In this document: positions 1-64,000 of the stretch, piece by piece
How the letters are laid out: each line of letters opens with the position of its first letter
Numbering within the stretch: the first letter of the stretch is position 1
DNA from: an uncultured Gemmatimonadaceae bacterium
Lineage (GTDB): Bacteria; Gemmatimonadota; Gemmatimonadetes; Gemmatimonadales; Gemmatimonadaceae
Reading direction: 5' to 3'
DNA: 64,000 nt
Assembly (NCBI GenBank): GCA_963829055.1
Contig: CAWHHI010000004.1
Location: 832,001 to 896,000 of the forward strand
Made by a program: the position numbers and the translations under genes
The notes under the pieces: generated by a model
Databases searched by the model: none
Told to the model about the DNA's origin: nothing
The model's input: only the letters and a program-made list of their open reading frames with translations

Positions 1-1179
1 ATCGGCTACGAGCTCCTCTACAGGCGCGCGGTCACGGATACAGCCGCCGGGGGCGTCGATCATAGCGTCATGTCGGCTGACGTCATCGTGCACGCGTGTC
101 TGAACATCGGTCTGCAGCAGCTGACATCCGGCCGCACCGTATACCTCAACTTCACGCGCGACATGCTGCTCAGTCGTGCGTATACGTTGCTGCCACCGGA
201 TGCGGTTGTCATCGAGCTGCTCGAGACGGTGGAGCCGGACGACGACGTGGAGCTCGCGTGTGAAGAGCTCGTCGACTCCGGCTACGCGCTCGCGCTCGAT
301 GACTTCGTGTGGAAGCCAAGCTATCGGCGACTCCTCGAGCTGGCGACCATCGTGAAGGTGGACGTCCTGGATCGCCCTGCGTCCGAGCTCGACGAGGTCG
401 CGCAGCAACTCGCGTCGTACGACGTGCGCCTGCTGGCCGAGCGTGTCGAAACCGCCGAGGTGCGCGCGATGTGCGCCGGCATGGGCTACGAGCTGTTCCA
501 GGGCTACTACTTCGCGCGCCCGGAGATGGTGAAGAACCGCGCGCTCATGAGCGACGAGCTCGCGATCGTGCAGGCCATGAGCGTCATGCGTGATGCGCGC
601 ACGACGGACCCGGAAGTCGCCGCGGCGTTCACCTCGGACATTGGCCTCAGCTACAAGCTGCTCCGCATGGTGAACTCGGCGGCCCAGGGAGGGCGGGGGA
701 TCGATTCGATCCTCCACGCGCTCAGGCTCAGTGGCCGAAAGGAGCTCGGCAAATGGCTCGCGCTCCTGCTCGTGTCATCGATCGCGGCGCGCGGGGCAGC
801 AAACCGCGAGCTCCTTCACCTCGCGGTCCAGCGCGGACGGATGTGTGAGTTGTTAGGCGGCTCGACGGGCCAGGAGCGTGATACGAGCGCGCTGTTCCTC
901 GTTGGTCTGTTCTCGCTGCTCGACGCGATCTCCGGCATGCCGATGGCGCAGCTGCTCGAGGCGATCACGCTGGCACCGCCGCTGGAGCAGGCGCTCATGG
1001 GCCGCACGGGACCGTACGCGGGCACGCTCACACTGGCGGAAGCGTACGAGCAAGGTGCGTGGACCACGGTGCAGGACCACGCGTCATCGTCGGGACTGAA
1101 CGAGGCGCAGGTCGGTGCGTTCTACGTTCAGTCGCTCGAGTGGACGCGTGAGCGGCTGCTGTCGCTCGCGTTAGGGTAG
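1..1179 (+). CDS. EAL + HDOD domain signalling protein (YuxH-like); 5' end lies outside the window
   Basis: Frame is open from base 1 (IGYELLYRR). Motifs ALDDF, LLAERVET and LFQGYYFARP (EAL-like), then LSYKLLRMVNSAA and FLVGLFSLLDA (HDOD). Confidence 0.85.
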   Translation: MGYELLYRRAVTDTAAGGVDHSVMSADVIVHACLNIGLQQLTSGRTVYLNFTRDMLLSRAYTLLPPDAVVIELLETVEPDDDVELACEELVDSGYALALDDFVWKPSYRRLLELATIVKVDVLDRPASELDEVAQQLASYDVRLLAERVETAEVRAMCAGMGYELFQGYYFARPEMVKNRALMSDELAIVQAMSVMRDARTTDPEVAAAFTSDIGLSYKLLRMVNSAAQGGRGIDSILHALRLSGRKELGKWLALLLVSSIAARGAANRELLHLAVQRGRMCELLGGSTGQERDTSALFLVGLFSLLDAISGMPMAQLLEAITLAPPLEQALMGRTGPYAGTLTLAEAYEQGAWTTVQDHASSSGLNEAQVGAFYVQSLEWTRERLLSLALG

Positions 1180-1209
1180 GCCCCCACGCAGCAACCAGCT
1201 CGGCGCCGA

Positions 1210-2652
1210 TCAGGCCACTTCGATCCGCCCCGGCCCGTTGAGCTTGTTCCGCAGCGTCCGGACGCTGATGCCTAACAACCCGGCCGTGCGCGTGCGGTTG
1301 TTCTTCGTTACCTCGAGAGCACGCAGGATCAGCGCCCGCTCCGCCTCATCGATGTTGAGCGATGTCAGGACCACCGCGCCCGCCGGGATCGCCACTGGGC
1401 CATCAGCGCCGATCGCTCCCACTGGCCCGCCTGACGAGAGCGCCGCGCTGCGCGCCGCTGCCTGACGCGCCAGCGGATGCACGAGGCCGAGCTGTTGTCC
1501 CTCGAAGGCGTGCGCCTGCAACACCGGGTCTCGGCTCAGGATCACCGCGCGTTCCACGGCGTGCTGCAACTCACGGACGTTGCCCGGCCAGGGATAGGAC
1601 GCCAGGAGCGCGAGTGCTTCCTGCGAGATCCCTGTGATCTCCTTCTTGATCTCCGCCGCCGCGCGTGTCGCGAACCGGTACGCCAGGATCGGGATGTCCT
1701 CCGCGCGGTCGCGGAGCGGTGGGATCACGATCGGCATCACGCTCAGTCTATGATAGAGGTCCTGCCGGAACGTCCCAGCCGCCGCATCGGCGGCGAGATC
1801 GCGGTTCGTCGTAGCGACGACGCGCACGTCGACCCGAATCGGTGATGTCCCACCCACGCGCTCGAACTCCTGCTCCTGCAGCACACGCAGCAGCTTCGCC
1901 TGCAGCTCGAGCTTCATCTCCGATATCTCGTCGAGCAGCAACGTCCCACCGTTCGCGCGCTCGAACGCACCCTCGACGCGCTTGATGGCGCCCGTGAATG
2001 CCCCGCGCTCGTGACCGAACAGCGCGCTCTCGATCAGGCCATCGGGAAGGGCAGCGCAATTCAACTTGATGAACGCCTTGCTGCGACGGTCGCTCAGGTC
2101 GTGGATGGCGCGGGCGAACAGCTCCTTCCCAGTGCCACTCTCGCCTTGCAGCAGAACCGTCGCGCGCGTGGGGGCAGCCATCGCGACCGTCTGCAGGATG
2201 CGTCGGACGACAACGCTGTCGCCGATGATCTGGCGTTCGTTCCGGAACTCCATCACCTCGCGGCGCAGCATCTCGTTCTCGCGCCGCAGTCGCACGAATT
2301 CCAGCGCCTGTTCCACCGCGAGCTCCAGCTGCTGCGGCTTGACGGGCTTCGTGATGTAGTCGATCGCGCCAGCCTTGATCGCGGCCACCGCGTGCTCGAT
2401 GCTCGCGTAGCCCGTGAGCATGATCAGCGGCACATCGTACCCTTCGCGTTGCAGCAGCGACAGGAACTCCAGTCCCGTCAGCCCCGGCATTCTATAGTCG
2501 GAGATGATGAGATCGACCCGCTCGCGCGACAGGACCTGGAGCGCCTCCACGACATTCGCTGCGCTCAGGGATCGATGACCGGCGCGTTTCAGCGTGTCAT
2601 CGACCAGCAGACCGACGGACGGCTCGTCGTCGACGTGAAGGATTGTGGCCAT
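1210..2652 (-). CDS. Sigma54-dependent response regulator (NtrC/AtoC family)
   Basis: N-terminal REC domain (VDDE...ISDYRMPG), Walker A GESGTGKE, GAFTGA loop, WPGNVREL, C-terminal Fis-type HTH. Confidence 0.95.
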   Translation of the reverse strand: MATILHVDDEPSVGLLVDDTLKRAGHRSLSAANVVEALQVLSRERVDLIISDYRMPGLTGLEFLSLLQREGYDVPLIMLTGYASIEHAVAAIKAGAIDYITKPVKPQQLELAVEQALEFVRLRRENEMLRREVMEFRNERQIIGDSVVVRRILQTVAMAAPTRATVLLQGESGTGKELFARAIHDLSDRRSKAFIKLNCAALPDGLIESALFGHERGAFTGAIKRVEGAFERANGGTLLLDEISEMKLELQAKLLRVLQEQEFERVGGTSPIRVDVRVVATTNRDLAADAAAGTFRQDLYHRLSVMPIVIPPLRDRAEDIPILAYRFATRAAAEIKKEITGISQEALALLASYPWPGNVRELQHAVERAVILSRDPVLQAHAFEGQQLGLVHPLARQAAARSAALSSGGPVGAIGADGPVAIPAGAVVLTSLNIDEAERALILRALEVTKNNRTRTAGLLGISVRTLRNKLNGPGRIEVA

Positions 2653-2865
2653 TACGGGGGTTAGAGCGTCGATCGCAAGCGGGGGATCGCAGAACGATCG
2701 CGCGACGATCGGCAGTTCGTTGCCGACGCTTAACTTCTGCCGCCAGAGCGCCGATACTGGCTAGCAGACGCGTGTATCCCTGGCGCCGCAACCGGTCGCG
2801 CACCTCGCCGCGGCACTCGGCTGCGAAACCTGGGTGATGATCACCCACGTGCCGACTTCTGCTGG

Positions 2866-3159
2866 ATGTTCGATCCGACCGTCTCCGCCACCTCGAACCA
2901 CCTGCGCGACCTCATTCAGTCGTCGGGCCCACTCGGTGTGAGCGAGCTGTCTCAGGTTCTCGCGCGTGGGTACGGCGAGACCGTTAGCGTACTCGGCAGC
3001 CTCCGCGCGAGCCGCAACCTGCTCGAGCGCACGACGGTGGATTCCCTGGACTACGCATCGTCGGTGCTGACGGAAATGGAGACTCGGCTTGCCGGGTTGG
3101 CGAGCATCCTCGATCCGACGGCGTTAGGCACCGCGCATCCGGAGCGCGTCAAGCCGTAG
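2866..3159 (+). CDS. Small hypothetical protein, possibly a shortened CheZ-like helical protein
   Basis: 97-aa ORF with host-like codons. LDYASSVLTEMETRL resembles, from memory, the helix following QFQD in CheZ-like proteins; the QFQD motif itself is absent. Confidence 0.4.
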   Translation: MFDPTVSATSNHLRDLIQSSGPLGVSELSQVLARGYGETVSVLGSLRASRNLLERTTVDSLDYASSVLTEMETRLAGLASILDPTALGTAHPERVKP

Positions 3160-3167
3160 ACCGGGTC

Positions 3168-3307
3168 GTCATTCCGAGCGAAGCGTCCGGAGGCGCGCAG
3201 TCGAGGAATCGCGACTGTAAGCGGTAGAGGGGCCCTCTATCGGGACGATCGCGATTCCTCGACTCAGCTGTCGCTCGCTCGGCCTTCGGCGCCCCGCTCG
3301 GAATGAC
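3168..3307. repeat. REP-like palindromic element (GTCATTCCGAGCG...CGCTCGGAATGAC family)
   Basis: 13-bp terminal inverted repeats, inner GTCGAGGAATCGCGA/TCGCGATTCCTCGAC arms; lies between convergent genes; related copies at 16351, 30111 and 37051. Confidence 0.85.
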
Positions 3308-3311
3308 CCGG

Positions 3312-4766
3312 CTAGTTCGCCTCGTGGGCGGGCACCGGCAGCCGCACCGCGAAGCGCGACCCGCCACTCCCCGACTCCTCGAGCGACACCGTTCCACCGT
3401 GCGTCTGCGCGACCCACGCCGCGATCGCCAGCCCCAGCCCCGCGCCACTCGTCGCCGACGCGCGGCGATCACGGTCCGAGCGATAGAAGCGGTCGAAGAT
3501 GTGCGGTTGCGCCTCCGGCGGAATCCCGGGCCCGGTATCCGAAACAGTGACCAGATAGTCGCCGTTCTGGCGCTCGGCCGAGAGCGTCACATCGCCGCCC
3601 GCGGGCGTGTACTTGATGGCGTTGTCCAGCAGATTCACGAACAGGCGACGTAGCAGCGCTTCGTCACCCTGAAACGGGAGATCCTCCTCGCCAGTGAACG
3701 CGAGTGAGACCTGCTTCTGCTCGGCGAGTGACCGCACCGCGCGCACCGAGTCCGCCGCGACTTCGCCGAGGTAAACCTCGCGCGGCACCGTGATCGGATC
3801 GCCGGCTTCGGCGCGCGCGAGAAGAAACAGGTCATCGACGATGCGCTTGAGTCGATTGCTCTCGCCGCGCACGCGCTCCAGAGCGTCGCGCAGCTCCGCG
3901 GTCGACCGTCCGTCGCGTGACAGGGCCAGCTCGGCTTCGCCGCTGATGATCGCGACCGGCGTCCGAAGCTCGTGGGACGCATCGGCCATCAACCGCCGCT
4001 GCTCGTCGAACGAGCGATCGAGTCGCCCGAGGAGGTCATTGAGCACCGCGGCCAGGCGGCCAAGCTCGTCGCGCGGGTTTGGTACCGCGACACGCTCGTG
4101 CAGAGACGTCGCGCCGATTCGCGCCGCCTGCTCGGCGATGGCGGACACCGGCTCGAGACTCTTGCGCGCCAGCAGACTCCCTCCTGCCGTCGCGACGATG
4201 AGCATCAGCGGAATGCCGAAGCCCAGTGCATAACGCGTCTCGCGCAGCGTCGTCTCCTGTGACTCGAGCGATCGCGCAGCGCCGATCACGATATCGCGAT
4301 TCCCGAGTCGGTAGGGCAGGGCGACCACCCGCACAGGACCGGATTCACCGAAGCCGGTCGCGAACTGCGTTTGTTGCTCCGGGCGTGTCCGCGCGAGGAT
4401 GGTGCGGAGGTCTGGCAGCTGCTGCGCCGCGTGGGTGCGCGGCGCGGTCGATCGGCGCCGCGCACCCAGATCGACCATCAGCATCCGATTCTCCTGACGG
4501 TCGAAGACCGTTACCGCGATGTCGCGGAATCGGAACTCTTCCAGCACGTCCTCGACGGTCTGATCGAACGGCTTGCCGCTGCCGCGCTCGAACTCCATCG
4601 CCCCCGCAACCGCGCCAGCCGTCTCAGCCAGGTACTCGTCGATGCGCTGCTGTGTGACGCGGCCGAGAAACGCGTACGCGGCGAGCGCGAAGATTGACAG
4701 CAGGAGCGCGAACGCGCCGACGTACCACGCCGAGAGACGCGTGCGAATCGATGCCGCGACTTTCAT
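3312..4766 (-). CDS. Sensor histidine kinase (HAMP-HisKA-HATPase; CusS-like layout)
   Basis: Two TM segments, HAMP (DELGRLA), H-box ADASHELRTP, N-box NLLDNAIKY, G-boxes DTGPGI and GAGLGL. Confidence 0.95.
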   Translation of the reverse strand: MKVAASIRTRLSAWYVGAFALLLSIFALAAYAFLGRVTQQRIDEYLAETAGAVAGAMEFERGSGKPFDQTVEDVLEEFRFRDIAVTVFDRQENRMLMVDLGARRRSTAPRTHAAQQLPDLRTILARTRPEQQTQFATGFGESGPVRVVALPYRLGNRDIVIGAARSLESQETTLRETRYALGFGIPLMLIVATAGGSLLARKSLEPVSAIAEQAARIGATSLHERVAVPNPRDELGRLAAVLNDLLGRLDRSFDEQRRLMADASHELRTPVAIISGEAELALSRDGRSTAELRDALERVRGESNRLKRIVDDLFLLARAEAGDPITVPREVYLGEVAADSVRAVRSLAEQKQVSLAFTGEEDLPFQGDEALLRRLFVNLLDNAIKYTPAGGDVTLSAERQNGDYLVTVSDTGPGIPPEAQPHIFDRFYRSDRDRRASATSGAGLGLAIAAWVAQTHGGTVSLEESGSGGSRFAVRLPVPAHEAN

Positions 4767-5506
4767 CCCGACCGCGTGTCCTCATCGTTCGCGCCACGGC
4801 GCGAGGCCGTCCGCGCGGGCGTCGCGCGCTCCACGCCTTCGGGTGCGAGCAGATACCCCGCGCCGCGTCGCGTGTGAATGAGTGGCGTGCCTTCGCCCTC
4901 GTCCACTTTCTTGCGCAGACGGTTGATGTAAACCTCGATCGCGTTCGAGAACGGATCATGGTTGGCGTCCCAAACGTGTTCGCATAGCTCGGCGCGGCCG
5001 ATCACACGACCCGCGTTCCGCGCCAGGTACTCGAGCATCACGTACTCCTTCGTCGTGAGTGGAATGCGGCGCCCTCCGCGCGCCACGTCCTGCCCGCGAG
5101 TGTCGATGACGAGATCGTCTATCGTGAGTGTCGTTGGCAGCAACGCCGGCATGCGTCGCAGCAATGCGCGGAGCCGAGCGTACAGCTCATCGAGCTCGAA
5201 CGGCTTGACGAGATAATCGTCGGCGCCAGCGTCGAGCCCCGTCACGCGATCGCTCACCGCGTCGCGCGCGGTCAACATCAGTATGGGCGTCGCGCGTCCC
5301 TTCGCGCGAAGCGCGCGGCTCACTTCGAGCCCGCTCTGCTTGGGCAGGTTAACGTCGAGGATCAGCGCGTCGTATTCGTTGACCGACGCCTGGAATACGG
5401 CATCGGTTCCATCGTGCGACACATCGACCGCGTACCCCTGCTCGCGCAGGCTCCGCGCGAGCATGTCGGACAGCTTCGTGTCGTCCTCAACCAGTAGCAA
5501 TCGCAT
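4763..5506 (-). CDS. OmpR-family response regulator
   Basis: MRLLLVEDD, ILDVNLP, GADDYLVKPF, winged helix IEVYINRLRKK...HTRRGAGY; overlaps the kinase start by 4 bp. Confidence 0.95.
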   Translation of the reverse strand: MRLLLVEDDTKLSDMLARSLREQGYAVDVSHDGTDAVFQASVNEYDALILDVNLPKQSGLEVSRALRAKGRATPILMLTARDAVSDRVTGLDAGADDYLVKPFELDELYARLRALLRRMPALLPTTLTIDDLVIDTRGQDVARGGRRIPLTTKEYVMLEYLARNAGRVIGRAELCEHVWDANHDPFSNAIEVYINRLRKKVDEGEGTPLIHTRRGAGYLLAPEGVERATPARTASRRGANDEDTRSG

Positions 5507-5668
5507 GGGTTTCTCCAGCGCGTCGCGCAGGACTGTAAGCCGTTAACCGTCGTTTAGCTCATCACACGCAATTTCATACGCAACGAACCGAGGCCCGCTC
5601 TGGCAACGGTTACAAGGACCCGCCGCCGTCGCACACGCGCGAGGCTGCGTTCAACATTGGAGGAGTGT

Positions 5669-6040
5669 ATGCTCGCACGCAACGCACTGATGCTGGTTGC
5701 CGCTACCGCGCTCACCGCCGCTGTGGCCGGCGCACAACAGCCAACCAAGCCATCCACCACCCACTCTACGACTTCGGCGAAGAAGTCGACCAGCACGGCC
5801 GCCCCGCTCCCGATCAGTTCCGATTCTGCCAAGAAGATTGTCGCCGCCAACGAATCCGGCGCCACGGTGTCGTCCGCCCACCTGCATCACAAGGGCGACA
5901 AGGCATACTACACCGTCAGCTACAAAATGAAGGGTGAGTCGAAGAGCATGAGCGCTACGGTCGATGCGCACACGGGCGCGTTTACTCCGCCTGCTCCGTC
6001 CACGACTACGACGAAGCCGGCCACGAAGAAGCCGTCCTGA
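5669..6040 (+). CDS. Secreted PepSY-domain protein
   Basis: GGAGGAG RBS, signal peptide ending AGA-QQ, PepSY pattern ISSDSAKKIV...YYTVSY...VDAHTG. Confidence 0.7.
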   Translation: MLARNALMLVAATALTAAVAGAQQPTKPSTTHSTTSAKKSTSTAAPLPISSDSAKKIVAANESGATVSSAHLHHKGDKAYYTVSYKMKGESKSMSATVDAHTGAFTPPAPSTTTTKPATKKPS

Positions 6041-6260
6041 GCAGCAGCAGTCCAGCCGGCTGACCGCGGTGTCTTCCGTATTACCGCCCGGGCGCGCGAA
6101 TCGCGCGCGTTCGGGCTCCACCGGAGCCGGTGACGTTCACGTTAGGCCGGCGGCGCCGTGTCAGGCGACGCGCGCCGCCGCTCTGACGCAGCAGGTCGGG
6201 GCGGACGCCGTTTCGACGCGGAGCTCGACTCCCCCCGACGCCGCCCGCTCGGACCATGCG

Positions 6261-8804
6261 TTGGTCCGGCGATGGTTGGTTCCTGGTGTCGCGGTGCTCC
6301 TTGGCGTGCTGGCGCTCATCGCGCTGCGCGCCGAGGCGCACGCGCTTCGCTACCGCGCGCTGAGCGCTGCCGTCCGCGCGCTCCCGCGAGAGTCGATTGC
6401 CCTCGCGGTGCTCGCGACGCTCGTCGCGTACGCCGTGCTGCCCGCGTATGACGCACTCGCCCTCCGCTACGTCGGCCGCCCCCTCGGCGTACGTCGCACG
6501 GTGTTCGCGTCGGTCATCGCGTACGGGTTCAGTCAGACGATCGGCCTTGCCGCTCTCGCGGGCGCCTCCGTTCGCTACCGCTTCTGGACCGCATGGGGGC
6601 TGTCGGCGGCCGAGGTGGCGCAGGGAGTGGCGTTCACGACGGTGACGCTGTGGCTTGGCGTCGCCACGGTGGGCGGCGTCGCCTGTCTGCTGGGCGACCT
6701 TCCCACTGGCGCTTCCGGTTTGCTGTCGCCGCCGCTGATGCGCGCGTTAGGTGTCGTCCTGCTCGCGCTGCCGGTGGCGTATCTCGTCTGGAACGTGCGC
6801 GCGAGACACGCACTCGCTGTCGGCGGCTGGCGCTTCTCGGCACCAGGTCCGCGTGTCGCCACGATGCAGATCGTCGTCGCATCTGTCGACTGGCTGCTCG
6901 CGAGTCTCGTGCTCTACGCGCTTCTCGCGCCGCTCGGTGTCGGGCTCGGACCGCTCGTTCGCGTGTTCATCCTTGGCCAGGTGATTGGTCTCATCAGCCA
7001 TGTGCCGGGCGGGCTCGGCGTATTCGAGTCGATCGTGCTCCTGGCGTTGCGGCCCGTGGCGTCGGCCGAAGCCGTCCTTCCCGCACTGATTGCGTATCGC
7101 GCGATCTACTACGCCGCACCCTTCGCGACCGCGGCGATTGGTCTCGCTGCCTACGAGCTGACGCGTCGAGGCAACGCGGTCGCGTCGGCGGTGCGCGCCG
7201 CGAGCCGTTGGGTGCCGGGTACAGTCCCGTATTTCCTGAGCCTAACGACGTTCGCTGCCGGTGTGCTGCTGATGTTCTCTGGCGCGACGCCCGCGGTGCA
7301 CGCCCGCCTTCGCTGGCTCGATGCGTTCTTCCCCCTCGCCGTCATCGAAGTCTCGCATTTCGCCGCGAGCGTCGCTGGCGTGATACTCATTCTGCTTGCG
7401 AACGGTATTCGCCGGCGACTCGATGCTGCGTATCACCTCGCGGTGCTCGCGCTCGTCGTCGGCATCGCCGGATCGCTGTTGAAGGGCGCTGACTACGAGG
7501 AAGCGCTGGCGCTCCTGGTCGTGCTCGCCGCGGTGCTGCCGGCGCGCCAACATTTCTTTCGACGCGCAGCCATAACGAGCGAGCCGTTCACCCCCGGATG
7601 GATCGCGGCGCTGGCGCTCGCGATCGTGGCCACGGTGTGGCTCGGAGTGTTTTCGTACGGCCACGTCGCGTTCTCGAACGATCTCTGGTGGCGGTTCGCG
7701 ACTGCCGCTGACGCCCCACGGTTTCTCCGCGCGATGGTCGGTACTGCCGGCGTGGTCGTCGCGTTCAGTCTCGCGCGCCTGCTTCGCATCGGGGCGCCGC
7801 CGAGCACGCCGCCAGCGGCGACTGATCTCGCTCGCGCGAAAGCAGTCGCGAACCGCTGCCCTGACGTGCGCGCGCATCTCGCGCTCCTCGGCGACAAGTC
7901 ACTCCTGTTCAGCGACAGCGGCGAATCGTTCATCATGTACGGAGTGTCCGGGCGGAGCTGGGTCGCGTTAGGGGACCCGCTCGGGCCATCGTCGGAGCAT
8001 GCGGAGCTCGCATGGCGATTTCGCGAGCTCGCGCTTCGGCACGGCGGCTGGCCGGTGTTTTACCAGGTGAGCCGCGACCTGCTTCCGCTCTGGATCGACC
8101 TCGGGCTCACGCTGCTCAAGCTCGGCGAGGAAGCGCACGTCATTCTGCCGGAGTTCGGTCTCGAGGGCGGGAGCCGTCGCGGTTTGCGGCGCACGGTCAA
8201 TGACGTCGAGCGCAGCGGCACGACGTTCGAGATCATACCGCCGGAGCTCGTCCCGCCGTTGCTGCCCGAACTGCAAGCTGTTTCGGACGATTGGCTCGCG
8301 GCCAAGCGCACGCGCGAGAAGGGATTCTCGCTCGGATACTTCGATGCCGCCTATCTCGCGCACTTTCCGATCGCCGTCGCGCGCCGCGACGGTGCGATCG
8401 TCGCGTTCGCGAACGTGTGGTCCAGCGACGCCAGGCAGACGGCCTCCGCCGACCTCATGCGGTTCTCGCGCGCGGCGCCGCGCGGCGTGATGGAATACGT
8501 GTTCGTGAAGCTCATGCTCTGGGCGCGCGATGAGGGCTACCAGATATTCGACCTCGGCATGGCGCCACTGTCGGGGTTCGAGCGCCGCGCGCTCGCGCCG
8601 GCGTGGCATCGCCTCGGAGAGCTCGTGTATCGCCACGGCGAGCACTTCTATCACTTCCGTGGCCTGCGTCAGTACAAGGAGAAGTTCGATCCCGTGTGGG
8701 AGCCTCGATACCTCGCCGCGCCCGGAGGCCTCGCCATTCCTCGCATTCTCGCGAACGTCACGACGCTCGTGTCGGGCGGCATAGCCGGCGTGGTGAGAAA
8801 GTGA
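6261..8804 (+). CDS. mprF: Bifunctional lysylphosphatidylglycerol flippase/synthetase (start uncertain)
   Basis: Many TM helices, SHVPGGLGVFE, YRAIYY, LALLGDK, REKGFSLG, DLMR, GLRQYKEKFDPVWEPRYLA. Confidence 0.93.
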   Translation: MVRRWLVPGVAVLLGVLALIALRAEAHALRYRALSAAVRALPRESIALAVLATLVAYAVLPAYDALALRYVGRPLGVRRTVFASVIAYGFSQTIGLAALAGASVRYRFWTAWGLSAAEVAQGVAFTTVTLWLGVATVGGVACLLGDLPTGASGLLSPPLMRALGVVLLALPVAYLVWNVRARHALAVGGWRFSAPGPRVATMQIVVASVDWLLASLVLYALLAPLGVGLGPLVRVFILGQVIGLISHVPGGLGVFESIVLLALRPVASAEAVLPALIAYRAIYYAAPFATAAIGLAAYELTRRGNAVASAVRAASRWVPGTVPYFLSLTTFAAGVLLMFSGATPAVHARLRWLDAFFPLAVIEVSHFAASVAGVILILLANGIRRRLDAAYHLAVLALVVGIAGSLLKGADYEEALALLVVLAAVLPARQHFFRRAAITSEPFTPGWIAALALAIVATVWLGVFSYGHVAFSNDLWWRFATAADAPRFLRAMVGTAGVVVAFSLARLLRIGAPPSTPPAATDLARAKAVANRCPDVRAHLALLGDKSLLFSDSGESFIMYGVSGRSWVALGDPLGPSSEHAELAWRFRELALRHGGWPVFYQVSRDLLPLWIDLGLTLLKLGEEAHVILPEFGLEGGSRRGLRRTVNDVERSGTTFEIIPPELVPPLLPELQAVSDDWLAAKRTREKGFSLGYFDAAYLAHFPIAVARRDGAIVAFANVWSSDARQTASADLMRFSRAAPRGVMEYVFVKLMLWARDEGYQIFDLGMAPLSGFERRALAPAWHRLGELVYRHGEHFYHFRGLRQYKEKFDPVWEPRYLAAPGGLAIPRILANVTTLVSGGIAGVVRK

Positions 8805-9547
8805 TCTCGCGTATCGCGTCGAGGGTTGCCGCGGCGTTGCTCGCGATGAGTGTGGCCTCGGCGCCGGCCGCCGCGCAGAAGAAACCCGTGTCACGTGCTG
8901 ACAACGACGTCAGCGGCCTCCCGTTGCACGTCGTCGGTACGAAGGGTGGATCACCGGCCGCGCTCGCCATCGTCCTCAGCGGAGATGGCGGTTGGGCCAG
9001 CATCGACAAACGCATCGGTGACGACTTCGCCGCGAGCGGTATTGCGGTGGTCGGTCTGGATTCGCGCGCGTATCTGATGGATGGGAAGACGCCCGACGAG
9101 GCCGCGGCCGACATCGCGCGCGTCATGCGTCACTACACGACGGAGTGGTCGGTGCAGCGCGTCGCGATCGTCGGGTATTCGCGCGGCGCGGACATGGCGC
9201 CGTTCATCGTCAACCGGCTGCCGGCTGACCTGCGACAGCAGGTTGCACTCATCGCGCTGCTGGGGCCTGCCGAGCGCGCCAACTTCCAGTTTCACTGGGC
9301 CGACATGTTGACGGAGACGTCGAAGCCGTCGGACCCGCCGATCCTGCCGGAGCTCGAACGTCTACGCGGCACGTTGGTGCTCTGCGTGTACGGCAAGGAC
9401 GAGAAGGAATCCCTCTGCCGCCTCGCCGACCCGACCGCCGTCCATGTCGACCGCCGCGACGGGCGCCATCACTTCGACGGCGACTACGATGCGATCGCGA
9501 CCGAGATCCTGCGCCTCTTCGCGCCGCTCGACGCGAACCGGCGCTGA
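8801..9547 (+). CDS. AcvB/VirJ family lysyl-phosphatidylglycerol hydrolase
   Basis: GTG start overlapping the mprF stop; signal peptide; SGDGGW, GYSRGAD nucleophile, HHFDGDY. Confidence 0.88.
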   Translation: MISRIASRVAAALLAMSVASAPAAAQKKPVSRADNDVSGLPLHVVGTKGGSPAALAIVLSGDGGWASIDKRIGDDFAASGIAVVGLDSRAYLMDGKTPDEAAADIARVMRHYTTEWSVQRVAIVGYSRGADMAPFIVNRLPADLRQQVALIALLGPAERANFQFHWADMLTETSKPSDPPILPELERLRGTLVLCVYGKDEKESLCRLADPTAVHVDRRDGRHHFDGDYDAIATEILRLFAPLDANRR

Positions 9548-9551
9548 GTCG

Positions 9552-11577
9552 TCAGTGGGTCGGCTTGCCTAACGCAACGTGCACGCGCTTCGGCGCCGCC
9601 ACCGGGATGCCGCGATCGAACCGATACGCGCCGTCCCGATATAACTCGTCCGCCGTCTGGAAATACGCGATCGCATCCTCGACGAGCATCCGGCCGCTCG
9701 CGTCAGGCACCGGGACGCGGTGCAGCCCGCCGCTCGCATCGAGATCGTACACCGTGGCGGCTCCCCGCAGGCCCAGGACCGCCAGCCGCTGTCCGCGCAT
9801 GAGCGCGATCTCGTTGTTGTGCGTCATCACGGCGAGCCCGGAGCGAGGCTCCGGCGAGAGCACGTCTCGTCCGAAGAATTTCGAATCGTAGTCACCGCCT
9901 AACAATCCGAGCACCGTTGGCGGGATGTCCATCGACGACGCGATGTCGTTCAGTCGCACGCCGGCCTTCACAATGCCTGGTGCGTAGAACACGACCGGAA
10001 TGGTGTAGCTGGGTAGCGGAATCTCAGCCGCGCCGTACACGCGTGGACCGTGATCGCCCATCAGCACGAAGACCGTGCTGTCGAAGAACGCATGCGTGCG
10101 GGCTTGCCGAATGAATCGTCCGAGTGCCCAATCCGCGTACTGCACGACGTTCGTCCGCTTGCGCTCGTCCGGATCCGCCTTGATGCGGCCGGCGGGATAG
10201 GTGTACGGCCGATGGTTCGATACGCTGAGCACGAGCGTGTAGAACGGCTTGCCGATGGCGTGCAGCGAATCCATCTCGGCGAGCGTCTTGTCGAAGATCG
10301 CCTCGTCGGCCACGCCCCACGCTGTGGTGAAGCCGCCTGCGGGATAGTCCTTCTGCTCGATCACGTGCTCGATGCCGTTGTTCCGCATGTACGCGCCCAT
10401 CCCGTCGAACACCGCGCGCCCGCCGTACACGAACTGGGTAGCGTAGCCGCGCGAGCGCAGAAGGGCGGGGAGCGTGAACAGATCCACCGATTCCGCTCGG
10501 CGCACGACGGAGATGCCGGGCAGTGGCGGCAGGGACGACGTCGTCGCTTCGAGCGCGCGGATCGTGCGGTTGCCCGTCGAGAACGCTCGAGTGAGCAGCG
10601 TACCTTCGGCTGCGATAGAGTCGAAGTGTGGCGTCAGGCTCGCGCCGCTGTCCGGATGCAGTGTGCCAATGAACTGTGACCCGAGACTCTCTTCGAGCAC
10701 CACGACGACGTTCAGCCGTCGGGCTGGTCGAGTCGCAGCCACGTGACGGAGTGTGGTGTGCGGCGCGAACGCGGCGATGGGCGACTCCGCGTCGGTGAGC
10801 AACCCTCGAAGGCGCGGAATCGTCACCGCGCTGTTGCGCGTCGCGTACAGTGCGTCGTAGCTCGTACCCTGTCCCCAGAACGCCTGCCAGAACGCGTAGT
10901 AGCCGTTCGACGCGACCTCGTTCAGCGCCCGGTCCTCTGATACGTGCGCGATCTTCGGCGACATGGTCAGCGAAAGCGCAGCCAGCACCAGGACATACGC
11001 AGCGGCGAGCTTCAGTCGGCCACGGAGCGGGGCTGCCGCGGTAATCGAATTCCGAATCCGGTGCCGTCCGAGGTAGACAATGGCACCGGCTACGATTGCG
11101 ATGGCTGCGACGATCCACCCAGTCGGATAGCTCTCCCAGAATGTTGTTGACTACCTCGGTCGGATAGATGAGGTAGTCGACGGCCACGAAGTTGAACCGC
11201 CCGTCGAACTCCGAAAAGAACAACACCTCGGCCATCGCGACGAACAGCGCACCTCCCGTGGCAACGGCGATCGTTGCGAACAGGAGCGCGCGGTTCGTCC
11301 GGCGCCCGAGCCAGCGCGCGGTCGCGAACGTCAGGTATAGCACGAGCGGCAACAACAGCCACAGCGTGACGAGAACGTCGTATGTGGCGCCCGTCGCGAA
11401 TGCGCGCGCGATCGCCGGCCAACGGTTCGCGGGCCAGCCGCCGTGCACGGCAATGAGCACGGCTCGCGTGACAAGCGAGAGCACGAAGACCACCGCGGCC
11501 AGCATCGCCGCCGCGGAATAGCGCGCGAAGGGAATCGCCGCGTGACGTGCGGCGCGACTTTCAGTCGACAGTTGCAT
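9552..11577 (-). CDS. LTA synthase family sulfatase-like protein; one frameshift near 11140
   Basis: N-terminal TMs with RFNFVAVDYLIYPTEV; after removing one T the frame continues IWESYP; catalytic domain VVVLEES, GNRT, SVSNHRPY, GDHG. Confidence 0.88.
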
Positions 11578-11726
11578 AGGGGAGAAATGTCGTCGGCGCG
11601 TATGAATCGACGATTAACTCGCCGATGACGGCGAGCGCGCCTCTGTTAAACGCCACCAATGCGGCGTGCGCGGACAACGTGCCCCGATTTATCGGGAATT
11701 CAGGTCCCGACTCTAGCCTGCTAGTC

Positions 11727-13337
11727 ATGCGGTATCAGCGTCTGATCATTGGCGTCACGGCGGCGATGGCCGTATACGCGTCCTCCGTCGACGCGCAGCA
11801 GTGCGATACCGTTTCGTCTCGCACGTCGATGAGCGCGCTCACCGGCGCCCGCATTCGGTCGCTTCGGATCGTCACCGAGGGCCCGCCGGAGTTCCCGGGC
11901 ATGGCCCGGGCGCTCGACAAGCTTCACGTCCGAACTCGCGAACAAACCGTCCGTCGCCAGATTCGTTTTGCGGCCGGCGACACCATCGACACGCTCGCGG
12001 TAGGGGAGTCGATCCGGCGGCTGCGCGGCCTCCGCTATCTGCGCGATGTCGAGCTGCGCGGCATCCGGTGCGACGGGCAGGACGCGGATCTCGTGCTGGC
12101 AACGCGCGATGACTGGAGCGTCAAGCCGAAACTGCAGATGCGCTCCGCCGGCAGGGCGGAGATAGGCGTGACCGAGCGCAATCTGCTGGGTTCGGGGCGC
12201 GAGCTCGCGATGCACGTGCGCAGTCAACAGGGCAGGATCGGCGTCGGCGCGACGTTCAACGATCCGTGGTTTCTCGGGTCGCGAATCGGCGCCGTCCTCG
12301 GACAGGATACCTATCGCGACGGCAGCGAGCTCTCGGCCACGTTGCGTCTGCGGGAGGAAACCGTTCTGGCTCCGTGGGGTGCCGAGCTCGCGGGGCTCGA
12401 CTCACGTTATGAGCCGGCTGGGCCGGGACACGATCAGTTCGAGCGATCGTCGGTGCATCTGCTCGTGCGCCGCAGTCTGCTCTCGACTCGGGTCGCGGTG
12501 ACATCCGTGCTCGCCGGCGCCGAGACGGAGCGCGCCGATCTGCTGGCGGGGCTGAACGCGCCCATCGTTGGCCCGGGGCGGGCGTCCCGCAACTTCACTG
12601 GCCTCTCGCTCGGGGCTGCGCGCGCATCCGTCGCGTACGACACGCTGACCTGGATGTTGCCTAACAACGCCATCGTGGATGTCCCACTCTCGTTCGAGGG
12701 TGAGGCTGTCGTGGGCGTTGGGCGCGACGCGGTGCTCGACATGCCGATGATGCATCTCGACCTGTGGACCGGCAAAGCCTGGCTTTTGTCGCGGCGCAGT
12801 CTCGCGGTGGCAGACCTCTGGGCGTCGGGCTACAGCTCCACGCGCGGTTGGGATGCCGTGGCGTTTCGCGGATCGTTCGGCTATTACCGGGCGGCGAAGC
12901 GAGGCTTCTGGTCCTCTCGACTCACGGCCGAGCGGCTGCTGAATCCGGACCCGGACGTTCGGACGTTCGTGACGATCGACCCGACGGCACGGCTGCTCCC
13001 CGATCGGGATCGACTGGCCGAGGGCGCGCTCGGGTTCACGGTGGAGCGCGACGTTAGGCTGCGATCGCTGACGCGATCCTGGGCGCTGGACGGAGCCTTG
13101 TTCGGCGCCGCGTCATCACGCTGGGAAGCGGTGTCGCCGAGTCCGGAGCACGTGGACGTGGCGACGCTGGGTATTGGCCTGCGCCTGACGCCGACGCGCG
13201 TCGGTCGCGGGACGGCGCGGCTGGATCTGGGCATTCCGGTCGCCGGCTCGTCGCTCGCGAAGCGCGGCGTCTACTTCGGCATCGGCCTGTCACCGTGGTG
13301 GGGCGACGAAAGGCACAGGGCGGGTCGAAGAGACTGA
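11727..13337 (+). CDS. BamA/TamA-like POTRA-domain outer membrane protein
   Basis: Signal peptide, POTRA-like LHVRTREQTVRRQIRFAAGD...ESIRRLRGLRYL, TRDDWS, TERNLLGSG, alternating beta-strands. Confidence 0.7.
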   Translation: MRYQRLIIGVTAAMAVYASSVDAQQCDTVSSRTSMSALTGARIRSLRIVTEGPPEFPGMARALDKLHVRTREQTVRRQIRFAAGDTIDTLAVGESIRRLRGLRYLRDVELRGIRCDGQDADLVLATRDDWSVKPKLQMRSAGRAEIGVTERNLLGSGRELAMHVRSQQGRIGVGATFNDPWFLGSRIGAVLGQDTYRDGSELSATLRLREETVLAPWGAELAGLDSRYEPAGPGHDQFERSSVHLLVRRSLLSTRVAVTSVLAGAETERADLLAGLNAPIVGPGRASRNFTGLSLGAARASVAYDTLTWMLPNNAIVDVPLSFEGEAVVGVGRDAVLDMPMMHLDLWTGKAWLLSRRSLAVADLWASGYSSTRGWDAVAFRGSFGYYRAAKRGFWSSRLTAERLLNPDPDVRTFVTIDPTARLLPDRDRLAEGALGFTVERDVRLRSLTRSWALDGALFGAASSRWEAVSPSPEHVDVATLGIGLRLTPTRVGRGTARLDLGIPVAGSSLAKRGVYFGIGLSPWWGDERHRAGRRD

Positions 13338-13343
13338 GCCGCC

Positions 13344-13493
13344 GGGAACTGCAAGCTGGGTGCTGGGTGGTCGTGCTGGTTGCTGGGTGACGCTGCGTGC
13401 AGCGTGCAGCGCGTGGTGTACCGGGCGCTAATGGCAGCAGCGGGCAGCGTGCCGCCGCAGCATGCAGCCGTCGGCAATGTGCCAGCGTGCAGC
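13344..13493 (+). repeat. ~150-bp dispersed repeat built on degenerate 7-mers (copy A)
   Basis: Aligns along its length with the reverse complement of 27757-27919; partial copy at 31109-31155. Confidence 0.85.
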
Positions 13494-13513
13494 AGTTTGC
13501 AGTCGCGTTAGCG

Positions 13514-13951
13514 TTAGGTGACTGTATCCGCCGGCTGCAGCAGCGAGAACAGCGGCGCGAGTGCCTCGACTCGGCACCAGCCGCGCGCCGGCCGGACCGC
13601 CACCATGAACTGCGCGCCAACCGGCTTCACGACCTGCGCGTACGCCGTCCAGAACGCACGCTCTCGTGGCAGGAACTCCTCGTACTGCACCACCGACGTC
13701 GGATCGGCCGCGTCGACCACGAACGTCACCCGTTCCTTGCCTGACGAGACCCGCAGATGTGGTACCACTGTGGCCTGCTCGCCGAACACCGCGATGGCAA
13801 GGCCGCTGAGCGTCTTCTGAAACTCATCGAGACGCTGCCGTCCGATCGCCCGTTGCACCGCTGCGCGACGCGCGACGGACTGGCCCAGTCCGCGACGCTC
13901 CTCGAAGCCACTGCCTGGCTTCCGACCGCCGGAATTCTCTGCCCCACTCAT
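13514..13951 (-). CDS. Hypothetical protein
   Basis: ATG preceded by GAGG; host-like codon usage; no recognised motif. Confidence 0.55.
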   Translation of the reverse strand: MSGAENSGGRKPGSGFEERRGLGQSVARRAAVQRAIGRQRLDEFQKTLSGLAIAVFGEQATVVPHLRVSSGKERVTFVVDAADPTSVVQYEEFLPRERAFWTAYAQVVKPVGAQFMVAVRPARGWCRVEALAPLFSLLQPADTVT

Positions 13952-14167
13952 GGCCGCCTCTCGGATCGTGTGGACGAGGACCGCGGGACACGCTGACGAT
14001 GCTTGCAATCGCAAAGGATGGACCCCGGCTCTGGTGCCAGTTGCGAAACCACCGGCCCCGACCCAATGGGCTGATACCTAACCGACGACGCTGCCGGTTT
14101 CGGCGCGGCTCATTTCGAGTTCGCCGACGCGATTGGTGTCTCGCGGCAACCTCAGCGAACGCGTCGT

Positions 14168-14674
14168 CTACTCGCGTTGCGGCACGCGCTCCTTGTCTCG
14201 ACCACCGGCGTCTCGACTAGCGACGTGATCGAGCTCGGCGAGTGGAATGAGAGAAGCGAAGGGACCGTAGATCAGCTCCACATCCGCGGCAGGCACGACG
14301 TCGCGCACGAGCAGCGCGATGGCCGCCAGCGTCGCCGCATACTGGACGCCGGCCTCGGTCAACCCCTGCGCGCCAGCACCCGCCAGGTGATCGAGCCGCC
14401 ACCAGCCGCCGCGGCGGACCACGTCTGTGAGGTCCTCGATCACTACTTCCTGTGCGGCCTGTCGCCTCGTTTCGCGCATGGCCTGCCCGACGGCGCCTTC
14501 CGCCGTGAACCAGGCCGTCGCGTCGTCGGTCACGGCCGCGCGCCAGCCGCGGCCGACGACCTCGAGGTCACCGACATCGAGTCGTGCGAGCCGGTGCACG
14601 AAGGCGAGCGCCGCCGCCAGGTCTCCGTCGGGGGCGTTGTGATCCGTCATCACGTGCGCCACTCCTGGGTGCAC
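14168..14674 (-). CDS. Hypothetical protein (helical)
   Basis: 168-aa ORF with natural composition; the overlapping + strand ORF extension reads like antisense. Confidence 0.6.
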   Translation of the reverse strand: MHPGVAHVMTDHNAPDGDLAAALAFVHRLARLDVGDLEVVGRGWRAAVTDDATAWFTAEGAVGQAMRETRRQAAQEVVIEDLTDVVRRGGWWRLDHLAGAGAQGLTEAGVQYAATLAAIALLVRDVVPAADVELIYGPFASLIPLAELDHVASRDAGGRDKERVPQRE

Positions 14675-15094
14675 CGGTGGTCGAGACGGTCTCCGAACGA
14701 ATCGGATGGAAGCCCAAGCAATTCGCGCGCCTCATGCGCCATCGAGCCGCCGCCGCTCTCGCGTGGTCGTTGGTTGCCGGCCGGGTGCCCAGATCGACCT
14801 CGACTGCAACGAGGTGGTGCAGACGGCCTGAGTAGGAGCGGCGGCCGCGGCCATCACGGGGACACTAGCGGGAAGCGCTCACCGAGCAGCAGCATCAGCC
14901 ATTCGGATTCGGAGTGGAACAGTGCAGCAAACAGCTCGGCTCCTGATCGCGGTGAACCTCACCATGTGCGTTGCGGCTCACGCACGGGCGCTGTTCACGG
15001 AAAGGCTGATATCGTTAGGTATGACACAGCCCATGACCCCCGTTGCGGGCCCTTGCTTACTGCACCCACGTCTGGAATGCGGGCCAGCCAAGCC

Positions 15095-16330
15095 ATGACG
15101 TCCCTGGATCGACGTTCTTTTGTTGCGGCCGCCGCTTCGATGGCCGCCGCTTCCGTCGTCGGCCAACCGGCGCCCGTCGCGACGACAGCTGAGCCCATCA
15201 GCCGAGGTGACGATCCGCTCGGCGTTCGAGGCGACTTTCCGATCGTCAACGAGCGGACGTTCCTCAACTCCGCGTACATCGCGCCGATCCCGACGCAGGT
15301 GGTGACCGCGGGGCACGCGTTCCTGCAGGAGAAGGCACGGAACTCGTTTCAGCTTGGCCCGCTCCTGAAAAAATGCGATGAGGTGCGCGCGCAGTTCGCT
15401 CGACTGATACGCGCCGCGTCCGCGGACGAGATTGGACTCCTCTTCTCGACTGCCGAAGGCGAGAACGTCGTAGCCGCTGGGCTCGGCCTCGAGGCAGGCG
15501 ACAACGTCGTCATCGACGAGCTGCACTACGACACGGAATTCGTCTTGTATCGCATGCTCGAGAAGCTGAACGGCGTCGAGCTGCGCATCGCGAAGCATCG
15601 CGACGGCGTGGTCGACGCAACCGACTTCGAGCCGCTCGTTGATGCGCGCACGCGGCTCGTGTCCGTTGCCTGGGTCTCGCACAAGAATGGATTCCGGCAT
15701 GACATGAGGCCGATCGCTGACGTCGCCCATGCCAAGGGCGCGCTCGTCTACGTGGATGCGATTCAAGCGGTCGGCATGTTTCCGATCGACGTCGTGGCAT
15801 CGGGGATCGACGTGCTGTGCGCCGGTTCGTACAAATGGCTGCTCGCCGGTTGGGGCGTCGCCCCACTCTACGTGCGTACGTCGATCGCCGATCGTCTCCG
15901 GATCGACCGCTATGGTGAGATGAACGCTGGTCGGGAGCTGCCGGACCACAGCTACGAGATCCCAACGAACGCGAAGCGGTTCGACTACTCGAGCCGAGCG
16001 TTCGGCGATGTGTACGCACTCAGCGCTGGCCTCGCATACCTCGACAAGGTGGGGGTCGACCGAATCGAGGGGCACACGATCGACCACCTCGCCCGCCGGC
16101 TTCAGGAGGGCCTGGAGAAACAGGGCCACCGCCTCTTCACCCCACCGGGAAACCGATCGTCGATCGTCACGTTCTATACGGCCAAACTCGCGAGCGACGT
16201 TAGGTCGGCGTTTCAGTCTGCGAACATCGAGGTCACGGTGCGTGAGGGAACGGTGCGGATATCGCCCGCGCTGTTCAACAACGCGGACGATATCGACCGC
16301 TGCCTCGCCACGACGAAGAAGCTCGTGTAG
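15095..16330 (+). CDS. Tat-exported class V PLP-dependent aminotransferase (cysteine desulfurase-like fold)
   Basis: Twin-arginine signal LDRRSFV; FLNSA, VDAIQAVG, PLP lysine in GSYKWLL, VRISPALFN. Confidence 0.88.
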   Translation: MTSLDRRSFVAAAASMAAASVVGQPAPVATTAEPISRGDDPLGVRGDFPIVNERTFLNSAYIAPIPTQVVTAGHAFLQEKARNSFQLGPLLKKCDEVRAQFARLIRAASADEIGLLFSTAEGENVVAAGLGLEAGDNVVIDELHYDTEFVLYRMLEKLNGVELRIAKHRDGVVDATDFEPLVDARTRLVSVAWVSHKNGFRHDMRPIADVAHAKGALVYVDAIQAVGMFPIDVVASGIDVLCAGSYKWLLAGWGVAPLYVRTSIADRLRIDRYGEMNAGRELPDHSYEIPTNAKRFDYSSRAFGDVYALSAGLAYLDKVGVDRIEGHTIDHLARRLQEGLEKQGHRLFTPPGNRSSIVTFYTAKLASDVRSAFQSANIEVTVREGTVRISPALFNNADDIDRCLATTKKLV

Positions 16331-16350
16331 GGGTTGTCATTTCGGCGACT

Positions 16351-16380
16351 TGTCATTCCGAGCGAAGTCGAGGAATCCCC
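16351..16380 (+). repeat. Left half of the REP-like element
   Basis: TGTCATTCCGAGCGAAGTCGAGGAATC matches the left arms at 3168 and 30111; no right arm nearby. Confidence 0.7.
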
Positions 16381-16409
16381 CTGCGTCTCGGTGGGAGGGT
16401 CGAGCCGCT

Positions 16410-19021
<2,612 letters not shown>

Positions 19022-19166
19022 CCGCTCCCTCCCGTGTGCGTTCTCGATCACCGCCGCATGCTCGGTCATCCCAACCCCGTTAGGCATCATACCGGGCGCG
19101 ACCGGCGAATCGTGCCTCTCATATCCGAAGGTTTGAGATTCGGCCGGCGATGATGCGACATGCCCC

Positions 19167-19200
19167 CGGGCTTCCGGCAAGTCCCCCGGGGCGCTATAAC
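19167..19200. promoter_or_regulatory. Rifamycin-associated element (RAE)-like palindrome with adjacent TATAAC -10-like box
   Basis: CGGGCTTCCGGCAAGTCCC (19167-19185) matches 16/19 positions of the RAE consensus as I recall it (GGGGCTTGCGGCAAGGCCC); about 145 bp upstream of rph. Confidence 0.75.
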
Positions 19201-19688
19201 TTGTGAGTGGCAAGGAAGGGGGTGCTCCCCTCCCGCTGGTCCGGTGTGGACGGACGAGCCTTTGCGTTGGCGGCGGCTGTGCGGAAGCGGACCGTGGGCC
19301 CAGTATGGTCTCCGTCGGCCTACGGATCCAGCCGCCTAACGAGGAGTGCTTCCCGCTTCAGCGAAGCCGGTTCGAACCTCGTCGAGAGCGTCGCCATTCC
19401 TTTGGCGGCACGCTTCGGGTTCGTGATCGCCACGGTCGCAGTGCGATGACCAGATGCCGATCGCAGCCGTGCTCGCACATGACACGTGCTGCGCCCGTCT
19501 GGCGGCGCATCAGGGAACAGAGGCTTCCCAGAAGAGCTCGGCTAGGTAATCGCGAGACGCTCCTACAAGCATCCGCGAGCTGAGCCATTGGTGCTACCGC
19601 CACGACCCCTGTCCCGCAACGACTAGAACCGGAAGCCGATGGTCCGCGGCCGGTGACGGTCGGAGAACGGATGATTCCGGCCGGCCCG

Positions 19689-21098
19689 TCACGAGAGCAG
19701 ATACGCGATCACGTCCGCCGCGGAATAACGCTGACGCTTGCCAAGAAACCGATGCATGCGAAGCAACTCGTCGCCGCTTGTAACGATGGGTGGCTCGACC
19801 GCGTCCCCGCGCAGTTGCGCGTACCCCGCACTCGCAAGCAGGCCGTTGCAGAGACAGCGGCGACCGACCGTGTCGGCGATTGCACCGCCTTTCGCGACGT
19901 ACGCGTCGACGGGTTCGGCGGCGCAGCGGTAGACGAGCCGTCCGGTGTCCGTTCGCACTGGCGTGCGCAGATATCCAATGTCGCAGACGCGTTGTCGCTC
20001 CGCGTGATTGGAGCGATCGTGAAGCGATACGACCTTGAACGGATAGCCTGTTGGTGAAGCCCGCGGATCGGTGTGGATGGAGACACGTCGATCTCTCACG
20101 GCATTGAGCGTTTCCTGCTTCGTGCTGTCATTGAGCCCAGACTCGTCGCAGAACGCAAATAGAGTCCCGACCTGAATCCCGGCCGCGCCTGTTGCCATCG
20201 CCTCGCGTCGGCCTTCGGGTGAACCAACCCCGCCCGCGATCCAGAAGGGAAGCGACAGCTCGCGCAACTTCGTGAGGTCGACGACATCGCGATCGCCGTA
20301 GATCGGCTCTCCGCGATCTGTGAGTTGAAGCTCGCCTCGCGGCGGTGCGTTGTGGCCACCGGCATTCGGTCCTTCGACGACGAAGCCATCAACTCGTCCG
20401 TTGGACTTACGCGCGAGCGTGGTTGCGAGCGACGCCGCCGCCACGACCGCGATGAAGCGCGGTCGCTCGACGGTGGGAGGCGGCGCGGACCAAAACGACA
20501 TCGGGTCGAATCGCAGCTCGTCGATCGTGTCGCGCCCCGACCCTTCTACGTCGAATCGCATCGTCGCCGTCCGGTGCTCGGCGAGTGCGTCGAGGACGCC
20601 AGGAATCTCACGAGGTATCCCTGCACCCATGAGCACGAAGTTGACGCCCGCCAGCATTGCTCCGTACAATGATGCCGTGTTAGGCATTTGAACCTTCGTC
20701 AGTAGATTGATGCCTACCGGTCCCCCGTGTCCGTCTTTGGCGAGCCACACTTCAACGAAGTTGGCCAGGATCGTGACGCGCTGTTTTGCGGCGCTCACCG
20801 TCTGCTTGTACATCGGGAGCAACTTGTATGGCACCCCCGCAGGGCGACCGTTCGCGTTGAAGTAGCGGTCGAGAATTTCCTGCGCGACACCTGGGATCGG
20901 AAATCGCTCCATCGCTCGCCGAACGTGACCACCGCGATCTCCGTCCTGAAGGCGCCGGATGAGCACCGTGTCCATTCCCGTTCCCGAGATGACGCCGAGC
21001 TGTCCAGTGCGCGACACGGCATTTGCGAGTCGCCAGCTCGAGACAGCGACGCCCATGCCGCCCTGGATGATCTGAGGGAGGCTTTCGAGAGTTGGCAC
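19689..21098 (-). CDS. Nitronate monooxygenase family flavoprotein
   Basis: IIQGGMGVAVS, LMGAGIP, VVEGPNAGGH, AGGVGS, GIQVGTLF. Confidence 0.9.
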   Translation of the reverse strand: MPTLESLPQIIQGGMGVAVSSWRLANAVSRTGQLGVISGTGMDTVLIRRLQDGDRGGHVRRAMERFPIPGVAQEILDRYFNANGRPAGVPYKLLPMYKQTVSAAKQRVTILANFVEVWLAKDGHGGPVGINLLTKVQMPNTASLYGAMLAGVNFVLMGAGIPREIPGVLDALAEHRTATMRFDVEGSGRDTIDELRFDPMSFWSAPPPTVERPRFIAVVAAASLATTLARKSNGRVDGFVVEGPNAGGHNAPPRGELQLTDRGEPIYGDRDVVDLTKLRELSLPFWIAGGVGSPEGRREAMATGAAGIQVGTLFAFCDESGLNDSTKQETLNAVRDRRVSIHTDPRASPTGYPFKVVSLHDRSNHAERQRVCDIGYLRTPVRTDTGRLVYRCAAEPVDAYVAKGGAIADTVGRRCLCNGLLASAGYAQLRGDAVEPPIVTSGDELLRMHRFLGKRQRYSAADVIAYLLS

Positions 21099-21373
21099 GG
21101 ATACCGGGGACTGGTGGAGGTTGGTGAGCTATGGTGCCAACTTCACCGCCATGAGACCCGCGTGCTGTCGGGAGAGTCCGGACGTTTCGTCGGGAAAGTC
21201 CTCATGCGTGCCACGCGTCCGCAATCACTACCGCTCGTATCGCGGCTCCACGATCCGACGCGACCAGTAGTACGCCGCTCGGCACTCCGAGGGAATCCAC
21301 CGATGCGTCATCGCGCCCCGGGATGCAGAAACCCCCTGTCAGCGAAGCAACTCGCTAGCAAGGGGTTCATAAG

Positions 21374-21447
21374 TCGGGGCGACTGGATTTGAACCAGCGA
21401 CCTCCTGCTCCCGAAGCAGGCGCGCTACCGGGCTACGCTACGCCCCG
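21374..21447 (-). tRNA. tRNA-Pro(CGG)
   Basis: CGGGGCGTAGCGTAGCCCGGTAGCGCG-CCTGC TT CGG GA GCAGG-...GGTTCAAATCC; cloverleaf closes. Confidence 0.97.
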
Positions 21448-21472
21448 AAGTTCCTGCCCATCTGTGTTCCGC

Positions 21473-21549
21473 TGGCGCGCCCGGAAGGACTCGAACCTCC
21501 AACCTTCTGATCCGTAGTCAGATGCTCTATCCAATTGAGCTACGGGCGC
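21473..21549 (-). tRNA. tRNA-Arg(ACG)
   Basis: GCGCCCGTAGCTCAATTGGATAGAGC-TCTGA CT ACG GA TCAGA-...GGTTCGAGTCC; encoded CCA. Confidence 0.97.
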
Positions 21550-21661
21550 CTAGCGATAAACGTCTGGCGGAATACCAAGCGACGCAACACGACACAAAAG
21601 TGCCGCGCAACGTCGCTGGCAAGTCGCGCAAGGTATCCGGACGCCTCCCCATCGTCAAGCG

Positions 21662-23464
21662 TCAGGTCCGACGCTCGGCTGCCTCCGACGATCGTTTCGC
21701 GGGCGCCGTATCGGCGACGTGCTCGCCCGCCGCCGAGCCAGTCTCACCGGCCGCCTCCGGTACGGAGCGCGGCTCGAGCGGCAGCGTCAGCGTGAACCGC
21801 GAGCCCTGACCCAACTGACTGTCGACGCGCACATCGCCGCCGAGTAGCCGCGCCAGCTTGCGCGACACGGCGAGGCCCAGCCCGGTCCCGCGCGCGATCG
21901 AGTCGCCTCGTCCACCCGGCCGCACCTGCTCGAACTCGTCGAAGATCCGGCCGAGGTCCGCCGGTGCGATCCCAATGCCGGTGTCTTCCACGGCGATCGA
22001 GATCGACTTCGTTTGCGCGACGTCGCTGACCTTCGCCACGATCGTGACGGATCCCCGCTCGGTGAACTTGATCGCGTTCGTCAGCAGACTGACGAGAATC
22101 TGGCGGACGTGGCGCGGGTCGCTGACGAACGCCGGAAGATCGCGTGGCACGACCATGTCGAGCCGCACGCCCTTCGCCTCGGCAACCGGTTCCACCATCG
22201 AGATGACGCCCTCGAGCAGGGGCTCGAGCACAACCGTACGGCGCTCCACATTCATGCGGCCGACTTCGATCTTCGACAGATCGAGCACGTCGTTCACCAC
22301 GTGAAGCAGGTGATCGGCGGCGGCGCGAATGCGGTCGTGTGCGCCACGCAGTTCCGGCGTGACTTCACCGTAGAGCCCGGACAGCGCGAGTGAGTTGTAC
22401 CCGACGATGGCATTGAGCGGTGTACGCAGCTCGTGAGAGACGTTGGCGAGGAACCGGCTCTTCGCCATGTTCGCCTCGGTCACCTGCTGCGCACGTTCCT
22501 CGAGCCGCACGTTCGCGTCGAGCAGATCCCTCGACAGCAGCTCGAGGTTGAACGAGTGCATCGCGATACGCTCCGCGCGCGCGTCCTCGCGCAGCACGAG
22601 CAGGAATACAATGAACAGGCTGGTGAGGCCAACCACCCACATGGCGACGCGGGCGGCTCGCGGCTGGAACACGCCAATGGGCACCGCGAGATCCCAATGC
22701 GTGCCACCGGGCAGCATCACACGCTGCGTCGAGAATTCGGCGACGCGATTCGGATAGCGCGGCGAAACCGCGAGCAGGCGCCCCGTGCTGTCGGCAATGC
22801 GATAGCCGAACCGCCCTTGCAGTCGTGGCGTGAGGAGCCTGCGGAGCATCGGGCCGTACGCGACCGCGGCGCCCACGTATCCCGTTAGGCGATCGTTGAC
22901 GATGATCGGATCGTAGATCACGAAGCCGAGTGTGTCGGGGCGGAGCACAATGACGCCGGTGGTCGCCGGAGCGCGCGTGTCACGCGCTCGCGTCAACGCT
23001 TCTCTCGTCTCGGCCACGAGCAGATGATTCTCGCTCGCGATGTCGTCCGCGGTGGCCACACTCGGGATCGCCTGGCGTACTGCGCCCGTCTCGTCGAGGC
23101 GGAAGATGCGCACCACCTCGGGGCTCGATGCGACGATCGCGTTTCCAATCGCATCGAGTCGCGCGCGCTCTTCCCGGGGCGTCGCTGCGGCGGCGAGGAG
23201 CCGGCGCACGCCGTTGATCGACGCGGCGCGATTCTGCACGGCACCTTCGATCATGGCGTCCGCTTGAATAGCGAGGTCAGCGGCACTCTTGCGGTAGTCG
23301 CTACTCAGCCGCCCGTCGAGGTAGTTCAGGCACACGACGCCTGACACGAGGAACGCGAGCAACGGGAGTCGCCAGAGAATCGGTCGCTTGCCTTCCCACC
23401 CCGGTTTGGTCGTCGGGGCCCGAACTCGTTCGCCCGGATGGGGTTGTGCCTGACGCTCTTCCAT
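21662..23464 (-). CDS. Membrane sensor histidine kinase with periplasmic (CHASE-like) domain
   Basis: Two TMs; AKSRFLANVSHELRTPLN, LLTNAIKFT, DTGIGI, GTGLGL. Confidence 0.92.
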   Translation of the reverse strand: MEERQAQPHPGERVRAPTTKPGWEGKRPILWRLPLLAFLVSGVVCLNYLDGRLSSDYRKSAADLAIQADAMIEGAVQNRAASINGVRRLLAAAATPREERARLDAIGNAIVASSPEVVRIFRLDETGAVRQAIPSVATADDIASENHLLVAETREALTRARDTRAPATTGVIVLRPDTLGFVIYDPIIVNDRLTGYVGAAVAYGPMLRRLLTPRLQGRFGYRIADSTGRLLAVSPRYPNRVAEFSTQRVMLPGGTHWDLAVPIGVFQPRAARVAMWVVGLTSLFIVFLLVLREDARAERIAMHSFNLELLSRDLLDANVRLEERAQQVTEANMAKSRFLANVSHELRTPLNAIVGYNSLALSGLYGEVTPELRGAHDRIRAAADHLLHVVNDVLDLSKIEVGRMNVERRTVVLEPLLEGVISMVEPVAEAKGVRLDMVVPRDLPAFVSDPRHVRQILVSLLTNAIKFTERGSVTIVAKVSDVAQTKSISIAVEDTGIGIAPADLGRIFDEFEQVRPGGRGDSIARGTGLGLAVSRKLARLLGGDVRVDSQLGQGSRFTLTLPLEPRSVPEAAGETGSAAGEHVADTAPAKRSSEAAERRT

Positions 23465-23630
23465 TCCTCGCGACGCTGCTCTGGTGAGTGTGACTCATCG
23501 CACATAAGCAAGATCAAGGCAATGATCAGGCCCATCGGAGCATACGAACGGAGTGGAAAACTTCGCGAAGAGGAGGGACCTTCTGTGAGGTCGTCGTAGC
23601 AGGCTGGTTCTGCGCGATTCGGAACGGCGG

Positions 23631-23731
23631 AACGCAGAGCGCGCTGACCGCGCAGAACGACGCAGAAGAGAAATGAACACATCGCTCTTGCCGTTTTCTG
23701 CGTGGTCTGAGCGCTCTGAGGCTTCTGCGTT
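23631..23731. repeat. Imperfect inverted repeat built from CGCAGA units
   Basis: AACGCAGA...CGCAGAA...CGCAGAA facing TTCTGCG...TCTGAG...TTCTGCGTT. Confidence 0.55.
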
Positions 23732-23878
23732 GCGTAGTACCAGTCCGCCTGGATCGAAATCGAGGCCCCGACCTACCAACCACGATGACCTTCTACAGGG
23801 CCCGTCATCTGCCCGCTGCGCGGGCTCCGGGTCGGGACGACACGCCTCCTCCTTGCGGTTCTTTCCTAACGCCTGAGG

Positions 23879-23919
23879 AAAAAAAATCGTCCCGCGCAGA
23901 TGCATTTGCGCGGGACGAT
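23879..23919 (-). terminator. Rho-independent terminator after tRNA-Val
   Basis: On the minus strand: ATCGTCCCGCGCA-loop-TGCGCGGGACGAT followed by a T-run. Confidence 0.85.
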
Positions 23920-23992
23920 GGGCGGTACAAGACTCGAACTTGTGACCTCCACGATGTCAACGTGGCGCTCTAACCAACTGAGCTAACCGCCC
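23919..23992 (-). tRNA. tRNA-Val(GAC)
   Basis: GGGCGGTTAGCTCAGTTGGTTAGAGCG-CCACG TT GAC AT CGTGG-...GTTCGAGTC. Confidence 0.97.
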
Positions 23993-24041
23993 GGTCGTGA
24001 CAAACACAAACTACGACGGGTTATGTGGCTGAGAACGTCAG

Positions 24042-24114
24042 AGCGGGAAACGGGACTCGAACCCGCGACCCCAACCTTGGCAAGGTTGTGCTCTACCAAC
24101 TGAGCTATTCCCGC
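24042..24114 (-). tRNA. tRNA-Gly(GCC)
   Basis: GCGGGAATAGCTCAGTTGGTAGAGCA-CAACC TT GCC AA GGTTG-...GGTTCGAGTCC. Confidence 0.97.
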
Positions 24115-24191
24115 GACATCCGACACCTGACTGCAGCGTCGCCTTCACCCGGTGGATCCGACTCCGCTGAGAAAACTGATCTCGGTGGAGA

Positions 24192-24264
<73 letters not shown>

Positions 24265-24282
24265 GGGCATCAGGAACCGAAA

Positions 24283-24311
24283 ATTGTACCCAGGGGTAGA
24301 GCGAAAGTCAA
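24283..24311 (-). promoter_or_regulatory. Sigma70 promoter of the tRNA Ala-Gly-Val operon
   Basis: TTGACT-17 bp-TACAAT on the minus strand, just upstream of tRNA-Ala. Confidence 0.8.
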
Positions 24312-24501
24312 GAAAAGGTGCTCTGGCGAAAGTGCGACGGGCCAGTATTTTGCAGCACCTTTTTCTCAGATGAACCCGTGCGAAAACACACGCGCCGCGC
24401 GACAATCGCGAGACGCGTGTCTCAGTGAAGAGCAACGAGCTCTCCACACGCCGGCTCCGACATACGCGACCATTCGCTGATCGCTCGAGGAATTCGAAGA
24501 A

Positions 24502-25389
24502 ATGACTGAAGTCAAGCGCCGCCGCCGTCGCGTGGTGCCCGCAGGCATAGCTCCCAGCGAGCCAGAGCGGGATATCCTTGATCAGTACCTATACGAAGTC
24601 AGTACGTATCCGCTGCTGAAGGGCACACAGGAACTCGAGTTGGCGCGCAAGATCCGCGCGGGCGATCAGGATGCGCTCCAGGAGCTCGTCAAGCGCAATC
24701 TCCGTTTCGTCATTTCGGTCGCGAAAAAATATCAGAATCGCGGCATGCCGCTCATCGATCTGATTGGTGAGGGCAACGTCGGGCTGCTCACGGCCGCGAG
24801 AAAGTTCGATCCCGATCAGGGCGTGAAGTTCATCTCGTACGCGGTGTGGTGGATTCGTCAGGCGATTCTCTCGTCGCTCGCGCGGCAGGGACGCACGGTA
24901 CGCGTGCCGCTCAATCGAACCGCTGACCTGTCGCGCATCATCAAGGCGTCCGAGATCCTGCGCCAGAAGCTGCGTCGCGAACCAACGCCTGAAGAGTTGT
25001 CGCAGCTCACCGGACTCTCCGTCGATGTCGTGCAGTCGCTCGCCGCGCTCAACACGGGTGACGTGCGACTGGATGCGCCGATGGATCCCGAAGGCGATCG
25101 CTCACTCATCGAGCGCTTCGTCGCCGACGAGATGCCCGACACCGAGGAAGAGGCGATGAATCGCTTCCTCACCGACGAGATCGAGCTGGCGCTCGGTACG
25201 CTGCCACCGCGTGATGCACGCGTGCTGCGTCTGTATTTCGGACTCGAAGGTGGACGCGAACACACGCTGGAAGAAATCGGCTCGATGCTCGGCGTCACGC
25301 GCGAGCGCGTGCGCCAGCTTCGCGACCGCGCACTCAAGCGCCTGCGCGAGGGCGATGTCGGCCGTGCACTGGGTAGCTTTGCTGCATGA
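24502..25389 (+). CDS. RNA polymerase sigma-70 factor, short RpoD/SigA family (no region 1.1)
   Basis: LDQYL (1.2), NLRFVISVAKKY, DLIGEGNVGL, KFISYAVWWIRQ, TLEEIG...TRERVRQ. Confidence 0.93.
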   Translation: MTEVKRRRRRVVPAGIAPSEPERDILDQYLYEVSTYPLLKGTQELELARKIRAGDQDALQELVKRNLRFVISVAKKYQNRGMPLIDLIGEGNVGLLTAARKFDPDQGVKFISYAVWWIRQAILSSLARQGRTVRVPLNRTADLSRIIKASEILRQKLRREPTPEELSQLTGLSVDVVQSLAALNTGDVRLDAPMDPEGDRSLIERFVADEMPDTEEEAMNRFLTDEIELALGTLPPRDARVLRLYFGLEGGREHTLEEIGSMLGVTRERVRQLRDRALKRLREGDVGRALGSFAA

Positions 25390-25437
25390 GTGTCGTGCGT
25401 GGCTGATGGCTGATAGCCCCGCGCGTTCGCGCGCGTT

Positions 25438-25511
25438 GCGCCCGTAGCTCAATCGGATAGAGCGTCTGACTTCGGATCAGAAGGTTGGGGGTTCGAGTCC
25501 CTCCGGGCGCA
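25438..25511 (+). tRNA. tRNA-Arg(TCG)
   Basis: GCGCCCGTAGCTCAATCGGATAGAGCG-TCTGA CT TCG GA TCAGA-...GGTTCGAGTCC. Confidence 0.95.
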
Positions 25512-25533
25512 CGTGAATCAACGGTAGGCGATA

Positions 25534-25569
25534 GTCGAACGGGGCGGCCAATTGGCCGCCCCGTTCGAC
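25534..25569 (+). terminator. Strong hairpin after tRNA-Arg(TCG)
   Basis: GTCGAACGGGGCGGCC-AATT-GGCCGCCCCGTTCGAC perfect inverted repeat; no clear U-tract. Confidence 0.55.
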
Positions 25570-25706
25570 ATCCTGCCCTAGGTGCGGACTGCTCGCGATC
25601 GACGTAAGATATGTGAGAACGCTGCTTGCTCTTTGTTGCTTGCTCGTCGCTGCTCGCTCGCCGTTTCTTGCGGGTTGCCGATGGCTGATGGCTGATAGCG
25701 ATTCAT

Positions 25707-26456
25707 ATGATCCAACTCGTAGACGTCCATAAGAGCTTCGGTCCGAAACGCGTCCTCGACGGCTTCACGCTCGACGTCGTCGAGGGCGAGACCATGGTCA
25801 TCATCGGCTATTCGGGGACCGGGAAGTCCGTCGCGATCAAGCACATCGTCGGACTCCTCGAGCCGGACCGCGGCACCGTCTTCGTCGACGGGCTCGAAGT
25901 GCCGGCGCTCAAGCGACGCGAGCTCTACGAGCTCCGCGCGCGCATCGGCTACGTGTTCCAGTTCGCGGCGCTGTTCGACTCGCTCACCATCGGGGAGAAC
26001 GTGGCGATGGGGCTGCGCAAGCAGGGCAGCCTCGACGAACGGAAGATCGACGAGCGGGTGAACGAGACGCTCGAGCTGGTCGACCTGCCTAACGTCGCGA
26101 CGCGGTACCCGGCCGAGCTGTCCGGTGGCATGCGCAAGCGCGTTGGTATCGCGCGGGCCATCGCCCTGCGCCCGAAATATCTGCTGTACGACGAGCCCAC
26201 CACGGGACTCGATCCCGTCACCAGCGCGGTCATCGATGAGCTCATGATCCGCATGCGCGACCGACTCGGCGTCACGAGCATCGTGATCACGCACGACATG
26301 CGGAGCGCCTACCGTGTGGGAACGCGCATCGCGATGCTGTACGACGGACGGGTGCGCAGCGTCGGAACGGTCGAGGAGATCCAGCAGACGAAGGATCCGG
26401 TCGTGCGCCAGTTCATCGAAGGGCGCGCCGACCTCGACGACCCGCAAGCTGCCTAA
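25707..26456 (+). CDS. ABC transporter ATP-binding protein (MlaF/Mkl family)
   Basis: GYSGTGKS, FQFAALFDSLT, LSGGMRKRV, LYDEPTTGLDP, ITHD. Confidence 0.92.
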   Translation: MIQLVDVHKSFGPKRVLDGFTLDVVEGETMVIIGYSGTGKSVAIKHIVGLLEPDRGTVFVDGLEVPALKRRELYELRARIGYVFQFAALFDSLTIGENVAMGLRKQGSLDERKIDERVNETLELVDLPNVATRYPAELSGGMRKRVGIARAIALRPKYLLYDEPTTGLDPVTSAVIDELMIRMRDRLGVTSIVITHDMRSAYRVGTRIAMLYDGRVRSVGTVEEIQQTKDPVVRQFIEGRADLDDPQAA

Positions 26457-26457
26457 C

Positions 26458-26919
26458 GTGTCCCCGGACCGCGCACGGCTCGAGACCTCGGCGGGAGGCG
26501 TCGTCGTGCGCATGAGCGATGCCCCGGCCGGCATTGCGCAGCCGCTCTTCCTCATCATCCGCGACAGCTACGACAACTGGGGGTTTCCGAAGGGTCACGT
26601 CGAGATTGGCGAACAGCCGGAAGCCGCGGCACTCCGTGAAGTGACCGAAGAGACGGGACTGGAGAGCCTCACCGTTCGCAGCAGTATCGAAACAATCGAC
26701 TGGTACTTTCGCTTCCGCGGGCGGCTCATCCACAAGGTCTGTCACTTCTATTTGATGGTCACCGACCTCGCGTCCACCTCGCCGCAGCGCTCCGAAGGGA
26801 TCACGGCGTGTCGATGGGAGCTGTATGAGGAGGCCGCTCAGCTCCTGTCCTACGCGAACGCGCGCGACGTGCTACGCCGGGCCCACGAGCTGGTGACGTC
26901 CGAATCGTTCGCGACCTGA
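26458..26919 (+). CDS. NUDIX hydrolase (Ap4A hydrolase-like)
   Basis: SAGGVV; Nudix box WGFPKGHVEIGEQPEAAALREVTEETGL. Confidence 0.9.
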   Translation: MSPDRARLETSAGGVVVRMSDAPAGIAQPLFLIIRDSYDNWGFPKGHVEIGEQPEAAALREVTEETGLESLTVRSSIETIDWYFRFRGRLIHKVCHFYLMVTDLASTSPQRSEGITACRWELYEEAAQLLSYANARDVLRRAHELVTSESFAT

Positions 26920-26936
26920 TCCCGACCTGATCCCGA

Positions 26937-27744
26937 GTGGCCCTCCGCGCTCCCGTGGCTGCCGCGCCACCGTGCATCGTCGTCTTCGCGACCAGGGAGC
27001 GTGTGCGCACCGCGGCCCGCGCCGCGTTTCCGCGACGACGCGCCCGCCTGATCATGGGGCGGACCGCGACCGAGTTCGGCGCCGCCTTCCACTCCACCCT
27101 CGTCGACGCCGCGCTGGTAGACATCGGCTCGGCCGCGGACGAGGCATGGCGCGCGGCGGAGCTGGCTCGCGAGTTTCCGAGCTTTCCGTTCTTCGCCATC
27201 ACACCCCTGCGCGGCACCGACGGGCCGGCGGTCGCACGGTGCGCGGCCCTCGAGTTCGCGGATGTCGTCGTCGACGGCGTGGACGACGAAGCGCTGCGCG
27301 ACCTGGTGCTCCCATTGACATTCTCCACGCGCTTCTTCGACGCCCTTCAGGAGCCGCCGCCCTCACTCGGCATCACCCAACCGATGCAGTTCGCCGCGTG
27401 GCGCTGCGTCGTCGCGCAGGCGGGCCGCACGCTTCGCACGAATGCGCTCGCCGAAGCGATCGGGGTGACGCGCGAGCATTCTCAGTCGGACGTTCGCGGC
27501 TGAGGGCGCGCCGAATCTCAAGCGCGTCATCGATCTGGTGCGCCTGATCGCCGCGGCGGAGCTCGCGAAGAATCCCGGCTACGACATCGGGGACGTAGCC
27601 CGAATCCTCGGCTTCGCATCGTCGTCGCACCTCTCGAGCACGGCCCAACGCGTGGTCGGCACACGGCCCGCATCGCTGACGCGGCTCCGTGCAGTCGATC
27701 TCATCGACAGATTCTCGCAGGGACGATATCGTAGTCGTAGTTAG
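26937..27744 (+). CDS. AraC-family regulator with degenerate REC-like N-terminus; frameshift near 27480
   Basis: LAEAIGVTREH[L]SRTF after removing one T; second HTH DVARILGFASSSHLS in ORF 27538..27744. Confidence 0.75.
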
Positions 27745-27756
27745 GCCCTGAATTGG

Positions 27757-27919
27757 GCTGCACGCTGGGCACACCTGCCGACGGCTGCATGCTGCGGCCG
27801 CACGCTGCCCGCTGCTGCTATTACCGCCTAGGACACCACGCGCTGCTCGCTGCATGCAGCCGCACCCAGCGTCACCCAGCAACAAGCACGACCACCCAGC
27901 CACCAGCTTGTAGTTGCCC
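27757..27919 (-). repeat. ~160-bp dispersed 7-mer-based repeat (copy B)
   Basis: Reverse complement aligns with 13344-13493; lies directly 3' of the four-helix-bundle gene. Confidence 0.85.
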
Positions 27920-27930
27920 AGCCCCAGTCC

Positions 27931-28338
27931 TTAGTCCCCAGTCGCCAGCAGTGGCAGCGCCGCCGGCGGCGACCGGTCAGGCGGATGCTCCACGTGATTC
28001 AGGTAGTTCGACACGCGTTGTGACAGCGACGCCACGCGCGACGCGAGTTGGGCGTGAACCGACGCCGGGATGATCCCGCTGACGCGCGCGATCGCCAGTT
28101 GAGTTTCTACCGTCACCAGCGAACGTCGCGCGCGCGCGTAGCACTCCCGCTCTTCCGCTGGAGTCGGGCGCGTTGGAGCCTCCGCGATCGCGCTCGCGGC
28201 CGCCGACGAGGCCAGCATGAGCGCGTCGGTGAACGCTTTTGTTTCGCGTCGAGTCACGCGACGGACGACGCGGATGACGTCGGCGGCGAGGCCCACGGCC
28301 TCCTGCCAGACTTTCGTATCTCTTGCGGTGCCTGCCAT
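27931..28338 (-). CDS. Four helix bundle protein (23S rRNA IVS / Avd-like family), divergent
   Basis: RDTKVWQEA...SAIAEA...[15 protein letters not shown] follows the family pattern RDLxVWQ...NIAEG...ARGSLxExETQL. Confidence 0.75.
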
Positions 28339-28461
28339 GGCGCGAAAGTATCTACTTCCATGCCCGGACCACCATCTTATTGGCGCGCGGGGGTGCTCGA
28401 CGCCGCATGGGTGGCTACTATCCTACAGTCTCGCCCGACCGCTCTGGCACAGTTCCGCATC

Positions 28462-28490
28462 TTGCCCGTATTCCTTGCTTGTGATAATTT
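28462..28490 (+). promoter_or_regulatory. Candidate atpAGDC promoter
   Basis: TTGCCC-17 bp-TAATTT with an extended TG, in an AT-rich patch about 50 bp before atpA. Confidence 0.45.
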
Positions 28491-28537
28491 TCACAAGCCT
28501 TACGGACACGGTTCGACCCCTCCTTTCTTCTTTTCCC

Positions 28538-30109
28538 ATGGCATCCGAAACCACGCTCCGTCCCGGCGAGATCAAGGACATCCTGCTCCGCGAGATCGAA
28601 GCCGCTGACCTTCACGAGCTCGACGTCGAGGAAGTCGGTACCGTCCTCGAGGTGAGGGACGGGATCGCGCGCATCTATGGGCTTCAGAAAGCGATGGCGG
28701 GCGAGATGCTCGAGATCCAGTCGTCCGAGACCGGCAACCAGGTCGTCGCCCTCGCCCTCAATCTCGAGGAAGACAACATTGGCGCGATCGTCCTCGGCGA
28801 CTATCTCCAGCTGAAGGAAGGCGATAGCGTCCGTCGCACATCGCGCGTGCTCGAGGTCCCCGTCGGTCCCTCACTCGTCGGCCGCGTGGTCGACGCGCTG
28901 GGCAACCCCATCGACGGTCTCGGGCCCATTGCCGCGACACTGACGCGCAAGGTCGAATCGCCGGCGCCCGGCATCATCGTCCGTCAGCCCGTGAAGGAGC
29001 CGCTGCAGACCGGCCTCAAAGCGATCGATTCGATGATCCCGATCGGCCGTGGTCAGCGCGAGCTCATCATCGGTGATCGCGGGATTGGTAAGACGGCGGT
29101 CGCGATCGATACGATCATCAATCAGAAAGGGCAGGGCGTCGTCTGCGTGTACGTCGCCATTGGCCAGAAGGCGTCCACGGTGGCGTCGGTGGTCGAGCGG
29201 TTGAAGACGAGCGGCGCGATGGAGTATACGATTGTCGTCGTTGCAGCCGCGTCCGACCCGGCGCCGATGCAGTACATCGCGCCGTACTCCGGTTGCGCGA
29301 TGGCCGAGTACTTCATGTACAACGAAGGGCGGCCGACGCTCTGCGTGTACGACGACCTGACAAAGCAAGCCGCTGCGTATCGCCAGATCTCGCTCGTGCT
29401 CCGACGCCCGCCGGGTCGTGAGGCGTACCCCGGCGACGTGTTCTACCTCCACTCCCGTCTGCTCGAGCGCGCCGCGAAGATGCGCGAGGATACGGGGATC
29501 GTGGACAACAAGACGATCTTCAAGCCCGGCGGATCGCTCACGGCGCTTCCGATCATCGAAACGCAGGCAGGTGACGTGTCGGCCTACATTCCAACAAACG
29601 TCATTTCCATCACCGACGGCCAGATCTTCCTCGAGTCCGACCTGTTCTTCGCCGGCGTCAAGCCCGCGATCAACGTCGGTATCTCGGTGTCGCGCGTCGG
29701 CGGCTCGGCTCAGGTGAAGGCGATGCGTTCGGTCGCGGGACGTCTGCGACTCGACCTGGCGCAGTTCCGCGAGCTCGAGGCGTTCTCGGCGTTCGCGTCG
29801 GACCTCGACGCGGCGACGAAGCGTCAGCTCGATCGCGGCGCGCGTACGGTCGAGATCCTCAAGCAGCCGCAGTACACGCCGATGGCGGTCGAGCAGCAGG
29901 TGCTGACGATCTACGCCGCGACCAACGGCTACCTCGATGACGTCGAGGTGAGCCGCGTTCGCGAGTGGGAGAGCCAGTTCCACCAGTTCGTGGCCGCGCG
30001 CTTCCCGCAGATCACCGAGAAGCTCCGCACGGAGAAGGTGCTGTCGAAGGACACCGAGACCGATCTCAAGAAGGCGATCGACGAGTTCAAGCAGACATTC
30101 GCGAAATAA
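28538..30109 (+). CDS. atpA: F1 ATP synthase subunit alpha
   Basis: [49 protein letters not shown]. Confidence 0.99.
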
Positions 30110-30110
30110 G

Positions 30111-30209
30111 GTCATTCCGAGCGGAGCGAGGAATCTTCTCGAACGTGATCGTGGCCGAACCTGCCACGAGAAGCAGTACAGAAGATCCCTCGCTAGCGCT
30201 CGGGATGAC
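30111..30209. repeat. REP-like palindromic element between atpA and atpG
   Basis: GTCATTCCGAGCGGAGCGAGGAATCTTCT...AGAAGATCCCTCGCTAGCGCTCGGGATGAC. Confidence 0.85.
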
Positions 30210-30234
30210 GGTGAAGCCCTAACGAGACAGCCGA

Positions 30235-31095
30235 ATGGCGAAAGGCCGTGAGCTGAAAGGCCGAATCAAATCGGTCGAGAACACGCGCAAGATCACGCGC
30301 ACGCTGGAAATGGTTGCGACGTCGAAGATGAAGCGGGCGCAGGATCGCGTGACGGCGACGCGTCCGTACGCGACCGTGCTCTCCGAAGTAATCTCCAGCC
30401 TCTACTCGGCCGATCTGGCGGAGCGATTCCCACTGCTGCGGCAGCCGGCAACGGTGCGGCGCGCGGCGATGCTCGTGCTGACCGCGAACCGGGGTCTCGC
30501 CGGTTCGTTCAATTCGAACATTCTCAAGGAAGCGCGCGGGCTGCTGACGCGCCTAACGTCGGAGAACGTCGACGTCGAGCTCCACGTCGTGGGACGCAAG
30601 GGCGTCGGCTACCTTCGATATATCGGCCGCGCTCTGGCGACGGCCCGCACGGACATCGGCGATCGCCCGACGGTGGGCGAGGCGGCGGAGCTGGTGGACG
30701 GGCTGATGGACCGGTTCGCGTCGGGCGCGCTCGACGCGGTGTACGTCGTGTCGGCGAGGTTCAAGTCGGCGCTGTCGACGCCACCCCACACCGAGCGGAT
30801 CCTGCCTGTGACGCCGCCCGAGCGGAAGGGCGTAGCACGCGACTATCTGTTGTTGCCGTCGGCTGAAGCGATTCTGACGGAGCTGTTGCCGTTGTACGTT
30901 CGAAACGCGGTCTATCGTGCGTTGGTCGAGAACGAGGCGGGCTTCCAGGGCGCGCAGCGGACCGCGATGAAAAACGCGACCGACAACGCGACCGACATGT
31001 TGAATCTGCTCAAGCGCAATTACAACCGCGCTCGGCAAGCAAACATCACGCAGGAAATTTCCGAGATCGTCGGCGGCTCAGCCGCGCTCGAGTGA
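30235..31095 (+). CDS. atpG: F1 ATP synthase subunit gamma
   Basis: RIKSVENTRKITRTLEMVA, RGLAGSFN, RTAMKNATDNA, RQANITQEISEI. Confidence 0.99.
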   Translation: MAKGRELKGRIKSVENTRKITRTLEMVATSKMKRAQDRVTATRPYATVLSEVISSLYSADLAERFPLLRQPATVRRAAMLVLTANRGLAGSFNSNILKEARGLLTRLTSENVDVELHVVGRKGVGYLRYIGRALATARTDIGDRPTVGEAAELVDGLMDRFASGALDAVYVVSARFKSALSTPPHTERILPVTPPERKGVARDYLLLPSAEAILTELLPLYVRNAVYRALVENEAGFQGAQRTAMKNATDNATDMLNLLKRNYNRARQANITQEISEIVGGSAALE

Positions 31096-32622
<1,527 letters not shown>

Positions 32623-32634
32623 GGTAGGAAGCCA

Positions 32635-32889
32635 ATGCCACTCCAGGTCGCGGTCATCTCGCCAGAACGGACGTTGTTCGAGGGTAGCGTCGACTCGCTC
32701 GTCGCGCCGGCGTTCGACGGGGAAGTCGGGGTTCTTCCCGGGCACGCACCGATGATGACGTTGCTCGGAAAAGGGCTGCTGCGACTGGGCTCCGGCGGAA
32801 ACGCCGGGCGTTTCCAGGTCGAGGGTGGGTTCCTGCAGGTCGTCGACGATGCCGTGCGGATCGTCACGGAGCGCGCGACGCAGGGCTGA
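32635..32889 (+). CDS. atpC: ATP synthase epsilon subunit, short form (beta-sandwich only)
   Basis: VISPER, GEVGVLPGHAP, GGFLQV; stops at 84 aa. Confidence 0.93.
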   Translation: MPLQVAVISPERTLFEGSVDSLVAPAFDGEVGVLPGHAPMMTLLGKGLLRLGSGGNAGRFQVEGGFLQVVDDAVRIVTERATQG

Positions 32890-32945
32890 TCGACAGTCGG
32901 CTGTCGTCGATCGTTCCACAGGAACGAGCGGCTCGAAAGAACGAC

Positions 32946-32983
32946 GAGGGGGCACCGCCAGCGGCGGCGCCCCCTCTGCTTTT
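32946..32983 (+). terminator. Terminator-like hairpin after atpC
   Basis: GAGGGGGC...GCCCCCTC stem followed by TGCTTTT. Confidence 0.6.
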
Positions 32984-33036
32984 CCCAACCCGCACTGCGC
33001 CAGATAGGCGTCCGAACGTCGCTGCAAGCATGGCCC

Positions 33037-33804
33037 TTGCAATTTGGTCGGGGCGTGAACCACTCCGAATCCTACCGCGCACTCAGCACCACGTTCGAGC
33101 CAGTGGCTTCGCGTCAGGCGGCGACCCGCCTGCGTCCGTGGGTAGTACGCCTCGTGATCGGTCTCTCCAGCGCGCTCACGGCGTCTGTCGGGCTGAGCGT
33201 CGGTGCTTGCAGTGCGGTCGCGCAGATGCCGACCATCCCTGTGCTGCAAAATGGGTTCGCGTCGCGGGGTATGACGCTCGCGCTCAACTACGGATCCGGC
33301 ACTGGAAGTGGCGCCTATGCGGTCGCCGCCGGGTGGGGGCCTGCTTCTCAGCGCTTCCAGATCAGCGGCGCACTTGGTGGCGTGCGTCCCGATACCGGTG
33401 GACCGTGGACGGGATACGGTGTGCGTGCCGCCATTCCCTTGTGGTCGGGAATGGCCGATCGACTCGGTGTCGCGCTGTTTGCTGGTGCGGGTGGCGCACG
33501 CCGCGACACGACATCGATTGCAAGGGTTCCAGTGGGGCTCGGTGTGGGTTATCGATTCGCGATTGGCGAGACGCGTAGCGTGTCCACGTATGCCTCGCCA
33601 TTTTTCGTCTGGTCGCGTCTGAGTGAGCGGGGCACCCGTGCTCAGGCCGACAACGCGATGCGCGGCTCGGTCGCGGTCGACCTCGTTCTGACGCGCAACG
33701 TCGGACTGACCGCGGGTTACGAGTTTGGTGGCGGGACCGGTGACGCCTCCCCTGGGGGGAGCAACCGAATCTTCGGCGCAGCCGTGTCATACGCGTTCCG
33801 TTAA
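33037..33804 (+). CDS. Hypothetical secreted / outer-membrane beta-barrel protein (start uncertain)
   Basis: Signal-like segment ending AVA-Q; Gly/aromatic alternating strands; ends VSYAFR. Confidence 0.6.
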   Translation: MQFGRGVNHSESYRALSTTFEPVASRQAATRLRPWVVRLVIGLSSALTASVGLSVGACSAVAQMPTIPVLQNGFASRGMTLALNYGSGTGSGAYAVAAGWGPASQRFQISGALGGVRPDTGGPWTGYGVRAAIPLWSGMADRLGVALFAGAGGARRDTTSIARVPVGLGVGYRFAIGETRSVSTYASPFFVWSRLSERGTRAQADNAMRGSVAVDLVLTRNVGLTAGYEFGGGTGDASPGGSNRIFGAAVSYAFR

Positions 33805-33856
33805 TCGAGCTCGCACTACCGATCCTTCGGAGAAAACTGAATGCGTAAGACTGAAC

Positions 33857-34564
33857 GTGCATCACTGCCGGCAGCACGACCGGCGCCGCGCAGCGACGTT
33901 TCCTCGCGTCGTCGGCCGACTCGCGGTTGTTGCTGTGGTCGCCGCTCCTGTTACTGCTGGCGCGCAGGCATGGGCATATCCGTCGTTCCAGCCGCCGCGT
34001 GTGATGGACCGCGAGTTCAACTTCGGAATCGCTGATGCGGGCCGTGCGGGAACGTCGCTGGTCTTCCAGTGGCGCGAGGGTTTATCGGCGCGCTCACAGC
34101 TCTCACTCGATGCCGGGTTCGCCGACCCCGACGGCGACAGCAACGGAAAATTCCTGCTGGGTGGCCAGTACGCTCAGCTGCTCAACCAGGCGAGCTCGGA
34201 AGTTCCGGTCGACTTCCTGCTGACTGCGGGCCTCAACTTCGCCGTCGGCGAGGGCAGCGACCTCTTTCGTATTCCACTCGGCGTGTCGGTCGGGCATCGC
34301 TTTCCGCTGGAAGATGGTTTCGCGATCACGCCGTACGTGCACCCGCGAATTTCCTTCGACAGCTGCACCGAGTGCGGAGACAACGGCGACAGCAGGAACG
34401 ACCTCGGCATCGATTTCGATCTCGGCGTGAACTTCGAGGTGACGAGACAGATTTCGTTCCGCGTCAGCGGGGTCTTCGGCGGTTCCGACACGTTCAGCAG
34501 CTCGGATGGGTTCGGGCTCTCTCTCGCGTGGACGCCGGTCGGGCTGTCGAAGCCTCGGAAATAG
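33857..34564 (+). CDS. Hypothetical outer-membrane beta-barrel protein (start uncertain)
   Basis: Signal peptide ending AGA-Q; strands such as IPLGVSVGHRF (compare VPVGLGVGYRF in the upstream gene) and DFDLGVNFEV. Confidence 0.65.
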   Translation: MHHCRQHDRRRAATFPRVVGRLAVVAVVAAPVTAGAQAWAYPSFQPPRVMDREFNFGIADAGRAGTSLVFQWREGLSARSQLSLDAGFADPDGDSNGKFLLGGQYAQLLNQASSEVPVDFLLTAGLNFAVGEGSDLFRIPLGVSVGHRFPLEDGFAITPYVHPRISFDSCTECGDNGDSRNDLGIDFDLGVNFEVTRQISFRVSGVFGGSDTFSSSDGFGLSLAWTPVGLSKPRK

Positions 34565-34628
34565 CTGGAGGGCCGGGGTGGCTTGCAACTTGCCCCCTCC
34601 GACCTCATCAATCCTCCAGTAAACGCAC

Positions 34629-35027
34629 ATGCCTGAGGCAAGTCTCCCCACAGTACTCGTCGTGGACGACAACCACGATAACGCGGATATCATGCGGCAA
34701 TACCTCGAGGCAAAGGGGTACCCCGTGTCCGCCGCCTACAGTGGGGAGGAAGCGCTGTCGCTGTTCGAGTCCGTTCGGCCATCGATCGTCCTGCTGGACA
34801 TCATGATGCCGGGCCGCGACGGGTGGGAGGTCTGCCGGCTCATGAAGCAGCACCCTTCCCATGGTCGCGGTGTACGGGTCATCATGGTAACGGCGCTCGA
34901 TCAGTGGGACGACAAGCGGCAGGCGCTGCAAACCGGTGCTGACGACTACGTGACGAAACCGATCGACCTGCCGCGGCTGGTGCGCGTCGTGGAGCGCAAC
35001 GCGGCAGCCCTCCAGGGCGCGGCGTGA
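34629..35027 (+). CDS. Single-domain response regulator
   Basis: VLVVDD, LLDIMMPG, MVTA, GADDYVTKP. Confidence 0.93.
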   Translation: MPEASLPTVLVVDDNHDNADIMRQYLEAKGYPVSAAYSGEEALSLFESVRPSIVLLDIMMPGRDGWEVCRLMKQHPSHGRGVRVIMVTALDQWDDKRQALQTGADDYVTKPIDLPRLVRVVERNAAALQGAA

Positions 35028-35054
35028 GAGGTCCTCGCGCGCAGCCATGACCGC

Positions 35055-36738
35055 GTGAAGCAACCGGTCATCCTCACCGACAGCGACGACCCGTCCATTC
35101 GCGACGCGGCCGGCTTTCTTGATTCCTGGGACGTCGTCGTTCGCCGCGATCGAGAGCTTGCGGCGGCGGTGGAGGAAGTCGCTGACGTTCGCGTCATCAT
35201 CACGACGACGGACAACCCGAACGCCCTGCGCGACATTGTCGACCGCGCCCGCGCCCGGTCGCTCGCCGTGATCGTCGGATGCGCGAGCGACATGGCGCGT
35301 CGCCGAGCGATCGAGCTTCGCGTCGACGAGTGGTTCCTGGTTCCGGCGACGGGTGAAGAGATCGCGGGCCGCGTCCGCTCGGCGCTCTCCCGCGTGGCTC
35401 CGGCCGCAGCGGCGCTCGCGGACCGGGTCGAGCGCTTCGAGTACGAGCAGAATGCTCTACGACCATCTCACCGGCCTCCCTACGCTGCCGGTGATGATCG
35501 AACGGTCGCGCGCGCTCATCAAGGAGCGCGGCGAGATGATCGTGCTGTACTTCAACTTCGTGCGCTACTCGAAGATCGAGGAGATCTACGGGTGGGAAAA
35601 GCTCGACGCGGTGCTGGAGACGACGGCGCAGGCGGTCCGGGAATTTCTGGACGCGAGCGTCCTCCGCTCGTCTCGGGTGATGGTGAGCTTCACCAACGAC
35701 GACGACTTCGTCTTTTTCCACGTGCCGGCACCTAACGTTGCCGCCGTGACGGATGCGGAGATCACGGATCTCGTACCGAAGCTCCAGGAATTCGTCGGCG
35801 GACGCATCGAGACGACGCATGGCGAGGAGATCGCGTCGCTGTTCGAGATCTACGTCGGCCGGGCGCACGTGTATTACAACCCGAAGATCCGGCTGCAACG
35901 GCTGATCTATCGGGGTATTCGTGAGGCGGCGAACGCGGCCAAGGGGATCGAGCAGCGCGAGCGCGGACGCCGCGTGGACGATCTCAAACGGAGCCTGCGC
36001 GAACGCGCGGTCTACGTCGATCTGCATCCGATCCTGCTCGCGGAATCGCGTCAGGTCTACGGGTATGAGGCGCTCGCGCGCGGGACGCTCCGCACGCTGC
36101 GGAGCCCGGAGATCATGTTCGACGTCGCCGCCGAGGCGGATCTCTTGTGGGAGCTCGGTCGGCTGTGTCGGAGCCGCGCCATCGAGGCGATGAAGACGCG
36201 CCTAACGCGCGGTGAGTTCCTGTTCCTGAACGTCGATCCGCACGACTTCGCCGACCCGCAGTTCAGCCAGCTCGACCAGGAAGTGCCGGACCCGAGCCGT
36301 GTCGTCATCGAGATCACGGAGCGGACGGCGATCAAGGACTATCCGAAGTTCCGCGAGCGTCTGAGCGCCCTGCGCGAACGCGGCTACCGCTTCGCGGTCG
36401 ACGACGCCGGGAGTGGCTACGCCGGTCTCGGCTCGATCGCGAACCTCGAGCCCGATTTCATCAAGCTCGACATCTCGCTGATCAACTGCATCGACACGAA
36501 CTTCATCAAGCAGAATCTCGTGGAGACGATGGTGCGGTTCGCGAACGATCAGGGCGCGAAGGTGATCGCCGAGGGTGTGGAGCGCGCGGAGGAGTACGAG
36601 ACGGTGAAGCAGCTTGGCGTGCACATGGTCCAGGGGTTCTTCCTGCATCGTCCGTCGGAGAACGCGGTGGCGCGCACGGGAGAGCACGCCGCGAGCCGCC
36701 CGTCGGATACCATCGCGCACGTCGGCGGAAAGACCTGA
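35055..36738 (+). CDS. EAL-domain c-di-GMP phosphodiesterase with degenerate REC-like and GGDEF-like domains; frameshift near 35451
   Basis: Joined reading EQMLYDHLTGLP; EAL motifs YEALARG, FLNVDP, IEITE, DDAGSGYAGL, IKLD, AEGVE, QGF. Confidence 0.85.
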
Positions 36739-36856
36739 CGGTCGTCCCGAGCATTCGCGAAGGATCATTTGTGATGCAATCGTGGCCGCGGCTGGCCACG
36801 GTCATACTCGAGCATCCCTCGCCGACGCTCGGATGAGAACCACATAAAGAACGGCC

Positions 36857-36948
36857 GACAGGATTGCAGGATTGGCAGGATTGACAGAGATGTCTCAGGG
36901 ACGGCGCGATCCGCCTGCCGGCAATCCTGTCAATCCTGCAATCCTGTC
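36857..36948. repeat. 27-bp inverted repeat made of CAGGATTG 8/9-mers
   Basis: GACAGGATTGCAGGATTGGCAGGATTG (36857-36883) pairs with CAATCCTGTCAATCCTGCAATCCTGTC (36922-36948) with one mismatch. Confidence 0.8.
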
Positions 36949-37050
36949 TCTTGTGTTGTTTGCTTTTCCTGTCGGCTCAGCGATTACGTCTGGTTACGGG
37001 AACTTCCGTGAGGCCATCGTAGCCAGTCCGGCCACGATGACGGTCGAGAA

Positions 37051-37110
37051 GATCCCTCGCTGACGCTACGCGGACGCTCGGGATGACAGCGCTGACGCTC
37101 GGGATGACAA
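37051..37110. repeat. Right arm of the REP-like element, terminal unit duplicated
   Basis: GATCCCTCGC...CGCTCGGGATGACA occurring twice in tandem; a degenerate copy lies at 36741-36837. Confidence 0.7.
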
Positions 37111-37123
37111 CGAATCCGATCGC

Positions 37124-38419
37124 CTAACGCGATGTCCCGCCAAGAAGCTCGGAGACGATCTCCCACGACCGCTCCGCCGCGCCCAGTCCGCCCTCGACGA
37201 GATCGCGCGCCGCGCGTCCTGTCTCCGCCCGCAGGCCATCATCGGAGAGCCAATCCGTCAACCGTGTCTCGATCGCCGCTGCGCTGTCGGCGGTCGCGCC
37301 ACCACCCGCGGTGATGAGCAGCTCCGCGTCGCGACTGTTCGTGAAGCGCGGCCCGAACAACACCGGCACGCCGAACGCGGCCGGTTCGAGCACGGAGTGT
37401 AGTCCCGCCGAGTGAAAGCCGCCGCCAACGTAGGCGACGCTCGCGAGTGCATACAGATCCCCGAGCACGCCGACGCGATCGACGATCACGACGTCCGCGA
37501 CAGCCGCGTCAGGCGCCCCGAGACGCGCGCCGCGCAATCCCGCATCGATCGCCCATCGTTCGACCGGTCGCACGTGCGCGTCCGTCGGCTCGTGAGGCGC
37601 GATGATGAGTCGAGCGTCCGGGAGTGCCGCCATGACCCGGGCCCACGCCGCCAGGAGCGGTCGCTCGTCCGCTGGCCACGTCGACCCCGCAACGAGCGTC
37701 GGGCGGTCAGACGCGAGTGCGGCGACAAATCCCGTCGCGCGATCGACCGCACGTACACGTGCCCACACCTGGTCGTACCGTGTGTCGCCGGTAACGGTGA
37801 TGCGATCGTGCCGCACGCCCAGCTCGACGAGCCGCTCGGCATCGCGCGCGTCGATCGCACCAACAACGTTCAGCCGGGCATACGCGTCGGTCAGCAATCG
37901 CGCCGCGACACCGCGCCGCCGCGATGAGCCTTCAGCCAGCGTTGCACTGACGAGCCCCAGGGCGACGCCGCGCTCGGCCGCGACGCGGGCGAGGTTCGGC
38001 CACACATCGAGTTTGCTGAACACCAGTGCACGTGGCTGGAGCGCGTTCAACGCGGATCGCGCCTCACCCTCGGTGTCGAACGGCAGGTAGTCCGCGAAGT
38101 CGACGTCCAGGCCGCGCGCGAACGCCGCCGCGCTCGGCGAGAAGAACGTATAGGCCAGCTGCGCGTCGGGTCGCTTCGCGCGCGCGATCTGAAGCACGGG
38201 GCGCGCCTGCAATCCTTCGCCAACGGAGGGCGCGTGCATCCACAGCAGGGGTCGCGTGCCGTCGCGATGGGTCGCGCCCCAGTGTGCATAACGCGTACGA
38301 ATGTCGCGACGGCCGCGCAGGGCCCGCAGAATCTTTGCGTCGCCGTTCGGTGCGAGTGCCGCGAGCATGCGCGCGAGCTGTCCTGCCGCGTCGTAGCCGA
38401 TCCGGAGTACGGCGTCCAC
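37124..38419 (-). CDS. waaA: 3-deoxy-D-manno-octulosonic acid (Kdo) transferase (start approximate)
   Basis: WMHAPSVGE, YLPFD, GDTRYD, AGSTWPADE, IAPHE, YVGGGF...HSVLEPA. Confidence 0.9.
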   Translation of the reverse strand: MDAVLRIGYDAAGQLARMLAALAPNGDAKILRALRGRRDIRTRYAHWGATHRDGTRPLLWMHAPSVGEGLQARPVLQIARAKRPDAQLAYTFFSPSAAAFARGLDVDFADYLPFDTEGEARSALNALQPRALVFSKLDVWPNLARVAAERGVALGLVSATLAEGSSRRRGVAARLLTDAYARLNVVGAIDARDAERLVELGVRHDRITVTGDTRYDQVWARVRAVDRATGFVAALASDRPTLVAGSTWPADERPLLAAWARVMAALPDARLIIAPHEPTDAHVRPVERWAIDAGLRGARLGAPDAAVADVVIVDRVGVLGDLYALASVAYVGGGFHSAGLHSVLEPAAFGVPVLFGPRFTNSRDAELLITAGGGATADSAAAIETRLTDWLSDDGLRAETGRAARDLVEGGLGAAERSWEIVSELLGGTSR

Positions 38420-38448
38420 GGCGCGCAGCGGTCGCGAGCCGAGTGCGG

Positions 38449-39196
38449 CTACTTCGTGCCGGCGGTGGCCAGCGCGGCGTCGAGGACCTTCCTCAGGTCC
38501 GCCGGCATCTGTACGCCTTCGAGGAGTTGGTTGCCGATGAAGAACGACGGCGTCGCGCGGACACCGGCCCGCGTGGCTTTCTCGTGATCGGCCTCGATCA
38601 GCGGCAGCATCTTGTGCGACGACACGCACGATCGGAGTGCCGTGGGCTCGGCACCGACGGACAGGCGCGAGCGAATCGAGGATGGGACCGGGTTTGGGAA
38701 GCGGCACCCATTTATCCTGCGCCGCGAACAGCGCGTCGTGCATCTCCCAGAACTTGTTCTGCGCGGCGGCGCACATGGCGTACTCGGCCGCTGGAATCGC
38801 GTTCTGATGACTACCGATCGGGTAGTTGATGAACGCAAGACGAACTTTGCCGTTGTCGATGTACTCGCGGCGGATCGTCATGTCCGCCGAGTCGTGCCAC
38901 ATCTTACAATACGGGCATTGGAAGTCGCTGGAGAGAATCATCCAGACTTTCGCGTTCGGATTCCCTCGAATGCGTGCGCTGTCCGCGCGAGCGACCAACG
39001 GGTCGACCGACGAGCCGGTAGTCGATGGTGTCGAAGCCGATGACGCATCGCTCGCGGGCGCCTGCGCGCTCGGCGACGCGGCCGCTGCAGGTGTAGCGCT
39101 CTCGACAGTGGCAGGAGCGGATTTCGCGGTGGCGTCACCAGCACCTTTGCAGGCGGAGAGGAGAGCGATCGCGATGATGCGAAGGGAGATTGTCAT
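38449..39196 (-). CDS. DsbA-family thioredoxin lipoprotein; frameshift near 38665
   Basis: Lipobox LSAC; SDFQCPYC; KFWEMHDALF; C-terminal GVRATPSFFI in the frame of ORF 38449..38838. Confidence 0.85.
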
Positions 39197-39513
39197 CGAT
39201 GAGTGTCGGAACGAGTCGGCGCGTCTCGGAAGGCCACGAACGGCTGATCGACGCGGCGACTGCAGAGGCGCCGTAAAGATATCGCCAGTGGGACCTAAGT
39301 CGCTACGTGTGCGTTTCATCACCGATCTGTACAGGGCATACCTCTTGCACCCCGGCTCGCTGGAACTCGCGCGCGCGATGCCGGCGATGCGAGGTGGAAA
39401 ACGACGAAGCACTCGATAGTATCGGTGCTGTCGTGGTGAGTGGTCGCTCGCGGTTCGTGCTGGCGCGCGCTTCGCGAACTATGCCGGTTCGCTTCACTAG
39501 CTCGGGAGGGCTC

Positions 39514-40761
39514 ATGCGCAAACCGCCGCGGGGCGTAACGTGGTCGTTGGTCGCGTGCGCGGCTGTCGCCATGGCGTCCGTAGCCAGTGCGCAGCAAGTG
39601 GAGCCGTATGGCCAGACGATGCAATTCGGTGCCGGCTACATCAACACGCCTGCCGCGTGGGTCTCGCGACGGTCCGCGGATTCGTGGCTCACGCTTTCCG
39701 CGAAGGACTTGCCCTCGTCCGGCGACGGCAGTCAGGGCAGTCTCGCGACTCGTCTCAACTCCAATCTCGCACTCGATACGCATTGGGGCGGACGCGTCTC
39801 GATCGGAGCTTCGCTCTATAGCCAGAACCCGGAGTGGGGCATCTTCGGACAGGCGCTCGTGCTGCGCGACGGCGACCTGGGTTTTCTTCCGGATTTCGCC
39901 ATCGGTGCGCGGAACATCGGCCGCTTCAAGCACGAGGATCGCTTCCTGATCGGGCACGACGTCGTGCTCGACAGCACCGGCAAGTACGACGACGTCGTCG
40001 TCGCGCGGTATGCGGGCTTCAAGACGGCGCCCACGCTGTATGCGGTGCTGACGAAGAACGTGCCGCTCGCCGGGTACTCGGAGCGAGGCCAGAAGTCGAT
40101 GTCGTTCAGTCTTGGTTACGGCAACGGCCTGTTTCGGGACGATGGCGGTCTCGGCGACCAGTACAACAACAGCGGTACGATCGCCCGCGGCCTGTTCCTC
40201 GGCAGCCGACTCGTTATGCACCCGTGGGAGGGCGGCGCCCTGACCGTGCTCGCGGAGAACGATGGCTGGGACTGGAACGCCGGCGTCGTGGCCGAGTGGC
40301 GCGGCGTGACGTTCGGGTTGTACGGGACGGAGCTCGAGGCCGGAGGTCGGAACGGCGAGAGCGAAGGCTTCAACGTGTACAACTACACGAAGGTCAACTT
40401 TGCTATCGGCTACAGCGGCAATGTTCGCGACATCTCGCACGGCGTCGTTCTCCGCTCGCACATCACCGAGATGACGCGCGAATCGCAGCGCCTCCGCTAC
40501 GAGATCTCGTCACGAGAACGTCGCATCCAGAAGCTCGAGGTCGAACTCGCCAGCGCGCGTCAGGGCGAGCTCGCCCAGCTCGAGAGGCGCCGGCAGCAGT
40601 TGGAGATCGACCTGCAGGCGGAGCGAGAGGCCATCAAGCGCGCGAACGACCGCCTGAAAGAGCTGGAGCAGAGCGGTGTACGCCCCCCGGCGACGAAGCC
40701 TCCTCCGAATCCACCGGCCAATCCGCCGACGACGCAACCGCCGGCGGGGAGGCAACCGTGA
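39514..40761 (+). CDS. Secreted putative beta-barrel protein with C-terminal coiled coil and Pro-rich tail (paralog 1)
   Basis: GGGAGG RBS, signal peptide ASA-QQ, aromatic beta-strands, E/R/L-rich coiled coil, PPPNPP tail. Confidence 0.7.
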   Translation: MRKPPRGVTWSLVACAAVAMASVASAQQVEPYGQTMQFGAGYINTPAAWVSRRSADSWLTLSAKDLPSSGDGSQGSLATRLNSNLALDTHWGGRVSIGASLYSQNPEWGIFGQALVLRDGDLGFLPDFAIGARNIGRFKHEDRFLIGHDVVLDSTGKYDDVVVARYAGFKTAPTLYAVLTKNVPLAGYSERGQKSMSFSLGYGNGLFRDDGGLGDQYNNSGTIARGLFLGSRLVMHPWEGGALTVLAENDGWDWNAGVVAEWRGVTFGLYGTELEAGGRNGESEGFNVYNYTKVNFAIGYSGNVRDISHGVVLRSHITEMTRESQRLRYEISSRERRIQKLEVELASARQGELAQLERRRQQLEIDLQAEREAIKRANDRLKELEQSGVRPPATKPPPNPPANPPTTQPPAGRQP

Positions 40762-41961
40762 CGATCTTCCGTTCGCTCCGTCACCTGGCCATCGCGGCCG
40801 CGGCGTTAGGTATCGTGCCTGGCGCCGTGCGCGCGCAGCAGGACTTCCCGCAGACGCTCTACTGGGGCTCCGGGCTGATCGATATCCCCGTGGCGTGGGT
40901 GTCGCCGCTCACTGGCGACTTCTCGTTCGGCTATTCGGGTAAGGGGTTCCGCGTGGACCCGGTCGCGACGAAGCTCAATTACGACGACCGTCTCAATTCG
41001 CAGCTGACGCTCTCGACGTCGCTGCTCGGCCGGCTCGAAGGCGGGGTCGCGTTCTTTTCGAGCAACCCGGAGTACGGCTTCTTCGTGCGCGGCCTACTCG
41101 TTAGGCAGGAAGACCTCGAAGCACGCGGCGGAGCGCTCCGGTGGTTCCCCGCGGTGGCGGTCGGCATGCGAAACCTCGGCAAGTACGAACACATCGATCG
41201 CTTCGGCGTCGGGTACGCGCTACTGCCGCCGACGGCGGACAGCCCGGACGCGCGTCACGAGCCGGACTCCCTGCATCTGAACTTCGACACCGCGCCGACG
41301 TTGTACGCCGTGGCCACGAAGAGCCTGACGCTGAACCAGATCCGCGACACCTGGCCGAACCTCGGGGTGAGCCTCACGCTGGGCTTCGGCAACGGCTTGT
41401 TCCGTGACGACGGCGATCTCGGCGCGTCCTACGCGAAGAACGCGACAGGCGGGCTGTTCTACGGTGCGACCGTGGACCTTCCGGTGTCGCCGGACCTCCG
41501 CTTCACCCTGCTGGCCGAGAACAACGCGTGGGACTTCAACGTTGGTGCGACTGCCGCGTACCGCGGGCTCCACGCTGGCCTGTACGTCACCGAGTTAGGC
41601 GCCGGGTCGAGCTCTTCGTCGACTCCGTTCTACAACTACCGAAAAGTCGCGTTCAGCCTCGGTTGGCAGAGCAACATCCTCGCGCTGCTGCACGGGGATT
41701 TCTTGCAGAAACGAGCGGACCTCCTGGCGCGTGAGCGCGAGCAGCTCCTCAAGGACATCAGCGAGCGCCAACGCCGCGTGGCGGCACTGCAGCTCGAGCT
41801 CGATCGGTACGAGGCACAGAATCTGCTCGAGCTGGAGCAGCGCCGCGCGGCTGCCGAGCTACAGCTGCGAACGGAGCGGGATGCACTGCGCCGTCTCGAG
41901 GACCGGCTGAAGCGCGTGGAGCAGCAACGCGGCACGATCGCCGCCGCCTCCACAACCGTAG
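40758..41961 (+). CDS. Secreted putative beta-barrel protein with C-terminal coiled coil (paralog 2); probable frameshift near 41940
   Basis: GTGA overlap. Shares G.I..P.AWVS, S.NPE.G.F, DRF..G, TAPTLYAV.TK, LG.GNGLFRDDG.LG and LAEN..WD.N with paralog 1. A one-base shift gives PPPPQP-stop at 41961. Confidence 0.7.
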
Positions 41962-42003
41962 CCGATGTCGATGCATCGATTCTCAAACGGCGGGAAGCCT
42001 CCC

Positions 42004-42702
42004 ATGATCAGACGCGTACTGTTCGCCGTAGCGGCGGCGGCGCTCGCACTGCCGAGCGCCGCAACGCGCACTGCGCTCGCGCAGACGGACGCGACGTACA
42101 AAGCGAAGCGCGAGCAGCTCTCGAAGGAGCTCGCGGAGACGGAGAAGGCGCTCGCGGATGCGAAGGGGCAGCGCGTGCAGCTCCAGGCACGGCTCGAGAG
42201 TCTCATCGCGCAGGCCATGCAGGAGCGCGCGCAGACGCTGCTGCTGAGCAACGAGCAGACGGCGCTCCAGCAACTCGACGCGCTGTTGGCGACGTCGCAG
42301 ACGAATCTGCAGGCGCAGCGTGATCGCTTCGTGACGCTGTCGGATGCCGTCGGCGCGCGCACCGGGGCCACACTCGTCGTGCTGCTTCGCGCCGATTCGT
42401 CGCAGGCGCAGACGGTGCAGTCCGCGATCGTCACGATCGACAGCGTTGCCGCGCCGCCGCGCACGTATTCCGCGCCGGCGTCAGGCGCGCTGTCGCGCGG
42501 CGCCGTGGATGAGCTCTTCCGCTCGTTCGTCGTTCCCACGGATCACTCGATCGCCGTCCAGATCACCGTCGATGGCCGGACGCTCACCGGCACGACGAGA
42601 GTTCCGGCGGCACGTCAGGCTGTCACGTACGTGCAATTCGCGGTGAGAAATGGTCAGGTGACCTCCTCCACATGGACGGGTCGCGGAACCGGGCCATTCT
42701 GA
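42004..42702 (+). CDS. Secreted coiled-coil protein with C-terminal beta-rich domain
   Basis: Signal peptide ALA-Q, long coiled coil, beta-rich tail; TGATG overlap with the next gene. Confidence 0.7.
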   Translation: MIRRVLFAVAAAALALPSAATRTALAQTDATYKAKREQLSKELAETEKALADAKGQRVQLQARLESLIAQAMQERAQTLLLSNEQTALQQLDALLATSQTNLQAQRDRFVTLSDAVGARTGATLVVLLRADSSQAQTVQSAIVTIDSVAAPPRTYSAPASGALSRGAVDELFRSFVVPTDHSIAVQITVDGRTLTGTTRVPAARQAVTYVQFAVRNGQVTSSTWTGRGTGPF

Positions 42703-44975
42703 TGCGTGCCGTGCCGTTCACACTGCGTGTGACGTTAGGCGCGGTCCTTGGCGCTTCGGCCGCGCATCTCACCGCACCCGTCGTGAGTGCGCAGTCGACG
42801 CGCCGGGATACCGCGCGCACGGTGATCATCGACTCCGTGACCAAGACGTATGGAGATCCGCAGGCCGGTGTCCCGCGCGCCACGATGAGTGGCGCACCGG
42901 ATCTGGCGCGAACGATCGACGCGGAAGTCCGGGTCGCGATGTTCGAGCTTGCGTCGGGCGAGGAGTTGCCCGCGCTCGCCCGTCTGGAACGCCTCTCGGC
43001 GCTCGTCCGCCAGGACTCGTCGGGTGCCGCGGGTCCGGAGCGCGCGGCGCTCCACTTCCTGCTGGCGCAGAGCTACTACCGACTCGGGATGATGGCGCCG
43101 TTCCGACGCGAGGCCGAAGCGTCGCTCGCGGCTGCACCCGCGCGTTACGCAACGCTGCTTCGCCCGCAACTCGTCATCGAGGCGTATCGCACCGGCGACT
43201 ACGCCCGGGCGGCAACGCTCGCGCGCGACCTTCCTGCGGCAGAACAGAGTGGGCTGGGCGCGCTCGTCGCGGGACTGGCGGCGTATCAGTCGGGCGATGT
43301 GAACGGCGCGCGAGCTTCGTTCCAGCGCGCTGCCAGTAGCGGTGGTCAGTTCGCCACCTATGCGAAGTACATGGACGCCATCGCGCAGTTGCGCGCCGAT
43401 ACAGCGCACGCTGGCAACGGCGTCGCGTCGCTCGAGTCGGTCGCCAACAGCGCAACCGGACCATTCGCCGACCAGGTGCGGCTCACCGCCGCCCAGGTCG
43501 CGTACGAAGGCGAGCACTACGCGGATGCCGTACGCCTGGCCTCAGCCGTGGGTGACAGTAGTCAGGTCGCTGCGCCGGCACTGCTGACGCGCGCCTGGGC
43601 GCTCTACAAGCTCGAACGCGTGGAGGACGCACAGCGCGCCTTCAGCGAATTCGCTACGCGGTACGCGAGCCGGCCGGAGCGCGACGAAGCACAGCTCATG
43701 GCGGCGCAGGCACAGCTGGAGCTGGGCCGGTCCAGTGAGGCCGAGGCGACATTTCAGCGCGTCGCGGATTCATCGGCGGTGGACGTGACCGCGTTACAGG
43801 CGCAGACCAACGCCGCCATCGCCGACCTCTCGCGCGCGCTCGTCACGGATCGCGCGGCTGACCTGCTCGTCGTTGGTGATCCGAGCAACGCCAAGGCGCT
43901 CGTGTTGCGGGATTCGTCGGATGCGCTGGCGGTACTTGCGGCCGTTACTGGATCCGGCAATCCGACCTCTGTCGTCACGAGTCAGCCGACCGTCGTGGCC
44001 GCGTCCGCGGCCGCGCGACTCGACTCGATTGCCGGTCGTGCGACGCCAGCCGTTAGGCGCGTATTGTTCGCGCCGGTCTCGGCGACGCGGCAGCCGGGCG
44101 AGCTCGCCGTGCGGTCGCAGAATCTCGCGAGCGCGGATGCGGCGGTTGCCGTCGCCCGTCAGCAGCTCGCCGCCCAGTTGGAAGCGCAGCAGCGCGAGCT
44201 CGCGCTGCTGTCGCAGCTCTCAGGATCCCTCGCCGCCGACAGCATGGTCATCGGAGGGCTGGCTGCCCAGCATCAGGTTGTCGTGGACTCGATGGCCCGA
44301 CTCGATCAGGTGCTGTCAGCCGCCGAAGCGCGTCTCCGTCAACTGTTCGGCCGCGAAGTGGAGGCGACGCGAATACAGGCGGCGGAGAACGCTCGTACTG
44401 CGGACAGCCTGCGGACGGCGCTCGCCGCCGGCGCGGACCCCGAGGGTAAGGCGGCGATCGAGGCCGAAGTCGCGACCGCGGCGGCGTACGCGCGCATTGC
44501 CGACATGGCAGCGAGTGGACTGGACAAGGCCATTGCGCATCACCCCGCGTTCGTCCTGCGGGATTCGTTGCGCGCCCACGATGCGCACGCGAAGGTGCTG
44601 CTCGTGGAGTTGCAGGGTTCCTACACCGGCTCGCGTCGGGAGATCGATGCCGCAGTCGCTGCATTGCGCAGCGGTGACGGTCCGGCGGCTCGGGCGGCGC
44701 GTCAGGCTTTGACCGACGCCGAGGCTCGACGCACGACGGTCGAAAACGAGGCGATCGCGGCAGTGACGGCGGAGCTTTCCGCACGCGCCACCGAGATGAT
44801 CACAGGGCTTCAGCGCAACGGCGAGGCGGCGCAGTTCGGCGTCGCGAGCGCCGCCTTCTTCCGCGCCATTGACGGGACACGCGCCGTGGGTGGCGCCGGG
44901 TCGGGTGGTCGAGCGGGCACACCTGCCGATGCGTCGCCAGCGTCGCGCAACAGGGCTCCCGAGCGGAGGCGTTAG
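42702..44975 (+). CDS. Secreted TPR + coiled-coil protein (GltC-like position)
   Basis: Signal peptide; TPR-like repeats (FLLAQSYYRLG, ALLTRAWALYKLE, AQLMAAQAQLELG); long helical C-terminus. Confidence 0.75.
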   Translation: MRAVPFTLRVTLGAVLGASAAHLTAPVVSAQSTRRDTARTVIIDSVTKTYGDPQAGVPRATMSGAPDLARTIDAEVRVAMFELASGEELPALARLERLSALVRQDSSGAAGPERAALHFLLAQSYYRLGMMAPFRREAEASLAAAPARYATLLRPQLVIEAYRTGDYARAATLARDLPAAEQSGLGALVAGLAAYQSGDVNGARASFQRAASSGGQFATYAKYMDAIAQLRADTAHAGNGVASLESVANSATGPFADQVRLTAAQVAYEGEHYADAVRLASAVGDSSQVAAPALLTRAWALYKLERVEDAQRAFSEFATRYASRPERDEAQLMAAQAQLELGRSSEAEATFQRVADSSAVDVTALQAQTNAAIADLSRALVTDRAADLLVVGDPSNAKALVLRDSSDALAVLAAVTGSGNPTSVVTSQPTVVAASAAARLDSIAGRATPAVRRVLFAPVSATRQPGELAVRSQNLASADAAVAVARQQLAAQLEAQQRELALLSQLSGSLAADSMVIGGLAAQHQVVVDSMARLDQVLSAAEARLRQLFGREVEATRIQAAENARTADSLRTALAAGADPEGKAAIEAEVATAAAYARIADMAASGLDKAIAHHPAFVLRDSLRAHDAHAKVLLVELQGSYTGSRREIDAAVAALRSGDGPAARAARQALTDAEARRTTVENEAIAAVTAELSARATEMITGLQRNGEAAQFGVASAAFFRAIDGTRAVGGAGSGGRAGTPADASPASRNRAPERRR

Positions 44976-47900
44976 GTGACCATGATGCGATCGACCATGC
45001 GATCGGCGCGTCGCGTCGCTGCCGTCGCCTTCGGAGTCACCGCCATTGCGGCGGCTGCCAGTGCGCAGCAGCAGGACACCGCACGCACGCGTCGCCCGGC
45101 AACGACGAATGTGGCGTCCAGTGGCGAGGTCGCGCGGTCCGCGTACAACGTCCCGGTGGGCGACACGGCGATCTCGCGACTCGAGCGCTTCGTAACGCAG
45201 TATCCGCAGAGCACGCTCCGCCCGCGTGCGCTCCTACAGCTCGGCGAGCTGCTCGTTCGTCGAGCGGACGAGCGCTTTGCCGCCAGTCAGCGGTCGGGCA
45301 CGTCCGCGGACACGACGTCGCGACCCGACTACAGCGCCGCGATCGCTCGCTACGACGAGCTGCTCACGGCGTATCCGAACTTCGACCGCCGCGATGCTGT
45401 CGCGTACACGCTGGGTACATTGTACGCGCAGCAGCAGCGTTATGCAGACGCCGTCCGCGCATTCGAATCGGTTGCGAACGACAGTTCGTCATTCCGGAGC
45501 GAAGCGTTGTTCCGGCTTGGCGATGCTTACTTCGAACTGGCTGCCGCCGAGCGGGGCGAGCCACGTCGCGCCGGATTCGCGCGTGCCGCGGCGGCGTATG
45601 AGCGAGCCACGGCGACCGCCCCGCGCGATGGTGACATTCTACTTCCTCTCGCTCTACAAGCTCGGCTGGTCGTATTACAACCAGGCGACGCAGACGTCAC
45701 AGGCCGAGTACACGAAGGCGGTCGAAGTGTTCGGCCGGCTCATCGACGCGTACGACAAGCTGAACCCCGAGCAGCAAGCGCGACTCGGGCTCCGCGGCGA
45801 GGCCGTCGAGTACATGGCGGTGGCGTTCACGCAGGTCGGCGGGGCGGAGGCGGCGAATCGCTACTTCACGGCGCACTCGACGACGGCGTATCGACTGCCA
45901 GTCATGCGGCGCGTCGCGTACAGCCTGCAAGAGCAGGGCGATTTCACGCGCGCCGTCGACGCGTATCAGGCGCTGATCAAACAGGCGCCCAATGACACGA
46001 CAGCGGTCATCGCGCAGCGAGAAATCATCGATATCTATCAGAACCGCATGTTGGAGCCGGAGCGCGCCCAGCAGGCGCGCCTCGATCTCGTGACGCGATT
46101 CGGTCCCGACTCGCCGTGGATGAAGGCGAACGCGGCGAATACCGCGGTCGTCGATAGCGCCGCGGCGATTCGTGAGGTCGTGCTCCGGCAGGCAGCACAG
46201 TATGCGCTCGCGCAAGCGCAGCAGGGCAATGACCGCCAGAAGTACACGGCCGCCGCTGCACTGTATGAACGCTACCTGCGCGAGTTCGCGAACTCCGACA
46301 GCGCTCAGGCGGCGAACGCGCTCCTCGCGGAAGCCCTGTTCAACACTGGCGACTACGTGCGTGCCGGTACCGAGTACTCGCGTGCGGCATACGCGTACCC
46401 GAAGGACTCGACCGGCGCGTTCGCCGAGCAGGCGGGCAGAAACGCGATCGTCGCATTCGACTCCGCGCTCGCGAAGAATCCACGCGACGTCACGGCGCAG
46501 GACTCTCTGTTCGCGACGGTTGATCGGTTCGTCGCGCGGTTCCCGAACAGTCCGGTCGCGCGGACGGCACTCATGCAGAAAGGCCGTCGCGCCTCAGAGG
46601 CGCAGCGATGGGACGTCATGGCGGCGACATTCCGGACGTACGCGGAACGCTACCCAACCGACTCCCTGACGCCTAACGCGCAGAAGCTCGTCGGCGATGC
46701 GCTGTATCGCTCGGGCAAGTACGCCGAGGCGCAGGCCCAGTGGGTGCTCGCCCAGAATGCGGCGCGCCAGCGTGGGCGCTCGGCGCTCGTCGACTCCATC
46801 GGGTCCGTCCGGAGTGCGGCGGCGATGTCGTTCGCCGACACGCTGATTCGCGGCGGTAACTACGACCGCGCCGCGGAAGACGTCTATGTCGCGTTCGCCG
46901 ACAGCAACGCCGGATCCGAGAAAGCCGCTGACGCCCTGCGCAACGCGATCGAGACGTACATGCTCGCCGACAGTACTGCGCGTCAGCGTGGCGACTCGGC
47001 AGCATCCGTGAAAGCGCGAGACCGCGCGATCGCGCTCTCCGAGCGGCTCGTGAAGGAGTATCCGCGCTACCAGTACCGTGCGCAGTACCAGAGTCTCCGC
47101 GCGCGACTGCTTGCACAGGCGGGCAAGCGGGACGAAGCGGCTGCCGCACTGCAGGCGGTGATCGCGGAGAATCCTTCCTGGTCGGGCCGCCCGGATGCGA
47201 TGGTCCAGCTCGCGCTGTCTCTGGACTCGCTCGGGCGAAAACGTGAGGCGGCCGCAGCGTACGAGGCGTTCGCGACGGCGTACCCCAAAGATCGCCGTGC
47301 CGCGGACGCGCAGTACAACGCGGCCGTGACCTTCCTGGAGGTGCCCGACACGGCGGCTGCCGCTCGCGCCTACGGGTCGTTCGCCTCGCGGTTCCCGTCG
47401 GACACCCGTGCGGCGCAAGCGCGCAGCACCCGCCTGGCCATGTTGAGAGCAAGTGGCGACTCCGCGAGTGCTGACCGCGAGCTGGCCTCGTTATGCAGCG
47501 CCGCTCCAAACGCGAATACCCCAGCCGATCTGCGCGCGAGTTGTGCTGCACGCGCGGGCGAGCAGGAGTTCCGTGCTGGCGCGGCAATGTTTCCGCAGTA
47601 CCAGGCCGTGCGGCTCGTGATTCCGTCGAAGGCACAGCTCACGGCGGCGGGCGTGAAGCGCGCGTCGACCACGAAGCAGAAGTTGCTCGGTCAGATGACC
47701 GACCATTTCACGAAGGCGATCAAGAGCGGCGCGCCGGTTCCACTCGCGGCGTCGACGTTCTACCTCGGCCTCGCGCAGTGGGAGTACGGCAACTTCGTGA
47801 AGAACGTCCGGCTTCCGGGTGGCCTGACGGCTGCCGAGCGCGAGTCGGCAACGGCGGGATCGGAGCGTCAGGCAACGCAGTACTACGATGCCGCCCGCAA

Positions 47901-48027
47901 CACGTGGCAAGCGCTGCTCGAGACGGCCGAGCGCCAGAAGATCGACAACGTGTGGGTGACACGCGCACGCGATGCGCTCGCTGGCAACGTCCCCGCGACG
48001 CCACCGCCGCCGGGAGGCGTGCAATGA
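44976..48027 (+). CDS. Large secreted TPR protein (GltD/AgmU-like); frameshift near 45637
   Basis: ALLQLGEL, YTLGTLY, ALFRLGDAYF, then DIYFLSLYKLGWSYYN after removing one T; many TPRs; about 1000 aa. Confidence 0.8.
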
Positions 48028-48464
48028 CGAACAGACCACAGCATGGCGTCGGACGCGTCATTCTAACGAGCGCGATGACGGGGCTCGCCGTCACGACGCT
48101 GGCGCTGGCATCGCTCGTCACGGTGAGCTCGGCGGAGGCGCAAAAACCGACGCCGCCACGTCCGGCGCCGCGTACGCAGACGCCACGGCGTCAGGAGACG
48201 ATCGAGATTCGCGGGCAGGTACCCACGCCGCAGGTCGTGACCGTACGTCCGCGAGAGACGCCGGCGTACAGCCGTCGAGTGCTGGTGCCGGCATTCTTCG
48301 ATCGCGACTTCTGGCCGTCGATTCTGCCCGCGCTCCAGATCCTGTCGGTGCCGGCGACGTTACGCACGGATTCGGCAACACGCGCGACGCCTGACTCCGC
48401 TTCGCGTGCTCAGCCCGCTGCGCGCCCGCCGTCGGGCACGCCTCCTGCTTCCCTGCGTCCATGA
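48024..48464 (+). CDS. Small secreted protein, GltF-like
   Basis: ATGA overlap; signal peptide AEA-Q; core ETIEIRGQVPTPQVVTVRPR...RDFWPSIL. Confidence 0.6.
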   Translation: MTNRPQHGVGRVILTSAMTGLAVTTLALASLVTVSSAEAQKPTPPRPAPRTQTPRRQETIEIRGQVPTPQVVTVRPRETPAYSRRVLVPAFFDRDFWPSILPALQILSVPATLRTDSATRATPDSASRAQPAARPPSGTPPASLRP

Positions 48465-48566
48465 AGTCGCTCGCGTCGCTGATCAAGCGATGCCTCGTCG
48501 CTCGCGCTTGACTGGCGATCCGTTGTTATGCGCTCCTGAACCCACGCTCCTCGGAGATTGCTGAAG

Positions 48567-49208
48567 ATGAACACCGTGCTCGAGTGGTACCGCAACGGCG
48601 GTCCCGTCATGAACGCGATCCTGCTCGTCGCGGTCGTTGGCCTCGCCGTGTTCATTGAGCGCTTCTACACCATCGTCATTCGCTCGAAGATCAATGGCCG
48701 AGCGTTCATCGAAAAAATCATTCAGCTGGTGCGCGCCGGAAAAGCGGAGGATGCGATCAAGCTCTGCGCGCAGTCCAATGCCGCCCTGCCCGATATGGGC
48801 CTGCTCATCCTGCGCAGCCGCAGCCGCGACGAGTCGGACCTGCAGAACGTCGCTGATGCGGCGGCGCTCGCCGTGATCCCGCGACTCACGCGCCGGCTCC
48901 AATACCTGCCCATGCTCGCCAACGTCGCCACGCTCCTCGGGCTACTCGGCACGATCTTCGGTTTGCGCGAGGCCTTCCAGTCCGTCGCGCTCGCGGCCGC
49001 GGCCGAACGATCGGAGCGCCTGGCATCAGGCATCGCGATCGCGCTCAACGCAACGGGCTTCGGGCTCCTCACGGCGGTGCCGCTGTCTGTCGCGCACGCC
49101 TACCTCGTCAGCCAGGCCGAGACGATCATCGAGCAGATCGATGAGTTCTCGGTGCGGGTGATCAACGCACTCATTGACCGGCCCGACGTGCGGCTCGGTC
49201 ATCGTTAG
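48567..49208 (+). CDS. MotA/TolQ/ExbB proton channel protein (AglR-like)
   Basis: GGPVM...IERF; ANVATLLGLLGTIFGL; LASGIAIALNATGFGLLTAVP. Confidence 0.92.
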   Translation: MNTVLEWYRNGGPVMNAILLVAVVGLAVFIERFYTIVIRSKINGRAFIEKIIQLVRAGKAEDAIKLCAQSNAALPDMGLLILRSRSRDESDLQNVADAAALAVIPRLTRRLQYLPMLANVATLLGLLGTIFGLREAFQSVALAAAAERSERLASGIAIALNATGFGLLTAVPLSVAHAYLVSQAETIIEQIDEFSVRVINALIDRPDVRLGHR

Positions 49209-49217
49209 GAGAACCGG

Positions 49218-49775
49218 GTGGCAACAGTCTACCTGCGGTCGAAGCAGCGCCGCATGGAGCGCCAGTCGTTGACCGACGCAGGGAACCTCAACCTCGTTCC
49301 CCTCGTCGACATTCTGACGTCGGTCGTGTTCTTCTCACTGCTCACGTACCAGGGTGCATCGCTCGCGGCGCTCACGTCGTACGATCTTTCGCTTCCGCCG
49401 GTGGTCATCACGGCGGAGCAGGCGTCCGCTTCGGCGCAGAATCGCAATGCGCTGAACCTGCTGCTCGCGGTGCGGGTGGAGCACAACAAGCTGCTGGTCG
49501 AGCACACGGGCGAGGGTGGGTTCCGCAAGGAGATCAGGGGTCTCCAGGGCGTGGCGCTCGACACGTTGCAGTCCGTCATGTCGGACATCCGCCGCCGCTA
49601 TCCGCAGAATGCGGACGTGCTGGTCGTGCCGGCGGACGACGTCCCGTACGATGACCTGATCCACGTGCTCGAACGCCTCCGGATCGCCTCGTACTCTGGC
49701 ATCTCGCTCGGCAATCGAACGCGGGCGACCCAGGTGTCCACGGGCGACGTGAAGCCCATGGGTACGCCGCGATGA
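49218..49775 (+). CDS. ExbD/TolR family protein (AglQ/AglS-like)
   Basis: TM with the essential Asp (LNLVPLVDILTSVVFF); periplasmic VVPADDVPYDDLIHVL. Confidence 0.85.
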   Translation: MATVYLRSKQRRMERQSLTDAGNLNLVPLVDILTSVVFFSLLTYQGASLAALTSYDLSLPPVVITAEQASASAQNRNALNLLLAVRVEHNKLLVEHTGEGGFRKEIRGLQGVALDTLQSVMSDIRRRYPQNADVLVVPADDVPYDDLIHVLERLRIASYSGISLGNRTRATQVSTGDVKPMGTPR

Positions 49776-50371
49776 CGTCGCAGATCACGCCTCCCGGATC
49801 GGAACAGCCGGTCAGGGCAATGGGCGGCGTTCACAATCGCGCGCGCGCCGCTCGGCTCGCACGCCGGGCGGCGCAGTTCAACAAATTCCGCCTGATTCAG
49901 CTGAATCTCGTGCCGCTCGTCGACACGTTCGTGTCGGTCGTGTTCTTCACGCTCGTCACGGCGACCGTCGGCGAGCTCGCGCCCGTCGTGAGCGGAGTCA
50001 ACCTGCCGGACTCTCGCGTCGGGGCCACCGCGCTGTCGCAGCTCACGTTAGGCATCGGGCCTCAGGTCACGCTCGGTGGACGGCCCGTCATGGCGACCCG
50101 ATCGATGCCGCGCAGGCGAAGTCCACCGATCCCGCGCAGCCGTTGCTGATCCCGCCGCTGTACGCGGCGCTGCGAGCCAAGGCCGACTCCATTCCGCACG
50201 CTGCGGTCGACGCCGCAGAATCAGTCCATCGACACGCCGCTCGCCATTCAGGCGGACCGTACCATGCGGTACGATCTGCTCTCTCGCGTTATGCAGACCG
50301 CGCGGCTCGCGGGCTTCCGCAATCTGACGCTGCAGGTGAACCACGTCGCTGACGTGGTGAGGCCGAGCTGA
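49772..50371 (+). CDS. Second ExbD/TolR family protein (AglQ/AglS-like); two frameshifts (~50098 and ~50193)
   Basis: LNLVPLVDTFVSVVFF; LLIPPLYAAL; IQADRTMRYDLLSRVMQTARLAGF, read across three frames. Confidence 0.8.
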
Positions 50372-50372
50372 G

Positions 50373-51388
50373 ATGAGCGGGCCATCCGACCCGGACGACG
50401 CCGCCGGTGCGATCGCCTTCCGTCTCGGACACGCGCCGCGACGCGGTGCTCACGCGTTCGCTCCGCTACGAGATCGCCGGCGACGAAGGTCGGGCGCTGC
50501 TGGGGTCCTACACGTTCGCGTTCGCGCTCGGGATCGCGTGGCTCCTCATCGTGTATTTCGGACCCAAGACGCTGCCGATGCAACTACTCGCGCGCGACGA
50601 GCAGCCCATTGCCGTGACGTTCGACGCGCTCGAGCCGTTGCCCGGGGGCGGTGCCCCCGGTGAAGAAGGCGAAGCGATTCGAACACCCGCGCCGAGCCGG
50701 AACGCCGGGGCTGGATCGCGACCGACGACCGCGAGGGCCGGCGCCATCGCCGCTGCATTCGGTAGCGCGAACGGCACGGGAACGGGTGGGATGGTTGGCG
50801 ATGTGTCGAACGTTCTCAGAAACGTCGATGTCTCCTCTGGCGCCGGCGGCACGGGTGCCGGCGACGCTGCCACGGGCGGCGGTGCCACCGGCGGCAAGGT
50901 TGTCCTCGGAAGCGGCGAGGGTGGCCAGGGCTCGCGGACTCCCGGACGAGGCAACATCGGTGGCACGACGGGCATCGGAGGCGCTGCGGGCGGCATCGGT
51001 GGCGTTGGGCCCGGCGGCGGGACGGTCTCACGCGCTCCCGTACGGATCTCGCCGCCGCGCCCGATCGACGCGCCTGCCGTGAGAGGCGTGCAACGCGACG
51101 TCGGAGAGCTCGGCACGTTCGTCCGCGGCCGCGAGTCGCAGCTTGCGCTTCTGCTACAACGAGTACGGGCTGAAGGTGAATCCGTCGCTCGCCGGTTCGG
51201 TGTCGGCGTCGATCGCCCTGACGCCCGCGGGCGACGTGAGCGGCGTCGACATCACGAATCGGACGTGGTCGGGCGCGGGCGCGAGCGAGACGGAACGTTG
51301 CATTGCCGAGAAGATCCGCGGCTGGCGCTTCCCGGCATCCGAGGCGGGCGGCGGCACCTACGGGTTCTCGTTCAGCTTCACGCGTTAG
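50373..51388 (+). CDS. TonB-like membrane protein with AgmX/PglI C-terminal domain (GltG-like); frameshifts (~50388 and ~51143)
   Basis: Single TM, Gly-rich linker, C-terminal QLRFCYNEYGLKVNPSLAGSV...ERCIAEKIRGWRFP with paired Cys. Confidence 0.82.
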
Positions 51389-51471
51389 GCGCCGATCCGA
51401 ACGCCGGTAGGGCGACGGCCGCGCGCCGTGTATCTTTGCAGCGATAGCCCAGAGCTGTCGCCCTCAGGCTG

Positions 51472-52326
51472 GTGCCTCGAACTCCGATCGCCGTGCTCCA
51501 TCTCCTGATCGCGCTGCAGGCCCTGCAAGTCCCGCCGCCGCCGCGCGGCTACGGGACCAGCACCGCCGAGGTCGTGGTCGACGCGGCGAACGTGCTGTTG
51601 CCGGAGACGGTCGATCGCATCAACCGGATCGCCTTCGATGTGCACGCGAAGTCCGGTGGCGAGATGGCGGTGGTCACGCTCCCGGATATCGGCCTTCGTG
51701 CACCCGTTGATGTCGCGCTCGCGATCGGACGCGCGTGGGGCGTCGGCGCGAACGCGGCGATCGGCCAGAAGACGCGCAACGCCGGCGTCATCATCCTCGT
51801 GGTGCCGAAGGAGTCGAGCTCCAGCGGCCGGGGTGAGTGCTTCGTCACGACGGGGCAGGGCACTGAAGGCTTCATCACCGACGCCGAAGCGGCGTCAATG
51901 TGCCGCGAGGCGGTGCCGCTGTTTCAGCAGCGGCAGTACGGACCGGCGCTGGCGCTGCTCGCGGGACGAGTGGGCGAGCAGTTCGCTCAGGAATTCGGCT
52001 TCACGCTCGACTCATCGTCCGTGCCCGCGCAAGTGTTGCAGCCTGACGTGCAACCTCGGGGGCGGCGGAGTGGCGGCATCTCGCCGTTCGTGATCTTCGT
52101 GCTCTTCATCGTCGCCTACACGATTCTCAACTCGATGAGTCGGCGACGTCGCGGGTGTGGGGGCGGCGGCTGCATTCCGATTCCGATCGTATTCCCGACT
52201 GGCGGCGGCTACTCGCGCGGCGGCTGGGGCGGCGGTGGTTTCGGGGGCGGAGGCGGTGGTGGCGGATTTGGTGGGTTCGGCGGCGGAGGCGGCTTCAGTG
52301 GTGGCGGAGGCGGCTCGAGCTGGTGA
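51472..52326 (+). CDS. TPM-domain (YgcG-like) membrane protein
   Basis: VVDAANVL, EMAVVT, AWGVG, TGQGTEGFITD; Gly-rich tail FGGFGGGGGFSGGGGGSSW. Confidence 0.9.
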   Translation: MPRTPIAVLHLLIALQALQVPPPPRGYGTSTAEVVVDAANVLLPETVDRINRIAFDVHAKSGGEMAVVTLPDIGLRAPVDVALAIGRAWGVGANAAIGQKTRNAGVIILVVPKESSSSGRGECFVTTGQGTEGFITDAEAASMCREAVPLFQQRQYGPALALLAGRVGEQFAQEFGFTLDSSSVPAQVLQPDVQPRGRRSGGISPFVIFVLFIVAYTILNSMSRRRRGCGGGGCIPIPIVFPTGGGYSRGGWGGGGFGGGGGGGGFGGFGGGGGFSGGGGGSSW

Positions 52327-52359
52327 CGAGCCAACGGGATTTCACTCCGACGTGTGATA

Positions 52360-52386
52360 CCCGATTCCCGATTCCCGATTCCCGAT
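52360..52386 (+). repeat. Tandem heptamer (CCCGATT) x4 running into the next start codon
   Basis: CCCGATT CCCGATT CCCGATT CCCGATG seen directly. Confidence 0.75.
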
Positions 52387-53096
52387 GAAACTCGACGAGC
52401 TCGTCGATCAACTGAAAAAGGTGTACGGCGCGCAGCTGCGGGCGGTGGTGCTGTACGGCTCCGCCGCGGCGGGTGAGCACATCGCCAAGCGATCCGACTA
52501 TAACGTGCTCGTCATCGTCGACGAGCTCACGATGGATCACATGCGAGCCGGAGCCGCCGTGGCGCGCGCGTGGGCTGAGGACGGGAATCCCCCGCCACTG
52601 ACGCTCACCGCCGCCGAGTGGCGCGGCAGCTCCGACATCTTCCCGATGGAATACGCCGACATTCTGGAGCGCCATCGCGTGCTGTTCGGCGCGCCGCCGT
52701 TCGACGGAATCGCGGTCGACCGGCGCCACCTCCGACTGCAACTCGAGCACGAGGCGATGGGGAAGCTGCTCAAGCTGCGTCAGGGCGTGCTCGCCGGTGG
52801 CGGGGACGCCAAGGCGAACATCGAATTGCTCGCACAGAGTCTGAGCACGATCATGGTCATCTTCAGGGCGGTCGAACGCCTGCACGAGGCGGTGCCGCCC
52901 ACGGATTACGATCGCCTGAGTCGCGATGTCGCGAAGCGGGTCGGATTCGAGCCGGAGCCGTTCACCCGTGTGGTCCGACATGTGCGCGGGGAAGCGAAAA
53001 TTGGTCCCGGCTGATGTCTCGACGGTGCTGGCGGGGTATATCGACGGAATGCACAAACTCGTTGCCTACCTCGACCGCTACCAGCCAGGATCTTGA
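52385..53096 (+). CDS. Nucleotidyltransferase-fold protein; frameshift near 53006
   Basis: VLYGSAAAG...SDYNVLVIVD; DIFPMEYADI; LRLQLEHE; removing one C gives ...GYIDGMHKLVAYLDRYQPGS-stop. Confidence 0.8.
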
Positions 53097-53209
53097 TGCA
53101 GTGTTTTGATGCGGCTCAGGCGAGCACGAAGGGTGAGACGGGCTGTTCCGCCTTGGATGGAGGACGCGTTATGCGTGCTGATCGCGGTGGGAATCGCAGT
53201 GAGCGTGGT

Positions 53210-53770
53210 ATGCGGGCGATAACTCGCGTGGGCGGGCCGATCGTGGGTGTGGTGTGCCTGACGATGCTGGCCCTTGGATGTCCTGGCGAGCGACGTGACA
53301 AGCGCGCGGCCGATAGTGCGCGCGCGGCGGCGATCCCGGTCGACACGACGCCCATGGACCTGAGCAAGGTGGAAACCTCCCTCCCACCGTCGCTGCCCGA
53401 TACTTTCAAGGGGCCGGCGAAACCGGTGGCCCGGCGGTCTGCCAGCGAAGTTGTTCGCGAGCCACCCATTCCGCCGGCGCCGCCGGCGCTCATGGACGCC
53501 GTACAGCGCGAGGGAAGCTCTTCGCGCTTCTGCTATCAGGAGTTCGGCCAGAAGGTCGATCCAACGCTCAAGGGCGGCGTCGCCTTCGTGGTCTCGGTCG
53601 GCTCCGGAGGCATCACGAACGCCAGGATTGCGAGCGACAGTTGGTCGTCGAAGGCCGGGGCGGCGGTGAACCGCTGCCTGGATGACCGAGCCAGCTCGGC
53701 GTGGAAACTCGCCGCTGGTGCGGTCCCGGCGGGGAAGTACGTAGTGAGAATGACCTTCACCGGAAAATGA
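53210..53770 (+). CDS. Putative lipoprotein with AgmX/PglI-like C-terminal domain
   Basis: Lipobox-like LALGC, Pro-rich linker, RFCYQEFGQKVDPTLKGGV...VNRCL...W, similar to the C-terminus at 51143-51388. Confidence 0.7.
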   Translation: MRAITRVGGPIVGVVCLTMLALGCPGERRDKRAADSARAAAIPVDTTPMDLSKVETSLPPSLPDTFKGPAKPVARRSASEVVREPPIPPAPPALMDAVQREGSSSRFCYQEFGQKVDPTLKGGVAFVVSVGSGGITNARIASDSWSSKAGAAVNRCLDDRASSAWKLAAGAVPAGKYVVRMTFTGK

Positions 53771-53802
53771 CCGTGCACGATCCCACATCGAGGACTTCCG
53801 CA

Positions 53803-54378
53803 ATGCACCGATACACCCTGCCGTTTGCGCTGCTCCTCGTCAGTGGATGCGGGTACAACACGATTCAGAAGTACGACGAGACTGTGAACGCGGCGAAGAA
53901 CCAGATCGAAGTACAGCTGCAGCGTCGCGCCGATCTCATTCCGAACCTCGTCGCGACGGTGAAGGGATACGCGCAGCAGGAGCAGGACGTATTCGTTCAG
54001 GTCGCTCAGGCACGCGCCGGAGTGCTGGGCGCCGTGCAGAAGGGCGACCCGCGCGAAATGGCCAACGCGAACGATCAGCTCACGGGCGCGTTGGGCAGAC
54101 TGATGGTCGTGGCCGAGGCGTACCCGCAGCTCAAGTCGGACCAGAACTTCCTCAAGCTGCAGGACGAGCTCACCGGAACCGAGAACCGCATCGCGGTCGC
54201 GCGCACGGATTACAACGGTGCCGTCCAGACGTACAACACGTACATCCGGACGCTGCCGCAGTCGCTCACCGCGAAGGTGACTGGCGCAAAGCAGCGCGAG
54301 TATTTCGAGGTCACCACGCCGGGAGCGCGCACAGCGCCGTCCGTGGATTTCTCGAAGCCGGCGGCTAAGACGCCCTGA
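53803..54378 (+). CDS. lemA: LemA family protein
   Basis: GCGYN, LQRRADLIPNLVATVKGYA, EAYPQLKSDQNF, ELTGTENRIAVAR. Confidence 0.93.
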   Translation: MHRYTLPFALLLVSGCGYNTIQKYDETVNAAKNQIEVQLQRRADLIPNLVATVKGYAQQEQDVFVQVAQARAGVLGAVQKGDPREMANANDQLTGALGRLMVVAEAYPQLKSDQNFLKLQDELTGTENRIAVARTDYNGAVQTYNTYIRTLPQSLTAKVTGAKQREYFEVTTPGARTAPSVDFSKPAAKTP

Positions 54379-54480
54379 CCCTAAACGATGACGGCTGATC
54401 ACACCTTAATACGCCTCATCACCGGTCCACCGCGCCGCGGGCACGTTCCGCGTTAGGCGCTAAGCAACTTCTCCGGTAGA

Positions 54481-54516
54481 ACGCCCCCGGTGCTCAAGCT
54501 CGAGCACCGGGGGCGT
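54481..54516. terminator. GC-rich hairpin after lemA
   Basis: ACGCCCCCGGTGCTC-loop-GAGCACCGGGGGCGT; a related hairpin lies at 59603-59637. Confidence 0.55.
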
Positions 54517-54567
54517 CGCGCATCCGGCGGTCGAGCCAGAGTCGGAGTGACGGTCGATGAAGGCGTC

Positions 54568-54610
54568 CTCACACATTGTTGACACTGTTCTCACGCAGCC
54601 GTATCGTCTC
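54568..54610 (+). promoter_or_regulatory. Sigma70-like promoter upstream of the first susC
   Basis: TTGACA (54579)-17 bp-TATCGT (54602); same arrangement upstream of the second susC. Confidence 0.6.
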
Positions 54611-54816
54611 GATCGGAGCAGCACTAAGCGCACTGTGGACTGCTCCCTAAGACACCCCACGCTCACGTCCAGAGGAGCGACATATGATGACCAGCCCGCC
54701 AGACCTCAGGCCCAGACACTCCACCTGGAGGACCCCGAACCAACTCGCAACACCACCCTGCAGTTCATTCTGTTGTCTCATGCAGCAGACGGTCGATGGA
54801 AGACCGAGGAGGGAAC

Positions 54817-57800
54817 ATGCACGCACCCTGGCGTTTGCTCGCCATTCTCACTGGGTTCGTTGTCGCCTACCTAGCGCCGCCGGGCCAGCTTAGAGCCCAG
54901 CAGGCTGTCACCATCACTGGCCGCGTCACCACCGACGCTGGCGCCCCGCTATCGCTCGCCTCCGTCTATCTGGAAACGCTGGGTCTCGGTACCCAGACTG
55001 GTGAGGACGGGCGCTACCAGATCACCGTCCCCGCAGCGCGAGTCACCGGGCAGCAAGTGAGCCTCGGCGTTCGCGCGATCGGCTACCGCAACACGTCGTC
55101 ACTGGTCACGCTGACGGGCGGAGCGATCACGAAGGACTTCACGCTCGCCGCCAACCCGCTGCGGCTCGGCGAGGTTGTTGTCACCGGCTCGGGCACGTCC
55201 ACGACGGTCGAGAAGCTCGGCAACTCGATCAACTCGGTCAAATCCGAGGACGTGCGGAAATCCAACGAGCCGAACATCGTCAACGCGCTCGCGGCGAAGG
55301 CGCCCGGTGTCGAGATCACCTCGCAGGCGGGCGACCCCGGGGCCGGCTCATCGATCATCATCCGCGGGCTCAAGACCATTCAGGGTGACGGCCAGCCGCT
55401 GTTCGTCATCGACGGCCAGCCGATCGACAACTCGACGCTGGCCACGAGCGAGCTACCCGACGGGTCGACCGCGTACACCAACCGCGCGGCCGACATCAAC
55501 CCTAACGACATCGAGTCGATCGAGATCCTGAAGGGAGCCGCAGCGTCGGCGATCTACGGCGCGCGCGCCGCGCAGGGCGTCGTCCTCATCACGACCAAGA
55601 GTGGCCGAGCGGGGCAGACCCGCTACTCGCTCCGCTCGTCGTTCGGGATGGACAATGTCAACAAGTCGATTCCGCTGCAGCGGAGCTATGGGCGCGGGCA
55701 GGAAGGCAGCGCCACACTGGCGGCCTGCGACGGACTCGGATGCTACCCGACCGCCTCGAGCTGGGGCCCGAAGCTCGACGGATCGACCAAGACGTTCGAC
55801 CACTGGAACGAGGCGTTCTCGACGGGGAACACCTACGACAATGTGCTCGACATCTCGGGAGGTGACGATCGCCGGACGTTCTACGCTTCCCTCGGCAACA
55901 CGTATCAGAACGGAACCATCGTCGGCGATCACGACACGTACAACCGGACGACGGGGCGTCTCAAGGCGACTCAGTTCTTCGGCAACACGCTGCGTGTCGG
56001 CGGCAACATCTCGTACATGGATGTTCGCGCGCGCTATGTCCAGAAAGGGAACAACCTCAACGGCATCCTGCTCGGGCTCGCGCGTACGCCGCCGGACTTC
56101 GACAACTTCCCCTACGTCGTCGACGGGCTCCACCGATCGTATCGCTACCCGAACCCGGACCCGGCCGACCCGCTGGCGGACCGCGTGTACGACAACCCGT
56201 TCTGGGTCATCAACCGCGACGAAAACACGTCGGACGTGAACCGAGCCATCGGGAACTTCGACATCAGCTGGGATGCGTTGCAGTGGCTCAACCTCAAGTA
56301 CACGTTCGGCGCGGACTACTCGTCCGACCAGCGGATCTCGGGGCTTCCGCCACAGAGCTCCGGTGACGCGCTCACGGGCCAACTCTGGCAGGGCGCGTAC
56401 ACCAACCTGCAGATCGACGGCAACTTCGTGGCGACCGCACAGAAGAAGTGGAGCGACGCGTTCAACACGACGTTCACGTTAGGCCAGAACCTGAACAGCC
56501 GCGATCTGCGCCAGGTTCAGGCGAAGGGGACGACGTACATCGATCCGGACCTCTTCACGCTGAACAACACCGTCAACTCGAACATGCAGGCGCAGAACTA
56601 CAGCTCGCTCGTGCGCGTCGCGGGCTACTTCGCGCAGGCGGGCGTCGATCTGTGGGATCAGCTGTACCTGACCGCGGCAGTTCGTGCCGACCAGTCATCG
56701 ACGTTCCCGAAGGCGGACCGGACGAACTACTACCCGAAGGCGAGCCTCGCGTGGAACGCGTTCGGCACCGGCTCACGGGGAGCTGTCGGACCGCTCAGCT
56801 ATCTGAAGCTCCGTGGGGCGTACGGCGCCGTGGGGCGCGAACCGCTCGCCTATCAGATCCTCGATGCGTTCAGTAACGGTGCCGCCTTGCTGGACTACGG
56901 CGGCGGGTCGACCAGCCCGACACAGAACGGCAAGGGTGGACTCGTCAGCGATACCGTGAAGGGCGCGCCGACCCTCAAACCGGAGCGCACCAGCGAGTTC
57001 GAAGGAGGGTTCGACTTCGGGCTGTTCAACCAGCGCATCGACGGCGGCGTCACGCTGTACAACGCCAAGACCACCGACGTGATCTTCTTCACGCCCATTG
57101 CGGTGTCCACCGGCTACAAGAACGTGACGAGCAACGGTGGCGAGATCACGAACAAGGGGCTCGAGATCTCACTGAACGGGCGTGCGCTCGAGGGCAACCG
57201 GCTTCGGTGGGAAATCGGCGTCAACTGGGCGACGAACACGAACAAGCTCACGCAGCTGCAGGGGGCGGATTACGTCGGCCTCACCGGCGGCTTCGGCAAC
57301 AGCGTCGCCGTGAAAGGACAGCCGTTAGGCACGTTCTACGGCACCGACTGGGTGCGCTGCCGCTACGGTGTCGCCGACGCGGATAACGGGCAGTCCACGA
57401 GCCTCGGCCAGAGCACGGACATCAACGCGCTGTGCCGCGCCGCGAACGCACCCGACGGCGCGCTGTTCGTCGACGCGAATGGGTTCCCGCTCCTCGATCC
57501 GGCGAATCGTGTCCTCGGCGATCCGAATCCGGACTGGATTTCGGGGATTCGGAACACGTTCACGCTCTTCAAGAAGCTTCAGATCGGTACCCTCGTCGAC
57601 ATCAAGAAGGGCGGCGTGAACTGGAACGGCACTCGCCTCGCGCTCCAGCGATTCGGGACCGTCGGGAGCACCGCGGTTCGCGCCGACTGCAGCGGGGGGG
57701 TCGCCGCGTGCACCGGCAACGAGAAGATCTTCGGGCAGACCATCGAGAAGAGCCGGGGGGCCGTCGGCCCTGGCGCCGGAAAGTCGGTGCCGATCGGGGA

Positions 57801-58113
57801 GAATTGGTGGCGTGCCGGCCTGGGGAACAATTTCAACGGCCCCGTGGGTCAGGGTGTCGAGGACGCGAGCTACGTGAAGCTGCGTGAGATCTCCGCGGCG
57901 TACACGTGGGAGAACGCGCGCGTCCGCAACCTCACCGGCTTCACCGCTATGGAGTTCCGGCTCGCCGCGCGCAACCTGCACACGTGGACGGACTACAGCG
58001 GCGTGGATCCCGAGACGAACCTCGAAGGCTCGTACGGCATCGGGCGCGGTCAGGACTACTTCAACAACCCGCAGACACGCTCGCTGATCTTCAGCATCAA
58101 CCTCACGCACTAG
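54817..58113 (+). CDS. SusC/RagA family TonB-dependent transporter (copy 1)
   Basis: GAGGAGG RBS; N-terminal extension; PLFVIDG; DINPNDIESIEILKGAAASAIYGARAAQGVVLITTK; YVKLREIS; YSGVDPE. Confidence 0.95.
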   Translation: MHAPWRLLAILTGFVVAYLAPPGQLRAQQAVTITGRVTTDAGAPLSLASVYLETLGLGTQTGEDGRYQITVPAARVTGQQVSLGVRAIGYRNTSSLVTLTGGAITKDFTLAANPLRLGEVVVTGSGTSTTVEKLGNSINSVKSEDVRKSNEPNIVNALAAKAPGVEITSQAGDPGAGSSIIIRGLKTIQGDGQPLFVIDGQPIDNSTLATSELPDGSTAYTNRAADINPNDIESIEILKGAAASAIYGARAAQGVVLITTKSGRAGQTRYSLRSSFGMDNVNKSIPLQRSYGRGQEGSATLAACDGLGCYPTASSWGPKLDGSTKTFDHWNEAFSTGNTYDNVLDISGGDDRRTFYASLGNTYQNGTIVGDHDTYNRTTGRLKATQFFGNTLRVGGNISYMDVRARYVQKGNNLNGILLGLARTPPDFDNFPYVVDGLHRSYRYPNPDPADPLADRVYDNPFWVINRDENTSDVNRAIGNFDISWDALQWLNLKYTFGADYSSDQRISGLPPQSSGDALTGQLWQGAYTNLQIDGNFVATAQKKWSDAFNTTFTLGQNLNSRDLRQVQAKGTTYIDPDLFTLNNTVNSNMQAQNYSSLVRVAGYFAQAGVDLWDQLYLTAAVRADQSSTFPKADRTNYYPKASLAWNAFGTGSRGAVGPLSYLKLRGAYGAVGREPLAYQILDAFSNGAALLDYGGGSTSPTQNGKGGLVSDTVKGAPTLKPERTSEFEGGFDFGLFNQRIDGGVTLYNAKTTDVIFFTPIAVSTGYKNVTSNGGEITNKGLEISLNGRALEGNRLRWEIGVNWATNTNKLTQLQGADYVGLTGGFGNSVAVKGQPLGTFYGTDWVRCRYGVADADNGQSTSLGQSTDINALCRAANAPDGALFVDANGFPLLDPANRVLGDPNPDWISGIRNTFTLFKKLQIGTLVDIKKGGVNWNGTRLALQRFGTVGSTAVRADCSGGVAACTGNEKIFGQTIEKSRGAVGPGAGKSVPIGENWWRAGLGNNFNGPVGQGVEDASYVKLREISAAYTWENARVRNLTGFTAMEFRLAARNLHTWTDYSGVDPETNLEGSYGIGRGQDYFNNPQTRSLIFSINLTH

Positions 58114-58131
58114 AGCCACGGAGGACTCGTT

Positions 58132-59512
58132 ATGCGCCTGCGCAATTCCGTCGCGCTCTGCGCGATCGTGGCGTGCGGCCTCCTGGCCAGCGCCTGTTCC
58201 GACGGTTACTTCGAAGGCCCTCGTCTCGACGAGAACCCGAACAAACCGTCCAATGCCGGCGCCGATCAGCAGTTCATCGGCTTCCAGGCATTCTCGTTCT
58301 ACGCCCTGACCGGCGACGTGAATCGTGTCGTCAGCCTGTTCATGCAGCAGATGGCGGGCACCGGCAGGCAGTGGGCTGGCTACGACCAGTATCAGGTCAC
58401 CGAGAACGATTTCACCATGTCCGCCTACTATGCACAGGGTGGCCTCGTCGACATCCGCGGTGTGGAGAAGAAGGTGGAGGACAACAAACCCTATCTCGGC
58501 GTCGCCCAGACGTGGGAAGCGTTGGTGATGGACGTCGCCAGCGACGTGTGGGGTGACATCCCGTACTCAGAGGCGGTCACGGACGCGAAGAACCCGAAGC
58601 TCGACAAGCAGATCGATGTGCATAACGCGTTGCTCGCGCTCCTCGACCGGGCCATCGCGAACATCAACGGTGCCGGCCCTGGCGTGCCCGCGGGGGTCGA
58701 CCTCGTCTTCGATGGAAGCAAGACGGAGTGGACAGCAGGCCGCGCACACGCTCAAGGCGCGCCTGTACATGCACCTGGCCGAGTCCGATCCGGCCAATTA
58801 TGCAAAGGCCCTGACGGAGACGAATTCGGGCATCGCATCCAGTGCGAACGACTTCACCACGTACCACAGCGGCACCACTGGGGAAGCGAACCACTGGAAT
58901 CAGTTCCGCATCCAGCGCGGTACGGACATCAGTGCCGGGAAGTTCCTCGTTGACTTGATGAAGCAGCGGAACGACCCGCGGCTGATGACGTACTTCAGCC
59001 CTGGCGCCAGTGCGGGCGGCCAGGTCATCGGTGCCTCGCCCGGCCAGGAGTTCGATGGGCGGCAGGCATGGCTGTCGGCCACGCGCGGCGCGCCAGAATT
59101 CCGGCAGCCGGTGCTCACGTTCGCCGAGAACCAGCTTATCCGCGCCGAGGCGCAGTATCGAACCGGAGCGCAACCGGCGGCGCTCGCGACGCTGAATGGC
59201 TACCGCGCGAGCGTGGGTCTTCCGGCAAAGGCGGGACTCAGTGGCGCTCCATTGCTGGCGGCGATTCTGGAGGAGAAGTACGTGGCGCTGTTCCAGAACA
59301 CCGAGGTGTGGAACGATTATCGTCGCACGTGCTATCCGAACCTCGCGCCGGCTGCTGGCACCTTCATCCCCGCGCGGCTGGTGTACGGAACGGACGAGCG
59401 ACGGGCGAATCCCAACATCCCGTCACCGTCGCAGCAGCCGCGGCGGAACCAGGCCGACCTCGCGACAGCCACGTCGGTCGATGGCTCACCTTGTCTCGGT
59501 ACCGGGTCGTGA
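58132..59512 (+). CDS. SusD/RagB family lipoprotein (copy 1); frameshift near 58733
   Basis: Lipobox ASAC; ENPN; DVWGDIPYSEA; AHTLKARLYMH; NDPRL; EKYVALF; EVWNDYRRT. Confidence 0.9.
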
Positions 59513-59682
59513 GGAGGACCTGACCCACACCCAGACTTGACCCACCCCGTGCGCAGGCCGCCGTCGCGTTAGGCGCGCCGCGCGGCGGCACGAGGCAATG
59601 TGCGACGCCCCCGGAGCTCGAGCTCCGGGGGCGTCGTCACGTTGGGCGGCCGAGGCTCGACCCGTTACGGCCGGCCCTGCCT

Positions 59683-59726
59683 CTGACACATCGTTGACAC
59701 GTTGAGTCGCCCTTCCGTATCGTCTC
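59683..59726 (+). promoter_or_regulatory. Sigma70-like promoter upstream of the second susC
   Basis: TGACACATCG-TTGACA (59694)-18 bp-TATCGT (59718)-CTC, parallel to 54568-54610. Confidence 0.6.
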
Positions 59727-59925
59727 ACCACCGTTCGCCACGGTCTGACACGATTCATCACGGTTCGTCCCACGGTCGCGCCGTGTGACATCTGGTCCGA
59801 CCGCCAGTCCATAGAACCAACGTCACCTCTAACCGGAGACTTTGCAGCACCGGACGTCCTCGACCGGCTCCGGCCGGATCGCGCTCGCGCTTCTCTTGTT
59901 CGATGGATCCACCGAAGGAGGGTCG

Positions 59926-62900
59926 ATGCGGTCATCCTGGCGTTTGCTCGGCATTCTCGCGGTTTCACTCGGCTCGGGGCTCGCGCGCCCGGAGTCTGCC
60001 CACGCTCAACAATCAGCAGTCTACGGTCTCCGGCCGCGTCACGAACGAGGCGGGCGCGCCGCTCTCGCTCGCGTCGGTCTACATCGAGACCCTCGGCCTC
60101 GGCACGCAGACGGCCGAGGACGGACGATACCAACTGACGATCCCGGCGGCCCGCGTCCACGGTCAGCAGGTCGTCCTCGGTGTTCGAGCGATCGGTTTCC
60201 GTAACACGACAGCGACTATCTCGCTGACCGAGACGACGATCTCCAAGGACTTCACGCTCGCGGCGAATCCGCTTCGACTCGGCGAGGTCGTCATCACCGG
60301 ATCAGGCACATCGACGACCGTCGAGAAGCTTGGGAACTCGATCAACTCGGTGAAGGCAGCCGAGATCCAGAAGTCGAGCGAGCCGAACATCGTCAACACG
60401 CTCGCCGCCAAAGCGCCCGGCGTCGAGGTGACGTCCGCGTCCGGTGATCCGGGTGCTGGGTCGTCCATCATCATCCGCGGCATCAAGACGATCCAGGGCG
60501 ATGCCCAGCCGCTCTTCGTCGTCGACGGCCAGCCCATCGACAACACCACGACGTCGACCAACCCGAACGACTTCAGCGCGAGCACCGCGGCGACGAACCG
60601 CGCCGCCGACATCAACCCGAACGACATCGAGTCGATCGAGATCCTCAAGGGCGCGGCCGCCTCGGCCATCTACGGCGCGCGCGCGGCGCAGGGCGTCATC
60701 CTCATCACCACGAAGAGCGGCCGCGCCGGACAGACGCGCTACTCGCTGCGCTCGAACTCGACGTGGGACGACGTCAACAAGAGCATCCCGCTCCAGCGCT
60801 CGTACGGCCGGGGCGAGATCGGAAGTGCGGCAAAGGCTGCGTGCGCGAGGCCCAGGGTGCACGCCCACCTCTTCGACCTGGGGTCCCGCGGTGGCCTCCG
60901 GGACGCCCACCTACGACCACTGGGGCGAGGCGTTCAACACCGGAAACACGTTCGACAACGTGCTGTCGGTGAGCGGTGGCGACGACCGACGTACGTTCTT
61001 CATCTCCGCCGGCAACACGTCGCAGAACGGCACCATCGTCGGTGACCACGACAAGTACAACCGAACGACGGGCCGGCTCAAGGCGACACAGCTGATCGGC
61101 AACAAGCTGCGCGTCGGCGGGAACGTGACGTACTCCGACGTGCGCTCGGACTACGTGCAGAAGGGAAACAACCTGAATGGACTCCTGCTGGGGCTCGCCC
61201 GTACCCCACCCGACTTCAACAACTTCCCCTACGTCGTCGACGGGCTGCATCGCTCGTACCGCTACCCGAACCCGGCGAATTCGACCGACGACCGCGTTTA
61301 CGACAACCCGTTCTGGGTCATCAACGAGGACCGGAACACGTCGACCGTCGGGCGCGCGATCGGGAACTTCAACATCGACTGGGACGCGCTGAGCTGGTTG
61401 AACGTGAAGTACACGTTAGGCGCCGACCATGCCTCCGACGAGCGGATCGAAGGCCTCCCGCCGCAGAGCGCTGGGTATGATGGCGGCACGATCTGGCAGG
61501 GCACGTACAACGCGCTGCAACTCGACCACAACCTGGTCGCCACGGCTCAGCACAAGTGGAGCGATGCCTTCGCGACAACGTTCACCCTCGGCCAGAACCT
61601 GAATAGCCGCAACCAGCGCATCGTGCAGGCGAACGGGACGACATTCATCGACCCCGAGCTGTTCACGTTGAACAACACGGTCAGCACGAACCTGCAGCCG
61701 CAGAACTACGCGTCGACGGTTCGCATTGCCGGCTACTTCGGCCAACTCGGCGTCGACGCCTGGGACCGCCTGTACCTCACCGCCGCGGTGCGCGCAGACC
61801 AGTCGTCCACGTTCCCGAAAGAGGACCGCACGAACTACTACCCGAAGGCAAGCCTCGCCTGGAATGCCATCGGCGGCTCGCGTCCGCCCATGGGACCGGT
61901 CAGCTATCTGAAGCTGCGCACCGCCTACGGCGCCGTGGGTCGAGAGCCGAACGCATACCAGATTCTCGACACGTTCCTTGGAGGTGCCATCCCCATCGAC
62001 TACGGAACGGGCTCCACGAGCCCCACCCAGGGCGGCAACGGTGGTCTATACAGCAGCTCCGTGAAGGGTGCGCCGCGTCTCAAGCCCGAGCGCACGGCGG
62101 AAGCCGAGGTCGGGATCGACTTCGGGCTATTCAATCAGAAGGTCGACGGGTCCGTCACCTATTACGACGCCAACACGAGCGACGTGATCTTCTCGCTTCC
62201 GGTGCCCGTCTCGACGGGGTACCAGAACGTCACGTCCAACGGCGGCAAGATTACCAACAAGGGGATCGAGGTCGTTCTCAACTGGCGCGCGCTCGACATC
62301 CAAAACCTGCAGTGGGAGATCGGCGGGAACTGGGCGCAGAATCGCAACCGGCTGGTCGAGCTGCAGGGTGCCGACTACGTCGGGATTACCGGCGGGTTCG
62401 GCGTCTCCACGGCTGTAAAGGGCGAGCCGTTAGGCACCTTCTACGGCACCGACTGGATCCGCTGTCGTTACGAGGTGGCTGACGCGGACAACCACACGAC
62501 GAACGCGGCGGGCGCGGACGTCGATGTCAACGCACTCTGTCGCTCGACCAACGCTGCCGACCACTCGCTGTACGTGGACGCCGATGGCTTCCCTCTCATC
62601 GACAATGCGAACCGCGTGATCGGCAACCCGAATCCGCAGTGGATTGGGGGACTTCGAAACACGTTCACGCTCTTCAAGAAATTCCAGATCTCCTCGCTCG
62701 TGGACGTGAAGAAGGGCGGCCAGAACTGGAATGGAACGCGCCTCGCGCTTCAGCGCTTCGGCACCAGCAGCTACACGAATCCCCGCGCCGACTGCAGCGC
62801 CGGCCTCGACAAGTGCGTGGGCAACGAGAAAGTCTTCGGGCAGACGATCGAGAAGAGCCCCGGCGTCGTCGGGCCGGGCGCGAACAAGTCGGTCCCGATT

Positions 62901-63218
62901 GGAGAGAATTGGTGGCGCGCAGGCCTCGGCAACAACTTCAACGGGCCGACCGGCCAGGGTGTCGAGAACGCCGGCTACGTGAAGCTGCGCGAGATCTCGA
63001 TCGCGTATACGCTCGACAATGCGCGTGTCCGCTCGATGACCGGTCTCGCGTCGGTCGACATCAGGCTTGGCGCCCGGAACATCTACACGTGGAGTGACTA
63101 CAAAGGCGTCGACCCCGAGACCAATCTCGAGGGATCGTTAGGCATCGGCCGCGGCCAGGACTACTTCAACAACCCGCAGACGCGCTCGCTTACGTTCACC
63201 ATTGGACTCAACCGATGA
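59926..63218 (+). CDS. SusC/RagA family TonB-dependent transporter (copy 2); frameshifts (~60010 and ~60848)
   Basis: AAGGAGG RBS; colinear close paralog of copy 1 across ORFs 59842, 59903 and 60444; ends FNNPQTRSLTFTIGLNR. Confidence 0.92.
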
Positions 63219-63238
63219 CGCGCCGGAGGAATGCCCGC

Positions 63239-64000
63239 ATGCGTATGCGCATATCCGCGGCGATCTCGGCGATCACGGTCGCTGGCATCGTCGCTGGCTG
63301 CAACGATTATTTCGAAGGCCCCGGGGTCAGCGAGAATCCGAACTCGCCTTCCAAGGCCACGGCCGACCAACAGTTCACCGGCTTCCAGGCGTTCGCGTTC
63401 TACAACCTGACCGGTGACGTGAACCGGCTGATCAGCATGTGGACCCAGCAGATGGCCGGCACCGGCCGCCAGTGGGCGGGCTACGACAAGTACGTCGTGA
63501 CCGAGAACGACTTCACGTTCGGCGGCTACTACACCGGTGGCGGTCTGGTCGACATCCGGGGTCTCCAGACCAAGGTCAAGGACGACAAGTTGTATTTCGG
63601 CGTCGCGCAAACCTGGGAAGCGCTGACGATGGATCTCGTCTCGGATGTCTGGGGCGATATCCCCTACTCCGAAGCGGCGGGCGACGTGCTCCTGCCAAAG
63701 CTCGACAAGCAGCTCGACGTGCACAACGCGTTGCTCGCGCTGCTGGATCAGGCGCTCACTAACCTGACCGCCGGCGGGGCTGGGCCGGGGGCCGTCGATC
63801 TGGTCTACGGCGGCGACAAGGCCAAGTGGATCGCTGCCGCGCACACGCTGAAGGCGCGGCTCTACATGCACCTCGCGGAGCTGGACGCGTCGAACTACGC
63901 GAAGGCGCTCACCGAGACCAACGCGGGCATCTCGTCAGCGGCCGGCGATTTCACGACGTACCACAGCGGTTCGACGGGTGAGAACAATCACTGGAATCAG
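63239..64000 (+). CDS. SusD/RagB family lipoprotein (copy 2); runs off the window
   Basis: MRMRISAAIS...VAGC lipobox; SENPN; QQMAGTGRQWAGYD; DVWGDIPYSEA; AHTLKARLYMH; paralog of copy 1. Confidence 0.9.
   Translation, partial: MRMRISAAISAITVAGIVAGCNDYFEGPGVSENPNSPSKATADQQFTGFQAFAFYNLTGDVNRLISMWTQQMAGTGRQWAGYDKYVVTENDFTFGGYYTGGGLVDIRGLQTKVKDDKLYFGVAQTWEALTMDLVSDVWGDIPYSEAAGDVLLPKLDKQLDVHNALLALLDQALTNLTAGGAGPGAVDLVYGGDKAKWIAAAHTLKARLYMHLAELDASNYAKALTETNAGISSAAGDFTTYHSGSTGENNHWNQ

What the first reader, a model, noticed from the sequence alone, without database searches (positions are those of the whole stretch)
39514..51388. Agl-Glt-like proton-motor operon with an unusual secreted front end
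Seen: ten same-strand genes, mostly joined by overlapping or abutting stop/start codons: two paralogous secreted proteins, a coiled-coil protein, two large TPR proteins, a small secreted protein, one ExbB/TolQ, two ExbD/TolR with the TM Asp, and a TonB-like protein with a two-Cys AgmX/PglI C-terminal domain. Established: TolQ + 2x TolR + GltG + TPR proteins + GltF is the core of the Myxococcus xanthus Agl-Glt gliding machine and the related Nfs system, and homologous cores of unclear function occur in other bacteria. Inference: a PMF-driven trans-envelope machine for surface motility, envelope cargo movement or export, in a lineage where I know of no characterised example. No FHA-domain or MglA genes are visible in the window.
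Basis: partly seen in the sequence, partly recalled or inferred. Interest (0 to 1): 0.8.

Follow-up and report, generated by a model that had tools for sequence, protein, structure and literature searches.

The report
Gliding-type proton motor replacing flagella?
Many uncultured soil Gemmatimonadaceae carry a proton-powered envelope machine related to the one myxobacteria use to glide, and genomes that have it almost never have flagella, which hints at an unrecognised way of moving on surfaces in an abundant soil group.

Summary
The ten-gene operon is real. The window's frame breaks are assembly errors. It lies in a Gemmatimonadaceae genome, and its order is conserved in 80 related loci. It is an Agl-Glt-core relative. 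The ExbB groups with Glt-linked motors, away from Ton/Tol, which the genome encodes elsewhere. Profiles built only from other lineages' cores rank the window's GltD-, GltC- and GltF-position genes first among 77,198 ORFs; no GltE counterpart was found. The front end is less unusual than claimed: two 12-stranded YjbH-N-like barrels with coiled-coil tails and a protein matching the lead gene of other cores. A lipoprotein with a second GltG-type domain downstream also belongs to the system. New: of 151 family genomes, 54 have the motor, 55 have flagella and 4 have both (about 20 expected). The link holds on an RpoB tree (p 0.003; 0.03-0.05 with large clades collapsed); independent pairs were not significant. 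Machine identity about 0.9. Function: surface motility 0.4, surface-polymer transport 0.3, barrel energising 0.2. Untested in any culture.

The parts
39514..40761 (+). A: outer-membrane 12-stranded beta-barrel (YjbH/GfcD N-barrel-like) with an N-terminal segment inside or under the barrel and a C-terminal helical hairpin
   Evidence: AF2 model pLDDT 83, 12 long strands then helices 304-350 and 355-387; best folds KdgM Z 17.0, NalP 16.1, FapF 15.9, effectively tied; profile vs YjbH N-terminal profile prob 93.9, E 1.5e-7 over 90 columns
40758..41961 (+). B: paralogue of A (37% identical); true stop at 41959-41961 once the extra base at 41938 is discounted
41965..42702 (+). C: exported coiled-coil protein with a C-terminal beta-rich domain, homologous to the lead gene of the other (gammaproteobacterial-type by gene order) cores
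   Evidence: only hit (E 1.7e-5) among 77,198 ORFs of a profile built from 10 outgroup lead genes; my C profile hits 14 of 80 outgroup loci; signal peptide judged by eye
42702..44975 (+). D: exported TPR plus helical protein, GltC-position homologue
   Evidence: top hit of the outgroup GltC-position profile, E 3e-12 vs next TPR protein 9e-7; no direct hit to NCBIfam GltC
44976..48027 (+). E: about 1000-aa exported TPR protein, GltD-position homologue (assembly indel at 45637)
   Evidence: outgroup GltD-position profile: window pieces E 2e-85 and 2e-24, intact orthologue 7e-118, next TPR protein 9e-12; fused to D in L099, L100, L115
48024..48464 (+). F: small exported protein, GltF/CglF-position homologue with a conserved core (consensus IEIRGQVPTPQVVTVRPRE)
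   Evidence: top-ranked but weak hit (E 0.062) of the outgroup profile; no hit to CglF NF033764; outgroup member in L175 hits CglF at 2e-4
48567..49208 (+). R: AglR-like MotA/TolQ/ExbB motor subunit
   Evidence: TM2/TM3 Thr and Gly residues invariant in 80 of 80
49218..49775 (+). Q: first ExbD/TolR-like subunit with transmembrane Asp
49772..50371 (+). S: second ExbD/TolR-like subunit with transmembrane Asp (assembly indels at 50101 and 50192)
50373..51388 (+). G: GltG-like transducer: short cytoplasmic N-terminus without FHA, one TM helix, Pro/Gly linker, two-Cys AgmX/PglI C-terminal domain (indels at 50406, 51142)
   Evidence: NF033768 62.9 bits; best whole-protein model GltG NF033760 E 1.6e-12, far below its cut-off
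53213..53770 (+).
   Evidence: strong hits in 52 of 151 genomes, 51 of them with the intact motor; directly follows G in L099, L100, L200, L201
51472..54378 (+). TPM, nucleotidyltransferase-like and LemA genes: conserved neighbours but probably a separate unit
   Evidence: absent between G and J in some loci and kept where the operon is lost

Best explanation
An Agl-Glt-type trans-envelope motor, most likely used for movement on surfaces in lineages without flagella. Steps: (1) R forms a pentamer around a Q/S heterodimer and conducts protons (homology shown; stoichiometry inferred from the AglRQS model in PMC11761067). (2) G couples to R through its TM helix and reaches across the periplasm by its Pro/Gly linker (inferred from AglR-GltG). 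(3) Its C-terminal domain grips the TPR scaffold E and a beta-strand of F, and lipoprotein J supplies a second such domain, as GltJ does (inferred; not modelled). (4) D, C and the helical tails of barrels A and B link the scaffold to the outer membrane (barrel fold predicted; contacts inferred). (5) The A/B pair binds or presents a surface adhesin or polymer, as GltA/B do, so motor force becomes traction (inferred; no adhesin identified). Confidence that it is an Agl-Glt-type PMF force transducer is about 0.9; the number below is for motility as its output.
For: Family identity. In one sample of 151 family genomes, 54 have the intact motor (59 hits less 5 orphan relics) and 55 have flagellin, the same 55 having FlhA. 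Both occur in 4 (about 20 expected; Fisher 7e-9, kinship ignored). On an RpoB tree of 121 of these genomes: dependent vs independent evolution LR 16.1, p 0.003; 2 of 20,000 independent simulations as extreme; 16 and 21 minimum state changes. With the largest motor clade collapsed p 0.033, and with two flagellated clades also collapsed p 0.046. PilT is found in 150 of 151, so motor genomes are not simply gene-poor. Like the Myxococcus machine and unlike the bare core, it has a pair of outer-membrane barrels (47 of 54 motor genomes) and a second GltG-type domain (51 of 54). G000 has no flagellin or FlhA hit but has a chemotaxis cluster with an MglA-like gene and an mglBA pair.
Against: The independent-pairs test points the same way (3.3 opposite vs 1.0 same) but is not significant, median p 0.5-0.6. 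Habitat could drive both traits and was not controlled. 44-46 of 151 genomes have neither system, 4 have both, and pili are nearly universal. No GltE in the operon, no FHA on G, and no GltI-, CglB- or cytoplasmic GltJ-like module in the locus; the GltJ cytoplasmic motifs bind MglA and AglZ in M. xanthus (PMC11135422, abstract). Luciano et al. judge the core alone unlikely to drive gliding (PMC3169522, section 12). Six loci and at least three genera keep the motor without barrels A/B. The barrels are not GltA/B homologues by any test run. No gliding Gemmatimonadota paper turned up.
Confidence: 0.4

Rival explanations
1. Nfs-like surface transport: the same motor drags an exported polysaccharide or coat material around the cell to build or anchor a capsule or a desiccation-resistant coat; flagella are lost in the same soil lineages for ecological reasons.
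For: Agl-Nfs does this and does not need MreB (PMC3858216, section headings and Discussion), which fits the missing cytoplasmic modules. A/B are related to the N-terminal barrel of YjbH/GfcD, proteins of group 4 capsule operons. Near-identical DNA is held mostly by soil and rhizosphere runs.
Against: The A/B match is to the N-barrel, not to the C-barrel that is proposed to pass polymer (PMC11494523 abstract; PMC9603273 passages). No wzx/wzy/OPX genes were seen beside the operon in the window; the upstream neighbours are dsbA- and kdtA-like.
Confidence: 0.3
2. A third TonB-like energiser: G (and J) pull on a TonB-box-like strand in F to open the plug of barrels A/B for export of a protein (adhesin or amyloid) or uptake of a solute, with no processive movement.
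For: G ends in a TonB-C-like domain; F's conserved core is a short hydrophobic-alternating strand. The model of A matches small-solute porins (KdgM, NanC) and the polypeptide exporter FapF equally well.
Against: The genome already has TonB-ExbBD and Tol-Pal. Barrels are dispensable in some lineages that keep the motor. This reading does not predict exclusion with flagella. No substrate gene is conserved in the loci.
Confidence: 0.2
3. General envelope maintenance or division aid (Tol-like), with the flagellar pattern a by-product of shared ancestry.
For: TPR parts resemble CpoB/BamD repeats; R is very conserved (68-96% identity); independent pairs not significant.
Against: Not found in 92 of 151 family genomes or in other families of the phylum sampled; Tol-Pal is present separately; the correlation survives tree-based tests.
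Confidence: 0.1

Closest known systems
Agl-Glt core complex (group B: aglRQS, gltC, D, E, G) of unknown function, Luciano et al. 2011 (PMC3169522, sections 6, 11, 12 read)
   Same: Six of seven core genes have counterparts in the usual order; G lacks FHA as in loci such as L164; lead gene C is shared.
   Different: No GltE; adds GltF-like F, two barrels and lipoprotein J; a phylum not named in the paper's main text (0 occurrences of Gemmatimonas; supplements not read).
Myxococcus xanthus Agl-Glt gliding machine (PMC11761067, Results read)
   Same: Motor with two different Asp-bearing subunits, GltG, GltD, GltC, GltF counterparts, a pair of outer-membrane barrels, a second TonB-C-like domain.
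   Different: Barrels are 12-stranded YjbH-N-like with helical tails, not shown to be GltA/B/H; J is a lipoprotein without GltJ's cytoplasmic domains; no GltE, GltI, GltK, CglB or FHA in the locus.
Agl-Nfs spore-coat transport machine (PMC3858216, Discussion read)
   Same: Glt-paralogous transducer on the same motor type, without need for MreB.
   Different: Own motor genes in the operon; no linked Exo-type export locus seen; no sporulation known to me in this phylum (recalled).
YjbH/GfcD N-terminal barrel (PF06082) and FapF
   Same: 12-stranded barrel; N-terminal motif match to YjbH; FapF Z 15.9.
   Different: Stand-alone single barrel with a C-terminal helical hairpin; below the Pfam cut-off.
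TonB-ExbBD and Tol-Pal
   Same: Same motor superfamily.
   Different: Separate clade and separate loci in the same genome.

Membership tests
Agl-Glt core | AglR-clade motor subunit, not TolQ/ExbB | tested here: met
   (clade with motors of loci whose neighbours hit GltC/E/G models); 9 of its 54 rows come from loci with no Glt-type neighbour detected; M. xanthus AglR itself not in the tree; rows were gathered by likeness to R
Agl-Glt core | Two ExbD/TolR subunits, each with the TM Asp | tested here: met
Agl-Glt core | GltG with AgmX/PglI C-terminal domain | tested here: met
   NF033768 above cut-off
Agl-Glt core | GltD | tested here: met
   E 2e-85 vs next 9e-12; GltD reference set defined by position and size in 18 outgroup loci
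Agl-Glt core | GltC | tested here: met
   top hit 3e-12 vs next 9e-7; two outgroup members hit NF033756 below cut-off; modest margin
Agl-Glt core | GltE | tested here: not met
   no counterpart in the operon; best genome hit is a generic TPR gene in the chemotaxis cluster, 55 bits vs cut-off 225; genome 86% complete
Myxococcus gliding machine | GltF/CglF | tested here: inconclusive
   same position and motif, top-ranked at E 0.062; no hit to NF033764
Myxococcus gliding machine | FHA domains on GltG; GltJ with cytoplasmic ZnR/GYF; GltI | tested here: not met
   G has about 50 residues before its TM helix; the genome's FHA hits lie on C12; J is a 170-190 aa lipoprotein; GltI and AglZ were not searched genome-wide
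Myxococcus gliding machine | GltA/B/H/K and CglB outer-membrane platform | tested here: inconclusive
   A/B hit no NCBIfam gliding model; they are barrels of another type; no direct comparison with GltA/B sequences
Myxococcus gliding machine | Drives single-cell gliding | not testable with these tools
   no culture; only the flagellum anticorrelation
YjbH/GfcD | Two barrels in one chain; PF06082 above cut-off | tested here: not met
   single barrel; no PF06082 hit on the window genes; N-barrel similarity only
Ton / Tol-Pal | TolQ or ExbB equivalog with TolA/B-Pal or TonB context | tested here: not met

The most novel reading that the evidence does not exclude
About a third of Gemmatimonadaceae lineages are unrecognised gliders that use a stripped Agl-Glt motor with an independently recruited outer-membrane platform (two YjbH-N-type barrels) and no FHA/GltI/GltJ link to the cytoskeleton; gliding and flagella have been traded against each other many times in the family. 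This would be the first Agl-Glt motility outside myxobacteria and Bdellovibrio known to me, and would suggest that the 'core of unknown function' is itself close to a motility engine.
Probability: 0.35. Interest if true: 0.88.

Novelty: new variant of a known kind. Interest (0 to 1): 0.66.

Why it matters
What the Agl-Glt core does outside myxobacteria has been open since 2011. This variant offers a compact one-operon version with a statistical pointer to function (near-exclusion with flagella across repeated state changes) and natural deletion variants (no barrels; fused GltC-D; orphan degenerate motor subunit). If it is motility, it changes the picture of how an abundant soil phylum moves, and how little is needed to glide. 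If not, it still defines the most testable non-myxobacterial member.

Tried and rejected
Pseudogene reading: rejected. Canonical Ton/Tol: rejected. Five weak R hits in other families of the phylum lack the other operon genes; four are ExbB-ExbD-TonB loci. A Vibrio plasmid locus has a similar layout, but only its motor genes matched my profiles. Direct NCBIfam scans found no GltC/D/E/F hit for D, E, F; no GltD model appeared for any protein scanned. A protein search with the R alignment was saturated by close relatives; cluster look-ups named few taxa (Latescibacterota, Myxococcales, Deltaproteobacteria). The ESM Atlas gave only unnamed Gemmatimonadota clusters for C; PDB sequence searches for A and C gave coiled-coil noise. 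The structure job for C had not finished when the budget ended, so its fold is open. The G-F and A-B contacts were not modelled. The first RpoB tree was invalid through a strand-choice bug of mine, found and redone; only the 2x2 count is used. 30 of the 151 genomes are not on the tree (no RpoB hit, or left out for fetch limits). One RNA run covers parts of 26 of 30 bins, but DNA in the library was not excluded, so expression is not claimed. The earlier-findings index showed nothing. Literature searches (listings only) found no description in Gemmatimonadota; subscription journals and supplements (notably Fig. S1 of PMC3169522) were not seen and could hold one.
Full report
Observation. The ten genes are present as described. 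Four appear broken in this assembly. Short-read contigs from independent runs lack the extra bases at 41938, 45637, 50101, 50192, 50406 and 51142/3, each in 2-3 of 4 runs laid, and relatives are in frame, so the operon is intact. I call the genes A, B, C, D, E, F, R, Q, S, G. All 80 best loci for R carry Gemmatimonad record titles, all metagenome-assembled (102 relatives found, 80 kept). The order is unchanged wherever covered. In a phylum sample of 301 genomes the orthologue was found in 15 of 70 of the window's family plus the window's genome, and not in the other families searched; five weak hits elsewhere lacked the other genes.

The motor. R is far below the TolQ and ExbB cut-offs. The genome has a TonB-ExbB-ExbD locus and a full Tol-Pal locus on another contig. 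I collected R's more distant relatives and fetched 80 metagenome loci around them. My profiles found E-like genes in 31, G-like in 31, D-like in 15 and C-like in 14 of these 80, many being short contigs. In one (L129) the neighbours hit the GltC, GltE and GltG models, below cut-off. In a 62-row tree R falls in a 54-row clade (SH-aLRT 99) with these motors, apart from TolQ/ExbB and from the ExbB-TonB type. M. xanthus AglR was not available, the rows were gathered by likeness to R, and 9 rows come from loci with no Glt-type neighbour detected. Both ExbD genes keep the Asp in all orthologues.

The transducer. G carries the AgmX/PglI domain above cut-off and lacks FHA. To avoid generic TPR matches I built profiles only from outgroup genes chosen by position and size (the small-gene set also by a loose motif and by eye) and searched all 77,198 six-frame ORFs of the genome. 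The GltD-position profile ranked E first (2e-85; next unrelated TPR 9e-12). The GltC-position profile ranked D first (3e-12; next 9e-7). The lead-gene profile hit only C (1.7e-5). The GltF-position and barrel profiles ranked F (0.062) and B (0.038) first but weakly. The GltE-position profile found nothing in the operon. Six of the seven core genes of Luciano et al. (PMC3169522; sections 6, 11, 12 read) are thus present, plus a GltF-like gene.

The front end. A and B are 37% identical. The AlphaFold model of A (pLDDT 83) is a 12-stranded barrel followed by two long helices; the best folds, KdgM, NalP and FapF, are nearly tied (Z 17.0-15.9), so the fold gives no function. The N-terminal part matches the first barrel of YjbH/GfcD (prob 93.9, 90 columns; Atlas lead 0.91). 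That barrel is the FapF-like one, not the one proposed to pass polysaccharide (PMC9603273 passages; PMC11494523 abstract). A single exported gene with a coiled-coil tail also precedes the GltC-like gene in L110, L112, L116 and L121 (profile hits only for L112 and L121), so the design is shared with other lineages. The duplication together with C is what marks this family. A/B occur in 49 of 151 family genomes, 47 of them with R; some lineages keep the motor without them.

An extra part. A lipoprotein at 53213-53770 carries a second domain of the G type. Strong hits occur in 52 of 151 genomes, 51 with the intact motor, and it follows G directly in four loci. In M. xanthus the C-terminal domains of GltG and GltJ are predicted to bind opposite faces of GltD (PMC11761067, Results read), so J is a plausible minimal stand-in (inference).

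Function. In the same 151 genomes R was hit in 59. Five of these are orphan, degenerate copies with the rest of the operon missing from the locus, leaving 54. Flagellin and FlhA mark the same 55 genomes. Four genomes have both; about 20 are expected. On an RpoB tree of 121 genomes a dependent model fits better (LR 16.1, p 0.003), 2 of 20,000 independent simulations are as extreme, and the traits change at least 16 and 21 times. Collapsing the largest clades weakens this to p 0.033 and 0.046. Independent pairs agree in direction but are not significant. Such likelihood tests tend to overstate (recalled), the tree is single-gene, and habitat was not controlled. PilT is present in 150 of 151. The window's genome (86% complete) has no flagellar hit but has a chemotaxis cluster and mglBA-like genes; I did not test whether these track the motor.

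Reading. The anatomy is that of a proton-driven chain from inner membrane to surface: R/Q/S, then G, then E with F and J, then D and C, then barrels A/B. Homology is shown; contacts are inferred and were not modelled. I put surface motility at 0.4 because of the flagellar exclusion and the Myxococcus-like additions. Against it stand the missing GltE, FHA, GltI and cytoplasmic GltJ modules and the published view that the core alone does not glide. Nfs-like polymer transport (PMC3858216, Discussion read) gets 0.3, barrel energising 0.2, envelope upkeep 0.1.

Novelty. The kind is known; this variant, its phylum and the flagellar pattern were not found in six literature searches (listings only), nor in the earlier-findings index. 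Supplements were not read. Verdict: new variant of a known kind, interest 0.66.

Noticed in passing
L195, L196, L197, L198, L199 (genomes G391, G339, G330, G367, G387): Orphan R genes with open frames sit directly before the TPM(-NTase-LemA) genes with the rest of the operon gone; TM2-TM3 has diverged (31-47% identity to R, vs 88% in an intact system) while the cytoplasmic part and C-terminal tail are better kept. Many 50%-clusters look similar. Either slow decay or a motor-dead ExbB with a second job.
   Followed up: partly
L099, L100, L115, L112, L121: The GltC-like and GltD-like genes are fused into one ORF of about 1450-1750 aa.
   Followed up: partly
L050-L052, L054, L056, L074: Lineages that keep C-D-E-F-R-Q-S-G but have dsbA directly upstream of C: both barrels lost from the locus.
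   Followed up: partly
G000 C16:833700-849900: Chemotaxis cluster (CheA, B, C, D, R, W-like) with an MglA-like GTPase, roadblock proteins, a DnaA-like ATPase and TPR proteins, in a genome with no flagellar hit (names judged from the translations).
   Followed up: no
L103 (Vibrio alginolyticus plasmid NZ_CP013487.1): Plasmid-borne, highly diverged Agl-Glt-like layout (barrel, large helical protein, two small proteins, motor, two ExbD, Pro-rich TM protein) next to chaperone and Ig-like genes.
   Followed up: partly
window 35055-36738 and 37124-39412: Further apparent frame errors: a response-regulator/GGDEF/EAL gene is split, and dsbA- and kdtA-like genes appear fused; separate in relatives.
   Followed up: partly
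G351, G379, G402, G250: More distant J-like proteins (E 1e-19 to 1e-23) in genomes without the motor.
   Followed up: no
window 33725-34564: Small outer-membrane beta-barrel gene (weak OMP_b-brl hit) about 5 kb upstream; linkage to the operon not checked.
   Followed up: no
L106-L108, L152: Nearest sister system (R branch support 88) has a GltE-like gene and an F with a closely similar core motif; one related cluster member is named Latescibacterota.
   Followed up: partly
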